Shown in pieces: positions 1 to 64,000 of a stretch of DNA of 64,000 nt. Within the stretch, counting starts at the first letter, position 1, and each line of letters opens with the position of its first letter. This DNA is from an uncultured delta proteobacterium (lineage in GTDB: Bacteria > Myxococcota > Myxococcia > Myxococcales > Myxococcaceae). The stretch lies in assembly GCA_963771175.1 (NCBI GenBank), contig CAVYSY010000025.1:32001-96000 (forward strand). The letters run 5' to 3'. The translations under genes and the position numbers were made by a program. The notes beneath the pieces are model-generated. The model was given only the letters and a program-made list of their open reading frames with translations, was not told the DNA's origin and made no database searches.

Positions 1-698
<698 letters not shown>

Positions 699-732
699 GC
701 GGGCGGCACGTGGGTGTTCTCCACCAGTCCGC

Positions 733-2056
733 TCAGCGGAACTCGATGATCCCGGAGTAGGGGTTGTGGCGGACCTTGCGTTCGTCGTGCGGGAGGCATG
801 AGGCGCCGGGCGGGCACGGCGGATTCCCATCGTCCGCCTGATCCGAGGTCACCAGGAGGCGCTTGCCGACCCGCTGGACGATGCCGAACGGGTTCAGCCC
901 GCCTTCCGCGTCGAGCGTGTTCGTCTCCTGGAGCCCGGGTGACCGCCATGTCGGTCCGCTAAGCCGGTTCTTCGGGATGCCAGCGGTGGACCAGCGGCAC
1001 GCCTCGCCGTGGCCGGGGAAGAACAGGCGCAGCGACGTCGCGTCAAAGACGAAGACGCCGTTCGGCGCGGCCTCCACGGAGATCCCGGCGGGCAGCGGGT
1101 GGCTCGCGAACGTGAGCGTCTTCGGGTCGAGTTGGTACAGCACCTTCGGGCGTTGAGGTCCTTCGGGCTGATCGATCCAGGCGCCGGGAGCACCTTCCAC
1201 GGTGAAGTACGTCAAGCGATCCGGCTCGAGGATCGCGAGCTGCTCGTCGGCGATCGGCAGCCAGCGTCGCGCCTCCAGGTCGTAGACCGAGGCCTTCACC
1301 TGTGCCGGCGGCGGCGTCTGCCCGACGACGAGGAGCTGGCTTCGCCGTCAGCTTCCAGACGAGCACGTGTCCTACGAGCGCCGGAAAGCCGTCGAACGAG
1401 ATGGGCGTTTCCTTTCCGCTCAGGAGCGACACCTCCGCGCCCGTGCGCGAAATGGGATCGATCGCGACGACCGAGCGCCCAAACGGTAGCCAATGGCCGC
1501 CGAGCCGCTGCAGCGCGGGAGGCGACGGCTTGAAGGTGCCCCGCTGCGCGTCGAAGCGGTGGGACGGAGACACCCACTCGTGGTCGGTGATGACGTTGGG
1601 CCGCATCGTGAGCCCTTCGGGCAGGTCGACGCGCGTCCACGACAAGCGATCGGGGTCCACGACCGCGAACCCGAGCGAATAGCTCCCGACGAGCCTGCGG
1701 CCGATCGGGAACCAGTTGATGGAGTAGTGGTTGTAGCCGACGACGAGCGCCGGGCCGCCGTTGGGATCGAGCGGCCTGGATTCGAGCGTCTCCGCGTCGA
1801 CGACCGCCACGCGCGGGCGGTAGTCGGGGGGGCTCCCGGAGCCGACGGAGAACAGCACCTCGCTGGTCGAGAAGAGCTCGCCGTACGGGAGCGACACGGG
1901 GCGCGCGACCAGCTCTCCACAGCGGCCCGGTGACGGCTCCAGAACGCCGGGGCCTCCAGGTCGGGATTGAGCCGCCGGCGTGGCCGCACCATCCGGCGTG
2001 GAGACGCACGACGTTGAGAGAGCCATCACCGCGGTAAGCACCAGAGCCTGGTTCAT
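733..2056 (-). CDS. Putative lipoprotein, beta-propeller-like (frameshift near 1310)
   Basis: Signal peptide with lipobox (MNQALVLTAVMALSTS-C) and RBS GGAGG. ORFs 1043..2056 and 733..1299 join into one protein-like sequence. Confidence 0.55.
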
Positions 2057-2154
2057 GGAGTTCCCCTCCTATGACTCTGCCCCGGGCGCCGCGGTGCCGT
2101 CGAGCGCTGGCCGCGATGGAACCTGACTGAGCCTGCCCCACGTAACCGGGGCAA

Positions 2155-2350
2155 GCCCAGGTGCAGGTGGCGAAGAATGCGCCGGATGACGCTGCCCTGG
2201 GTGAGGTACCCCAGCACCCGCCGCCTTCCTCCGCACCTCGGGCAGCAGAAGACTTCCACTGCGAACGTCTTGCGGAGCAACCCCGCCCATTCCAGCCTCC
2301 GGGCGCGCTGACGCTTCCGGCACATGGCCCGAGCTGCCGCATCTGAAGCT
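2155..2350 (-). mobile_element. IS91/ISCR-family transposase C-terminal remnant
   Basis: [41 protein letters not shown] matches the C-terminus of the intact transposase at 7988..9376 ([33 protein letters not shown]). Confidence 0.85.
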
Positions 2351-2826
2351 GGTGCCTCCTCCTCGCCGGCATCGAGCTCAGTACAGCCGCCGGGGAGTTG
2401 CCCCTGATGCCCTCGAATCACGGCATGTCGATGACCCTGAACCAGCTCAAGGGCCCCAGTAACGCGCTGACGTGCTGCATCAACAAGACCTGCGACTGGG
2501 GCGCTGGCAACTGCGAATCCTGCAAGACCCAGTACCAGGTGGACTGCGCGGATCCCTCGTTCCGCGCCAGCCCCCAGGACGTGGGTGGTGCCTACAGCGA
2601 CCGATGCGGCAGCGCGAGCATCCCGGGAAGTACGCCTGCACTGTGTGGGTGCGCGATGATGAGGTGGTGGCGACGAAGGGGTTCTGCTTCGACTGAGCGC
2701 GCCGTCAGAAGGACCCGCGCCAGCGGCAGGGGTCAGAGGATTCGAGTCCCGCCCGGAACGAGTCCTTTGACACCTTCCCCGGCCCCGAGCCGCGCCAGGG
2801 GGCGTGGTGCCCGCGGGATTGCCTCG

Positions 2827-3201
2827 TCAGCGGAGGATGTAGAGCACCAGCACCGTCGCAATCAGAATCTGCAGGATCACCGTCCAGACCGTGACCTCTC
2901 GGAGCGGGAAGAGAAACGCCTCTCCGACCTGCTCGCGATCGAGCCGCACGCGCAGCTTCCGGCCCGTCTTCAATGCCGACCACATCAGCGCGTAACCCAG
3001 GATGACGAAGGCGGAGGAGAGCATGACCACCACCCAGCGTGGCCACCCCTTGACGAGCAGCTCGGTGACGAGCGCGCCACCGCCCGAAATTGCCGCTCCT
3101 GTCCGCAACAGCGCGAGCAGGGTCCGCGTCGCCGCCATGTGGGTGTTGTCGAGCGTGAATTGGGACGCATTGCCGGTCGAAAGCTGAGAGGAGTTGTTCA
3201 T
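2827..3201 (-). CDS. YidH/DUF202-like small membrane protein
   Basis: T(H)MAATRTLLALLRTGAAI motif and three hydrophobic helices. Confidence 0.7.
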   Translation of the reverse strand: MNNSSQLSTGNASQFTLDNTHMAATRTLLALLRTGAAISGGGALVTELLVKGWPRWVVVMLSSAFVILGYALMWSALKTGRKLRVRLDREQVGEAFLFPLREVTVWTVILQILIATVLVLYILR

Positions 3202-3384
3202 GCGAGAGCCCAGCGTTGCACGAGCACCGCACGGAGGCCCCTGGCTCTGTCGAGGATGCGGTCACGTTTTGACAAGTACATGACTCCGCGACTGTTACCG
3301 CGCAGCTTGGATGGGGGAGATCGGCCCGGAATCGGACCGACTGGATGATGGGAGGAGCCGTAGGGGCGTAGGGCCCCCCTCCTC

Positions 3385-3457
3385 CACGGGTTCGAATCCC
3401 GTCGGGGACACAAAAGCCGAGGCCGGAAGCCGCTGAGCAATCAGGGGTTTCCGGCCT
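3385..3457 (+). mobile_element. tRNA-Glu 3'-end fragment (att scar) followed by an imperfect hairpin
   Basis: CACGGGTTCGAATCCCGTCGGGGACAC is a T-arm plus acceptor 3' strand with no 5' half upstream. It is followed by AGGCCGGAA..GCAA..TTCCGGCCT. Confidence 0.65.
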
Positions 3458-3607
3458 TGGTGTTCTTGGGCTCCTTCTCCCCCTACCCCAGGTGCATTTA
3501 CCGCATGGTGGTGCGGAGGCTGCGGTTGCCTGCCAGCTCCTTGATCGCGGGCCAGGCAACCGATGGCGCCGGCGGCGCCGCGAGCAGGGCACCGGCGGCG
3601 CGACGAG

Positions 3608-4372
3608 CTACTCCGAGTAGTCCTGCCTGGCGACGAGGCGCCAGTCACGGTTGTAGATGTGGAGCATGGAGAACCAGCCGCTGTGGCAGCTGCCGCTGTT
3701 GCTGGCGGTGTAGCCGTAGACGAAGCCGTTGTGGACGCGGGCGTCGAGGCGGGGCGAACCGGGGTTCTCGCAGGGCTGGTCGACGCGGACGGCCTGGTAG
3801 GCGGCCTCGGCGAGCACTTCTTCCTGGCCCTCGAAGTCGTAGATGGAGTGGACGCGGTTGGCGGTGAAGGTGACGAGCTGGCTGGCCTGCTGGGCGTCGC
3901 TCAGCGTGAGGAAGGACTGCAGGTTGGCGAGGGTGGCGGCCTCGGAGGTGATCGAGCCGATGAGGCGGTGAACGGCGCCGTCATTGTCGGAGAGCGCGGC
4001 GCGGATGGCGGTGATGCCGGACGTGTCCTGGTAGACGGAGGTGTCGCCCCAGGTGAAGCTGAAGGCGGTACCGGCGGTGTAGGCGTTGAGCGCGCAGGAG
4101 CCGCCGGCGCCGGCGGTCTCGACGAGGATGATCTTGCGGAGGCGGTGCTCGGGGTTCAGGAGGGCGATGCACTCGTCGCCGGCGACACCGTCGTAGTTGG
4201 CGGCCGGGAGCACGGCCTCGACGATGTTGTAGACGCGGAACGCGGGATCCGTGGCCTGTTGCGCGGTGGTCTGGAGGGTGTCGAGGGTGTCAGTGTCCGT
4301 CTCGGCGCCGAGGCAGCCGACAGCGACGGAGGAGGCGAGGAGGAGAGAAGAGAGCCGGAGAGAGGTATGCAT
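3608..4372 (-). CDS. Hypothetical lipoprotein (254 aa)
   Basis: MHTSLRLSSLLLASSVAVG-C lipobox; GC3-biased frame within ORF 3608..5164. Confidence 0.7.
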   Translation of the reverse strand: MHTSLRLSSLLLASSVAVGCLGAETDTDTLDTLQTTAQQATDPAFRVYNIVEAVLPAANYDGVAGDECIALLNPEHRLRKIILVETAGAGGSCALNAYTAGTAFSFTWGDTSVYQDTSGITAIRAALSDNDGAVHRLIGSITSEAATLANLQSFLTLSDAQQASQLVTFTANRVHSIYDFEGQEEVLAEAAYQAVRVDQPCENPGSPRLDARVHNGFVYGYTASNSGSCHSGWFSMLHIYNRDWRLVARQDYSE

Positions 4373-4465
4373 GGCCGCGGAAGCTAGCACGCGTGATTCG
4401 CTCGATCCCGAACATGTCCCCTCCGGCGGCCTCCACCGGTACTCCCACCCGTGCGCCCCTGGTTC

Positions 4466-4484
4466 TGTCTCCAGAATGTCTCCA
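4466..4484. repeat. Tandem direct repeat TGTCTCCA-gaa-TGTCTCCA, resembling integrase arm-type sites
   Basis: Two exact 8-bp copies, followed by two copies of GCGGGAA. Confidence 0.4.
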
Positions 4485-4699
4485 AAACGGGAGGGGACTC
4501 CAGGCGACAGGCGGGAATGGCGGGAACAGGCCCGTGGACTCGAAGAGACCGGATTCACTCGCGATTGCTCGAAAGGCGTGTGCCGTCCCCGACTCGTCTC
4601 CAGTGGGAACGTCAGGGCACCCGGCCTGGACGGGTCGCGCGGGCCAGCAGCTCCAGGATGTGGGTCCGCAGCGCCGGGTCGTCCCGCTCCTCCACCGAG

Positions 4700-5005
4700 C
4701 CCGCCGCCCCCAGTCCGTCCAGCAGCAGCCGGTTGTAGCGGGCCGACTCCGCGTCCTCCCCTCCCCGCCGCCGCCCCCAGCGCGTAGGCGCTCGCGTTGC
4801 GCAGGTGCTCCTGTTTCTCGCTCCGCGCGCTCTCGTACTTGCGCACCAGGTACTCCAGTGACTCCTTCTCCGGCCGCTCCACCAGCCCCAGCCGCTGCAG
4901 GAGCAGCTCGTAGGCCTGCGGGTCCTCGTGCGCCGCGCGCGTCTCCAGCATCTCGCGCATCACCGCCTGCGCCTGGGCGTGTCCCGCGCTGGCCAGTAGA
5001 TCCAA
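4700..5005 (-). pseudogene. Internal fragment of a HEAT-repeat/alpha-solenoid protein
   Basis: LDLLASAGHAQAQAVMREML..LLQRLGLVERP..RNASAYALGAAAG, with no proper start or stop. Confidence 0.45.
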
Positions 5006-5249
5006 CCGCCGAGGGAAACCCACGGGACCTACAGAAGAGCCCTTTTTCCTGGTGCTCCCTCGTGCCGGGTTCTTCGATGCCTGCTCTTCTCCGCGTCGCC
5101 ATTCATCCCTTGCCCTCGCGTCCGGGTAGAGATTGACTCCTCGGGGAGTGACTGACCCTCCCACCTGGTGGGTGTGAATTCCTTCACATCCCTAGCAATT
5201 ACAAGCAGCTCCACCGTGAGGAATGCTCCACGAGGCCAGCGAAACGGCG

Positions 5250-5265
5250 TGGCACCCTTCTGGCA
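5250..5265 (+). promoter_or_regulatory. Candidate sigma54 -24/-12 promoter
   Basis: TGGCACCCTTCTGGCA has GG-N10-GC spacing and lies in an AT-richer intergenic stretch. Confidence 0.45.
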
Positions 5266-5591
5266 ATTGATTGCACTCGCATCCAATCAGGAGCGCGGGT
5301 GGGGTGCCTCGAAGGCAGGACCATTCAGGAACTGTCACTTCGATGTGTTGGTTATTCAGACTTCGAGGGGATCATGCGGACCATTCCATTTGTTTCAGTT
5401 CTCGTTCTCGTGATGGATTTCCAGGGTTCCAGTAAGGCGTCGGATTCCTGCTGCGACACGTCGTCACCCGCGTTGACCGCGGAGATGCCTGGTCAAGCGG
5501 GACGGGCGCTGACGCTAGCAACACTTCCACGAGTCCATCCTGGTCCCCGCTGGGTCCACCGTGTCGAAGTAGAGCGGGCGCGCCCGGTCAT

Positions 5592-6590
5592 TCAGGGTTG
5601 ATGGCGATCGCGGTAGTCCACCGGGACGAACGTGTAGCCCTGCTCCTCCGCGCGGATGTGGCCAATCCCCGGGTAGGGCAGGTGCGGCGCCGCGACCAGG
5701 GCGCGATTGCCCGCCGCCGCGGCGAACTGCTTCTCACGCTGGGCCGCGGCATCCCTGGGGCTGACGTCGTAGACAATCGTGATCGCCGTGTTCGGGAACT
5801 GCACGGAGGCCACGTGGACGATGTCGCCAATGAACGTGATGGATTCGCCCCTGCTCTCCACCCGGTAGAAGCCGTGCCCGGGGGTATGGCCGGGCGTTGG
5901 GATGGCCTTGATGCCGGGGAAGAGCTGGGTTTCGCGGGTGAACCCCTGAACCTGCCCGGCCTTCATGTACGGCCCGACCGTCTTGACTGCTTCCTCGAAG
6001 TACTTCTTGTCGTAGCCATTGACGCCGCCCTGGTTCGCGGGATTGAGGAAGAAGTCCAGGTCCGGATTGCCAGCGTGCAACGTGGCATTGGGGAACACCC
6101 GGTTGCCTTCGCTGACGAGGCCGCCACTGTGATCCGTGTGGATGTGCGTCAGCAGGATGTCGTTGATCTGCTCCGGCTCGTAGCCCGCCAACTTGAGGCT
6201 GCCGAGGAGCTTGCCGCCATAACCCGGCCCGAACAAGCCGCCGGCGCCGGTATCGACCAGGATCAGCCGGCTCCCCGTATCGATCAGGAAGGCCGTGATG
6301 GACGCCTCGACAGGATTGCTCAGGAAGGCATGGTGGAGCATCTTGTCGACCTCCGCGGGTGATGCGCCCCTGAGGAGTTCGTGCAGGTCCTGCGGCACGG
6401 TGCCGTCGGACAGCGCGGTCACCTGGAAGTCACCGACGCGGTAGCGGTAGACACCTGGTACCTGCGCTCGTGCCTGGGCCACGCTGGTACCGGTTGCCGG
6501 CGGCGCCGCCTCGGTGGTGAGCGGCATGGCGCTGGAGAACAGGGCCGCTGCCGCGACCACGCTGTCGAGAAGAAGTCGATGGAAACGCAT
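5592..6590 (-). CDS. Secreted MBL-fold metallo-hydrolase (methyl-parathion hydrolase/AHL-lactonase-like)
   Basis: Signal peptide; THIHTDHSGG (HxHxDH), PGHTPGH, GDIVH and HLPYPGIGH motifs. Confidence 0.9.
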   Translation of the reverse strand: MRFHRLLLDSVVAAAALFSSAMPLTTEAAPPATGTSVAQARAQVPGVYRYRVGDFQVTALSDGTVPQDLHELLRGASPAEVDKMLHHAFLSNPVEASITAFLIDTGSRLILVDTGAGGLFGPGYGGKLLGSLKLAGYEPEQINDILLTHIHTDHSGGLVSEGNRVFPNATLHAGNPDLDFFLNPANQGGVNGYDKKYFEEAVKTVGPYMKAGQVQGFTRETQLFPGIKAIPTPGHTPGHGFYRVESRGESITFIGDIVHVASVQFPNTAITIVYDVSPRDAAAQREKQFAAAAGNRALVAAPHLPYPGIGHIRAEEQGYTFVPVDYRDRHQP

Positions 6591-6700
6591 GTTTTCTCCT
6601 GTAGGGATGCCGTGGGTTCGGTGCGAACCCCGGTGGGAGATACATACGGTTTCCCCGCGCCCATCGTGAGTTGCGCGCGTTTATAGGAGGTATAGACGGG

Positions 6701-7612
6701 ATGGATATCCGGCGGGCGGACCTGCCCTTGCTCATTTCCCTGGACGTGTTGCTTGAGGAGCTGAACGTGACACGTGCGGCCCGCCGGTTGAACGTGAGTC
6801 AGCCGGCACTCTCCGCCCAGCTCGGCCGCTTGCGCGAGTTGTTCAAGGATCCCCTGCTCGTTCCTTCCGAGGCGGGTCGCGGAATGACCCCCACACCGCG
6901 GGCGCTCGAGTTGCAGCCGGCCTTGCACCAGGCGCTGCTCGATCTGCAAAGCGCCGTCGTGAGCCGCGTGGAGTTCATCCCTCAGGAGGCGCAGCGCCAT
7001 TTCACGATCGCGCTCAACGACAACTTCTTCACGACCATCGGTCTCGGCGTGGCCCGGGAAGTCCTTGGTCTTGGTGGACCCGGTCTCCGTCTCAGCTTCG
7101 TCGCGTCGGCCGAGGAGAATCTGACCTACCGGATGGAACGTGGAGAGATCGACCTCTACGTCGGGCTTTCAGCCAAGATTCCCGACGCGCTCAAGAGCCG
7201 CCGCCTGCTCACCGACGGGTTCTGCTTCGCCCAGCGAAAGGGGCATCCCAGAGGCCAGAAGGCGCCCACACTCGAGGACTACTGTCAGCTCAGTCATGTC
7301 ATGGTTTCCCAGGGGGGTGGTTTTCATAGCGCGGTCGACGACGTCCTCGCGCGGCATGGCAAGGCGCGCCGTGTCGCCATCACCGTCCCGAACTACAACC
7401 AGGTTGCCCTCGTCCTCGCCGATACGGACTGTGTCGCCACGCTCCCCAGCAGGCTTCTCCAACGCTACGCATCGGGCCTCGACCTCATGCCAGTGCCCTT
7501 CTCCATGCAGCCATTCGACATCGCGATGGGTTGGCATGCCCGTGCACAGCACGATCCCTCGCATCAGTGGCTGAGGGAGCGCTTCGTTCGCGCGGCCAGC
7601 CACGGGGAGTAG
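6701..7612 (+). CDS. LysR-family transcriptional regulator
   Basis: NVTRAARRLNVSQPALSAQLGRLR HTH; divergent from the hydrolase gene. Confidence 0.95.
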   Translation: MDIRRADLPLLISLDVLLEELNVTRAARRLNVSQPALSAQLGRLRELFKDPLLVPSEAGRGMTPTPRALELQPALHQALLDLQSAVVSRVEFIPQEAQRHFTIALNDNFFTTIGLGVAREVLGLGGPGLRLSFVASAEENLTYRMERGEIDLYVGLSAKIPDALKSRRLLTDGFCFAQRKGHPRGQKAPTLEDYCQLSHVMVSQGGGFHSAVDDVLARHGKARRVAITVPNYNQVALVLADTDCVATLPSRLLQRYASGLDLMPVPFSMQPFDIAMGWHARAQHDPSHQWLRERFVRAASHGE

Positions 7613-7643
7613 GCTCCGGGGGGCGATGTTGACGCTGACGCCC

Positions 7644-7940
7644 TCAATGGCAGCACAGGACGTGCAGCCGCAGCTCCGCGCCGTCCTCGGGCACCAGGGC
7701 GAAAGGGCGTGCGCCCGCGTGGACGAACTCACGCACGTCCAGGCTCGCCTCGGTGCGGTAGCCCAGCTCCTCACACAGGTGTTGCGTCAGGGCATGCGAG
7801 TTGACCGTGACGACGCCCCGATACCCGCGTGCGCGGGCCGCGCCGATCACCGTGGTCTCGAGTTCGCGCGCGACCCGAGCCACCTCTCGCTGCCCCGTGG
7901 CCGCCAGCAGCAGCACGTAGACCCATTCACCTGGATCCGG
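7644..7940 (-). pseudogene. C-terminal fragment of a GNAT-like protein, cut at the IS boundary
   Basis: PGEWVYVLLLAATG..AARARGYRGVVTVNSHALTQHLCEELGY; in-frame stop just upstream, inside IS sequence. Confidence 0.5.
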
Positions 7941-7949
7941 TTCGGACGG

Positions 7950-9662
7950 CTATTCATCTCCAGCAGAGTGTGGCTGGGGAGGGGCAGGTGGGGGAGCACG
8001 GGTGGGCGTACCGGCGGAGGCGGCCGGAGGGGACGGTGCTGTACGAGGCGATGAGGGACAACCTGGCCACGCTGCTGGAGGAGGCGAGCGAGGTGGGGCG
8101 CGGCCTGCCCCGGTACGTGGAGCGGGACTTCGCCCGGTACCTGGAGTGCGGCGTGCTGGCGCACGGCTTCGCGCGGGTACGCTGCGAGAGTTGCAAGGAC
8201 GAACTGCGCGTCGCCTTCTCGTGCAAGGGTCGAGGGGTGTGTCCCTCATGCAACGCGAAGCGCGCGCAGGTGACAGCGGTGCACCTGGTGGAGCGGGTAC
8301 TGCATCACGTGCCCTACCGGCAGTGGACGCTGTCCTTTCCGCATCGGGTGCGGTGGGTGCTGCTGAAGGAGAGGAGGCTGCTCTCGGACGTCCTCACCCT
8401 CTTCCTGCGGGCGGTGTTCGCCCTGCAGCGGCGGAGGGCACGGCGGCAGGGCGTACGCGGTGGGCAGACCGGGGCCGTCTCTTTTCTCCAATTCTTCGGC
8501 TCGGCGTTGCAGGTAACCCCTCACTACCATGCGCTGGTACCGGACGGAGTCTTCGTGCCAGGGGAGGGAGGCGTGCGCTTCGAGGCGTTGCCGCCGCCCA
8601 CGCAAGGTGAGGTGGAGCGGATGCTGAGGGTGGTGCATCACCGGGTGCTGCGCCTGCTGGAGAAAAGAGGGGCCCTGCCCGCGCAAGGGCCCGAGGACGC
8701 GCTGCAGGCATACCAGGCGCACTCGCTAAAGCAGCGGCTGCGCTGGACGGAGGTGGACGTCCGGCCCCCTCCCAGCAAGCAACCCCGGTGCGCCTTCCTG
8801 GAGGGCTTCTCCCTGCATGCCAACACGCACCTTCACGCGAACGACAGGCAAGGGCTGGAGCGGCTGGTCCGCTATGGAGCACGCGGAGCGTTGGCGCTGG
8901 AGCGTTTGTCACGAGCGGAGGACGGCCGCATCGCCTATCGGATGAAGCGCCCGCTGCCGAACGGCACCACGCACCTGCTATTCACCGGGCTGGAGCTTTT
9001 ACGGCGTGTGGCATCCCTGGTGCCTCCGCCTCGGGCAAACCTCACGAGGTTCCACGGCGTCTTCGCTCCAGGCTCGAAATTGCGGCCATTTCTGGTCCCC
9101 CAAGCAGGTGAGGAGGGGGCGAGCGTGGCACCTAAGGCAGCGGTCAGGAAGGAGCCGAAGAAGGAGCGGATGCCGCGAGTGGACTGGGCGAAGCTGCTGC
9201 GCAGGACGTTCGCATTGGATGTCTTCACCTGCCCCCGGTGTGGAGGCAGGCGCCGGGTGTTGGCGTACCTGACGGCACCCAACGCAGTGCGCGCCATTCT
9301 GGAGCACCTGTCACTGCCCACGCGGCCTGCTCAGCTGGCTGCAGCGCAGGGGCCACCCCAGCACGCGTGGTGTTGAGCCTCGAGCAGTCACGGTGCCAAA
9401 GACGCCCACGCCCCTGCTGCCTCCCCCTGGGGGGCCACCTGGGCCAGCGTGTGCCCAATGGGGCTGCACCGCGTCTCCACCGGCCCGGCGCACAGCCCTC
9501 GTGGCACCCGTCAGCAGCCCTCCTCGACCCCTCGGCTCCAGCCCTCTCCCTCAACACGGCCCCCATCCCGCCTATACGCGGGCGAAGTACGAGCGTTTCT
9601 GCTCCTCGGCCCCTCGGCACCTGCCCTCCTCCCTCAACAGGCCTTCAATCCGTCCTATGCTC
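7950..9662 (+). mobile_element. IS91/ISCR-family rolling-circle element (left boundary approximate)
   Basis: Transposase followed by ends terminating CCTATAC (9577) and CCTATGC (9660), similar to the ISCR oriIS ..TTCCTATAC. No terminal inverted repeats or target duplication seen. Confidence 0.85.
7988..9376 (+). CDS. IS91/ISCR-family HUH transposase (Zn-binding domain plus catalytic domain)
   Basis: [16 protein letters not shown] zinc domain, HUH motif [10 protein letters not shown], catalytic LVRYGARG (single Tyr, ISCR-like), RFHGVFAP, C-terminal CPRCGG. Confidence 0.95.
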
Positions 9663-9711
9663 CTGTCGTTCCCGGTGACTTCGCCATGGACGTGCGGTCC
9701 AATGCGCCGCC

Positions 9712-11010
9712 ATGAAAGCGCTTGCCCTTCGTGAGGACCGATTCCTGGATGTGCTCCGGCGTCTCATCGCCCTGACGCCGAAGCTGCAGAACAACCCCAG
9801 CGCGGGGCTGGTGCCCGAGGAGCGGTTCGCCGCGCAGGTGGTGCTGGACGTGCTCGCGCCGCACATCCAGAGCGGCTTCATCCAGGCCGAGTCGCTCGCG
9901 GGGCCCGGCAACGAGTCCCGGCCCAGCCTGGTGCTCACCGTGAAGGGCACGGGCGACGGCGCGCTCGGCTTCGTGGGCGCGCACTTCGACGTCGTGCCCG
10001 CGGACGAGAAGGGCGAGGGCTGGGAGCGCAACCCCTTCGCGCTGTGGGAGGGGCCCGGCGGCGTCCTCTACGGGCGCGGCGTCACCGACTGTCTCGGCCA
10101 CGTGGCGGTGATTACGGATTTGCTCGCGCAGCTCGCCGAGCGTGACGCGCGCCCGATCCGCACGCTGAAGGTGGTCTTCATCTCCAACGAGGAGTCCACG
10201 GAGCTGCCGGGCCTGGGCCTGGGCTACGTGGCCGAGCAGGGGCGGCTGAAGGACCTCGTCGGGCAGCCGGTGTACTGGCTGGACAGCGCCAACTTCGGCC
10301 CCACGCTGGGCACCGGCGGCAACGCCATCTGGGAGCTGAAGGTGACGGGCGTGGGCGGGCACTCGGGCATGCCGCAGAACTGCGTCAACGCGCTGGAGTT
10401 GGCCATGGCCGTGTCGCTGGAGCTGGGCGGCTTCTTGCGCGCGGTCTGCTGCCCCGCCACCGAGGACGAGAAGACGTGGGGCTTCCTCTCCTCGTCCAGC
10501 TTCAAGGCGACGGTCATCGAGGCCCCCAACAGGAAGGAGACGAAGATTCCCGCGGACGTCACCGTGCGCGGCGACATCCGCGTGACGCCCTTCTACGACA
10601 TGAAGCAGGTGCAGCAGAAGGTGGAGCACTTCGTGCGCGAGCTGGAGGCGCGCCTCCAGCGCGACGAGGTCCCTCCCGGCTTTCCGCGCGCGCGCACCGA
10701 GGCGGGCAAGACGTGCTCGCTGGCGTTCCGCTTCCTGGGTGGAGGTAAGGAGGGCATCGCCTGCCGGCTGGACTCGCCGGGGCTGCGCGCGCTGAAGGAG
10801 GCGATTCAGCAGGTGCGCGGCGTGGCGCCGACGCCGTTCTCCCTCACCGGCTCGCTGCCGCTCGTGCGCGACCTGCAGCGCCAGGGCTGCGACGTGCAGA
10901 TAACGGGCTTCGGGGAGATGGCGTACTACCACGCGCCCAACGAGCAGGCCCGGCTGGAGGACTTCCGGCAGGGCTTCGCCATCCTCCGCGAGCTGCTGGT
11001 GCGGCTGTGA
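9712..11010 (+). CDS. M20 family peptidase / acetylornithine deacetylase-like
   Basis: GAHFDVVPA, LYGRGVTDCLGH, SNEE, GGHSG and YHAPNE motifs. Confidence 0.9.
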   Translation: MKALALREDRFLDVLRRLIALTPKLQNNPSAGLVPEERFAAQVVLDVLAPHIQSGFIQAESLAGPGNESRPSLVLTVKGTGDGALGFVGAHFDVVPADEKGEGWERNPFALWEGPGGVLYGRGVTDCLGHVAVITDLLAQLAERDARPIRTLKVVFISNEESTELPGLGLGYVAEQGRLKDLVGQPVYWLDSANFGPTLGTGGNAIWELKVTGVGGHSGMPQNCVNALELAMAVSLELGGFLRAVCCPATEDEKTWGFLSSSSFKATVIEAPNRKETKIPADVTVRGDIRVTPFYDMKQVQQKVEHFVRELEARLQRDEVPPGFPRARTEAGKTCSLAFRFLGGGKEGIACRLDSPGLRALKEAIQQVRGVAPTPFSLTGSLPLVRDLQRQGCDVQITGFGEMAYYHAPNEQARLEDFRQGFAILRELLVRL

Positions 11011-11038
11011 GACAGTCAGCGAAAGGAAAGAAAAAGAC

Positions 11039-11242
11039 ATGAGCAGCCGTGATCGATACGCGCCGGGGGCCGCTTCTGGTGCTGAGGTTCGAAAAGAGGG
11101 AGAGAGGTGGACGCTCGTTCTCGTCCGCGATCTCTCCCACCCGCCTGCCAGGGTTTGGCAGGCGCTCACGGAGCCCGAGCATCTTCGCGAATGGGCTCCC
11201 TTCGATGCTGACCGAAACCTCGGAGCTGCTAACCACCCGTAA
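11039..11242 (+). pseudogene. SRPBCC/AHSA1-domain protein, N-terminal fragment
   Basis: WTLVLVRDLSHPPARVWQALTEPEHLREWAPF, truncated at about 11230 by att-like sequence. Confidence 0.7.
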
Positions 11243-11257
11243 GCACTGGGTAAAACA

Positions 11258-11283
11258 GTGGAAGCGGCAGGAATCGAACCCGC
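11258..11283 (-). mobile_element. Degenerate tmRNA (ssrA) 3'-end fragment, att scar
   Basis: Minus strand GCGGGTTCGATTCCTGCCGCTTCCAC resembles the tmRNA end GCGGGTTCGATTCCCGCCGCCTCCACCA; no tmRNA body present. Confidence 0.6.
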
Positions 11284-11299
11284 CGCCGGAGGCTTCCTC

Positions 11300-12697
11300 G
11301 TGTCGCCTGCCGGCAGCCGCAGCCTGCACAGCACCCCACGGGAGAGGTCTTCTACAGCTACGACGCCTTCGGCCGTCAGGACACGCGGACCTTCACCGAC
11401 ACGCTGGGCGGCACCTACGTCGAGAAGTCCCAGCGCCACGCCGACGGCACGCTCGGGGTGCTCGAGTTCTACCTGCCCGACGCGTCCTACAAGCCGGAGA
11501 GGGTCTACTACACCTACGACTCCGCCCGCCGCCTCAACGCAATCCAGTACACGGATACGCGTGGCGCGAGACAACTCTTCACGGCGGAGGACATCGATCC
11601 GTTCGGCCACGTGCGCAAGGCCAACCACGGAGGCGTGGCCACCTTCGAGGCGCTCTACTCCGACCTGGGACGCCGGCTGCTGAACCAGGCGGCCGTCTCC
11701 TCCATCCACGGCTCCCGGAGCATCATCTACCTCGGGTACGATCCCCTGGGCCGCGAAACGGTGCGGCGAGAGATCACGAATGGCGCCCTCACGGGCCCCA
11801 AGACCAACGTCGGCTACGACGCGCTCGGCAGGCTCTCGTCCTCACTGCGCACCACCGGAAAATTCATCCACTCCAACTGGCAGTACACGTATGACGCGCT
11901 CGGCAACGTGCTGACGCAGAACGATCTGCTGGGCTCCAGCGATGCGACGCTCAGCTACCGCACGGGCGACCGCGACCGGCTGTGCCGCATCGGGTATGGC
12001 AACAACGGCCTGGGCGGCACCTCCTGCAACGTGAGCCATGATGGCCTGGGCAACGTGTTGGAGCAGCCGACACGGACGGGCGTGCGCAGGCTCCAGTACT
12101 TCCCGTCGGGCGACGTGCGCTCCATCTCCGAGCCGTCCGGAGATGCCTTCTTCCGCTACGGCGCGCTTGGCACCGTGCGGGAGCTCGATCTGCGGGTCAC
12201 CGCCGCCGAGGCCCGGAACGAGTGGAAGTTCGGGGGCCTCATCGAGCGCAAGGAGCAGGTGATCGGCGGCACGCTCACGTCGGTCATCACCCGCAACATT
12301 CCGGGCCCGGGTGGCATCGTCGCCAGCCGGCGAGGCACCGCGGACGACTGGATCTTCCACTTCGGAGAGATGCGTGGCGCACGGTTCTCCACCGACAACA
12401 GGGGAGCCTTCGTCCAGGACATCGACTACCAGCCGTTTGGCGAGGCGTGGTCCACCGGGCTCGCGCAGCCGGGCACCCTGCTCTACTCGAGCGCCCAGTG
12501 GAATGGGGGAGACACGCTCGCGTCCTTCAGCCTGTCACAGCTCGGCGCGCGCCTCTACGATCCGGTGGTGGGCCGGTTCCTGAGCCGGGATCCCCTCTTC
12601 GTCCCCCGTACCGCGGCCACCACCAATCCCTATGCGTTCGCGATGAACGACCCGATCAACCTGTCCGATACCACCGGCCTGGATCCGTCCTGCATCG
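11300..12697 (+). pseudogene. RHS/YD-repeat protein fragment with RHS-associated core, lacking both N-terminus and toxin tip
   Basis: Repeated YxYDALG(R/N) motifs; core ARLYDPVVGRFLSRDP..NPYAFAMNDPINLSDTTGLD. Confidence 0.85.
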
Positions 12698-12811
12698 CGC
12701 GGCCTCTGCACCGGCCGGGCTCACAACTCGGGCGGCCTCCATCAGCGGCCCTCCTCGGCCCCTCGGCTCCTGCCCTCCTCCCTCAACAGGCCTTCACTCC
12801 GTCCTATGCTC
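12698..12811 (+). mobile_element. Solo oriIS-end copy of the IS91/ISCR element
   Basis: 12751..12811 matches 9602..9662 at 59 of 61 positions; 12698..12750 resembles about 9470..9520. Confidence 0.9.
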
Positions 12812-13549
12812 TGAAGGAGTGGTAGGTGGTGTCGTTGCGCTGCCACTCCCAGTTGCGCGGGTAGCGCAGGCCCCCGGCCTTGAGCGACCAGGACTGGAAG
12901 AACAGGCGGGTGCGTACGTCGCCCCAGACGCTCCAGAACATGTCGGACGGGTGGGCATCCTCGGCCTCCACCAGCGTGGGCAGCCCCGTGTGGGCATTGA
13001 GATAGAGGCGCACCGCCGCGCGGCCGTGGTGGAACGTCACCACGTGGTGCGGCACGTCCTGCAGCACCGAGTCCGGCGCGCCGCGCAAGTCCGCGGCGTC
13101 CAGGGCGGTGAGCAGCACGCGCTCTGGGGCGAAGTCGAGCCGCTCGCGCATGTCCTGGAGCTGGGCGCCGCCGGCGGGGCGCGGCTTCCCTTCGACGTCC
13201 ATGGCGACCACGTCGCCGTCCATCAGCATCGTCAGCGCCCGCCAGGTGCCCGGTCTCCCGGCGCCCCGGCGCCCCGGCTCTCCGTCTTCTGGCGCAGGCG
13301 GTGGCGGGCGGGGACGAGCAACTCGTCGAGCTGCTCGTAGATGACGAGCCAGGGCGCGGCGGGGCGCTCGAACTGCTCGAACAGGTTCCAGTGGCCGATG
13401 CCCTGGACGCGCAGGCTGGAGAGGGCCCGGAGCCGGGCCTCGCCGCCCATGGCCTCGGCGGCGGCCCGCACGCGGGCGCGGGCGTCGTCGGCGGCGGAGG
13501 CGGGGAGGGCAATCAATAGCAGCAGGGAGAGGAGGACGGTTCTTCGCAT
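12812..13549 (-). pseudogene. N-terminal part of a secreted protein (probably the large MBL-fold-associated type), 3'-truncated at the IS end
   Basis: Signal peptide MRRTVLLSLLLLIALPASA; AMGGEARLRALSSL..WGDVRTRLFFQSW..GLRYPRNW. The frame runs into the oriIS copy. Confidence 0.6.
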
Positions 13550-13763
13550 GGCGCCAGGATGGCGCGGCACGAGGCCCCGCTTCCGCCCCATGCTGCCAAG
13601 GGGAGGCGGTCCACGGAGCTCTGGATGATGCCCCATTGCAGCAGCAGGTGGAGCAGGCAGAAGGACTCGAGGGAGTCGCGGACGCCGCGAAAATACCTCG
13701 ATAAATCCAGCGGGACGCTTCCCGACGTAGCCGAGGATGAAACACAGACAAGGAGCGTCACAC

Positions 13764-14108
13764 ATGCTTCGTTCTCATCGTCGGCGCTTCACGTCCGTCA
13801 TTACTGCGGCCGTCTTCATCCCCGCCTTCGTATCCAGCGCCGCCCTCGCGGCCGATCCATCCGCGGAAACATCGGACTCGGGAGTGCTCCGTCCGTGCGA
13901 TACCCGGCCACGCACCACGAGCGGCTTCGGTTTCGAGTGCCCGGAGCCGTACGCACTGGCAAACGCGTTGTGCTCCCTCGACCCTCAATTCAACGGCGCC
14001 ATCGTCGACTCGTTCAGCTGCAAGCCCATCCCGGGCTCCACGCTCTTCAGCTACTCGCTGACCTACCGTTGCACTCGGCCGGAGCCGTGCAGAAGAGGCA
14101 TCGACTGA
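13764..14108 (+). CDS. Small secreted Cys-rich hypothetical protein
   Basis: AGGAG RBS, signal peptide ending AALA, six Cys in the mature part. Confidence 0.6.
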   Translation: MLRSHRRRFTSVITAAVFIPAFVSSAALAADPSAETSDSGVLRPCDTRPRTTSGFGFECPEPYALANALCSLDPQFNGAIVDSFSCKPIPGSTLFSYSLTYRCTRPEPCRRGID

Positions 14109-14109
14109 T

Positions 14110-14315
14110 GCTCCGCCGCCGAAGCCACAGGAGGCGAGCCCAGCGCCTGAGGCAGCGGCGAAGGCGGAACCGAAGAAGGAGCGGACGCCGCGATTGGATG
14201 GGGCCGGGCTGCGACGCAGGACGGAAAGCGCTGGAGGTGTTCGCCTGCGTCCGGTGTGGAGGCAGGCGCCGGGTGCTGGCGTACCAGACGGCACCCGACA
14301 GGGTGCGCGCCATTA
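14110..14315 (+). mobile_element. Degenerate IS91/ISCR transposase 3' remnant
   Basis: [39 protein letters not shown], nucleotide-similar to about 9110-9300. Confidence 0.85.
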
Positions 14316-14394
14316 CCAGAAGCCCACGCCCGAGGACTGCCAGGAAGCGCTCGTCCACTCTACCGCGATCGAGAATCGCGAGCGGTGGTTTAGC

Positions 14395-14630
14395 TGTTCC
14401 AGCTCGGCACTGTGCTTCTCGTCGCCTCCCCCTTCTGCTTGCTCTGGTTGGTGCGTCCCGGTGTCGCCGCCATCGTGAGTGCAATGACGTTCCAGGGTCG
14501 AGGTCACCGTCTCGAGACGGTAGCGCCGGTGCCCTTCCGTGGCCCCTTCGATGTCCTGGCGCGGATCTTCGTCGAGCAGTGGGTGACGTTTCCCCGCTTC
14601 GTGTTCTCGGGCGGCTTCGCCCGCGCGTGA
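14395..14630 (+). pseudogene. C-terminal fragment of a small membrane protein (DUF962/Mpo1-like)
   Basis: QGRGHRLE..PFRGPFDVLARIFVEQWVTFPRFVFSGGF; 5' part absent. Confidence 0.45.
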
Positions 14631-14710
14631 CGCGCGACGCGGAGCGCCGGTACTCCTCACGATGGCGTAGGCTCGGGGGATGCAGCGCAACTCAAGAGAG
14701 GACGGTCGTG

Positions 14711-15160
14711 ATGAAGGACCCGGTGCAGAGCAACACGTCGACGAAGACGCAGATCCGCGTCACCCACCGTTTCAGCGCCTCGGCCGAGCGCGTCTTCGAT
14801 GCGTGGCTGGACCCGGCCCGGGCGGGGCGCTGGCTGTTCGCGACCCCCACGGGCCAGATGGTGCGCGTGGAGATCGACGCCCGGGTGGGCGGCGGCTTCT
14901 CCATTGTGGAGCGTCGCGACGGCGAGGACGTGGCGCATGTGGGCAAGTACCTGGAGCTCGAGCGCCCCCGCCGCCTGGTCTTCACGTTCGCCGTCCCGAA
15001 GTACTCGGCGGACTCCGACGTCGTCGAGGTGGACATCGTGCCGCTGGAGGGGGGCTGTGAGCTGACGCTCACGCAGATGCTGAGCCCCGAGTGGAAGGAA
15101 CAGACGCGGCAGGGCTGGGCCACCCTGCTCGAGCGGCTTGCCGCCGTGGTGGGAACGTAG
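14711..15160 (+). CDS. SRPBCC/AHSA1-domain protein
   Basis: ASAERVFDAWLDP..IDARVGGGF..GKYLELERPRRLVFTF..QGWATLLERL. Confidence 0.9.
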   Translation: MKDPVQSNTSTKTQIRVTHRFSASAERVFDAWLDPARAGRWLFATPTGQMVRVEIDARVGGGFSIVERRDGEDVAHVGKYLELERPRRLVFTFAVPKYSADSDVVEVDIVPLEGGCELTLTQMLSPEWKEQTRQGWATLLERLAAVVGT

Positions 15161-15221
15161 GCTCTTCAGCGCGTGTGCTATAAGAGGGTAGAATGAAGGG
15201 GATGCCTCTTGGGCTCCTCAC

Positions 15222-15686
15222 ATGGGTTCGCCGACTTCTATTCTCGTGGACGATTCGCTCTGGCCCCTGCTCCGGGTGACGTTCCCGCGAGTGATCACCC
15301 ATGAGCAACAAGGCGAGCTGTTCCAGCGCATCCTGTCCTATCTGAGGCGGGGGGAACGGCACGTCACCTTGGTGGACTTCCGCCTGCTCCAATCGCTCAC
15401 CTTCGAGCAGCGCGAGCAGCAGTGGACCTTCCTGCGATCGCAGGAAGTGCTGATGCGCCAGTGGTCGATGGGGATTGTGGCACTCATCAACTCTCCGCCC
15501 CTGGCGCTGGTCGCCCGGATCGTCGTCCACCGCGTCAAGCCCTCGGTCGTGCCGTATTCCATCCTGGCCTCGTGGCCGGCGGCGGTGTCGTGGGCGGCGC
15601 ACCGGCTGGAGGATAGCGGTCTGGGCGAGCACGCCTGGCGGGTACGGCAACGTCTCGGCGCATCTTCCGCGGGTCTCGTGGGCTGA
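15222..15686 (+). CDS. Myxobacterial hypothetical protein (STAS/SEC14-like)
   Basis: DDSLWPLLRVTFP..AAVSWAAHRL pattern; TAGAAT -10-like box upstream. Confidence 0.65.
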   Translation: MGSPTSILVDDSLWPLLRVTFPRVITHEQQGELFQRILSYLRRGERHVTLVDFRLLQSLTFEQREQQWTFLRSQEVLMRQWSMGIVALINSPPLALVARIVVHRVKPSVVPYSILASWPAAVSWAAHRLEDSGLGEHAWRVRQRLGASSAGLVG

Positions 15687-15736
15687 GTGCTGGATGCGGT
15701 GGTTGTGGAAAAGATCAGGAAGGACCCGGAGTGCCA

Positions 15737-16348
15737 GGTGAGGAACGGCTTGTCGCGGCGCGCGCTGGCCTGGTGGATGGCCTGGGCCGCCTGGCTCTTG
15801 CCAGTGCCCGTCTCCCCTCCCAGCAGCACGGTGACGTCGGCGGCGGCGGCGCGCTCCATCCGCGCGAAGCACGCGCGCATGGCCGCCGAGGCGCCCACCA
15901 ACGAGCCGAAGCGGGTGGACTCGGAGAGCGGCAGCCGGTTGCGCTCGGGGCTGAAGTCGAAGCGCACCGTGACGCGCCCCAGCCTCAGGACGCTCCCGCC
16001 CCGCAGGAAGCCCTCCAGCACCTGCACCCCATCCACCACCACCCCGTTGAGGCTGTCCAGGTCTCTCACCCGCGCCCCGTCCTGGCCGATCCGCACCTCG
16101 CAGTGGAAGCGCGACACCGTCTCGTCGTCGAGCACCACGTCATTGAGCGGGTGCGAGCCGAGGGAGCAGCGATCCGCGCCCGACTCCCAGACCGCGCCTG
16201 GCAGGGGGCCCTCGACGACGGTGAGTCGGAAGCGGCGCACCGAGGCCGGGTCGAGGCGCCTCCGCGGGCCGTGGGGCTGGGTGACGTGGGGCTCGGAACG
16301 GTGGAAGGCAGGCCCGGACGCGGCGGGGACTGCGGCCTTTGGGTCCAT
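15737..16348 (-). pseudogene. FHA-domain sigma54 enhancer-binding protein, truncated after Walker A
   Basis: FHA motifs (VSRFH, DLDSLNG), then VLLGGETGTGKS..IHQASARRDKPFLT. Homology stops before GAFTGA. Confidence 0.8.
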
Positions 16349-16446
16349 CTCGCGGTGGGTTGTCCGGCTCACGGATGCGCCGCTTGCTCTCGACAACCCC
16401 GCCGCTGTGCTATTTCCCTGCGGGTCTTCAACCAGGAGGAAGCCAT

Positions 16447-17028
16447 ATGGCGGGCAAGAAGCTGCTGATGCTGGTGGGCGACTATGTCGAGGACTACGAG
16501 GTGATGGTGCCGTTCCAGGCGCTGCAGGCGGTGGGGCACACCGTCCATGCCGTCTGCCCGGACAAGAAGGCTGGCGACACGGTACGCACCGCCGTGCACG
16601 ACTTCGACGGAGCGCAGACGTACAGCGAGAAGCCGGGCCACAACTTCGCCGTCAACGCCACTTTCGCGGAGGTCGAGGCCGCTCACTACGACGGCCTGGT
16701 GATTCCGGGTGGCCGGGCCCCGGAGTACCTGAGGCTCAATCCGAAGGTGATCCAGGTGGTCCGCCACTTCGCCGAGGCGAACAAGCCCATCGCCGCCGTC
16801 TGCCACGGGCTGCAGGTGCTCGCGGCCGCTGGGGTGCTCGAGGGCAAGCGCTGCACGGCCTACCCTGCCTGCGGCCCCGAGGTGACGCTCGCCAAGGGCA
16901 CCTACGTGCAGGTGCCGGTGGATGACGCGGTGGTTGACGGCAACCTCGTCACCGCGCCCGCCTGGCCCGCGCACCCGAAGTGGATCGCCGGCTTCCTCCA
17001 GGTGCTGGGCACGCGCATCCAGCACTGA
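16447..17028 (+). CDS. DJ-1/PfpI family protein
   Basis: [42 protein letters not shown]. Confidence 0.95.
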
Positions 17029-17138
17029 GTTGCCTCACCTGGCAGTCCCGCGAACCGCGAACCGCCGACAGCCCGTGTGACGCTCCACGGGCTGACACTC
17101 ACGCCATTTCGTGTATCCGGTGATGGGGGGATGTAACC

Positions 17139-18026
17139 ATGATTCATGGCATCAACGAGGGTGTGACACCGCCCGAACGACAGGCGACGATGCGGCTGCG
17201 TGATGGTCGCGCGCTCTCCTGGTCCGAGTGGGGCTCCGTCGAGGGCCTCCCCGTCTTGTTCTGCACCGGAGCCGCGATGAGCGGGTGGCTTGGCTTTGGC
17301 GCGAACGACCTCCCGAGCCTCGGCTTGAAGCTCATCGCCATCGACCGGCCCGGCCTGGGCTCGAGCGACGCGCACCCGGACAAGACCCTGTCCTCCTGGG
17401 TGGAAGACACGCGGGAGCTCATCGCGGCGAATGACTTGCAGGACGTGACCGCCGTTGGCTTCTCGCAGGGAGCACCCTTCGCGCTGGCGCTCGCGGGGCA
17501 TGGCCTCGTGAAGGCCGTGGCGCTCGTGTCCGGGCAGGACGAGCTCGCTCACCCGCGCATGTTGCCGCTCCTCCATCCGGATGTGGCGGGGATGGTCCGT
17601 GCTGTTCAGCACGATGCCACGGGGTTCGAGCAGGCCTTCGCGCGGATGGCCACGCTGGAGGGATTGTGGCAGCTCATCATCGGCATGAGCGCGGAGCGCG
17701 ACCGCGAGCTGTACCTGAGTGAGCACTTCGGCGAGGCATACCAGCGATCCTTGCGGGAGGGATTCTCGCAAGGCGCGCGGGGGTACGCGCGAGACCTCGT
17801 CAACGCCCTGGGTCCGTGGCCGGTGGCGCCGGAACACATCACCGTTCCGGTGGATCTCTGGTACGGCGGCGCGGACACGAGCACGGTCCACTCCCCCGAT
17901 TTCGGCGCCACCCTCGCCTCACGGCTGCCGAACGCCTCACATACCGTGGATGCCGAGGAGGGCGGGTCGATCCTCTGGACGAGAGCCCGGGATATCCTCG
18001 CGAAACTCAAATCCAGACGTTCCTGA
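17139..18026 (+). CDS. Alpha/beta hydrolase
   Basis: LRDGRALSWSEWG, IDRPGLGSS, GFSQG nucleophile elbow. Confidence 0.9.
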   Translation: MIHGINEGVTPPERQATMRLRDGRALSWSEWGSVEGLPVLFCTGAAMSGWLGFGANDLPSLGLKLIAIDRPGLGSSDAHPDKTLSSWVEDTRELIAANDLQDVTAVGFSQGAPFALALAGHGLVKAVALVSGQDELAHPRMLPLLHPDVAGMVRAVQHDATGFEQAFARMATLEGLWQLIIGMSAERDRELYLSEHFGEAYQRSLREGFSQGARGYARDLVNALGPWPVAPEHITVPVDLWYGGADTSTVHSPDFGATLASRLPNASHTVDAEEGGSILWTRARDILAKLKSRRS

Positions 18027-18055
18027 CCCCCTCGTGCCGCTGGGAGGTTCCCCCG

Positions 18056-18745
18056 ATGAGCCACAGTGGTCCCATCCTGGTCGTGGAGGATGATCCTCCC
18101 ATCGCCGCGGGCCTCGTCCGTGGGTTGAAGCTCGCGGGCTTCCAGGTGGTGCTCGCCACCGACGGGCAGCTCGCGCTCGAAGCGGCGGAGCGGGAGAGGC
18201 CCACCCTGGTGGTGCTCGATCTCAACCTCCCGGAGCTGGATGGCTTCGAGCTGCTCGAGACCTGGCGGACGCGCCTGCGCGTCCCCATCATCGTCCTCAC
18301 CGCGCGGCAGGAACTCGAGGTCCGGCTGCGCTCCTTCGGGCTCGGGGCCGCCGACTACCTCGCCAAGCCCTTCTGGATGGAGGAGCTGGTCGCTCGCATC
18401 CGGGCGCGGCTCCAGCTCGTGGAGGAGGGCCCTCGGCGTGTGCTGCGCTGGGACGATGTGACGCTGGACCTCGATGCCCGGGTGGTGAGCCGCGAGGGCG
18501 TGGGCCCCCTGCCATTCACTCGCCATGAGCTGGACGTGCTCCTGTTCCTCGCCGAGCGCCCTGGCCGTGCCCTCACCCGGGAGCAGATCGGCAACCAGGC
18601 GTTGCCCGCCAACGAGGAGCGGGACGAGCGGACGCTGGACTCCCACATCGCGCGCATCCGCAAGAAGCTCGGGCCCGCGGGGGCGCGCATCAAGACGGCC
18701 TGGGGCATCGGCTACCGCTTCGAGCTGCCGGGGAGCGCGTCTTGA
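18056..18745 (+). CDS. OmpR-family response regulator
   Basis: ILVVEDD, LDLNLPELDG, ADYLAKPF, and winged helix DSHIARIRKKLG..TAWGIGYRF. Confidence 0.95.
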   Translation: MSHSGPILVVEDDPPIAAGLVRGLKLAGFQVVLATDGQLALEAAERERPTLVVLDLNLPELDGFELLETWRTRLRVPIIVLTARQELEVRLRSFGLGAADYLAKPFWMEELVARIRARLQLVEEGPRRVLRWDDVTLDLDARVVSREGVGPLPFTRHELDVLLFLAERPGRALTREQIGNQALPANEERDERTLDSHIARIRKKLGPAGARIKTAWGIGYRFELPGSAS

Positions 18746-20124
18746 GGCTCTGGGGGAGCCTGTCCCGGCGCATCCTCGTCTCGTCGGCCGTGCTGGGGCT
18801 GCTCGGGACGTTCGGCGCCTCGCTCCTGTCCATCATGACGGGCGTGGAGAGTGGACTCCGGCTCAGCACACGGGCCATGACCGAGGTCCTCTTGCGCGAC
18901 CAGGGAGAAGCCTGCCGCTCCTCTCTGGAGGGCTGGTCCATCCAGACGCGGGAGGGTGTGAGGGTGGAGGCTTTCGACGTCGCGGCCGCGTCCGGCAGGC
19001 GCCCGGATCCCGAACTGCTCGCGCGTCTGGCCCGGGGTGAAGAGCAACCCATCGCGTTCTACTTCCCGCTCTTCGACAGGAGCGCCACCTGGGGCGGGGC
19101 CGCGCTGGTCCGGGTGGCGGATGCCGGCCCCTGCAGCCTCATCCAGTACCGGTGGCCCATCTCCCCCGAGCGTCAGACTCGCGGCCGGTGGCTGTTCCTG
19201 GCTGCCGCGCTCACCTCCATCATCGCGGCGGCGCTGTCCACGCTCGTCGTCGTGCGCCCGCTCCTGCGGCGGTTGCGCGAGTTGCACCGCGCCGCGGGTG
19301 GCCTCGGGAGCGGCTCCTACGCGTCGGCGAGGGATGAGCTGCCCGACGAGATGGGCGAGCTGTCCCGGGTGCTCGATGCCACCCATGAGCGGGTCCTGGC
19401 GGACGCCGAGCGCATCGAGTCCCAGAAGCACGCGCTGGAGCGACACCTGGCGGACGTCTCCCATGACCTGAAGACGCCCCTCGCCTCGTTGCAGCTCGCG
19501 CTCGAGCTCGCGTCGGCGGCGCCCTCCGAGGAGGTCTCCGGGCTGCTGGTGCGGGGCCTCGAGGACACCGTCTACCTCACGGCCCTGGTGGAGAACCTCC
19601 GCCTGGCCTGTCAGCTCGGCGAGGGGGTGGATCCGCTCGCGGGGGATGCCCGGGCCGAGTTGGGACAGCTCGTCGAGCGCGTCGTCCGGCGGCTCGGGTT
19701 GCTGGCGCGGCGGCGGGAGCTCTCCCTGGAGGCCGCGCGACCCGACGACGAGGTCTGGGTGCACTGCAATCCCACGATGATGGAGCAGGCCATCGTCAAC
19801 CTGGTCCAGAACGCCCTCGCGTACGGGGACAAGGACGGCCACGTCGTGGTGGTGCTCCAGACCGTGGAACCCGGGCGCTTCCGGCTCACCGTGCTCGACG
19901 ATGGCCCGGGGCTGTCACCGGCCGAGCTGACGCGACTCGGGGAGCGCGCGTTCCGCTCGCCCGAGGCCCGACGGAGGGATCCTCGCGGGAGCGGGTTCGG
20001 GGTGGCCATCGTCCACGAGCTGTGCCGGCGTGTTGGCTTCGCGCTCTCGTTCAGCACCAACACGCCGCACGGCCTGAAGGTGGTCATCGAGGGAGCGAGC
20101 CTCCACACTCCCTCGGGACCTTGA
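18742..20124 (+). CDS. Membrane sensor histidine kinase (HAMP-HisKA-HATPase)
   Basis: Two TM segments, DEMGEL, SHDLKTPL, NLVQNA, DDGPG, GSGFGVAI. Confidence 0.95.
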   Translation: MRLWGSLSRRILVSSAVLGLLGTFGASLLSIMTGVESGLRLSTRAMTEVLLRDQGEACRSSLEGWSIQTREGVRVEAFDVAAASGRRPDPELLARLARGEEQPIAFYFPLFDRSATWGGAALVRVADAGPCSLIQYRWPISPERQTRGRWLFLAAALTSIIAAALSTLVVVRPLLRRLRELHRAAGGLGSGSYASARDELPDEMGELSRVLDATHERVLADAERIESQKHALERHLADVSHDLKTPLASLQLALELASAAPSEEVSGLLVRGLEDTVYLTALVENLRLACQLGEGVDPLAGDARAELGQLVERVVRRLGLLARRRELSLEAARPDDEVWVHCNPTMMEQAIVNLVQNALAYGDKDGHVVVVLQTVEPGRFRLTVLDDGPGLSPAELTRLGERAFRSPEARRRDPRGSGFGVAIVHELCRRVGFALSFSTNTPHGLKVVIEGASLHTPSGP

Positions 20125-20138
20125 TCGCGCCAGGTGCA

Positions 20139-21737
20139 TCACCCGGCATCGAGCCATGCCAGGGACACCTCCTGGGCTCCCGGCTCGAGGTAGACGACGT
20201 CGCCTTCCGAGTCGATGGCGAGGTCGGCGATGGGCGCGTAGGCGCCGCGCGAGGCATCCGGCAGGGGAACCACCTGACCGCGCCGGCGCAGGGTGCGCTT
20301 CACCTCCACCCCACCTGCTCCCGAATGGCTGGCGGCAATCACCAGCTCGATCCACGTGCCGATCCGCCGGGCCGAGACGCGGGCCTTGTCTGGGATTGTG
20401 AAGCTCTCGCCCTCCACCTCCACGAGCCGGCTCCCCGCGGGACCTTCCTTCCAGCGCAGCACTTGCTGCTTCGAGAGGTCCACGCTCTTGCGCGGCCGCT
20501 GCAGCTTTCCGTTGACCAGCTCGGCGATGACCTTCTGCTCGCCATCCCGTGAAGTAACAGAGAGCAGGCCGTCATCGAGGGAGAGCGCACCCATCAAGCC
20601 CTCGCGCGGGAGGTCGAGCGTGCGGAGCAGTTGCCCTCCGGGGCGGTAGAGACGGAGCTGATGCCGGGAGCCATCCATGACGATGATGTCGCCCTGGCGG
20701 GTGAAGCCCAGGCCATCGGCGAGCCCGGCCTCGAAGGCACCGCGCGGGCCCTCCCGGCCGAGGACCAGGACCCGACGACGGACCCGGTCATAGAGGGCAA
20801 CCTCCCCCTTGGGACCCGCCACCAGGTAGTCAGGACCCACGGCCTGCGCGTCCTCCGACATGGGCTCGAAGCCCACGTCGACACCGTAGCGAAGCGAGAG
20901 TCGAGTAACGGCCGGCATGCTGGTCGTGGTGGTGGCCGAGGCAAGGACCACCTGGGGCGAAGCACCGGCCGGGGGAGGAGCCGAGACCGTGGCGACCGGG
21001 GGTGGAGCGCTGGCAACCGGGGGCGGAGCGCTGGCAACCGGGGCTGGGAGAGGAGGCGCTTCCGGAGCCGGATCCGGCCTGGCGGGGGTGCTCGCGGATG
21101 CGACCGCGGGCGGGTCCTCGATGCCCGGGTACCGGATGGGCACATAGCCGGCGAGATACGACCAGCTCGGAGTCGCCATCCGCACGCGCGAGGCGCTTCC
21201 GGACGCCTCGTAGATGATTGGCTTGCCGTCGGCGCTGGTCCCAGCGAAGAGCACGACGTGGCTGCCCGCCTTGTTGAGTGCATCGCCGGGACGTAGCTCC
21301 TCGAGCGAGATGGAGCGGGTCACGGTGCCGAGGGTGGACGTGGATTGACGCTTCTCGAGCCGCCAGACCTGCGAGATGAAGCCCGAGCAGTCGACCCCCG
21401 CGACACACGTCAGGATGCCGTCACGGCTGTGGCTGCCAGCGCCCTGCCCCGCGCTGAGGCGTCGACCGAACTCGGCCAGGTCCATCGAGCCTCCCCAGGC
21501 ATAGGGGACACCGACCTGTTTGCCGGGTGCGTGATCGCTGCGGTACTCCCCCTGGCAGGTCCCCTTCTGGTTCGCGGTGCGCATCTCCCAGGCGTGCTCC
21601 GCGAACCGGGCGGCGTCCGCCATCACCTCCTCGCGGCTCCGGGCCCGCGCGGTCACGGGCAGGAGTTGGAGCGAGGCAAGGAGCAGCAGCAAGGACCTCC
21701 GTGGGCTGCGACAAATGGATGCAATCTGTGGGTGCAA
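20139..21737 (-). CDS. Secreted protein: NlpC/P60-like domain, Pro-rich linker, beta-propeller-like C-terminus
   Basis: Signal peptide; GVPYAWGG, GVDCSGFISQVW, LRPGDALNKAGSHVVLF; PVASAPP repeats. TTG start inferred. Confidence 0.75.
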   Translation of the reverse strand: MHPQIASICRSPRRSLLLLLASLQLLPVTARARSREEVMADAARFAEHAWEMRTANQKGTCQGEYRSDHAPGKQVGVPYAWGGSMDLAEFGRRLSAGQGAGSHSRDGILTCVAGVDCSGFISQVWRLEKRQSTSTLGTVTRSISLEELRPGDALNKAGSHVVLFAGTSADGKPIIYEASGSASRVRMATPSWSYLAGYVPIRYPGIEDPPAVASASTPARPDPAPEAPPLPAPVASAPPPVASAPPPVATVSAPPPAGASPQVVLASATTTTSMPAVTRLSLRYGVDVGFEPMSEDAQAVGPDYLVAGPKGEVALYDRVRRRVLVLGREGPRGAFEAGLADGLGFTRQGDIIVMDGSRHQLRLYRPGGQLLRTLDLPREGLMGALSLDDGLLSVTSRDGEQKVIAELVNGKLQRPRKSVDLSKQQVLRWKEGPAGSRLVEVEGESFTIPDKARVSARRIGTWIELVIAASHSGAGGVEVKRTLRRRGQVVPLPDASRGAYAPIADLAIDSEGDVVYLEPGAQEVSLAWLDAG

Positions 21738-21751
21738 GGCTTTTCTCCCGC

Positions 21752-22690
21752 TCAGAACGTCCAGGTGTAGCCGCTGCTGACGGCGACGCTCGCCTCGCCG
21801 CCGCCACCCACGCACACGACGATGCCCGCGAGCTTGAAGTCCATCGACAGCCACTCCTTCTCCGACTTCGGCATGGAGAAGATGATCTGGATGCCCCCTC
21901 CCACTTCGGTCTCGAACTCGAGGCCCACCGCGAGGTAGGGGCCCTCGAGCTTCTTCGGCTCGTCGAACCACACGCCGATCTGCAGGGTCCCGGACCCGCC
22001 GACCGAGCCGACGACCCCGCCCATGCCGAAGAATCCCTGGATCTTCGAGGCGTCCGGGAGCCCGAAGGCGAAGCCATAGCAGCCCTCGCCGCCAGCGCCG
22101 TAGGCCAGGCTTCCTCCGAAGCCGAAGGACATGGCGCCGAAGCCCTCCTTCTTGGCCTTCTCGTTGGACTGCTTCATGTCCTGGCTCTTCGCCAGGGACT
22201 TGACTGTCTTGTCGGACTCGGAGTCCTGCTTCTTGCTGGCCGCGTGCTTGAACAATCTCTCGAGTTCATTGCGGCTGCGGGGGTCCTCCAGCAACCCGTG
22301 CCCGGCCTTGCACAGGCTCTCGATCAGCGCGAGGTGGTCACGATAGATGCCCTCCGCCACCTTGACCGCGATCTCGGTCAGGGCATCGGTCAGCCAGCGC
22401 TCCGAAAGCTCGACGACCTCGTTCCAGGCCGACTCCCCCGCCTCCAGCGCATCGCGATAGGCCTTTTCGGCGACATGGCCCAGATCGTCGGAGATCTTCT
22501 CGAACTCGCGCGTCAGGTCGGTGGTGCCACGCTCCACCTCGTGCGCCACCGTGTTGGCCGCGCCCGTGACCGCGTTCGCCGTCTTGTTGGCGGCGTCCTT
22601 GGTGGTATCGGCCACCTTGTTCACCGCCTTCTTCGTGGACTTCTTGACCTTCTTGACGGTCTTCTTGAACGCCTTCGTAAAGCTCGACAT
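21752..22690 (-). CDS. Hypothetical protein: Lys-rich amphipathic N-terminus, helical middle, Gly-rich beta-strand C-terminus
   Basis: Clean 312-aa ORF with GAGG RBS and GC3 bias. Confidence 0.8.
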   Translation of the reverse strand: MSSFTKAFKKTVKKVKKSTKKAVNKVADTTKDAANKTANAVTGAANTVAHEVERGTTDLTREFEKISDDLGHVAEKAYRDALEAGESAWNEVVELSERWLTDALTEIAVKVAEGIYRDHLALIESLCKAGHGLLEDPRSRNELERLFKHAASKKQDSESDKTVKSLAKSQDMKQSNEKAKKEGFGAMSFGFGGSLAYGAGGEGCYGFAFGLPDASKIQGFFGMGGVVGSVGGSGTLQIGVWFDEPKKLEGPYLAVGLEFETEVGGGIQIIFSMPKSEKEWLSMDFKLAGIVVCVGGGGEASVAVSSGYTWTF

Positions 22691-22841
22691 CGCAGCACCT
22701 CGTTGGCTGAACCACTCACCATCGATTCACGGCGCCACCCCACGGGTGACCGCGTCGACTTGCCAGCCAAGGTCGCACGGAGTTGTTGAGGGAGTGTGGA
22801 GGCGCTCCCTTCCACTCGGGTGTTCGATACCCACCAGAGCA

Positions 22842-23936
22842 TCACCGCCCGGTGGATGCCTCCCGCTCCTGGTCGAGCAGCCACGAGGCGATGGCCCGCT
22901 CGCACTGCTCGTGGCGGTCGAGGAAGGCGAAGTGCCCGCTGTCGACCTCGACATAGGTGGCGAGGCGACCCGCGCGGCGAGCGACCTCTCGCATCAGGCG
23001 CGCGGGCATCATGGAGTCGTGCTTCCCCTCGACCAGGAGCACGGGGACGCGAGGGAGTGACACCTTCGACGAGGCCCCCGAGAGCAGCACGAGCCCGCGG
23101 AGCTCCAGTCCAGGATGCGCCGCCCGCCCGGCCAGCACGCTCACGCCCACCCCTCCATTGGAGAGGCCCCCGAGGTACACCCGCCGGACTCCGCGCCGCG
23201 CGAGCCATGCGAAGGTGCGCTCCAGCGTCTCCTCGCCGTGCTTCGACCACCAGTCCCCCGAGGGCCCCACCGACGGGCAGACGGTGAGCGCCGAGATGGC
23301 TCGGGCCGCGCGCGACATCTGCCAGCAGTACACGGCGAAGTTGCCGGCATAGCCATGGAGCATCACGACGGCGACCTCGGGCGAGGCCGTGCCCTCGGGA
23401 GGGATGACGACGGCATCGAAGGCCTCGGGCGACTGGAGCCCGAGCCACGTCGCGATGGCGGGCGTGGCCACCGGGCCCTCCGCATCGCGAAGCCGGTCGA
23501 AGGCCCCCTCGAGCGCGGGGATGAACTCGCGCGCATCCGAGCGGGGAATCCGGCCCGAGAACAGGAGGGCATGTGCCGCGAGGAGCGTCCCATCCCGCTC
23601 ATCAACGAGGCGGTTCGTGAGCCTCCTGCCCTCGTCTGGCAGCCGCAGGGTGTGCAGGCCGTTCCCCTCCACGAAGAGGAGCCGCGCACTGGCGACGAGG
23701 AGCAGGAGGCCAAGCCCCACCCGCGTCAGGCCTCGGCGCCTCCGCCAGCGTTTCGTGAGCAGCCCGGCCGAGGTGATGGCGGCACCCACGGCATACCCCC
23801 ATCCCGACGCCGACGCTCCGATGACGCCTGCCGCCACGACCAGGAAGGCGGCGACGGGGCTGGTGACGAGGCCGAGCCAGAAGGCACGCCACGAGGCCAC
23901 GGACGGAGATGGGTTCCGACCTGTTGCTGAATCCAT
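22842..23936 (-). CDS. Membrane-anchored alpha/beta hydrolase
   Basis: N-terminal TM helices, LHGYAGN, GLSNG, DSM, GHFAF. Confidence 0.8.
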   Translation of the reverse strand: MDSATGRNPSPSVASWRAFWLGLVTSPVAAFLVVAAGVIGASASGWGYAVGAAITSAGLLTKRWRRRRGLTRVGLGLLLLVASARLLFVEGNGLHTLRLPDEGRRLTNRLVDERDGTLLAAHALLFSGRIPRSDAREFIPALEGAFDRLRDAEGPVATPAIATWLGLQSPEAFDAVVIPPEGTASPEVAVVMLHGYAGNFAVYCWQMSRAARAISALTVCPSVGPSGDWWSKHGEETLERTFAWLARRGVRRVYLGGLSNGGVGVSVLAGRAAHPGLELRGLVLLSGASSKVSLPRVPVLLVEGKHDSMMPARLMREVARRAGRLATYVEVDSGHFAFLDRHEQCERAIASWLLDQEREASTGR

Positions 23937-24114
23937 GCACCCAGTGTGGAGCGCCCCAGGAGGCAAGAGCTCCCCAGCCGACCGAGCGGTCTGGAGCAGG
24001 CCCCCGTCGGTCGCACCGCGCCCCTGGATGGCCAGCCCGGTCAGGAAATTCGCGCGTCCCGCGTCAAATACCTCATGAGGACGAGGCGCTCGGTTGCTCC
24101 TCCCTCTGAGATAT

Positions 24115-24185
24115 AGGCCGGTCGTTCAGTGGAAGGACCGCGGTCTCCAAAACCGCTGACGGGGGTTCGATTCCCTCTCGGCCTG
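24115..24185 (+). tRNA. tRNA-Trp(CCA)
   Basis: Cloverleaf: AGGCCGG/TCGGCCT acceptor, GCGGT-CTCCAAA-ACCGC anticodon arm, TTCGATT T-loop, G73; CCA end not encoded. Confidence 0.9.
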
Positions 24186-24190
24186 TTGAC

Positions 24191-24261
24191 AGGGACGTAG
24201 CTCAAAGGAAGAGCACCTGCCTGATAAGCGGGAGACAGCAGTTCGAGTCTGCTCGTCCCTA
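24191..24261 (+). tRNA. tRNA-Ile(GAT)
   Basis: AGGGACG/CGTCCCT acceptor, CCTGC-CTGATAA-GCGGG anticodon arm, TTCGAGT T-loop. Confidence 0.9.
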
Positions 24262-24270
24262 TTCACAGAC

Positions 24271-24341
24271 ACGCGAGTCGCTCAACAGCAGAGCACCGGT
24301 TTGACATACCGGAGATCAGGGTGCGACTCCCTGCTCGCGTA
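24271..24341 (+). tRNA. tRNA-Val(GAC), non-canonical
   Basis: ACGCGAG/CTCGCGT acceptor, CCGGT-TTGACAT-ACCGG anticodon arm; T-loop TGCGACT; D-loop AACAGCA lacks GG. Confidence 0.85.
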
Positions 24342-24345
24342 ATTC

Positions 24346-24416
24346 GGGGTCATCGTCCAACAGGAAGATGCCGCCATCGCAAGGCGGAGATCCGGGTGCG
24401 ACTCCCGGTGACTCCA
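24346..24416 (+). tRNA. tRNA-Ala(CGC), non-canonical
   Basis: GGGGTCA/TGACTCC acceptor with G3:U70, CCGCC-ATCGCAA-GGCGG (A32); T-loop TGCGACT. Confidence 0.85.
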
Positions 24417-24427
24417 CTCTTCATCTC

Positions 24428-24496
24428 GGGCTGACCGCTGGGGCGGAGCCGGACCTTGCACGTCTGGCCTGTCGGGTTCGATTCCCGGTCGGTCCA
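24428..24496 (+). tRNA. Atypical short tRNA-Ala(TGC)-like RNA
   Basis: GGGCTGA/TCGGTCC acceptor with G3:U70, anticodon loop CTTGCAC, canonical TTCGATT T-arm, reduced D-arm; 69 nt. Confidence 0.7.
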
Positions 24497-24505
24497 CTCC
24501 CTCCC

Positions 24506-25945
24506 TCACCAGGCCCAGAAGGCCAGCAGGGCTCCCGCGACGGTGGCCACCACGTTGACGGTGTCGTTGCCCAACCAGGAGAAGCCTCGGTGCGACCGGG
24601 TAGGCCGGCCACAGCGGTGAATTCTGCGCTCGGTCTCCCGGCCGCAGGTGTCGCACCACCGCACGTCCTGCACCGTGGCGCCCAGGAGGCTGTCGATCAG
24701 CGAGCCCACCACTCCGGCCAGGATGAGCCAGGGCACGAGCGACCACCGGGCCCCCGCGAGCGCGGCCGCCAGTCCCACGAAGGTGGCGCCCGCGGTGGCC
24801 GCCAGCAGCCCCACTCCAGAGACAGCCCCGGACGTGCCCGGCGCCACCGGTCGCAGCGTGGTGAGCAGCCTCGGGGGCGAGCGGGAGAGAACGCCCAACT
24901 CCGTGGCCCACGTGTCCGCGTTGGCGGCGACCAGGGCGCCCAGCATGGCCAGGGCGTAGCGCTCGTCTCCGGTGACGCCCAGCAGCACCGCCGCCAGCCC
25001 CGCCACGCCCCCATTCGCCAGTGCCTGCCCCAGGTCGCGCGTCCCCGTCTTGGCGTACTCCTCCTCCACGCCGGCCTTCCGGGCGCGGAAGGACTTGGAG
25101 AGCACGCTGGAGGAGATGAAGAAACCGAGCAGTGCCGCGGCCCCCACCGCACCCGCCAGCCCGAAGACGGGCGTGCCGATGAGGATGGCGCCCAGCACAC
25201 CGCTCGGGGTGAGTGAGCCCCGGGCCCAGGACGCCACGCCGATGAGGAGGGCCACTCCCGCGCCCACGCCCAGGCCCGCGGCGTGCGCGGGCGGGACGAG
25301 GAAGAGGACGGCCCCGGCGGCCAGCGGCACCCAGAGGTTGTCCCGGCCCCGGGTGCCGAGTGCCTCGGCGCAGGTGGCCACCACGGCGCACAGCAGGGCC
25401 AGTGGCACCTTCGGCATGTCCGGGGCGAGGCCCGGCATCCACGTCAGCGTGGCCAGCACGGCCACGAAGGTGCCCGCCAACATGGCCAGCGAGCCCTCCA
25501 GGCTCTTGCGCTCGCCGCCGAGCGTCTCGTACGGGTGGCGCCCGAAGCGCCGGCCCACCAGCGAGGCCAGGGCATCCCCCACCGCCATGGCCATGACACC
25601 GCCCGCCGCGGCCGCGGGCTTGTCCCACGCAAGCCACACCAGCAACGAGAAGGACACCGGGAACCAGACCGTGCCCAGGTTGTCGGGCTCGGCCTCCACG
25701 GACTTCAACAGGCGCTTGCGGTGGATGAGCCAGTTGCCCGCCACCGCCGTCACCGACGGCACCACGGCCAGCGCAGGGTTCCGGAAGAGCAGCAGCGTGC
25801 CGAAGATCCAGAAGCCCACGCTCACGTGGACGAGCTTGCGTGCGAGCTCTCGCGACAGGCCCGCGCGCAGGGCCAGCTCACCCGCGACCACGCAGACCCC
25901 GATATACCCATAGGACCAGAGGAGTGCCTGAACGTCCTGACTCAT
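24506..25945 (-). CDS. Phytol/dolichol-kinase-like domain fused to a DUF92 membrane domain
   Basis: RKLVHV, GDALASLVGRRFG..KSLEGS, DNLWVP; then QALANGG, ANADTWATELG, GTSGAVS, DSLLGATVQ, NDTVN. Confidence 0.9.
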   Translation of the reverse strand: MSQDVQALLWSYGYIGVCVVAGELALRAGLSRELARKLVHVSVGFWIFGTLLLFRNPALAVVPSVTAVAGNWLIHRKRLLKSVEAEPDNLGTVWFPVSFSLLVWLAWDKPAAAAGGVMAMAVGDALASLVGRRFGRHPYETLGGERKSLEGSLAMLAGTFVAVLATLTWMPGLAPDMPKVPLALLCAVVATCAEALGTRGRDNLWVPLAAGAVLFLVPPAHAAGLGVGAGVALLIGVASWARGSLTPSGVLGAILIGTPVFGLAGAVGAAALLGFFISSSVLSKSFRARKAGVEEEYAKTGTRDLGQALANGGVAGLAAVLLGVTGDERYALAMLGALVAANADTWATELGVLSRSPPRLLTTLRPVAPGTSGAVSGVGLLAATAGATFVGLAAALAGARWSLVPWLILAGVVGSLIDSLLGATVQDVRWCDTCGRETERRIHRCGRPTRSHRGFSWLGNDTVNVVATVAGALLAFWAW

Positions 25946-25964
25946 GGACCCGAGTGTACCCTGC

Positions 25965-26954
25965 CTATTTCGAGGTCTCCGGGTAACAGCCCGCCAGCCG
26001 GGCTCGCTCGCGCACCAGCACCAGCACCAGCTCGCAGGTCGGCATCGGCTTCCCGACGAGGTGGCCGAGCTCCACCACCGCACCCAGCAGCGCGTCGATC
26101 TCCATCGGCCGGCCGCGCTCGAGGTCCTGCAGCATCGAGGTCTTGTGCGCGCCGACCTCCGCCGCCCCTTGGATGCGCTTGTCGACGTCGATCGGGAAGC
26201 GCACGCCGAGCGCCTCGGCGACGACCTGGGCCTCCACCATCATCGCGCGCGCAACCGCCCGCAGGTCGTCCCTCCCCGCGAGCCGCTCGAGCGTCGCGCC
26301 CGTCAGCGCCGAGAGCGGATTGAAGGCGAGGTTGCCCCAGAGCTTGACCCAGATCTCGTCGCGGATGCGCGCCCGGACCGGCGCCTTGAAGCCCGCCGGA
26401 TCACAGGCGCGACAGGGCCTCGATGCGCGGCGCTCTTGCTGCCGTCGGCTCGCCCAGGGAGAAGCGATCGCCATAGGTGTGCTCGATCACGCCGGGCTCG
26501 ACCACCTCGGCCGCCGGATAGACGCACGCGCCGATGACGCGCGATGGCTCCAGGGTCCGGCAGAGCTCGCCGCCCGGATCGACGCTCTCGCACCGGCCGG
26601 TCACGGTAGGGCCCTTCGAGCCCGTGGAAGTACCACCAGGGCACGCCGTTGATGCCGGTGACGAGCGCGGTGTCGGGGCCCAGCAGCGGCGCGATCTGCG
26701 GCGCGGCCGCCGGCAGGGAGTGCGCCTTCAGCGTGACGACGACGTAGTCCTGCGGCCCCGCCTCGGCCGGGTCGTCGGTGCAGCGCGGCCGGACGGTGAC
26801 GCTCTCGCCCCCGCTCCGGAGCGTGAGGCCCCGCTCGCGCATCGCCGCGAGATGCGCCCCGCGCGCGATGAGGGTGACCTCGGCGCCGGCCTGGAGCAGC
26901 CGGACACCGATGAAGCCGCCGATCGCGCCGGCGCCGAAGATGGCCGATCCTCAT
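25965..26954 (-). CDS. 2-dehydropantoate 2-reductase family protein (PanE2/oxalyl-CoA reductase-like), frameshifted
   Basis: GAGAIGG Rossmann motif, [36 protein letters not shown]; pieces lie in several frames. Confidence 0.8.
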
Positions 26955-28487
26955 GCCGTCAGCCCCAGCTTCTCGGCGAGGCCGATGCGCTGCAGCTTGC
27001 CGGTCGCGCCCTTGGGGATCTCGGCCAGGAAGACGATCTTCCGCGGCACCTTGAAGTCGGCCAGGCGCGCGGCGGCGAAGTCGCGGAGCTCCCGCTCGCC
27101 GGCGCTCGTGCCCTCGCGCAGCACCACGGCGGCGGCGACCTCCTCGCCGAGCTTCGCGTGCGGCATGGCGAAGGTGACCGCCTGCGGCACCGCCGGGTGG
27201 TCCATCAGCACCGTCGTCGACCTCGAGCGGGCTGATCTTCTCGCCGCCGCGGTTGATGAGTCTCCTTGAGCCGGCCGGTGAGCCGCAGGTAGCCCGTCCT
27301 CGTCCATCACGCCCTGGTCGCCGGTGCGGAACCAGCCGTCGGTGAAGGCCCTGGCGTTGGCCTCGGGATTGTTCTCGTAGCCGGCCGTGACGTTGCGGCC
27401 GCGGATGACGACCTCGCCCGAGCGCGCCCGCGGGCAGCAGGTTGCCGTCCTCGTCCATGATGGCGACCTCCGGCCCCGCGGCGAGGCCGACCGAGCCCGG
27501 CTTCCGCGGCCGCGGCGGCAGCGGGTTCGAGGCCATCTGGTGCGCCGCCTCGGTCATGCCGTAGCTCTCGATCACCGGCACGCCGAAGACCCGCTCCAGC
27601 TCCTCCATCACCTGCGGCGGCAGCGACGCGGAGGAGGAGCGGATGAAGCGCAGCCGCCCCGCCCGGATGACCTCGGCGTTGCGCGCGGCGCGCGCGAGGA
27701 TCGCCTGGTGCATGGTCGGCACGGCCGTGTACCAGGTCGGCCGCGCCTCCTCGAGCCAGGCAGAAGAAGTGGAGCGCGTTGAAGCCGGGCGTGCAGACCA
27801 CCGCGCCGCCCGCCGCGAGCGACGCCAGCACCGCCGCGATCAGCCCGTGGATGTGGAACAGCGGCATGATGTTGAGGCAGACGATCCGTCGCGCGTCAGC
27901 GCGAGCGTGCGGCCGATGTGGCACGCGGAGGCCGTGACGTTGACGTGGCGCAGCGGCACGATCTTCGGCCGCGAGGTCGTGCCGGAGGTGTGCAGCACGA
28001 GCGCGACGTCCTCGGCCGCGGCGAAGCCAGCTCGGGCCGGCGCGCCAGCGAGCGGCCGCTCCGGCCTCAAGGTGAAGACACCGGCCGGTCCTCCCGGGTC
28101 GGGCATCAGCTCGAGCACCGGAATGCCCCGCGCCGCTGCGACGGCGCGGGCCGGGCTCTCCTCGCCCTCCAGGAGGACGAGCGCCTTGGCGTTCAGGTCG
28201 GTGAGGTAGAACTCGAACTCCTCCGCCCGGTAGGCCGGGTTGAGCGGCGCGGTGGTGGCGCCGCACGCGAGGGAGACGAAGGCCGTCGCCATCTCCGGCC
28301 CGTTGGGCAGCACGATGGCCACCCGGTCGCCGCGCCCGATGCCCATGCCGTTCAGCGCCGCGACGGTGCGCCGGGCGAGGTCCCTCAAGCCGCCATGGGT
28401 GAGGCCGGGCCGTCCCGGAGCTCCGACCGCGAGATCGCCCTCGCGCCCGTGCTCGATGAGTCCCCCGACCGTGTCAGCGAGGTACAT
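26951..28487 (-). CDS. Acyl-CoA synthetase (oxalate--CoA ligase-like), frameshifted
   Basis: [66 protein letters not shown]. Confidence 0.85.
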
Positions 28488-28582
28488 GCTCGAAGCCTCC
28501 ATGCTGGAGGTTCTCCGATATGCGCTCCGAGACCACCGCGCAACCGGCCAGCTCAGCGGCCCACGAAAGAAGCAAGCGCCAG

Positions 28583-28969
28583 CTATTCGGGCACGAGCTG
28601 CACGTTCACCACGCGACCCTCGTAGCCACAACTACAGCAGCCGGTGCGCTCCACTGCGGCCACCTCCTCCACGAGATGGACCGACCGGTAGCCTGGAGCC
28701 TGGATGTCGAGCTCGTAGCGGCCCGGCCCGTTCTGGGAGAGGTAGCAACTGGCGACGTTCCCGTCCGGAGAGCACGAGCCCTGCCCAGCCCCCAGCACCA
28801 CCTCGGGCACGGGTTGTCCGGAAGCACCGCTGACGCGCAGCGAGAGCGCGGGAGGACAGGGGCCGCACAGGACGGCGGCGCATTCATCGTTCTGTGCCCA
28901 GGGCAGGCCACAGGCCGAGAGCGAGAGGACGAACAGCGTGGTGCGGAAGAGCGTCGGGAAACGGTTCAT
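28583..28969 (-). CDS. Small Cys-rich lipoprotein with a carboxypeptidase-regulatory-like fold
   Basis: Lipobox LSA-C; CAAVLCGPC, PGRYELDIQAPGY, GCCSCGY. Confidence 0.7.
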   Translation of the reverse strand: MNRFPTLFRTTLFVLSLSACGLPWAQNDECAAVLCGPCPPALSLRVSGASGQPVPEVVLGAGQGSCSPDGNVASCYLSQNGPGRYELDIQAPGYRSVHLVEEVAAVERTGCCSCGYEGRVVNVQLVPE

Positions 28970-28982
28970 GACGCGTGCAGCG

Positions 28983-28998
28983 AGCAACGTATGTGCCA
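28983..28998 (-). promoter_or_regulatory. sigma54 -24/-12 promoter
   Basis: TGGCACATACGTTGCT matches the consensus TGGCAC-N5-TTGCW. Confidence 0.7.
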
Positions 28999-29101
28999 CG
29001 CCCTGCCCTCTCGGGAGCCCCCCGAGGAGGGCCTCGCGGCTCCCTCGGAAATCCGAGCCGGTGGGGAAAGTCCGAGGGGGTGCGCCTCCGGGTGCCCTCG
29101 C

Positions 29102-29623
29102 CTACCGGCCGCGCGCAGGCAGCACCGTGGCCTCGCGCACCGGCGCCGAACCCGACTCCAGCGCCTCAATGCGCTTGCGCTGGCGGTGACGCAGGATCTT
29201 CTCGTAGGCCACGTTCAGCTCGCGCATCTTCGCCTCCGAGCCACCCCGGTCCGGGTGCCGCTCCAGCGCCAGCTCGCGAAAGCGCGCGCGGATGACCTCC
29301 GGCGGATCCATCGGCGACACGCCCATGATCCGGTACGGATCCTGGTCGTCGAGCGCCGCCAGCCACTGGTCCAGCCGGTCCTTCACCGCGATGAAGCGCT
29401 CGTCCGCCTCCGTCTTCTCCTTCACCGGGTGCGTGCGCATCTTCGCGTCCGCGCGGAGGACGTCCGAGTAGGTGCTCGACACCCAGCGGTGGCACGAGCC
29501 GCAGCGGAAGTACTTCACCCGGGGGCCCGAATGGCCGGTCATCCGCACCCCACAGTGGGTGCACTCGACCTCGACGTTCTCCAGGGTCCGCCAGTTCCAG
29601 CTCGTCGCAACCGCCGCGCTCAT
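29102..29623 (-). CDS. Zn-ribbon plus DnaJ J-domain protein
   Basis: CTHC..CGSC; DPYRIMGV..HPDRGG..LNVAYE. Confidence 0.9.
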   Translation of the reverse strand: MSAAVATSWNWRTLENVEVECTHCGVRMTGHSGPRVKYFRCGSCHRWVSSTYSDVLRADAKMRTHPVKEKTEADERFIAVKDRLDQWLAALDDQDPYRIMGVSPMDPPEVIRARFRELALERHPDRGGSEAKMRELNVAYEKILRHRQRKRIEALESGSAPVREATVLPARGR

Positions 29624-29780
29624 GGGTGTGAGACCTCTTCGCTCGTGCGCTACAGCTCTGTAGCTGGCGTCAAGGTCCCACGATCCGATCCTACGTCAAG
29701 AAAATTGGCAATCGGACGGTACTCGCTCCCCCAGCCACACGGCCCGTCCGAACGACCGGGTTTCACGGTAAACCGTGTGG

Positions 29781-30616
29781 ATGCTCGAACAGACGATCGC
29801 CTTCCTCGGCGCCGGCAACATGGCCGAGGCGCATCATCAAGGGCCTGCTGCGCGCCGGCACCGCCAGGCCCGAATCCATCATCGCCACCGGCCGCCGCGC
29901 GGAGCGGCTGGACGCAGCTCCACGCCGACCTACGGGGTGCGCACCACCCTGGACAACCTGGCCGCCGTGCGCGAGGCGGACGTCGTGGTGCTCTCGCGTG
30001 AAGCCGCAGGCCCTGGACAAGCTGCTCGTCCAGGTGGCACCGGCGATCGACCCGCACAAGCTCGTCATCTCCGTGGCCGCCGGCGTGCCCATCGCGGCCA
30101 TGGAGCGGCGGCTCGGCGCCGGGGCGCGCATCGTCCGCACCATGCCCAACACCCCCTCCCTGGTGGGCGCGGGCGCCTGCGCGCTGGCTCGGCGGCGAGC
30201 ACGCCACCGACGAGGACCTGACGCGTCGCCACCGCGCATCTTCGAGTCGGTGGGCATCACCACCGTGGTGGACGAGAACCTCCTCGACGCGGTCACCGGC
30301 CTGTCCGGCAGCGGCCCGGCCTACATCTTCCTCATCATCGAGGCCCTCTCCGACGCGGGGGTGAAGGTGGGCCTGCCCCGCTACACCGCCCTCAAGCTCG
30401 CCGCCCAGACGGTGCTGGGCAGCGCCAAGCTGCTCATCGAGACCGGCGCCCACCCCGGCCAGCTCAAGGACCAGGTGACCAGCCCCGGGCGGCACCGCCA
30501 TCGCCGGCCTGCACACCCTGGAGGCAGGCGGGCTGCGCACCACCCTCATCAACGCGGTGGAGGCCGCCACCCGCCGCGCCAAGGAGCTGGGCGAGCAGTT
30601 CCTGGAGAAGTCCTGA
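29781..30616 (+). CDS. proC: Pyrroline-5-carboxylate reductase (frameshifted)
   Basis: [40 protein letters not shown]. Confidence 0.9.
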
Positions 30617-30642
30617 GGGCTGGCCTATACTGGGGGGCCGCC

Positions 30643-31173
30643 ATGAAGATCACCCCTCTCGACATCCGGCAGAAGCGCTTCGAGACGGCCCTCCGCGGCT
30701 TCTCGAAGCGCGAGGTCGAGGCCTTCCTCGAGCTCATCGCCGGCGAGTTCGAGGAGGTGGTGAAGGAGAACATCGCGCTCAAGGAGGAGCTCAAGCGCAC
30801 CCAGCTGCGGCTCGAGCAGCACCTCGAGCGCGAGCGCACCCTGCAGGAGACGATGGTCACCGCCCAGCGCATCAGCGAGGACCTGAAGGCCGCCGCCAAG
30901 AAGGAGGCGGAGATCATCCTCGCGGACGCCGAGCACCAGGCGGAGAAGATCGTCCACGGCGCCCACCAGCGGCTGGTGCAGGTGGTGGAGGACATCAACG
31001 AGCTCAAGCGCCAGCGCGTGCAGTTCGAGTCCCAGGTGCAGCTCCGTGGTCGACGCGCACCAGAAGCTGCTGGAGACGTTCAGCGGCCGCACCTTCGCCG
31101 ACAAGGACTACGCGCGCGTCGAGGACAACGTGGCCTTCCTCACCCAGAAGAAGGCCGCAGCAACGGCGAGTAG
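30643..31173 (+). CDS. DivIVA-domain protein
   Basis: MKITPLDIRQKRFETALRGFSKREVEAFL followed by a coiled coil. Confidence 0.9.
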   Translation: MKITPLDIRQKRFETALRGFSKREVEAFLELIAGEFEEVVKENIALKEELKRTQLRLEQHLERERTLQETMVTAQRISEDLKAAAKKEAEIILADAEHQAEKIVHGAHQRLVQVVEDINELKRQRVQFESQVQLRGRRAPEAAGDVQRPHLRRQGLRARRGQRGLPHPEEGRSNGE

Positions 31174-31176
31174 CCC

Positions 31177-31478
31177 GTGGCCGCCTCCTGGCTCAAGGAA
31201 GTCCCCGGCGGGGTCGAGCTGGCCGTGCTGGTGCAGCCCCGCGCCTCGCGCACCCGGGTGGTGGGCGAGCACGACGGGCTGCTGAAGATCCAGCTCGCCG
31301 CCCCGCCGGTGGACGGCGAGGCCAACGCCGCGCTGGTCGAGTTCCTCGCCAAGCGACTGGGCGTCCCCCGGCGGCAGGTGACCCTGGTCGGCCGGTGACA
31401 CCTCGCGTCGCAAGCGGGTGCGAGTCGAGGGGCTTGACGCGCGCGGAGGCCGAGGCTGTTATGTCTGCGGGCACGTGA
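31177..31478 (+). CDS. DUF167/YggU family protein (frameshift near 3' end)
   Basis: [22 protein letters not shown]. Confidence 0.85.
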
Positions 31479-31485
31479 GGCTCCC

Positions 31486-32671
31486 ATGCGCCACCTGCTG
31501 CTGCTCCTGACGTTGCTGCTGTCGCCCATCGCGGGCAGCCCAGGAGGGCTACGTCGGCCCCGCCCCGGTGGCCGGCCATGCCAACGGAGGCGCGGAGCCC
31601 GCGCTGGTGCCCCTCCCCCGGCCCGCGCTGGTGGCCGGCGAGCTGTCCACGCCGCGCTTCCGCATCCTCTACACCGCCAAGCGCCGAGGGCTGCCGCGCG
31701 CCAGCTCGCCGGCGCCATCGAGTCCGTGCGCGACAGCTTCGTGGGCGTGCTGGGGCGGGACTGGCCGGGCGTGACGGAGCTGCGCGTGGGCGTGGGCCGC
31801 GAGGAGTTCGAGGCCCTGGCGCTCCCCGGCGGCGCGCCCCCGGGCTGGGCGGTGGCGCTCGCCTACCCCATGCACCGGATCGTCCTGCTCAACGCGCTGA
31901 CGCTCTCGCGGCCCCGAGGGCCTGGCCACGCTGCGCCACGAGCTGGCGCACGTGGCGCTGGGGCAGCTCGGCGAGGAGCTGGCCGCGCTGGTTCCAGGAG
32001 GGTCTCGCGCAGAACCTGACCGGCGAGCAGCTTCTCGATGACGCACTACGCGGCCCTCTTCCGCGCGGTGACGCAGGAGAAGGTCTTCCACTTCGAGCGA
32101 CCTGTACGATGCACTGGCCGGACCTCCCGTCGGACGTGGAGATCGCCTACGCGCAGAGCGCGGCCTTCGTGGCGTGGCTGTCGGCGCAGCACGGGCCGGA
32201 GGGCATGGGCCGGCTGGTGGACGCGGTGGGCGCGGGCCAGCCCTTCGAGCACGGCCTTCGGCAAGGCCTTCCAGATCCTCGCTGTGGGTGGAGGAGCTGG
32301 CGTGGCGCGAGGGGCTGGCGGCGCGCTACGGCTGGCTGCCGCTGACGACGAGCACCTCGCTGCTGTGGCTCGGGGCGACGGGGCTGGTGGTGGCGGCGTA
32401 CGTGCGGCGGCGGCAGCAGAAGGCCGTGAAGCTGGCGGAGATGGAGGAGCAGGAGGCCGCCGAGGAGGCAGCGATGCGCGCGGCCTTCGAGGCGGAGATG
32501 GCCCAGCAGCAGCAGGAGCTGGCCGTCTCGCCCGTGCCGCAACCGGTGGACGCATCGGACGTGACGGACACGGCCTCCGCCGAATGGCCCGAGGGGCCCG
32601 CCGCCCGAGGCGCGGAGTTCGAGGAGGATGAGGAAACACCGCCTCGTCCGACCAAGCCGACCCTGCACTGA
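31486..32671 (+). CDS. Peptidase MA-like zincin with C-terminal TM helix (multiple frameshifts)
   Basis: LRHELAH, WPRWFQEGLA, AYAQS motifs found across frames. Confidence 0.75.
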
Positions 32672-32894
32672 GCAGGCGAGCCGCGGCCCGGTGGGAAAAG
32701 ACGTTCCCACCCACGCGACCGCGGCACCCACTCGGGGCCAATCCGTCACCCTCCACGAAAAATCTACAGTCCGATGGAGGGCTCTCCGCACCGGGGAGCC
32801 GAGCCAAACGACTGATTTCACTGTCCACTCACCGTGCTCGGGCGCTGGCACACTGGCTTGCTTAAGACGGCGCCACGAGAACGGAGGACGGTGA

Positions 32895-33416
32895 ATGGCG
32901 GAGAGAGCACGGCGGGCAGCGGGAGTGGCGAGGGTGTTCGAGGGGCAGCCCGAGCGGCTCGCGGCGGCATGGCGGCGGGTGCGCTACGCCGAGTCGAAGA
33001 AGAACGGAGCCCCGCCGCGCAACCAGTTGGACGGCGTGGTGGAGCCCTTCATCCGCGAGGTGGGTCGCAACCTCGAGGGCAAGGAGGGCAGCCCGTGGAG
33101 TCGGACGCGAGCCGTGCTGAGGCTGGTGCCGACGCGCGGAGTGCGCGCACTGCACGAGGAGTTCGCCTCGCTGCGCCGCTGCCTGGTGGATGCCGTGGAG
33201 GCGCTCGGCGGGGGTGACGCGGAGCGGGCGGTGGTGAACCGCGCGGTGGACGAGGCGGTGGACTCGGCGGTGGCGCTGCTGGAGCGCCTGGCCAACCCGC
33301 TCGCGCCCAGGCCGCGAGTGCCCTTCGCGGGCGTGGTGGTTCAACTTTTCGAGCGCGCATCGGGGTCGGCGCGGGTGAGGCCCACGACGGACGACGGCCG
33401 CGTGGCGGTGCATTGA
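32895..33416 (+). CDS. Myxobacterial hypothetical protein
   Basis: 173-aa ORF with GGAGG RBS. Confidence 0.7.
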   Translation: MAERARRAAGVARVFEGQPERLAAAWRRVRYAESKKNGAPPRNQLDGVVEPFIREVGRNLEGKEGSPWSRTRAVLRLVPTRGVRALHEEFASLRRCLVDAVEALGGGDAERAVVNRAVDEAVDSAVALLERLANPLAPRPRVPFAGVVVQLFERASGSARVRPTTDDGRVAVH

Positions 33417-33425
33417 GTTGAGGGG

Positions 33426-33638
33426 GGTGCCGACCCGTCCGGCTTGATGCCTCCAGTCACTGGGAGGCGTCCGAGGGCCCGGCGGTTGAAGGGGGCGCGC
33501 TGACGGGATGGGGGTCCCGAGGCGCGAAAAGGGGCGTGCTCCCGCCCGGGGGGACGGTGAGCGCGCAGGAGTGGCCGCAGGAAGCCGCGTGGTCGGGGGG
33601 CCACGTGCCTTGACGGCTGGACGGGTCGGCGTTGTTTT
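33426..33638 (+). ncRNA. Candidate structured RNA or MITE-like element
   Basis: 15-bp closing stem 33429-33443/33616-33630 (one G-U pair), nested internal stems, U-rich 3' tail. Confidence 0.4.
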
Positions 33639-33655
33639 CCGGGGGCGGATGCGTA

Positions 33656-33682
33656 CGTCAGTGCGCGTCCGCCCACGTCTTT
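33656..33682. repeat. 27-bp direct repeat of the polA 3' end (copy 1)
   Basis: CGTCAGTGCGCGTCCGCCCACGTCTTT, identical to 35673..35699. Confidence 0.95.
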
Positions 33683-33697
33683 TCAGGCTTCCGCGCT

Positions 33698-34276
33698 TCA
33701 GGCCTCCCTGAACCTGGTGCCGGTAATCCCCGCGCTCTCCATGGCCCGTTTGACGCGCTCAGTGACGATGATGGCACCCGTCCACCCCCAAGGACGGCAG
33801 ATGCTGACGTCTCCCATGCTGGCCGGATCCACCTTCAATCCCCTGACATTCTGATACTTGCCGACCAGTTCCGGCTCCCCGTCCTCGGGCGTCCAGTGCA
33901 GCGCCGTTTCACACCGGGCGTCGTCGATGCACCGGATGATGTGCAAGGTGTTGAGGATGAAGTAGGGCTCCGTACGCCCTTCCACCTGAGCGGGAATGAA
34001 TTGGACCTCTTTTCCAAGCTCTAGCTGCTCGAAGAGAGAGACGACGCGCTCGGTCACCACGGGAGTGGCAAGCTCGGTCAGACTGAAATCCAGCGGGATG
34101 CCAGGATGGGCGATACCGAGGACAGGTCTTCCTTCCAGATGGAGAATCTTCCCTTTGTCGAACATCCAGGGGTCCAATCTTCTCCCATGCTCATCGACAT
34201 CCTTTTGATGCAACACCCAGCGACCCGGCACATCCATCTCGTCCCACAACTCGAAATAACGGAAAGGAGAGCTCAT
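33698..34276 (-). CDS. Imm11/DUF1629-like immunity protein (SitI-like)
   Basis: RYFELWDEMDVPGRWVL..EVQFIPAQVEG..YFILN..CIDD..RPWGWTGAIIVTERVK; directly downstream of the AHH toxin. Confidence 0.8.
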   Translation of the reverse strand: MSSPFRYFELWDEMDVPGRWVLHQKDVDEHGRRLDPWMFDKGKILHLEGRPVLGIAHPGIPLDFSLTELATPVVTERVVSLFEQLELGKEVQFIPAQVEGRTEPYFILNTLHIIRCIDDARCETALHWTPEDGEPELVGKYQNVRGLKVDPASMGDVSICRPWGWTGAIIVTERVKRAMESAGITGTRFREA

Positions 34277-35656
34277 GGCCTCTCGTGGCAAGTTTGTTGA
34301 GCTTCGAGCCGGACGTGCATACGTCACCAGCAATCCTGTCAAGAGCGTTGATCAGCCTTCTCCTACAGTCGAACTGGGCCTTGCAGTCCCCAAGTTCGGC
34401 TCGGAGGCGACTGAACACCTCTTCATGGTACTCCTTGGGATGTGGACCTACGTGACCTATGAGATAGATGATGTTCGCTGGATCATCGAGGCTCATGCCC
34501 GCTCGGGCGAAGAGAGTCTCGAAACGTGGGGTCCAAGGGCCACCGCTGGCATCTGATGTGTCGTTCTTGTTCGTGGCGAGATGATGACCCTTGGCATCCC
34601 CCTTGTCCGAGGCATCTCGGCACGCCCCCGTCGTCCGGGCGGAAGTGATTGCCGAGGCGACTGCGGAGACCGTCGCGTTCGCTGACACGCCCATGAGCAA
34701 CACCGTGCCATCCGCCACGTTGACGTGAGCACGTGCTCCAGCCCCGACCGTGAATCCTCCCCCAGCGCCGCCTCCGCCACCGAACGCGAAGCGCGGGGGC
34801 GAGAGGCGCGCCCACAGCCCTCCTTTGGGCACTTCCGGCAACCCCTTGGCCAGCTTCGCCCCCGCCACCGTCACCAGCACCCGCAGCCCCACTCCTCCCA
34901 TTGCCTTGCCCGAAGCGCTCGGCCACCGCCTCCAACTGCTCCTGTGTCCTCGCAGCCTCCGCCTCCCGGTACAGGTTCAGGCAGGCCAGCCCAACGTTGT
35001 AGAGTTCCGTCGCGGTGTAGGTCAGCAGACAGCCCCAGCGTCACTGCCGCGGCGAACGCCTTGGAGAACAGCGGCTCGGGCATAGCCCACGCCGCCATGT
35101 ACAGCATCATGGACAGGGCTATGGAATACGCGACCGTGGGAGAGCCTAGCAATTCCAAGGCTGCCTCGCGCACGCCCTCGTCCATGTAGCGTGGCGAGAG
35201 TTTGAGGGCCAGGAACCACCGGCTGTTCTCCAGGGAGGAAGGCAGCGGTATGGATGAAGGACCGTAGACTTCTACGTATCCCGCGTGGACACGCCTCTCC
35301 AGGTCCGAAGGCTGGGTGCTCGTTTGTGGCCCGCAGGCAATGCCTGTCGCGACCACACAGGCCGTCAGTCGCCTGGAGGGGCTCGACTCCGATAGCAGCC
35401 CAGGCGCCTGGAATACCAGCTCCATGGCCTTCACGAACACTCGCGCTTCCTCCACGGAGAACCGTGCCAGGGCCAGGTCCGGCCGGAGAGGTTTGAAGGT
35501 GAGCTTGAGCCCGTCACCGTGTGTGGAGCTGAAATGCTCGCGCACCGTCACGGGCTCCAACACCGAGAGGTGCCCTTCGACCGCGGGCGGAGTCGCTCGG
35601 GCTGGGAGCGGCACCAACAGCAGCAGGCAAAGGGCAAGGACAACGTGCGGAGACAT
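34191..35656 (-). CDS. Polymorphic toxin with C-terminal AHH nuclease (myxobacterial SitA-like); frameshift near 35030
   Basis: Signal peptide, hydrophobic AAWAMPEPLFSKAFAAAVT region, KGHHLATNKN..GPWTPRF..LDDPAN..GHVGPHPKEYH. Confidence 0.85.
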
Positions 35657-35672
35657 CAGTCCTCCCTGAATG

Positions 35673-35699
35673 CGTCAGTGCGCGTCCGCCCACGTCTTT
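35673..35699. repeat. 27-bp direct repeat (copy 2) covering the last polA codons and stop
   Basis: Encodes KTWADAH* on the minus strand. Confidence 0.95.
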
Positions 35700-38386
35700 C
35701 CCGCCCCCACTTCCACCTTGAGGGGCACCTTGAGCTGCATCACCGCGGACATGCACCGCCGCGACAGCTCCTTGACGGTGTCCACCTCGGCGTCCGGCGA
35801 CTCGAAGAGGAGCTCGTCGTGCACCTGCAGCAGCATCCGCGTGCGCAGGCGCTGCTTCTCCAGCTCCGCCTGCACCGCCAGCATGGCCTTCTTGATGAGG
35901 TCCGCCGCCGTGCCCTGGATGGGCATGTTGATGGCGGCGCGCTCGGCGGCCTGCACCACCTGGCGGTTCTTCGCGTTCAGGTCCGCCATGGGCCGGCGCC
36001 GCCCGAAGAGCGTCTCCACGTAGCCCTTCGTGCGCGCCTCCTTCACCGTCTCGTCGAGGTAGCGCTTGATGCCCGCGTAGCGCGTGAAATAGCGCTCGAT
36101 GATGTCGCGCGCCTCCTCCTGCGGGATGTTGAGTCGCGTCGACAGCCCGTGCGGGCTCAGCCCGTAGGCGATGCCGAAGTTCACCGTCTTGGCCACCCGG
36201 CGCTGATCTCTCGTCACCTGGTCCGGCGCCACGCCGAAGATCTCCGCCGCCGTGCGGCTGTGGATGTCCTCGTCCTGGGCGAAGGCGTCGATGAGGACCG
36301 GGTCCTCGGCGATGTGCGCCAGCAGCCGCAGCTCGATCTGGCTGTAGTCCGCGGAGACGAGCTGGTGGCCCTCCTCGGCGATGAAGGCCCGGCGGATCTC
36401 CATGCCCAGCTCGGTGCGGATGGGGATGTTCTGCAGGTTCGGGTCCGACGAGGACAGCCGCCCGGTGGCCGTGGCCGCCTGGTGGTAGGTGGTGTGGATG
36501 CGCCCATCCCTCGCCACCAGGTCCGGCAGCGTGTCCAGGTAGGTGCTCTTGAGCTTGGACAGCGAGCGGTACTCGATGATGGCGCGCGGCAGCGGGTGGA
36601 TCTCCGCCAGCTTCTCCAGCACTTCCTGGTCCGTGGAGGGGCCCGTCTTGCCGCGCTTGAGGACCGGCAGCTCCAGCTTCTTGTAGAGCACCTCCGCGAG
36701 CTGCGGGTTGGAGCCCACGTTGAACTCGGTGCCCGCGAGGGTGTGAATCTCCTTCACCTTCAGCTCGCAGTCGGCGCCGACCTTCTCGGAGATCTCCCGG
36801 AGGACCCTCACGTCCAGCTTCACGCCGTACCCTTCCATGCGTGCCAGCAGCGGCACCAGTGGCAGCTCCAGCTCGCGCGCGAGCTGTGCCAGCTTCAGGG
36901 CCTCCAGCTCCTCCCACAGCCCGGGCGCCAGCCGCCGCGCCGCGTCCGCCCGGACCGCGTAGGCCAAGGCCACCTCCTGGGGCGAGAAGTCCTTCAGCGG
37001 TCGTGCCTTGCGTCCGCCGGTGGAGGGCAGCTCGGGCAGGTCCGCCTGGAGCCGCTCGCGGGTGAGGATGTCCAGGCCGTGGTCGCGCCGAGAGGCGTCC
37101 AGCAGGTAGCTGAGCAACTCGACGTCGTCCTCCCCTCCCCTCAGCCGGATGCCCTCGCGATCGAGCAGCAGCGTGAGGCTCTTGAGGTCATGCCCGCCCT
37201 TCTTCACGGACTCGTCCTCCAGCACGCCCCGGAGGGCCTCCTGGAAGTCCGCGGGCCGCACCTGCTCCACGCCCAGCCCCTCGTGGCTCAGCGGCACGTA
37301 GCGCGTGGTGCCGTCCTTCAGCGCCACGCCCAGACCCACCAGCGGCGCGGCGTAGGGCAGGCCCTCGTACGCGGGGATGAGCGTCACCGCCCCCGCCTCG
37401 CGCACCGCCTGGGCCAGCGCCTGGAGCGCCTCCTTCGTGGTGACGATCTCCGTCTCCAGGGTCAGCTTCGTGGGCTCCGTCGAGGGCCCCTTCGCGGACT
37501 CCGCCGTGGCTCCCTTCGCCGGCAGCTCCCGGAGCAGCGCGGAGAACTCCAGCTCGGTGAAGAGCTGACGGAGCTGCTCGTCCTTGAGGGGCTGGCGCTT
37601 CAGGTCCTCGACGGACACGTCCAGCTTCAGGTCCGTGCGGAACGTCACCAGGTCGCGCGCGCGCAGGAGGCTCTCGCGGTGCGACTCGATCGCCTCGCGC
37701 ATCTTCGGCTTCTTCACCTCGGAGACGCGCTCGAGCAGCGCGTCCACGCCGCCGAACTGGTGCAGCAGCTCCACCGCCGTCTTCGGGCCGATGCCCGGCA
37801 CCTTGGGGACGTTGTCCACCGCGTCGCCGATGAGCGACAGGTAGTCGCGCATCTGCGTGGGCTCGATGCCCAGCCGCGCCTTCACCTCGGCGGGGTCCGT
37901 GTAGCGCTCGTTCTGCGGATCGTAGAGGTGGACGTCGTCGTCCACGATCTGCACGAAGTCCTTGTCCCCGGTGACGACGAGGACGCAGAAGCCCTCGGCC
38001 TTGGCGCGCTTCGCGAGCGTGCCGATGACGTCATCCGCCTCCCAGCCGGCCACCTCCAGCACGGGGAGGTTGAGCCCCTCCACCACCCGGCGGATGTAGG
38101 GGAACTGCTGGGCCAGGTCCTCCGGCAGGGCCTCCCGGTTGGCCTTGTAGTTGGGATCGATCTTCTGGCGCTCGACGCGGCTCTCCTTGTCGAAGGCGAG
38201 CGCCACGTGCGTGGGATTCAGCTCCTTGAGCGCCTTGAGGACCTGCCGGGTGAAACCCAGGGTGGCGTTGGTGGGCACGCCCTGGCGGTTCGTGAGGGGA
38301 GGAATCGCGTGATAGGCGCGGAAGATGAAGCTGGAGGCGTCGATCAGGACGAGGCGGGGAGCGCCGCTGGAAGGGCTCGGGACCAT
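35675..38386 (-). CDS. polA: DNA polymerase I
   Basis: 5'-3' exonuclease (LIDASSFIFRAYHA, EADDVIGT); polymerase motifs DYSQIELR, KTVNFGIAYG, LQVHDEL. Confidence 0.99.
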   Translation of the reverse strand: MVPSPSSGAPRLVLIDASSFIFRAYHAIPPLTNRQGVPTNATLGFTRQVLKALKELNPTHVALAFDKESRVERQKIDPNYKANREALPEDLAQQFPYIRRVVEGLNLPVLEVAGWEADDVIGTLAKRAKAEGFCVLVVTGDKDFVQIVDDDVHLYDPQNERYTDPAEVKARLGIEPTQMRDYLSLIGDAVDNVPKVPGIGPKTAVELLHQFGGVDALLERVSEVKKPKMREAIESHRESLLRARDLVTFRTDLKLDVSVEDLKRQPLKDEQLRQLFTELEFSALLRELPAKGATAESAKGPSTEPTKLTLETEIVTTKEALQALAQAVREAGAVTLIPAYEGLPYAAPLVGLGVALKDGTTRYVPLSHEGLGVEQVRPADFQEALRGVLEDESVKKGGHDLKSLTLLLDREGIRLRGGEDDVELLSYLLDASRRDHGLDILTRERLQADLPELPSTGGRKARPLKDFSPQEVALAYAVRADAARRLAPGLWEELEALKLAQLARELELPLVPLLARMEGYGVKLDVRVLREISEKVGADCELKVKEIHTLAGTEFNVGSNPQLAEVLYKKLELPVLKRGKTGPSTDQEVLEKLAEIHPLPRAIIEYRSLSKLKSTYLDTLPDLVARDGRIHTTYHQAATATGRLSSSDPNLQNIPIRTELGMEIRRAFIAEEGHQLVSADYSQIELRLLAHIAEDPVLIDAFAQDEDIHSRTAAEIFGVAPDQVTRDQRRVAKTVNFGIAYGLSPHGLSTRLNIPQEEARDIIERYFTRYAGIKRYLDETVKEARTKGYVETLFGRRRPMADLNAKNRQVVQAAERAAINMPIQGTAADLIKKAMLAVQAELEKQRLRTRMLLQVHDELLFESPDAEVDTVKELSRRCMSAVMQLKVPLKVEVGAGKTWADAH

Positions 38387-38478
38387 AGGCTCCCGGCCTT
38401 AATCGAGCCTACCGCCCGCTGTCCATGCCGAGCCGCGACCCGGGAGCACCCTTCACCGCTCCCGGGGGACTCCGGACG

Positions 38479-40728
38479 TCAGCAGCCGTTCTCCTTCTTC
38501 ATCGCGGCCACCCGCGCATCGAGCCCATCGCCCGGGACGGCGTAGTCCAGCACGACGTCCAGATCCGCGCAGGTCGACGCCTCTTTGATGGCGGAGAGGC
38601 CACGGGTGGAGCACCGGCCCACCTGCGAGTTGAGGTCCGTGTTGCCCGCGTAGAAGCGGAAGCCCAGCTTCCAGATGCGGCAGGAGCGGCGCTTGTCCCC
38701 GCGATCATCCCAGTACTTGCCCCGGGTGATGGCGGCGGTGGCCATGTCGTGCTGGATGTTGCGCCGGTAGAAGGACGGCTTGGACTCGGCCAGGTCGCCC
38801 ATGAGCCGCTTGTCCACCTCCAGCGCCTCCAGCAGCGGCTCCTCGGCCTTCTCCACGTCCTCCTTCTGCAGGTAGCCCTGGCCGGTCTTGAAGAGCTGGT
38901 CCACGTTGTTCACTTCGGCGATCAGCTTGTCCGCATCGCTGTGGTACTGGGACAGCTCGTAATTGCCGCGCAGCCGCTGCAGGGTGGCGATCGCCTCGTT
39001 CCCGCGCCCACCGTGGTAGTCCATCATCGCGGCGACCATGAACTTGTTGGGGAGACGCTGCTTGAAGGCGGCCTCCACCTGCACCTTCGGATCCGGCGCC
39101 GCCTCGTCCACCATGAAGATGTCCGACACGGGGCACCGCCAGGGGGTGGCGTCGGGCATCACCCGGTGCCGGGCGTTGAGGAAGTCCAGGTAGAGCTTGT
39201 GCTTCGGCCGCCACTCGGTGCGACCCAGCCGCTTGTTCTTGTCGAGCACCAGGGTGTAGCCGATCGGCGGCTCCAGCTCCTCCTTGGTCATCTTCTGGCA
39301 GGCGTAGCCCATGTACTTCTCGCACTGGGGCACCGCGGTGCTCCACTGGCTGTCGCGCAGGTAGCGCTTGCAGTCGTCCTCCGCGCGCTTGATGACCTTC
39401 TCCACCGCCTCCAGCACCTTGGGCTTGGCCCGGCGGAAGTACGCGCTGTCCTTGGGGATCTTCCGGAAGAGATCCAACGCCTCCACTTCCTTGGAGCGCG
39501 CGAGCGCCTTCTCGCCCTGGACGAAGTTCTCCGCGGCCTCCTTCTCGACCTTGATGCGGCGCATGAGGGTGTTGGCCTCGGCGTGGATCGGATCGATGTC
39601 CAACGCCTGGGAGCAGGCCGCCTCGGCCTTCACCCAGTCGGGCTCGCCGCCCATCTCCGTGGAGGAGAAGGAGCGGCACTGGCTGAGCAGCTCCTGCACC
39701 TGCTCCGCCGGGGTCTGGGGCGGAGGAGCCTTCTGCGCCATCGGCTTTGTCCCCGCCACGCCACCACCGCCGCCACCGCTGACGCTCTTGACGATGCCCG
39801 CCACCAACAGCAGGCCGACCACGCTGGCGGCCACCACCAGCAGCTTCTTGCGCGAGGCCGGGATTCCCGCCGCTGGCGCCTCCGCCTCCGCCGCGCCGCC
39901 CGCACCGCGCCGGCCAGGCACATCACCGCGCCCGCCACGCACGGGCAGCCTGGAGGCCCCGCCACTCTCGAACACCAGCTCCACCATGCCGAATGTGACG
40001 ATGTCCCCCGGCTGCAGCACCACCTCCTCGGTGCCCACCGGCTCGCCATTCACGAGCGTGCCGTTGGCGCTGCCCAGATCGCGCAGGACCACGCCCGCGG
40101 GTGTGGCCTCCACCTCGGCGTGCTTGCGGCTCACCGAGTCGTCCTCGAGGACCACCGAGGCAGGCGCCAGACGGCCCACCACCAGCTTGCCCTTCACGGG
40201 GAACTTCTGGTTGGCCCAGGGGCCGGTGAGGCCCTGAGCACCGGGGGGCCGCCGCCCGTCGCTGGATCGCCCGCGGGGGCGGGCCGGGGACGCTTCGCCA
40301 GCGCCGCGGGGCCTCCCGCGCCCGGGGCCGGCCGCTTCATCGCGGGCATGGCCCGGGTGGCGCGCGGGTTGTCGCCCAGCTCCTCCGGCTCCTCGCTCGC
40401 GGGCTTCGCCGCCTTGCGCGCACCGAGGCAGAGGGACGAGCCGAGGCCTTGAGCCGCATCTCGTAGTCGCCCACCAGCACCTGGGACTTGGGCGTGAGCG
40501 GCGTCATGCCGGTGATGCGCTCACCGTCCACGAAGGTGCCGTTGGCGCTGCCCACGTCCTCCACCAGCACCTTGCCGCCCTCGTCGAAGAAGCGGGCGTG
40601 CCGGCGCGACACGCCGCCCTCGGCAAGGACCAGATCTTGGTGCCTTCCTGGCGGCCGATCTTCAGCTCACCGGAAAGCTCGTGCTCGCTCTCGCTGCCGT
40701 CGGGGTGACGGATGACCAGGGTCGCCAT
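38479..40728 (-). CDS. kilD: Double-FHA, TM and TPR-like protein (KilD-like); frameshifts at 40.2-40.7 kb
   Basis: Two FHA domains (VSRRHA..SANGT, VSRKHA..SANGT); downstream of the Tad ATPase as in M. xanthus kil cluster 1. Confidence 0.75.
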
Positions 40729-40735
40729 GACGACG

Positions 40736-42503
40736 TCACTCCTCGCGGAAGATGCTCATGTTGACGGGGATGCCCTGGCGCTGCAGGTCGTCGTAGAACT
40801 TGGGCACGAAGCCCGCTGGCCACGAAGCGGCCGCGCACCTTGCCCTCGTCCGTGAAGCCTTCCTGCTTGAAATAGAAGATGTCCTGGAGGGTGACGATGT
40901 CCACCTCCATGCCGGTGATCTCGGTGATGTAGCAGATCTTCCGCGTGCCGTCGGAGAAGCGGGTCTGCTGCACGATGATGTGGACGGCGCTGGCGATCTG
41001 CTCGCGGATGGCCTTCACCGGCAGCTCCATGCCGCTCATCAGCACCATCGTCTCCAGCCGGGCGATGGCGTCGCGCGGCGTGTTGGCGTGCAGCGTGGTG
41101 AGCGAGCCGTCGTGGCCGGTGTTCATCGCCTGGAGCATGTCCAGCGTCTCGCCCGCGCGGCACTCGCCGACGACGATGCGGTCCGGCCGCATGCGCAGGC
41201 AGTTCTTCACCAGGTCGCGGATGGTGATGGCGCCCTTGCCTTCGAGGTTGGGCGGGCGGCTCTCGAGCTGCACCCAGTGGTCCTGCGGGAGCTGGAGCTC
41301 GGCCGCGTCCTCGACGGTGACGATGCGCTCGTCGTCGGGGATGAAGGAGCTGAGGATGTTGAGCGTCGTCGTCTTGCCCGAGCCGGTGCCGCCGGAGATG
41401 ACGATGTTCTTGCGCGCCTTGACGCACATCTCCAGGAACTCGGCCATCTGCGCCGTGAGCGTCTTGTAGCGGATCAGGTCCTCGATCTTCAGCGTGTCCT
41501 TCTTGAACTTGCGGATGGTGATGCACGGGCCCTTGAGCGCCAGCGGCGGGATGATGGCGTTGACGCGGCTGCCGTCCTTGAGGCGGGCGTCCACCAGCGG
41601 GCTGGACTCGTCGATGCGCCGGCCGATGGGCGCGACGATGCGCTCGATGACGCCGAGCACCGCCTGGTTCGAGGAGAAGATCTTCTCGGAGAGGACGAGC
41701 TTGCCCTTGCGCTCGATGTAGATCTGGTTGGCGTGGTTCACCATGATCTCGCTGATCTCGTCGTCGCGAGGAACGCCTCGAGCGGCCCCAGGCCGAGCGC
41801 CTCGTTGAGCACGTCGGTGAGCAGCTCCTCGCGGTCGACGTCGTCCGGGAGCTCTCCGTCCGCCTCCATCTGGTCGATGATGTCGCGGATCGCCTTCTCG
41901 GTGCGCCGCCACAGCTCCTCGTCGCCGAGCCGGTCCATGTCCAGGCGGCGCAGGTCGAGGTACTCGATCAGCCGGTCGTGGATGTCCTTCTGGAGCCGGG
42001 CGTAGGCCTCGACGCGGGGGTCGCACGCGCTTCTTGTTCTTCGCCAGCGCCGAGGCCAGCGAGGCCGGCATGCGCGCGTCTGTGCTCTGCGCGGGCTCCT
42101 CGTGCGGCTCGTCCTCGTAGGCGCCCTCGCTCGCTCGCCGCCGTCGTCGTCGCCCTGGTCCTCCTCGTAGTCACTCCTCCTCGGGAGCAGCCGTGCGCGT
42201 CATGCTGGGCTCGGCCAGCGGCTCGACGTTGATGATGTAGTCGCCGACGTAGATCTTGTCGGTCGGCCGCAGCACCTGCGGCCCGGCGATCTTCTTGCCG
42301 TTCACGAAGGTGCCGTTGGTGGACTTCAGGTCCACGACGATGAACTTGCCGTCCTTGACGACGATCTGCGAGTGGTACTTGGAGACGTTGCCCTTCGCGA
42401 GGACGATGTCGTTACCAGCGAGGCGACCGATGGTGATCTCGTTCTTCTCGAACTCGATCTGCTCGGTACCGCCGCCCTTCTCCTCGAGCGTGACGAGAAA
42501 CAT
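40736..42503 (-). CDS. cpaF: FHA-CpaF/TadA ATPase (KilF-like); frameshifted
   Basis: N-terminal FHA (IGRLAGND, STNGT), SGGTGSGKTT, LRMRPDRIVVGECR, MNTGHDGS. Confidence 0.9.
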
Positions 42504-42650
42504 GGCGCGGATGCTACCAAGCGCCTCCTCTACCTCAAAGAGGACGCGACGCGGCGGCCCACGCTTGCCCCCCAAAGCACCGAGGCCGGCGCCCATCCCC
42601 TGGGGGGACGAGGCCGGCCTCGAGGCCTGGAGCGCCGGAAGCGGGGGCGC

Positions 42651-44099
42651 TCAGTCGAAGATGTTGAAGTTCACCTCGCCGCGGGCCTGCTTGTAGCGGC
42701 TCTTCACGTCCTCGATGATCGTCCGGATCTTGTCCGAGTCCGGGTTGACGATGCGGGGCGTCACGAAGATGACCAGCTCGCGCTTGGTGGAGTCGAAGGC
42801 CCGGTTCTTGAAGAGCTCGCCGATGATGGGGATGTGGCCCAGGCCCGGCAGCTTGGAGATGGCCTTCTGCTCGTCGTGGCTGAAGACGCCCGAGAGCACG
42901 ATGGTCTCGCCGTGGCGCACGGTCACGTTGGTCTTCACCTTGCGGGTGCGGAAGCCGGGGATGGTCGACGAGCCACCGATGGACACGGCCACCGAGGTGT
43001 CGATCTCGGACGCCTCGGCCTCGATCTCCGTCTGGATGTTGCCGTTGCGGTCCGCGGTGGGGCGCAGGTTGAGGATGACGCCGTAGGGCTTGTACTCCAC
43101 GGTGAACTGGTTGGTGGTGATGAGGGGGATCGGCACCTCGCCGCCGGCGATGAACTCGGCCTTCTCACCGCTGGCGCACACCAGCTTGGGCTGGGCGAGC
43201 AGGCGGCCGTAGCCGTCGTTGGCCTGGAAGCCCACCGAGAACTCGGAGCCGCCGGAGATGTTGAGCCGGCCCGTGCCCTGGCCGAAGCTGCTGGGGAAGA
43301 GCTCCTGGTTGATGGTGGCCGTGGCCGCCACGCTGCCGGTGATGTCCGTGGGGTACTTGATGCCGTAGCGGTCCTTGCCGTTGCGGCGGATCTCCACGAA
43401 CTGCACCTCGGAGAGGATCATCCGCTTGATGCCGACGACGAGCAGGTTCTCCACCTTCTCGCCGATGGCCTTGGTGATGAGCTCGGCCTTCTGCAGGTCC
43501 TGCTGGCTCTCCACCGAGCCCTCCAGGAAGATGGTGGCGCCGACCACGTTCGCCTGCACGTTGTGCAGGCCCGCCTTCTGGAAGGCCGCGTTGAGGTTCT
43601 GCGCCACCAGCTTCTTGGCGTTGGGCGCGATCTTCACGAAGCTCTTCACGTTCGGGTAGAGCGACACCACCTGGTCGATGCGCTCCGCGTCCGCCGTGGT
43701 GTACGCCTGACCGTCCAGGTAGATGCGGTCGCCCACCATGCGCACGGTCACGCCCTCGATCTCGCCGAGCAGCTTCTTGATCTCGGCGATGACCTCGTTG
43801 GGGTCCTGCTTGCGCACGGTGACGAGGTAGCTGACGCGCTGGCCGGAGCTCTTCCAGACGAGCAGCGTCGTCTTGCCCTCGGACTGACCGATGATGAGGA
43901 TCTGGTTGTTCCCGATGATCTTCACGTCGGCGATGCTCGGGTCACCCAGCGCGATGCGCGTGATGCCGGGCACGGTGATCACCTTCTGGGTGCCGACGCC
44001 GAGGTTGATGGTGCTGCCGTCCTGGGCCCGCGCGGAGCCCGCGGCGAACAGGGTCAACAAGGCGCCGAGGGCGGCCACCTGCGTGAAGCGTCCAAGCAT
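42651..44099 (-). CDS. cpaC: Tad secretin CpaC/RcpA (KilC-like)
   Basis: Signal peptide, N-domain and BON-like region, GGEVPIP, KLPGLGHIPIIGELF, ELVIFVTPRIV. Confidence 0.9.
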   Translation of the reverse strand: MLGRFTQVAALGALLTLFAAGSARAQDGSTINLGVGTQKVITVPGITRIALGDPSIADVKIIGNNQILIIGQSEGKTTLLVWKSSGQRVSYLVTVRKQDPNEVIAEIKKLLGEIEGVTVRMVGDRIYLDGQAYTTADAERIDQVVSLYPNVKSFVKIAPNAKKLVAQNLNAAFQKAGLHNVQANVVGATIFLEGSVESQQDLQKAELITKAIGEKVENLLVVGIKRMILSEVQFVEIRRNGKDRYGIKYPTDITGSVAATATINQELFPSSFGQGTGRLNISGGSEFSVGFQANDGYGRLLAQPKLVCASGEKAEFIAGGEVPIPLITTNQFTVEYKPYGVILNLRPTADRNGNIQTEIEAEASEIDTSVAVSIGGSSTIPGFRTRKVKTNVTVRHGETIVLSGVFSHDEQKAISKLPGLGHIPIIGELFKNRAFDSTKRELVIFVTPRIVNPDSDKIRTIIEDVKSRYKQARGEVNFNIFD

Positions 44100-44128
44100 C
44101 GTGAGAGTCCCTTCGCGTCGCATCCGCA

Positions 44129-44665
44129 CTACCCCAGTCTGTCGTGCTGCCACCACATGGCCCAGAAAGTCCCGAGTGCGATCGCCACACCATAAGGAAT
44201 GTGGCGTCGCGGCCCACTCGCCGCGCCTTCGTGTATCAGCCGTGCCTTCACGGCCCACCGCCGCACCCACTCCGCCAACGTCTCCCAGACGGCGCCGTGC
44301 CACAGCAGCGTCACCACCGCCTGCAGCGCGCCCACCAGCGAGATGAAGGCCGCCGCGGCCATCACCGCTGGAAAGCCCAACACCGCCCCCACCCCCGCCA
44401 TCAGCTTCACGTCACCCCACCCCATCTTCCCGCGCACCGCCGCCGGCACCAGCATCAGCGCCAGCCCCACCCCCGATACCACCCCGCTCACCAGCCCCGA
44501 CTCCAAATCCCCCACGCCCTCGGCCCACAGGCGCACGCCCAATGCCATCGTCACCAGCGGGTAGGTGACGACGTCGAGGATCTGGCGGCGCAGGACGTCG
44601 GTAGCCACCGAGATCACCAGCGCCACTCCCAGGGCGGTCCAGAGCGCGATGTGAGTGGAAGTCAT
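44129..44665 (-). CDS. cpaA: A24 prepilin peptidase CpaA (KilA-like)
   Basis: TDVLRRQI, MGWGDVKLMAGVG, IPYGVAIA. Confidence 0.9.
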   Translation of the reverse strand: MTSTHIALWTALGVALVISVATDVLRRQILDVVTYPLVTMALGVRLWAEGVGDLESGLVSGVVSGVGLALMLVPAAVRGKMGWGDVKLMAGVGAVLGFPAVMAAAAFISLVGALQAVVTLLWHGAVWETLAEWVRRWAVKARLIHEGAASGPRRHIPYGVAIALGTFWAMWWQHDRLG

Positions 44666-44773
44666 CGGGCGCCTGCCCTCGACGATCGGGGGCAGGTTTA
44701 GGGACTAAATCAGGGAGGGCCGCTCTCCGTCAATTGGCCAACAGCCCAACCCCCTGAAGTGGCGGAATCGCCC

Positions 44774-45724
44774 TCACTGGTAGGTGAGGCGCACCCGCTC
44801 GCTGCAGATGAAGAACTCGTCCCCGTCCTCGACCTTGCGGCGCTTGATGCGCTGCTTGTTGAACCAGGTGCCGTTGGAGGAGCCGAGGTCCTCGATGAAG
44901 AAGTCGTCGCCCTCGCGGACGATGACGGCGTGCTCGCGGGACACCTTGCCGGAGTGGATGACCAGGTCGCAGTGCTTGCCGCGGCCGATCACGAACCGGT
45001 CCTGGGTGATGACCCGGGGATCGGCATTGTCCACGGAGAGCACCAGCGCACCACCGGCCGACCCATCCATGGGCTCGTCGTCCATGGGCTGATCATCCAT
45101 GGGCTCGTCGTCCATGGGCTGATCATCCATGGGCTCGTCGTCCATGGGCTCGTCCTCGGCGTCCAGACCCATGCCGGCATCGTCGTCGTCGGGCAGCGGC
45201 TCCTCGTCGATCTCCTCGCGAGGCTCGTTGCTCTTGCCCTTGATGAGGCGCTCGAGCTCGGCGGCCGTCTCCAGCACGCGCTCGGCCACCTCGCGGCGGG
45301 CGGGATCATTGTCGAGCGAGTTGGCGGGAGCACGCTCCTCGGCGACGCGCGCCGAGGGACGCTGCGGCGCGGCAGCGGACGCCGGGGTGTGATCCTCACG
45401 GGAGAGAGGCGGCGCCTTGGAGGAGGCGGCCCCACCGGCGACGGGCTGCAACACGGGCGGAGCGCCCTTGCTGGCACCCACGGAAGGCCCGGAGGCGCGC
45501 GCGGCCGACGGGGCCGCTCCACCACCGGAAGCCACCACCGCCACCTCGGGCCTGCCCGTGCGCGCTACCTCGATGAAGCCGTTGAGGCGGGCGAACATGA
45601 ACAGCGCCTGATTGATGAGCGCGTCACGATCCGAGCCCATCTGCTGGGCCATGTCTTCGTAGGTCTCCCACAGGTGGTCGGCGATACCGACCTTGCGGGC
45701 AGGACGGGAGTTCTGGTCGATCAT
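44774..45724 (-). CDS. FHA-domain protein with RHH-like N-terminus and acidic repeat linker
   Basis: IGRGKHCD..VSREHA..SSNGT FHA domain at the C-terminus. Confidence 0.9.
   Translation of the reverse strand: MIDQNSRPARKVGIADHLWETYEDMAQQMGSDRDALINQALFMFARLNGFIEVARTGRPEVAVVASGGGAAPSAARASGPSVGASKGAPPVLQPVAGGAASSKAPPLSREDHTPASAAAPQRPSARVAEERAPANSLDNDPARREVAERVLETAAELERLIKGKSNEPREEIDEEPLPDDDDAGMGLDAEDEPMDDEPMDDQPMDDEPMDDQPMDDEPMDGSAGGALVLSVDNADPRVITQDRFVIGRGKHCDLVIHSGKVSREHAVIVREGDDFFIEDLGSSNGTWFNKQRIKRRKVEDGDEFFICSERVRLTYQ
45065..45154 (-). repeat. In-frame 15/30-bp tandem repeat encoding (DDEPM/DDQPM)x6
   Basis: Unit ATCCATGGGCTCGTCGTCCATGGGCTGATC repeated on the + strand. Confidence 0.9.
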
Positions 45725-45783
45725 CTCTTGACTCGCGGATCCAGGAGTCCCCGACCATAGCAGAGCGGTCCAGGGACGCGAAA

Positions 45784-47835
45784 TCACTGAAAGGGGAAGA
45801 CTCCCCGGCTGTTGTCGATGCTCGGGTCGACGGTCTGCATGCTCACCTGGAGCACGCCATCCGCCGAGGGGTAGGCGATGTAGGCATAGTCCGTGCCCCC
45901 CACCTCCGCCTGCACCACGGTTCCGGGCAGCTGGAAGAACTGGATCTCCTGAACGCTGGTGTCCACCGTCACCGCGAACGGGAAGTAGTGGGACAAGGTA
46001 TTCACCACGTAGCGATCCCCGCGCGCGATGTCCGTGGCCAGCCGGTTGGAGACGGTGATGCGCACCACCAGGCCCTCACTCGCCCCGGTGTAGCCAGCCG
46101 GGTGGAAGAAGTAGGGCCCGGTCCGCGAGTAGCTCTCACTCAAGGCCAGGCGCTGGATGAAGCCCTCGTTGCCGCTGGAGAGGACGAGCGGCCGGCTGCC
46201 CGCTGCCCGGACCTGGAAGCGCGTGTAGCCGGCGCACTCCGGCGGGATGGCGGTATTGGTCGTCAGGACGGTGGGCTGCTTGGGGTCGGTCGGCGTCTGC
46301 ACCGAGGCCACCACCAACTCCGTGTCACACGGCTGCCCCCCCACCCCCTCTGGGATGAGGATGATGAGGTCGGCGGGCTGGGCCACCTGCCCCGGGACAC
46401 TGAACTCAGAGGACGTCGTGTCGCCGCGCGCCAGGTTGTCCATTCCAGGCAGGAGGCCCTGGTACGTGAGCACGTACGTCTCGTTGGTCGTGACGCCGTT
46501 CGTCACCTCGGCGGTGACGTCGCCCGTGTCCCCCCGGTTGGTCCCCTGGGTGGTGATGAGCGAGACCTGCTGCTCGGCATCCTGGTCGTCGATGTCGAGC
46601 ACGCGCAACCCCACCGCATCGAAGAAGAGGAGCTGCCCACTGGAGAGCGGCACGATGCCCAGCAGGGCGAGGGTGCTCCCGATGGCGCTGACGCGCACGT
46701 GCGCCGACACCGACAGGCCCGTGGGCAGCCCGGAGCCCAACCGGATGGGCAGCATGTCGTAGAGGTACGTGGGGTTGTTCAGGCCGTCCCGGCTGGAGTC
46801 GTCCTTGAGCACCTTGCCCGTGTTGGCATCCACCGCCAGCACGCCCGTGGCGCACTCGGTCTGGCCACCGCCGCAGTTCGACGGATCGAGGACTCCATAG
46901 ATGCGGGCTCCAGCCACCAGCCTTTGGGGCACATCGACGAAGTCGTCGGTCGTGTCATCGTCGTTCGGGGGCGTGTTCACCCGCTGCGAGTAATCCACCG
47001 CCTCATGGGTGGCGAGCTGGAGCACCTGCTGTCCGCCGAAGTCCAACTCCATCACCGCGTTCGTCAGCGGGTTCACCTTGTAGGTCTTCCCCGGCTCGGC
47101 TCCGGCCGTGCTGCGCGTGGCCACGGCGAGCTGCCCCTCGGGAAGCACGAGCAGGGCACTCACGGCCACGTTGGCGGGCAACACCCCTTCCAGCCGCCGA
47201 ACCGGCCCCACCAGCGAGGCCCCGGCGAGGAGGTCCTGAGGCGCCGGCACCTGCAGCTCCCACAGCCAGGCCCCGGTGGTCTCCTGGGTGGTGTAGTAGA
47301 GCGTGCTCGAGCCGCCCTCCTGCTCGGGCCCCCGGGCCGCGAAGGCCGTCACCGGGCCCGCCGACGGGGCCGAATTGGTCGGGGTGAGCTCGTTCGTCAC
47401 CAGCTGCTTCACCTCGCGCAGGAACTTGCGCTCCGAGGCCACCACGGAGATGCGCGTCGAGCCATTGCTGCGCGCGTAGACGTAGGATCCCCCCACGTCA
47501 GCGCCAGTCGCGTCGTAGCGCACGTCGAGCGCGAGATCCTGGGGCCGCTCCAGCACTGGGATGGAGAGCGCCTCGAGCGGGTTGGGGGCGCGCAGATAGC
47601 CCCGCTCCGCCCCTTCCGCCTTGAGGTCCAGCACGCGCAGCTCGTTGCGGTCCATCGAGGTGACGAACAGCAGGTCCCCCTCCACCGGGTTCCCCTCCTC
47701 GTTCCGCTCGTCCCTCACCAGGACCACGTCGTAGGTCCCGGACAGCCCCGCCGCCGGGAGGCTCTCCTCCTCCGTGGTGCAGGCGAATACCAGCGCTCCG
47801 ACCACCACCATCAACGGCACGATGACGCGCTTCAC
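45784..47835 (-). CDS. Large lipoprotein, beta-rich
   Basis: Lipobox VFA-C; GTG start overlaps the upstream stop (GTGA). Confidence 0.8.
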   Translation of the reverse strand: MKRVIVPLMVVVGALVFACTTEEESLPAAGLSGTYDVVLVRDERNEEGNPVEGDLLFVTSMDRNELRVLDLKAEGAERGYLRAPNPLEALSIPVLERPQDLALDVRYDATGADVGGSYVYARSNGSTRISVVASERKFLREVKQLVTNELTPTNSAPSAGPVTAFAARGPEQEGGSSTLYYTTQETTGAWLWELQVPAPQDLLAGASLVGPVRRLEGVLPANVAVSALLVLPEGQLAVATRSTAGAEPGKTYKVNPLTNAVMELDFGGQQVLQLATHEAVDYSQRVNTPPNDDDTTDDFVDVPQRLVAGARIYGVLDPSNCGGGQTECATGVLAVDANTGKVLKDDSSRDGLNNPTYLYDMLPIRLGSGLPTGLSVSAHVRVSAIGSTLALLGIVPLSSGQLLFFDAVGLRVLDIDDQDAEQQVSLITTQGTNRGDTGDVTAEVTNGVTTNETYVLTYQGLLPGMDNLARGDTTSSEFSVPGQVAQPADLIILIPEGVGGQPCDTELVVASVQTPTDPKQPTVLTTNTAIPPECAGYTRFQVRAAGSRPLVLSSGNEGFIQRLALSESYSRTGPYFFHPAGYTGASEGLVVRITVSNRLATDIARGDRYVVNTLSHYFPFAVTVDTSVQEIQFFQLPGTVVQAEVGGTDYAYIAYPSADGVLQVSMQTVDPSIDNSRGVFPFQ

Positions 47836-49241
47836 TGCTGAGCCTCCTGACACGAAACGGTCCCTTCCTTGTCCTGCCGTGCCCCGAGCCGGGCCACCAG
47901 CCGGGCCAGCTGCGGACTCTCAAGGTCCGGGATGTCGATCACCGAGACGCGTCCGTCGCCGAAGTTGCTGACGAAGATGCGAGCCGCGTTGCCTTGCTCC
48001 TGCACGGCGAGTCCGAAGGGCTGGGGTTCCAGAGCCCCGCGATCATCCTCCCCCACCGCCACCTGCGCCACGACCTGGCCCACGTCCGGATCATAGATGG
48101 CCACCACGCCGGCCGCGCTGCAGGACACCAGCACCAGCACACTGCGCGTCGGCCCGCGAGACACCAGCTTCACCTGGGTGGGGCCGTCCGGCATGGGCAC
48201 CGCGCCCACCAGCGACAAGGTGGGCAGTTCCGAGGTCGCCTCGTCACCCCGCACGTTCAGGACCACCAACGAGTCCGGCGAGCGCACGGCCAGGTACAAC
48301 CGCCGGACTCCCGACGCGTCGGCCTGTGTCAGCGCGAGGCCACGAGCGTCCCGGGCAGCGAAGCCCAGGTCCACCCCGGGGTCGATGATCCGGTTCAGGT
48401 TGTCCACGTTGTCCTTTTCCAGCACGCGCAGCAGGAACCGCCGGCCGGTGGCGTTCCGCACATTGCTGGAGAACCGACCGGAGACGAACAGGTACCGCTC
48501 ACCGATCGCCACCGAGTGGCTGCCGCCCACGGGCAGAGCGCCCGCGGTCAGCGGGCGGAAATCCGCGCTCGAGACGCTCGGCGTGCTGCCTTCCAGTTGG
48601 ACCAGGTACGACTGGAAATCGGCTCCCGAGCGGGCGGGCGAGTCCGCGGGGTCCACATGCGTCACGAACACCTTCCCCTCGTTGGAGACGGTGACGCCGA
48701 AGGGCGCGGGCGCGCGGGGCAGGTCATTCTGCTGCCCCGGCACGTCCTCGGTGAGAGACAGCGCGTCCTCGATGCAATTGTCCCGGCTCGGGCCCACGCA
48801 GGCCAGCCGCGTCGGCTCCGGGATGTCGATGTAGTGGAGGAAGTCACCGTCCGCGCGGGCGGGGACGAAGAGCCGGGGCGAGGCGTCCGGGCGCTCCCAG
48901 AGGGCCATCTCGCCGGCGTAGCTCTGGATATAGACGCGCGACTCCTCCGCGAGATTGAGCTGCTCGATTGGCAGCGGCTCCGTGTTGGTGGCCGCACCGA
49001 GGGCGGGCAGCTCATTCCCGCCGGCCCCTACCCGGTCCAGATCGACCGCCATGACGGTGCCCTGATCGAAACATCGATCGAAGTTGGCGCTCGCCACGTA
49101 GAGGATGCCGTTGGTGGAACCGGGAACGGCCCGGTGCACGAGACCGCTCGGGTAGACGAAGCGATCCGACGGCGCGGGCCGGGGGTTGGCTTCGTTGCAC
49201 GCGGTGACAAGGAGCGCGAGACAGAGGAAATGGGGGCGCAT
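47832..49241 (-). CDS. YncE-like beta-propeller lipoprotein
   Basis: Lipobox VTA-C; LYVASANFD, PFGLAV, IFVSNFGDGRVSVID. Confidence 0.8.
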   Translation of the reverse strand: MRPHFLCLALLVTACNEANPRPAPSDRFVYPSGLVHRAVPGSTNGILYVASANFDRCFDQGTVMAVDLDRVGAGGNELPALGAATNTEPLPIEQLNLAEESRVYIQSYAGEMALWERPDASPRLFVPARADGDFLHYIDIPEPTRLACVGPSRDNCIEDALSLTEDVPGQQNDLPRAPAPFGVTVSNEGKVFVTHVDPADSPARSGADFQSYLVQLEGSTPSVSSADFRPLTAGALPVGGSHSVAIGERYLFVSGRFSSNVRNATGRRFLLRVLEKDNVDNLNRIIDPGVDLGFAARDARGLALTQADASGVRRLYLAVRSPDSLVVLNVRGDEATSELPTLSLVGAVPMPDGPTQVKLVSRGPTRSVLVLVSCSAAGVVAIYDPDVGQVVAQVAVGEDDRGALEPQPFGLAVQEQGNAARIFVSNFGDGRVSVIDIPDLESPQLARLVARLGARQDKEGTVSCQEAQQ

Positions 49242-49372
49242 GGAAGGGGGGCGGAGTGTAGGAACCGCCCCAACGCCGGGCAACTACAAAGGGTCCCGGC
49301 TATTCCCTAGCCACCACATGCCCCCCTCCCCTTACATGCTCACTGCTCCGGACAGCAGCCCGGCGAGCGGGG

Positions 49373-51464
49373 TCAGGCCTCCGCCTGGATCTTCGAGAAG
49401 TCCGCCACCTGGTTGAACAGCGTGCCGATCTCCGTGAGGAGCCGGATGCGGTTCTCGCGCAGGTCCTTGTCCTCGGCCATCACCATCACCTTGTCGAAGA
49501 AGGTGTCGACGGTGGGCTTGAGGCCGGTGATCTCCTTGAGGGCGCCGGCGAAGTCGTCGGACTTCACCAGGTCGGCCACGCGGGCGCGCGCCTGGACGTA
49601 GGCGGAGTGGAGCTCGCGCTCGGCGTCGTCGGTGAGCCGCTGGGGATTCACCTCGCCGCGGGACACGTCCTTGCCCTGCTTCTCGACGATGTTGACCACG
49701 CGCTTGAAGGCACCGGCCAGCGGCGCGAAGTCCGCCCGGCCCACGATGCCGCCCAGGGCCTCCAGCCGCTTGCGCGCGGCCACCAGGTCGTCGAAGCCGG
49801 CCGACAGCACCGCCTCCACCACGTCCGTGCGGTGCTCCTCCATCCACAGCGCCTTGAGGCGGCCGCGGAAGAAGTCGAGCACCTGCTCGCGAGGCGCGGG
49901 CTCGCCGGCCTTGCGCTTCACGTTGGCGATCTTCGGCCCGAGCTGCTCCAGCGCCTCGTCCACCGCCTGGCGAGAGGGAGAAGCGGTAGCCCCGGCCCAG
50001 GATGATGCGGATGACGGCGAGGCACGCGCGCCGGAGGGCGAACGGGTCCGCCGCGCCGGTGGGCCCCTTGCCGATGGCGAAGATGCCGCACAGCGTGTCC
50101 AGCCGGTCCGCCAGGCCGATGAGCGCCCCGGGGTCCTGCGTGGGCAGCGCGTCCTCGGCGGTGCGCGGCAGGTAGTGCTCGAAGATGGCCAGGGCCACCG
50201 CCTCGGGCTCACCGCTGGCGCGGGCGTACTCGCGCCCCATCACGCCCTGGAGCTCGGGGAACTCGCCCACCATGCCGGTGACGAGGTCCGCCTTGGCCAG
50301 GGTGGCGGCGCGCTCGATGGTGGCCTTGTGAGCACCGTGGCCCGTCCACTCGGCCAGCTTCACGGCCAGCGCGCGGAAGCGCTCCACCTTCTCGGCGTAG
50401 CTGCCGAGCTGGCCCTGCCACACCACGCGCGCCAGCTTCTCCGTGCGCGCCTCGAGCGGCGTCTTGCGGTCCTCGTCGAAGAAGAAGCGTCCGTCGGCGA
50501 GGCGCGCGCGCAGCACGCGCTCGTAGCCGCGCAGGGAGAGCTTCTCGTCGCGCACCGGCGTGTTGGACACGGCGATGAAGCGCGGCAGCAGCTTGCCCTT
50601 GGCGTCCAGCACGGAGAAGTAGCGCTGGTGGCTCTTCATCTCCTGCACCAGCACCTCGGGAGGCAGGTCCAGGTGGCGCTCGTCGAAGCGTGCCCACCAC
50701 CGGGTTGGGCAGCTCCACCAGGTTGGTCACCTGGTCCACCAGGGACTCGTCCTCCATCAGCGTGCCGCCGGCCTGCGTGCGCCGCCGCGCGCACCTTCTC
50801 CAGCAACTGCGCGCGCCGCTTGGCGACGTCCGGCACCACGTGGGCCTTCTCCAGGGCCGCCTCGTAGTCCGAGGGCTTGGAGAGCTCGATGGCCGCGGGC
50901 GACAGGAAGCGGTGGCCGTACGTCGTCCGGCCGCTCTTCACGTCACCGAGCACCACCGGCAGCACCTCGCCGCCCAGCAGCGCCACCATCCACTGCACGG
51001 GCCGCGCGAAGGCCTGCTCCACGTCGCCCCAGCGCATCGTCTTGCGGAAGTTGATGCCGTGCACGGCCGTGTGGAGGACGTCCTTGAGGATGTCCGCCGC
51101 CGGGCGGCCCTTCTCCTCCACCTTGGCGCCCAGGTACTCGCCCTTGGGCGTCTGCACGCGCAGCAGCGCGTCCACCGACAGCTTCTGGCTCTCGGCGAAC
51201 TTCTCCGCCGCCTTGGTGGGCTTGCCGTCCGTGTCGAAGGCCGCCTTCGCGCTCGGGCCGAGCACCTCGCGGGTCATGTCCTCGCCCTTCTCCGCCACGT
51301 CCTTCACCAACACCGCCAGCCGGCGCGGCGTGCCGTAGGTGCGCACCTCGCCGTGCTTCAGCCGCGCCTCCGCGGCGCGCTCGGTGATGATGCGCTTGAG
51401 GTCCTCGAGCGCCGGGACGATGAAGGAGGCGGGGATCTCCTCGGCGCCGATCTCCAGGAGCAGG

Positions 51465-51475
<11 letters not shown>
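49373..51475 (-). CDS. glyS: Glycine--tRNA ligase beta subunit (apparent frameshifts)
   Basis: [47 protein letters not shown]. Confidence 0.95.
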
Positions 51476-52449
<974 letters not shown>

Positions 52450-52497
52450 GACGCCGAGGACCCTAGTGAGGGGGTCCGGGAGCGTCAAGGACAGCCG

Positions 52498-54648
52498 TCA
52501 CTGTTCTTGCCACAAGGGGAGATCCGACAACCGCACTGTCATCTCCGTCACCTGACCCGGCTTGATCGGGGCGGACAGCATGCGGCTGGCACCATCCGGA
52601 TCCACCACGCGCAACCGGTAGGTGTCCACGGGCAGCGCGACCTTCTTCAGCGGGGTGGTGCCGAGACGGTTGTCACCATCGAACACCGCGGCGCGTGGGG
52701 AGGTGTAGAGCGTGAGCCAGCCAAGCTGCGCCTTCGCCGCGCCCTTGGCGGTGCTCGTGTCGATCACCTCGGGCTCCGTGGGAGCCTCCGGCTCGGTGGC
52801 CGGCTTCACGGCGGCGACGGGCTTGGGCTCGGGGGCGGGCTTCGGCTCCGTCCCGGTCTTGGGCGCGGCAGTCACCTTCCGCGACTTCTTGGAGTCGACC
52901 TTGGTGGAATTGGTCTTGGACGGCGTCGAGGGCTCCGGCGAGGCCACCACGGGCTCTGGCGGCGTCTCGGGCTGAGGCGTGGGCTCCGGTGGCGGGGCCT
53001 CCGGCTGGGCGCTCGCGGTCGTCGGCGGAGGGGTCCGAGGCAACGCCAACGGCTCCGCCGGGGGCGGACCCTGAGGAACCGGCTCCCCCTTCAGCCCCTT
53101 CAGCTCCTTCACGGCGGTGGCGTACAGGGGGGTGAGCAGGGCCCGGGTCGGCGGGTAGTAGACGGCACCGCCGATGCCCGCGAGCAGCAGCACCAGGAAG
53201 ACCCATTTGCCCCAACCCGACCCCTCGCGCGGAGCGTCTGGCTGCTCCACGACCGCCCGGGAAGGACGGGTAGGCAGATCCTCCTCCTCCCCGAGCATGC
53301 GGTTGGCGCGGACGGCGGGAGCCCTGCGGACCGGCTGGGTCTTGTTGAGCGGATCCTCGTCCTCCTCCTCCGGCTCGGGGGCGACGGCGCGGACGGACGC
53401 GGCGCTCCTGGCGGGCGGAGGCCGGATGGGCGTGGCCTGGGAAGTGGGCCGGCGCGGAGGGGGAGCGGGAGCGGGCTTCGGCGCGGGCAGCGCGGGCTTC
53501 GGCGGCGGCGTCACCTGCCCCGAGGGCTTCGCGACGCGTGGAGTGCTCGCCGCGCCGGAGTTGGGGGAACGGCGACCCCGCTCGTTGGAGCTCTCCTTGT
53601 TGTCGGTCGCGGTGAACATCGCGGCGAACTGCCCGGTCGCGGACTCGTCGGGCTCGTTCGCGCTGTCCAGCAGCGCGCGCGTCTTCTGGATCTTGTCCTC
53701 GAAGAGCTGCCGCATCACCGCGGCCATCTGCTCCTCGTGGAAGAGCTCCGCCCCGCAGGCTGCCTCGATGGCGCGGGCCATCTCGCGTCCCGAGGCGAAG
53801 CGCTGCCCCGGCTCACGCGCCAGCGCGCGCAGCACCACGTCGGCCAGCGCCTTGGGGACGCGCGGGTTGATGCTCGAGGGCGAGGGCACCTCCCCCTCGG
53901 CGATCTTCAGCATCACCTCGCCCTCGTGGGCGCCGGAGAACAGTCGGCGGCCGCACAGCAGCTCGTGCAGGATGATGCCGGTGCAGAAGAGATCGCTGCG
54001 CCCGTCGAGCTCGGCGCCGTGGACCTGCTCGGGGGACATGTAGCCGGTGGTGCCCTTCACCATGCCCACCTGGGTCCGGCCGAGCCGGCCCTTGGCCTTG
54101 GCGATGCCGAAGTCGATCACCTTCACGTGGCCGTCGAAGGTGACCATCACGTTCTTCGGCGACACGTCGCGGTGGACCACCGGCCGGGGCTTGCCCGAGG
54201 CCTCGGTGAAGGAGTGCGCGTAGTGAAGCCCGAGGCACGCATCGCGCACCGCGCGGGCCGCGAAGCCCAGGGGCAGCGGGAACTGCTGCTTGTCGGCGGC
54301 CTTGTAGACCTGCTCCAGGTTCTGCCCGGCCAGGAACTCCATGGCCAGGTACAGCTCGCCGTCCTGGTCTCCGAGATCGAAGACCTGGCCGATGTTCGCG
54401 TGGGAGAGGGTGGCGGTGATGCGCGCCTCGTCCAGGAACATCTTGACGAACTGTTCGTCCTTCTGGACGTCCGGGAGGATCTGCTTCAGCGCGACGAACT
54501 TGCGGAAACCGCCAGGTCCCGCGGTGAAGGCGAGGAACAACTCCGCCATCCCGCCCATGGAGAGACGGGTGACCACCTCGTATTTGCCGATGCGGCGTCC
54601 CCTGTCGAAGTCGAGACCCGCGCTGCCCTGAGGCCCTTGGTTGGCCAT
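52498..54648 (-). CDS. Membrane Ser/Thr protein kinase (Hanks type) with PEGA-like C-terminus
   Basis: GGMAELF, HRDVSPKN, DFGIAK, YMSPEQ, TM helix, LGTTPL. Confidence 0.95.
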   Translation of the reverse strand: MANQGPQGSAGLDFDRGRRIGKYEVVTRLSMGGMAELFLAFTAGPGGFRKFVALKQILPDVQKDEQFVKMFLDEARITATLSHANIGQVFDLGDQDGELYLAMEFLAGQNLEQVYKAADKQQFPLPLGFAARAVRDACLGLHYAHSFTEASGKPRPVVHRDVSPKNVMVTFDGHVKVIDFGIAKAKGRLGRTQVGMVKGTTGYMSPEQVHGAELDGRSDLFCTGIILHELLCGRRLFSGAHEGEVMLKIAEGEVPSPSSINPRVPKALADVVLRALAREPGQRFASGREMARAIEAACGAELFHEEQMAAVMRQLFEDKIQKTRALLDSANEPDESATGQFAAMFTATDNKESSNERGRRSPNSGAASTPRVAKPSGQVTPPPKPALPAPKPAPAPPPRRPTSQATPIRPPPARSAASVRAVAPEPEEEDEDPLNKTQPVRRAPAVRANRMLGEEEDLPTRPSRAVVEQPDAPREGSGWGKWVFLVLLLAGIGGAVYYPPTRALLTPLYATAVKELKGLKGEPVPQGPPPAEPLALPRTPPPTTASAQPEAPPPEPTPQPETPPEPVVASPEPSTPSKTNSTKVDSKKSRKVTAAPKTGTEPKPAPEPKPVAAVKPATEPEAPTEPEVIDTSTAKGAAKAQLGWLTLYTSPRAAVFDGDNRLGTTPLKKVALPVDTYRLRVVDPDGASRMLSAPIKPGQVTEMTVRLSDLPLWQEQ

Positions 54649-54693
54649 TGGCGGACATACTAGCCGGCGAGTCGGGCCCGGTCGACAGGCTGC

Positions 54694-55688
54694 TCAGGAG
54701 TTCTGCACCTTTATCTGGAGCCACCGGGGGAGCAGGCTGGCTACTTGGTCCCGGAAGGGCAGGCCCGTCACGGCGCCGAGGTGCTCCACCACCCGGGAGC
54801 CCACGGCGCAGGCGAAGGTGGCCAGGGCCTCCAGGTCCTCACGTGAGGCCCCCTCCAGCTCCGCGGCCCCCGCGTACCGCTGGGACAACCCGTAGAGGAA
54901 GGCCGCCATGAAGCCATCCCCCGCCCCGGTGGTGTCCACCACGCGGCTCCGAGGGGCCGGCACCCGCACCACCTCGCCCCGCCAGAGGAAGACGGCGCCC
55001 GCCTCGCCCCGCGTCACCACCGGCAGCGTCACGCCCAGCCCCGCGAGGTAGCGCAGCGCCTCCTCCGGCTCCGTCCGGCCGGTGGCGAAGGCCACCTCGT
55101 CTTCGGAGAGTTTGACCACCGTGCACCGGGGCAGCAGGAGCCCGAGCTGCTCGCGCAGCACCTCCGGGTCCGCCCACGCGTGGAGACGGAGGTTGGGATC
55201 GCAGCTCACGAGGCGGCCCGCCTCGCGCGCGGCCTCCACGGTGCGCTGCATGGCCGTCCGGGCCTCGGGCAGGTGCAGCGAGTTCGTCCCGAAGTGCACC
55301 ACCCGCGCGCTCCCGAGGAAGGCCGGGTCCACGTCGCTGCTCGCCCAGCAGGAGCTCGGCCGAGCGGGTGCGGAAGTACGTGAAGCTGCGCTCGCCGCGC
55401 TCATCGAGCGAGATGAAGACGAGCCCCGTCTTCGCCTCGGCTGTCTGGCGCATGTGGCTCACGTCCACGCCCTCGGAGGCGAGGCGCTCGCGCAGGAAGT
55501 GGCCGAACTCGTCCTCGCCCACCACGCCCACGTAGGCCGAGCGGCCCCCCAGCCGCGCCACGCCCCACGGAGACGTTGGCCAGGGAGCCGCCGACGCAGG
55601 GCATCCACCCCGTCACCTCGCGCACCCGCCGGCCGGACTCCGCCGGGAGGAAGTCCACCAACGACTCGCCCACGCACACCACGTTCAC
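54694..55688 (-). CDS. PfkB-family carbohydrate kinase (frameshifted)
   Basis: GESLVDF, GGSLANV, DPNLR, VDTTGAGDGF. Confidence 0.9.
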
Positions 55689-55712
55689 GCACAGCCTCCT
55701 GGACGCCGCCCG

Positions 55713-56447
55713 TCAGTCCAGCCCCACCTGGGCCATGAAGTCCACGCTCTTGAGGCGGCGACCGAGGTGGTGGGAGATGAAGACGTTGAGCACGCCACGC
55801 GCCCGGGCGCGGAGCTCGGCCGGCAGCGGCGTCCGCTGGCCCTCCTGGAGCGCCCGGAGCCCGGAGAGCAGCTCGGCGGGCACGGCCACCGCATCACGCG
55901 CCCGGAACGAGCAGGGCTCGCACACCGTGCCGCCATGACCCTGGTCGAAGCGCGGCCGCTCGCCCGGCGGGCCGCCACACAGCGCGCACGAGTCGAAGCG
56001 CGGCATCAACCCGGCATGGGCGAGCGCGTCCAGCTCGAAGGCCAGCAGCGAGGTGGGGCCTGCCTCCTTCGCGTCCAGCCTGCCCAGGTACGCCTCCAGC
56101 AGCGCGAAGAGCTCCGGGTGGGGCTCATGGTCGCGCGTCAGCTCGCGGCACAGCTCCACCGCGTAGAGGGCGCGAGCGATGAGGGGCAGGTCCCCGCGCG
56201 CCCCGTAGTAGCCGCCCACGATGTCGGCCGAGTCCAGGCGCACCGTGGAGCCGCGCGTCTCCACGAGCTGCACCCGCAGCCGCATGTAGGGCTCCAGCGC
56301 GCCGGCGAAGCGCCGCTTGCTCTTGCGGGCTCCAGCGGCGAAGGCCGTCAGCTTGCCGTGCTCGCGCGTGAGGAGCGTGACCATCCGGTCGGCTTCCCCG
56401 TAGTCCACCGTGGAGAGGACCAGCGCATCATCGACGAAACGCTCCAT
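55713..56447 (-). CDS. recO: DNA repair protein RecO
   Basis: YGEADRMVTLLTREHGK..GARKSKRRF; CALC/CEPC zinc finger. Confidence 0.95.
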   Translation of the reverse strand: MERFVDDALVLSTVDYGEADRMVTLLTREHGKLTAFAAGARKSKRRFAGALEPYMRLRVQLVETRGSTVRLDSADIVGGYYGARGDLPLIARALYAVELCRELTRDHEPHPELFALLEAYLGRLDAKEAGPTSLLAFELDALAHAGLMPRFDSCALCGGPPGERPRFDQGHGGTVCEPCSFRARDAVAVPAELLSGLRALQEGQRTPLPAELRARARGVLNVFISHHLGRRLKSVDFMAQVGLD

Positions 56448-56456
56448 GGGTCCCCT

Positions 56457-56843
56457 TCAACGCACGAAGGGGTTGGGTGCCTTCCCGCTCATGACCAGGG
56501 CGGCGAACGCTCCCACCCCCAGCACGATCAGCACCACGGCCAGGGCCACCCAGGCTCGCTTGCGCCGCTCGCGCTCCAGCACCACCGGGCTCGGCTCCGG
56601 CGTCGCCTTGTCCACCTCCTCGTAGCGCAGCACCGCGTCTTCCGGCGCCAGCCCGATGACCGTGGCATAGGCGCGGATGTAGTTGAGCACGAAGACGCGC
56701 GAGGGCAGCCGCTCCACCTGCCCCTCCTCCAGGGCGGCGATGAGGCTCGGGGAGATCTTCGTCACGCGCGACACCTCGTCGCGGGACAGGCCACGCAGCT
56801 CGCGCTGCTGGGACAGGTACTTGCCGAATTCGACGTGGTCCAC
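56457..56843 (-). CDS. RodZ-like HTH_25 protein with C-terminal TM helix
   Basis: GKYLSQQRELRGLS..TKI..LEEG..LPSRVF..YIRAYA. Confidence 0.85.
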   Translation of the reverse strand: MDHVEFGKYLSQQRELRGLSRDEVSRVTKISPSLIAALEEGQVERLPSRVFVLNYIRAYATVIGLAPEDAVLRYEEVDKATPEPSPVVLERERRKRAWVALAVVLIVLGVGAFAALVMSGKAPNPFVR

Positions 56844-56861
56844 GGGGGTGGGACTTTCTGG

Positions 56862-57611
56862 TTACAAGGCCTCGAGCAACCTGCGGCAGTCGTCCTTGAG
56901 GGACTGGCTCTTCGCCTTGGCCTCGCAGACGGTGAAGCTCTGCCGCGCCTCCTCCATCTTTCCCATCTTCACCTGGCAGGCGCCCTCGCGCAGGTACGCG
57001 TCGGCGACGTCCGGGCAGGCCTCACGATAATGACCAAAGGAGCGGCACGCCTCGGAAATGTTGCCGGTCTCCTCATAGATGACACCCAGGTTCTTGTAGC
57101 CCAGGCAGAAGTTGGGGTTGGTGGTCACCGAGGCCTTGATGCTCTGCAGCGCGCGCTCCGTCTCGCCCTTCTTGTAGAGCGCCCACCCCAGGTTGCCCTG
57201 GGCGATGAACGGCGTGGGGTAGAGCATGTCGTTGAGGGCCGCCTCGTACAGCTTGATGGCCTCGTCGTAGCGGGTCTGGGACAGGTAGACGTTGGCCAGG
57301 TTCGTCTTGACCTCGGAGAAGCCCGGGCGCACCTCCAGCGCCTTGTTGTAGTGCTGGATGGCCTCCTCTGGCCGGTTGAAGGACAGGTGCAGGAGGATGC
57401 CGATTGCGTTGTGCGCCTCCGGGTAGTCCGGATCCAACTCGAGCGCCTTCTGGAACTCCTTGTAGGCCTGCTGCACGTTGCCGACCTGCTGGGCCTGGAT
57501 GCCGAGCTCGTAGTGGATCTCGGCACCGCGGCGCTCCTGCTCGGTGGGGACGTGCTTGCAGCCCGTCAGGGCGAGCGCGAGGAGCAAGGCGATGGAGAGG
57601 CGGCGGAGCAT
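56862..57611 (-). CDS. tgl: Social-motility TPR lipoprotein Tgl (PilF/PilW-like pilotin)
   Basis: Lipobox LTG-C, multiple TPRs, LNDMLYPTP motif, Cys-rich C-terminus; rpoC-recO synteny. Confidence 0.9.
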   Translation of the reverse strand: MLRRLSIALLLALALTGCKHVPTEQERRGAEIHYELGIQAQQVGNVQQAYKEFQKALELDPDYPEAHNAIGILLHLSFNRPEEAIQHYNKALEVRPGFSEVKTNLANVYLSQTRYDEAIKLYEAALNDMLYPTPFIAQGNLGWALYKKGETERALQSIKASVTTNPNFCLGYKNLGVIYEETGNISEACRSFGHYREACPDVADAYLREGACQVKMGKMEEARQSFTVCEAKAKSQSLKDDCRRLLEAL

Positions 57612-57637
57612 GGTGGTGAGTCTCGTCGGGTGGGGGG

Positions 57638-58105
57638 TCAAAAAGAGGCCAGGAGGCGGCCCAGGTTCGTCGAAGCCGTGCGCTTCTCGTCGGCGCGGCT
57701 CTTGCCCACGCTCGGCACCAGCTTCGGATCCTTGAAGAAGACGGGCAATGTTTTCAGCAGCTCGTCCTGGCGGGCAGGAGGCAGGCCGCGGAAGTTCGCG
57801 TTGTCCATCATGAAGCCCATGGACTCCACGAAGCCGAGCGCCTCGGCCTCTTCCTGCTGGTACTCCTCGGGGCTCGCGTTGCGCCGGCCCGGCACGTACA
57901 CCGCGCAGTCCTGGGCCTCGGACAGGTACAGGTAGATGAAGACGGCGAAGCCGCCCGCGCCGCGCAGCCCCAGCACGAAGGCCTGCGCGGGCCCCGCCGG
58001 CTTGCCTGGGATGGCCAGGTGCGGCGAGTTGATGGACTGGTACAGCGCCATGACCTGATCCCGGCTCGCCGGCAGGCCACGAAACCTCTCGTCGATGGCG
58101 AACAC
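57638..58105 (-). CDS. Conserved protein upstream of tgl
   Basis: ALYQSINSPHLAIPG..EAEALGFVESMGFMMDN. Confidence 0.8.
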   Translation of the reverse strand: MFAIDERFRGLPASRDQVMALYQSINSPHLAIPGKPAGPAQAFVLGLRGAGGFAVFIYLYLSEAQDCAVYVPGRRNASPEEYQQEEAEALGFVESMGFMMDNANFRGLPPARQDELLKTLPVFFKDPKLVPSVGKSRADEKRTASTNLGRLLASF

Positions 58106-58124
58106 GTTGGGCGCTCCCCCCGCG

Positions 58125-58823
58125 CTACCGCGTGGTGAGGGTGAACTCCTCGGACTGGTCTTCCGTCTCCGCCGCGGTGCGCTGGAAGCGGAGAAGCGGA
58201 TTGTCGATCATCACGTTGCCGCCGCCCTCGTTGCCCTCGCCGATGATGACCTTGAACACATGCTGGGGAGATTCGCTCCGCCGCGAGCCGGCCGCCACTT
58301 TGTGCGCCATCATCAGCACCACGTTCTTGCCCGGCTGCAGGTAGCGGGTGATCTCCGCGATGACCTGCGCCTCGCTGTTGCGCAGCTTCCGCACCCACTT
58401 GGAGTTGATGTACAGGTCGATGTCGTACTCCGTCATACCCGGCACCGACTGCTCCGTCACGAGCCAGTAACGCCGGGTGATGCGCGCCGGGGCGGAGTCC
58501 GTCTGCGCGGGAGCCGGAGCCGGCGTCGCGGCGGGCACGGGGGCAGGAGCGGTCGCCTGGGCCGTGGTCGGCGCGGGAGCCGGAGCCGGGGCCACCGGAG
58601 CGGGAGCCGGAGTGGGCGCGGGAGGAGCGTTCACCATCTTGACGGCGTAGCCGGGGGCCGTGATGTGGACGTTGCCCTGTTCATCGATGCGGACGGAGGC
58701 GACCTTCTCGAACTTCTGGTTCGTCACGCCGTCGATGCGGACACCATTGAGGTACACCGAGCCGGCGAGGGCCGAGGCCGGAAGCAGGGCCGTGAGGACT
58801 AAGGCGAGGATGGAGCGGCGCAT
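58125..58823 (-). CDS. Secreted hypothetical protein with Pro/Ala linker
   Basis: Signal peptide ending ASALA; GAGGAG RBS. Confidence 0.8.
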   Translation of the reverse strand: MRRSILALVLTALLPASALAGSVYLNGVRIDGVTNQKFEKVASVRIDEQGNVHITAPGYAVKMVNAPPAPTPAPAPVAPAPAPAPTTAQATAPAPVPAATPAPAPAQTDSAPARITRRYWLVTEQSVPGMTEYDIDLYINSKWVRKLRNSEAQVIAEITRYLQPGKNVVLMMAHKVAAGSRRSESPQHVFKVIIGEGNEGGGNVMIDNPLLRFQRTAAETEDQSEEFTLTTR

Positions 58824-58925
58824 GGGGGACTCCTCGGGGGGAACAAAGCGATAGCGCACCCGTCCGGGGTGAACAAGCGCGCGTCACCGGAGACCGGGGC
58901 GGCCGCCAGGAAATTCAGCCGCTTG

Positions 58926-59627
58926 CTAGGGCGCCTTCTCCTCGGGCGCCTTTTCGAGGCCCTCCCGCTGGGCGAGCGCCCAATCGCCACCCAGGCCCTC
59001 CCCTTCCCGGAATCGCCTGAAATCACGGCGGACGAGGCGGGGATAGCGCCGGAAGGTGTCCAGCTCGCCGGCCTTCTTGGCCTGCCAGATGCGGGTGGGG
59101 CCGGCGTTGTAGGCCATGAGGGCCAGGTCGAGGTCATCGAAGCGGTCGTGCAGCTCCCGCAGGTAGCGGATGCCGAGGCGCACGCCCAGGGACGGATCCG
59201 ACGCCACCTCCTCGCGGGACAGGCGCAGGCCCTGCTTCTGCGCGAGGAAGTGCAGCGTGCTGGGCTTGATCTGCATCAGGCCCCGGGCGCCCTTCTCGGA
59301 GACGGCCTCCTCGGTGAAGTCCGACTCCACGTCGATGAGGGCCAGGATGAGCAGCGGATCATACCCCGCCCTTCCCGCCTCCTCGGCGATGGCCTGGACG
59401 ATCTGCCGACGCAGCGTGAGACCCAGGTCCGGAGCCCGCTTGGCCAGCACCGCGTCGATGAGGGCCGCGTCGGGCGGAGTCACCTCGAAACGCGAGGCCT
59501 CCACCACCCGAGGCACCTCGGGAGGAGCGAACAAGGGCACCGCGCGGGCGGACAACACCAGGGCGACCCCCGCCACGAGGGGCAGCTTTCCACACCCCGC
59601 CCCGAGCGAATGAAGCCAGCGGAACAA
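58926..59627 (-). CDS. Lytic transglycosylase (SLT domain); start uncertain
   Basis: ALIDVESDF..AVSEKGARGLMQI, ALMAYNAGP. Confidence 0.9.
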   Translation of the reverse strand: MFRWLHSLGAGCGKLPLVAGVALVLSARAVPLFAPPEVPRVVEASRFEVTPPDAALIDAVLAKRAPDLGLTLRRQIVQAIAEEAGRAGYDPLLILALIDVESDFTEEAVSEKGARGLMQIKPSTLHFLAQKQGLRLSREEVASDPSLGVRLGIRYLRELHDRFDDLDLALMAYNAGPTRIWQAKKAGELDTFRRYPRLVRRDFRRFREGEGLGGDWALAQREGLEKAPEEKAP

Positions 59628-59667
59628 CCCCTCCCCGCGGCGGCTGGTCGAGCCGGAGGGGGAGCGC

Positions 59668-60012
59668 TCACTTGCGCTGCCCCAGAGCGTCGATGCGCTC
59701 GGCCAATCGGCTCAGCCGCGCTTCGAGGTCCTGGATCTGCTCCCGGCGAGGAACCTTGAGGCTCAGGAGGGTGCGCCGCACACCCTCCTCCACGTTCTGC
59801 TCCAGATCCTTCCGGTGACCCGTGAGGCGCTCCGTCAGCAGCCGGGCCTGACGGATCATCTCCTCCTGGCTCCAACCGGCCAGCTCGGCCACGCGCTGCA
59901 CTGCACGGGTGGCCTCGTCCTCCGCGGTGGACACGGCCAGCAAGGCCTGGCTCCACACCCGCTCGAACGTCTCCGCCAGCGGGCGCTTCTGCGGGGTCTC
60001 TGGTCTGTCCAT
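59668..60012 (-). CDS. Phasin/PhaF-like coiled-coil protein
   Basis: LKVPRREQIQDLEARLSRLAERIDAL. Confidence 0.7.
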   Translation of the reverse strand: MDRPETPQKRPLAETFERVWSQALLAVSTAEDEATRAVQRVAELAGWSQEEMIRQARLLTERLTGHRKDLEQNVEEGVRRTLLSLKVPRREQIQDLEARLSRLAERIDALGQRK

Positions 60013-60253
60013 ACGACGATCTCCAGCATGGCTCCCCGGACCCAACGGCCCGGAAAGTGGGGGTAAGGACAATCGAGGTAAGCACACCCCCCGATTGAAG
60101 GAAACGCCACCCGCGCTCGCCCGCCTGCTTCCTACATCCAATGCTGGATGCTCGCCCGGCAGCCCTCCGGGTCGACCTCCATGGTCCTGTCCGGATTAGT
60201 GCATTGCCGCGTCACCCGTCAAGCGGACAACCCGTGATGCCCCGGAAGCCCGC

Positions 60254-60291
60254 AAAAGAAAACCGCCGCCCCGGGGACCGGAGCGGCGGCT
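60254..60291 (-). terminator. Rho-independent terminator after rpoC
   Basis: Minus strand AGCCGCCGCTCCGG-TCC-CCGGGGCGGCGGTT followed by TTCTTTT. Confidence 0.8.
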
Positions 60292-60331
60292 CTCGAACTT
60301 CGAACGTCAGACCGTCAGGCCCTGGCGCGAA

Positions 60332-64000
<3,669 letters not shown>

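Follow-up and report, generated by a model that had tools for sequence, protein, structure and literature searches.

A five-gene tRNA cassette in a myxobacterial genome is probably a satellite of a split, stress-inducible second tRNA set

The five closely packed tRNA genes analyzed here, from the genome of an uncultured delta proteobacterium (G000), probably belong, as a satellite, to a backup tRNA set that is split over several loci, stress-inducible, and controlled by an ECF sigma factor. By analogy with Anabaena, the cassette most likely works like the trn operon of that cyanobacterium but with a different regulator. The five genes are real and supernumerary and, as judged by comparison with relatives, under selection. 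Since a promoter-like signal is common to the tRNA set and to RNA-repair genes, the set is probably a stress-switched spare kit for translation. The cassette lies in a stretch of 64,000 nucleotides (the window) on contig C25 of G000, a 9.8-Mb assembly that is 82% complete and whose proteins have their named relatives in Archangium (Table 1).

Table 1. The cassette, its surroundings, and the other divergent tRNA loci of the source genome (numbers are window positions; tRNA coordinates are gene bodies up to base 73)
Feature	Location	Strand	Remarks
ECF-type promoter-like motif	24039..24065	+	-35 GGTCAGGAA (24039-24047), 14 nt, -10 CGTC (24062-24065)
tRNA-Trp(CCA)	24115..24185	+	ordinary cloverleaf; ARAGORN and Rfam RF00005
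tRNA-Ile(GAU)	24191..24261	+	divergent, canonical fold; ARAGORN and Rfam RF00005
tRNA-Val(GAC)	24271..24341	+	A18 (24287) and G55 (24323) replace G18 and U55
tRNA-Ala(CGC)	24346..24416	+	A18 (24362), G55 (24398), A32, G3:U70
tRNA-Ala(UGC)	24428..24496	+	69 nt, compact fold; ARAGORN only
DUF92 membrane protein gene	24506..26083	-	convergent; Pfam DUF92, E 2e-63
alpha/beta-hydrolase-like gene	22842..23966	-	divergent from cassette; ORF list and Pfam
divergent tRNA locus	contig C26		main locus; 16 genes, HNH gene inside
divergent tRNA locus	contig C3		Gly, Leu, Leu
divergent tRNA locus	contig C54		Glu, Asp
divergent tRNA locus	contig C47		Cys

All five genes were called by ARAGORN, a check for which an earlier note on this DNA had asked, and four of the five matched Rfam RF00005, Ala(UGC) being missed at E ≤ 1. 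The tight packing described in that note was borne out, with spacers of 5, 9, 4, and 11 nt. CCA is, as claimed, not encoded in any of the five; because it is also absent from 43 of the 63 other tRNA calls of the genome (22 of 24 in the extra set described below), and this is thus the majority state, its absence is no sign of cryptic genes. Reading the sequence directly, we recovered the other peculiarities that had been listed, namely, the T-loop TGCGACT in Val and Ala(CGC), C9 in these two and in Trp, a Val D-loop without GG, and A32 in Ala(CGC), together with the preserved identity elements (G3:U70 in both Ala, G73 in Trp). The housekeeping Glu and Gln genes of this genome likewise have C9. 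Three features had escaped the earlier note: the A18 of Ala(CGC), the divergent architecture of Ala(UGC), and the promoter-like motif listed in Table 1. In all five tRNAs, the anticodon agrees with the acceptor identity, and acceptor and T stems of 7 and 5 bp are combined with short variable regions. Minimum-energy folding gave cloverleaves for Ile and Val, the z-scores of the five ranging from -2.0 to -3.2. Neither an integrase nor an RNA-repair gene adjoins the cassette (ORF lists, with Pfam on the two neighbors), as had been noted, and its end lies 9 nt from the stop codon of the DUF92 gene. No sigma-70-like promoter or intrinsic terminator was found at the locus, and no structured 5' leader was supported in the window (z-score, -0.6). 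Elsewhere in the window, an ARAGORN tRNA-Thr call (17189-17279) inside a protein-coding ORF and without a T-loop motif is very likely false. Between 26000 and 32500, acyl-CoA synthetase-like, proC-like, and other ordinary genes look split across frames, which suggests assembly indel errors.

That the cassette holds the sole housekeeping copies of its isoacceptors, the possibility against which the earlier note had warned, is ruled out by canonical genes for all five anticodons elsewhere in the genome. Identity to these counterparts is 77% for Trp, 64% for Ile, 58% for Val, 64% for Ala(CGC), and 66% for Ala(UGC). The cassette was found in 11 of the 17 other genomes of the genus and a lone Ala(CGC) in 2, both with a variant of the motif of Table 1; the cassette query had no match in 4 of the 17, one of which (G008) has other motif-led arrays. 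Synteny with the DUF92 gene, also proposed for checking, holds: the cassette ends at the 3' end of this gene in 10 of 12 aligned loci. Its upstream neighbor varies, and the alpha/beta-hydrolase-like gene is not kept beside the array in relatives.

Across 10 relatives (without G011, and excluding rows in which <60% of a gene was covered), identity to G000 was 0.95 for Ile, 0.93 for Val, 0.95 for Ala(CGC), and 0.84 for Ala(UGC), versus only 0.57 to 0.76 for the spacers and 0.38 for the downstream DNA. For Ile, 9 distinct sequences gave two-sided changes at 5 pairs, and 98% of cells were paired. Val had zero two-sided changes within the genus and is hence uninformative for covariation; its A18 and G55 are invariant in 10 of 10 homologues. 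With genes that outconserve their spacers (84 to 95% versus 57 to 76%) and stems that covary, the claim of selection rather than decay is upheld. The membership of the cassette is less constant. Its first slot is occupied by Trp in G000 and G011 and by Glu(UUC) in 4 relatives and is empty in 6, and members are lost or broken in 3 of the 11 relatives: G006 has no Val, G016 keeps half of Ala(CGC), and G009 carries a Val/Ala chimera with Ala(UGC) deleted.

In Val and also in Ala(CGC), A18 accompanies G55, and these are the only two with this pair among the 14 G000 tRNAs of that geometry. When viral contigs were scanned with position 18 left free, A18 was found in 80 of 82 distinct G55 cores and G18 in 124 of 125 U55 cores among the matches listed, which are not independent sequences. 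Because the odd bases covary, they are structure and decay is ruled out as their origin; to judge by the same covariation, an A18-G55 contact has replaced the G18-U55 elbow contact. It would represent a natural second solution to the tRNA elbow. A CAU anticodon was seen in 28 of the 80 viral A18:G55 cores, again among the matches listed. No description of an A18/G55 elbow was found in a literature search that was thin on subscription journals; older tRNA-elbow library studies from the Steinberg laboratory may include it. G55 is also part of the consensus T-loop (GUGCAAC) of the tymovirus tRNA-like 3' element (RF00233), which the window's Val region matches at an E value of 0.027, with a score of 25.6 that lies below the gathering score of 40. 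Unlike the cassette Val, RF00233 is a viral UTR element with a pseudoknotted acceptor.

Ala(UGC) has a 7-bp acceptor stem, no 8-9 linker, a 4-bp D-stem with a 4-nt GG tetraloop followed by 1 nt, a 7-bp anticodon stem, a 3-nt variable region, a 5-bp T-stem, and a UUCGA T-loop. Minimum-energy folding of the window's copy alone prefers a different arrangement of the D and T arms, and the compact fold therefore rests on covariation. A search pattern that fixed only the ends, the anticodon, and the T-loop gave at least 177 distinct sequences (at least 112 genomic and 65 viral); 90 were kept on acceptor and T-stem pairing alone, and 87 out-of-register ones were dropped. In these 90 bacterial and viral sequences, 93% of cells were paired, versus 40 to 48% in slid controls, and two-sided changes numbered 611 versus 194 after shuffling, with 0 of 500 shuffles reaching 611. 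Covariation extends to every one of the four D pairs and of the seven anticodon-stem pairs; in the anticodon stem, the two extra pairs are intact in 81 and 82 of the 90 sequences, and the two after them hold least often (67 and 60 of 90). Going by these alignments, the lost 8-9 linker is compensated for by the two extra anticodon-stem pairs.

Copies with a perfect D-stem lie mostly in tRNA clusters (61 of 74 in loci with at least 4 tRNA calls), and ARAGORN missed the compact gene in 15 of the 74 loci. The record titles of compact-fold copies include Micromonospora, Xanthobacteraceae, Polyangia, and Limnocylindrales, and three array Trp genes and one viral Val follow the plan with a D-loop of 3 nt. 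Myxococcus phage Mx1 (OR576727.2) carries, at 2994-3063, an unannotated compact tRNA-Ala(UGC) with the tetraloop, in a tRNA cluster after a gene annotated as RNA ligase A; ARAGORN finds 11 tRNAs in this phage, and the record lists 7. BLAST gave no match of the window's Ala(UGC) to phages and none of a relative's sequence to plasmids. As compact tRNAs are missed by Rfam, by ARAGORN, and by the Mx1 annotation, current counts of tRNA genes in phages and soil bacteria are too low.

The compact plan recalls tRNA-Pyl and mammalian mt-tRNA-Ser(UCN), in which a longer anticodon stem makes up for a shorter acceptor-D linker and which share its short D-loop and 3-nt variable region; in some delta-N tRNA-Pyl, the linker is missing and the D-loop measures 3 to 4 nt (available parts of PMC11764691, PMC6414753, and PMC4394434). 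Ala(UGC) differs from these tRNAs, as described there, in its 7 (not 6) anticodon-stem pairs, normal T-loop, G3:U70, and sense anticodon and in its place in bacterial and phage arrays. It is not a tRNA-Pyl, given its UGC rather than CUA anticodon, 7-bp rather than 6-bp stem, and UUCGA T-loop; it would extend the mitochondrial/pyrrolysine style of compensation to a sense-codon bacterial tRNA. Allo-tRNAs and 8/4 tRNA-Ser/His are, in the part of PMC5389517 available, likewise non-standard cloverleaves from phage and bacterial clusters that annotators often miss, and some of them also have a D-stem tetraloop. Unlike the cassette tRNAs with their short variable regions, allo-tRNAs have 8/4 or 9/3 stems and mostly long variable arms there; all five cassette tRNAs are 7/5, and we rejected both types for them. 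The compact fold was not found in the searched parts of that paper and its supplement. A literature search, thin on subscription journals, found no description of it.

The genes of the cassette are supernumerary and selected, but the cassette is no stand-alone oddity. It is one of five loci of a split second set, in which 27 extra tRNA genes, each with a different anticodon, cover all 20 amino acids; three of the 16 genes on C26 (His and two Ser) were called only at a lowered ARAGORN threshold. Within the extra set, the cassette supplies Trp, Ile, and both Ala. On 1.34 million codons from 2,527 long ORFs and under simple wobble rules, the set reads 81.5% of codons and, without the cassette, 69.2%; the cassette alone reads 12.3% of codons, including 5.3% that are GCG. 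GCC, CGC, ACC, and UCC cannot be read by the extra set, which is therefore no replacement for the housekeeping set. G or C comes first in 26 of its 27 anticodons, fitting the G/C-ending codons of the host. Either selection or the break-up of a single ancestral array would account for the non-redundancy of the set. As to individual members, two weakly scoring Ser tRNAs after the HNH gene (C26:382013-382200) are possibly of the 8/4 type. The array tRNA-Leu (CAG, GAG, and CAA; C3:19049-19201 and C26:381227-381301) have short variable regions, unlike housekeeping Leu, and the array Cys (C47:21995-22068) and Met (C26:380799-380871) also have shrunken D-loops, though they do not match the strict linker-less descriptor.

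The promoter-like motif of Table 1 is the sole such site in the window, and its presumed function is that of a promoter. Upstream of the arrays, the consensus reads GTCAGG-N15/16-CGTC. It precedes 14 of the 14 homologous arrays examined (a count that excludes the two lone Ala(CGC) loci), though the genes further upstream differ, and the -35 and -10 boxes are kept across arrays while the DNA between them varies. In G000, the motif lies ≤350 nt upstream of 8 of 43 tRNA units, versus 0 to 1 for nine other spacings and 0.04 expected; these 8 are all five divergent loci plus three housekeeping-type units. With a stricter pattern, 228 sites were found in 18 genomes of the genus, versus 26 for the reversed control. 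Raw genome-wide counts in G000 are not enriched (matrix, 47 versus 40 to 69 at other spacings; second count, 15 versus 4 to 12) because chance matches in coding DNA dominate, and the signal emerges only beside tRNAs and against the reversed control. In the scan of relatives, from which two overlapping loci were left out, tRNAs lie behind 7 of 17 sites in G004, 6 of 14 scanned in G116, and 1 of 3 scanned in G170, a genome with 4 motif matches versus 6 for controls. Motif-led arrays occur in three genera, and Myxococcus-like genomes have few sites.

Other G000 genes behind the motif encode the HNH protein of the main array, an ApaH/Pnkp-like phosphoesterase, a TROVE-like protein with ARPP-2, a vWA-like protein, and a small protein with a ThiF enzyme; weaker sites precede tmRNA, AAA_33 with Thg1, and an R2K ATP-grasp gene. 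In relatives, genes for RtcB, SPFH, and an EF-Tu paralogue join this group. The remark of the earlier note that no RNA-repair gene lies next to the cassette holds, but repair-type genes share the motif in trans. Upstream of rtcB in G000, we found no clear motif site and no sigma-54 site. The TROVE-like identity comes from the Atlas alone, a PDB sequence search of that protein giving no match and a single-sequence model being poor (pLDDT 41).

Several further observations were made around these genes. A divergent third EF-Tu (G000 C37:48597-49916) has the motif upstream in G004 and in degenerate form in G000; the G004 orthologue is ~56% identical to the two main copies, and a role as a dedicated carrier for the odd tRNAs is possible. 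At G000 C58:75138-76775, an RbfA-like gene is followed by a frameshifted-looking rtcB. The leader of the operon for the TROVE-like protein and ARPP-2 (G000 C4:15787-15950) contains CTTGACTAGC, which we take to resemble the Ro-binding strand of Y RNAs. Small tRNA-like RNAs with a T-arm and complementary ends also lie behind the motif (G000 C24:286002 and six loci of relatives). By eye these look Y-RNA-like; Rfam gave no match at their places, and we dropped an identification as Y RNAs.

An ECF sigma/zinc anti-sigma pair is likely the regulator of the motif regulon. The gene for the ECF-type sigma (C26:361854-362516, 220 aa) is ~17 kb away from the main array; it is arranged head to head with the phosphoesterase gene and followed by the gene for a 396-aa zinc-finger protein. 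The sigma matches Sigma70_r2 (E 1.7e-7) and reaches 42.0 bits for TIGR02937 (cut-off, 42.9), with no Pfam match in region 4, and its partner scores 20 bits for zf-HC2 (cut-off, 22.2) in an Atlas cluster that is 54% zf-HC2. The sigma was found in 36 of 151 genomes of the order, 34 of them among the 44 of the family, and in five of five chosen genomes, including two other genera whose arrays have the motif. Autoregulation is typical of ECF sigmas. Of 30 orthologous loci, 20 have the motif upstream of the sigma gene, 24 have it on the divergent strand, and 29 have it on at least one of the two. Region 2, a zf-HC2 partner, and an upstream motif, by which we recognize an ECF sigma/zinc anti-sigma pair, are all present. 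A model of the sigma/partner complex scored 0.66 (best control, 0.00), with a contact agreement of at least 75% and a partner pLDDT of at least 71. Among reference pairs, 116 of 157 solved ones and 2 of 215 mismatched ones attained the pass mark; this pass may reflect likeness to solved sigma/zinc anti-sigma complexes. We infer that the candidate sigma reads the GTCAGG-N15/16-CGTC motif. The genus g43 has the sigma and 0 to 1 strict motif sites.

The Myxococcus xanthus orthologue of the sigma is ABF87418.1, and the locus tags may be MXAN_1509/1510. One paper names MXAN_1509 a diadenosine tetraphosphate hydrolase, and no mention of MXAN_1510 was found in the literature. Other ECF candidates are one gene four genes away and a SnoaL-type ECF beside an array in G027. 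A regulator of the ECF56 (SigG-like) group was rejected. In the accessible part of bioRxiv 10.1101/2020.01.30.927608, its promoter is CGATGAGTT-N14-GGTC and the sigma has a SnoaL-like C-terminal extension; here, the motif differs, and the 220-aa candidate has no SnoaL match.

Twelve longer arrays (G000 C26:379731, C3:19589, and C54:50972 and nine loci of relatives) have a strong ribosome-binding site and a leader ORF of 32 to 57 codons between the motif and the first tRNA. The last codons of this ORF are partly complementary to the terminator hairpin that comes next, an attenuator-like arrangement that is absent from the cassette in the window. No ribosome-controlled switch was supported, as equilibrium folding keeps the terminator in 12 of 12 leaders (0.81 to 1.00 without a ribosome).

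Twelve runs on record as RNA contain part of the stretch. We examined four, all as contigs, and in four of four the contigs span at least one cassette spacer, which is expected of a precursor: a perfect contig of 269 nt (24232-24500) comes from X1, one of 184 nt from X2, one of 151 nt from X3, and a 283-nt contig of a relative from X5. The soil RNA libraries with such contigs come from several studies, and in two other RNA runs of the study that gave the best run, the sequence was almost absent. The contigs are a hint of cassette transcription; since X1 covers the DUF92 gene and X3 includes a piece upstream of the predicted start, they could be DNA carry-over.

Like the trn operon of Anabaena PCC 7120 and other L-arrays, the set consists of divergent, supernumerary tRNAs redundant with housekeeping anticodons, and, as in trn, an HNH gene lies inside the main array (PMC8421152, available part). 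According to the part of PMC10272220 available, the Anabaena TrcR regulon comprises the trn array, HNH, rtcB, slipin, and rimK; here, a promoter signal is similarly common to rtcB-, slipin-, and ATP-grasp-type genes. Unlike L-arrays and trn as described in these parts, the set is split over five chromosomal loci, and the cassette has only five genes. Unlike trn, with its repressor-bound repeats, it has ECF-type -35 and -10 boxes and a candidate sigma/anti-sigma pair, and its longer arrays have a leader ORF and a terminator. The five genes of the cassette are too few for an L-array (the main locus has 16). The genes are supernumerary and not tandem duplicates (housekeeping copies exist, at 58 to 77% identity), and HNH/RNA-repair linkage is present, with co-regulation proposed from the shared motif. 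The patchy distribution or horizontal origin of L-arrays may apply as well, the cassette occurring in 11 of 17 genus genomes and its folds also in viruses. "Myxo-" and "Deltaproteobacteria" are absent from the main text of PMC8421152. A literature search that was thin on subscription journals found no description of myxobacterial tRNA arrays or of an ECF-tRNA regulon. The RtcR/sigma-54 RNA-repair regulon has the layout rsr-yrl-rtcBA. In Salmonella and E. coli, this regulon likewise groups RtcB, TROVE/Ro60-like proteins, and Y-RNA-like RNAs (PMC10272220, available part); unlike it, the regulon proposed here includes spare tRNAs and has an ECF sigma as candidate regulator.

In the backup reading that we prefer, the zinc-finger partner would hold the sigma inactive, and damage to tRNA or ribosomes would release it. 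The sigma would then transcribe the cassette as one precursor from about position 24072, and RNase P, 3' trimming, and the CCA-adding enzyme would mature the five tRNAs. These would be charged, with G3:U70, A73, and G73 kept, and the charged spares would top up the damaged tRNA pool while repair enzymes of the same regulon work.

The tRNAs might instead be induced with the regulon and act outside decoding, as decoys for tRNase toxins or as ligands of TROVE or repair proteins, which we consider unlikely. IleRS determinants are C4:G69 and C29:G41, from which the array Ile departs with G4:C69 and U29:G41, and the motif is common to TROVE-like proteins and Y-RNA-like RNAs. The decoy idea was raised for the Anabaena array as well, and irregular tRNAs can be charged but unused, or inactive (available parts of PMC8421152 and of Mukai 2017, PMC5389517). 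Decoding is nevertheless favored by the agreement of anticodon and acceptor identity in five of five tRNAs, by the coverage of 20 amino acids without repeats and with G- or C-initial anticodons, and by Anabaena, where 23 of 26 array tRNAs are charged and those tested are on polysomes (PMC8421152, available part).

Still less probable is a phage-derived tRNA cluster that was broken up and is slowly decaying, its conservation reflecting recent descent and its motif being a leftover. Such an origin would fit the same folds in viral contigs and in Mx1 and the patchy presence and gene-sized deletions in relatives; it fits poorly with genes that outconserve spacers and show compensatory changes within the genus, with boxes kept while the intervening DNA varies, and with the occurrence of motif-led arrays in three genera and of the sigma in 34 of the 44 genomes of the family. 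Least probable of the three is a constitutive supplement for abundant G/C-ending codons (GCG, AUC, GUC) under a housekeeping promoter: the cassette's share of codons, the motif before some housekeeping tRNA units, and the contigs from several soil studies speak for it, against the absence of a sigma-70-like promoter, the grouping of the motif with repair genes and the ECF/anti-sigma pair, and the two nearly empty runs, which are no proof of absence.

To our knowledge, work on stress-inducible spare tRNA sets has been confined to one cyanobacterium. The backup set proposed here would extend it to a second lineage, for which a candidate regulator is named, the promoter and the regulon are predicted, and tests are feasible in M. 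xanthus via ABF87418.1. More tentatively, three further statements may hold jointly. The A18:G55 and the linker-less 7-bp tRNAs may be two unrecognized classes of working elongators common to phages and soil bacteria. U55 and U8 are the bases acted on by TruB and ThiI, and as these are removed in the two classes, such tRNAs may work unmodified and escape tRNA-directed attack. Myxobacteria, for their part, may keep a complete spare set under an ECF/anti-sigma switch that senses RNA damage. Spare sets can be scattered as small cassettes, which surveys of arrays would take for ordinary clusters.
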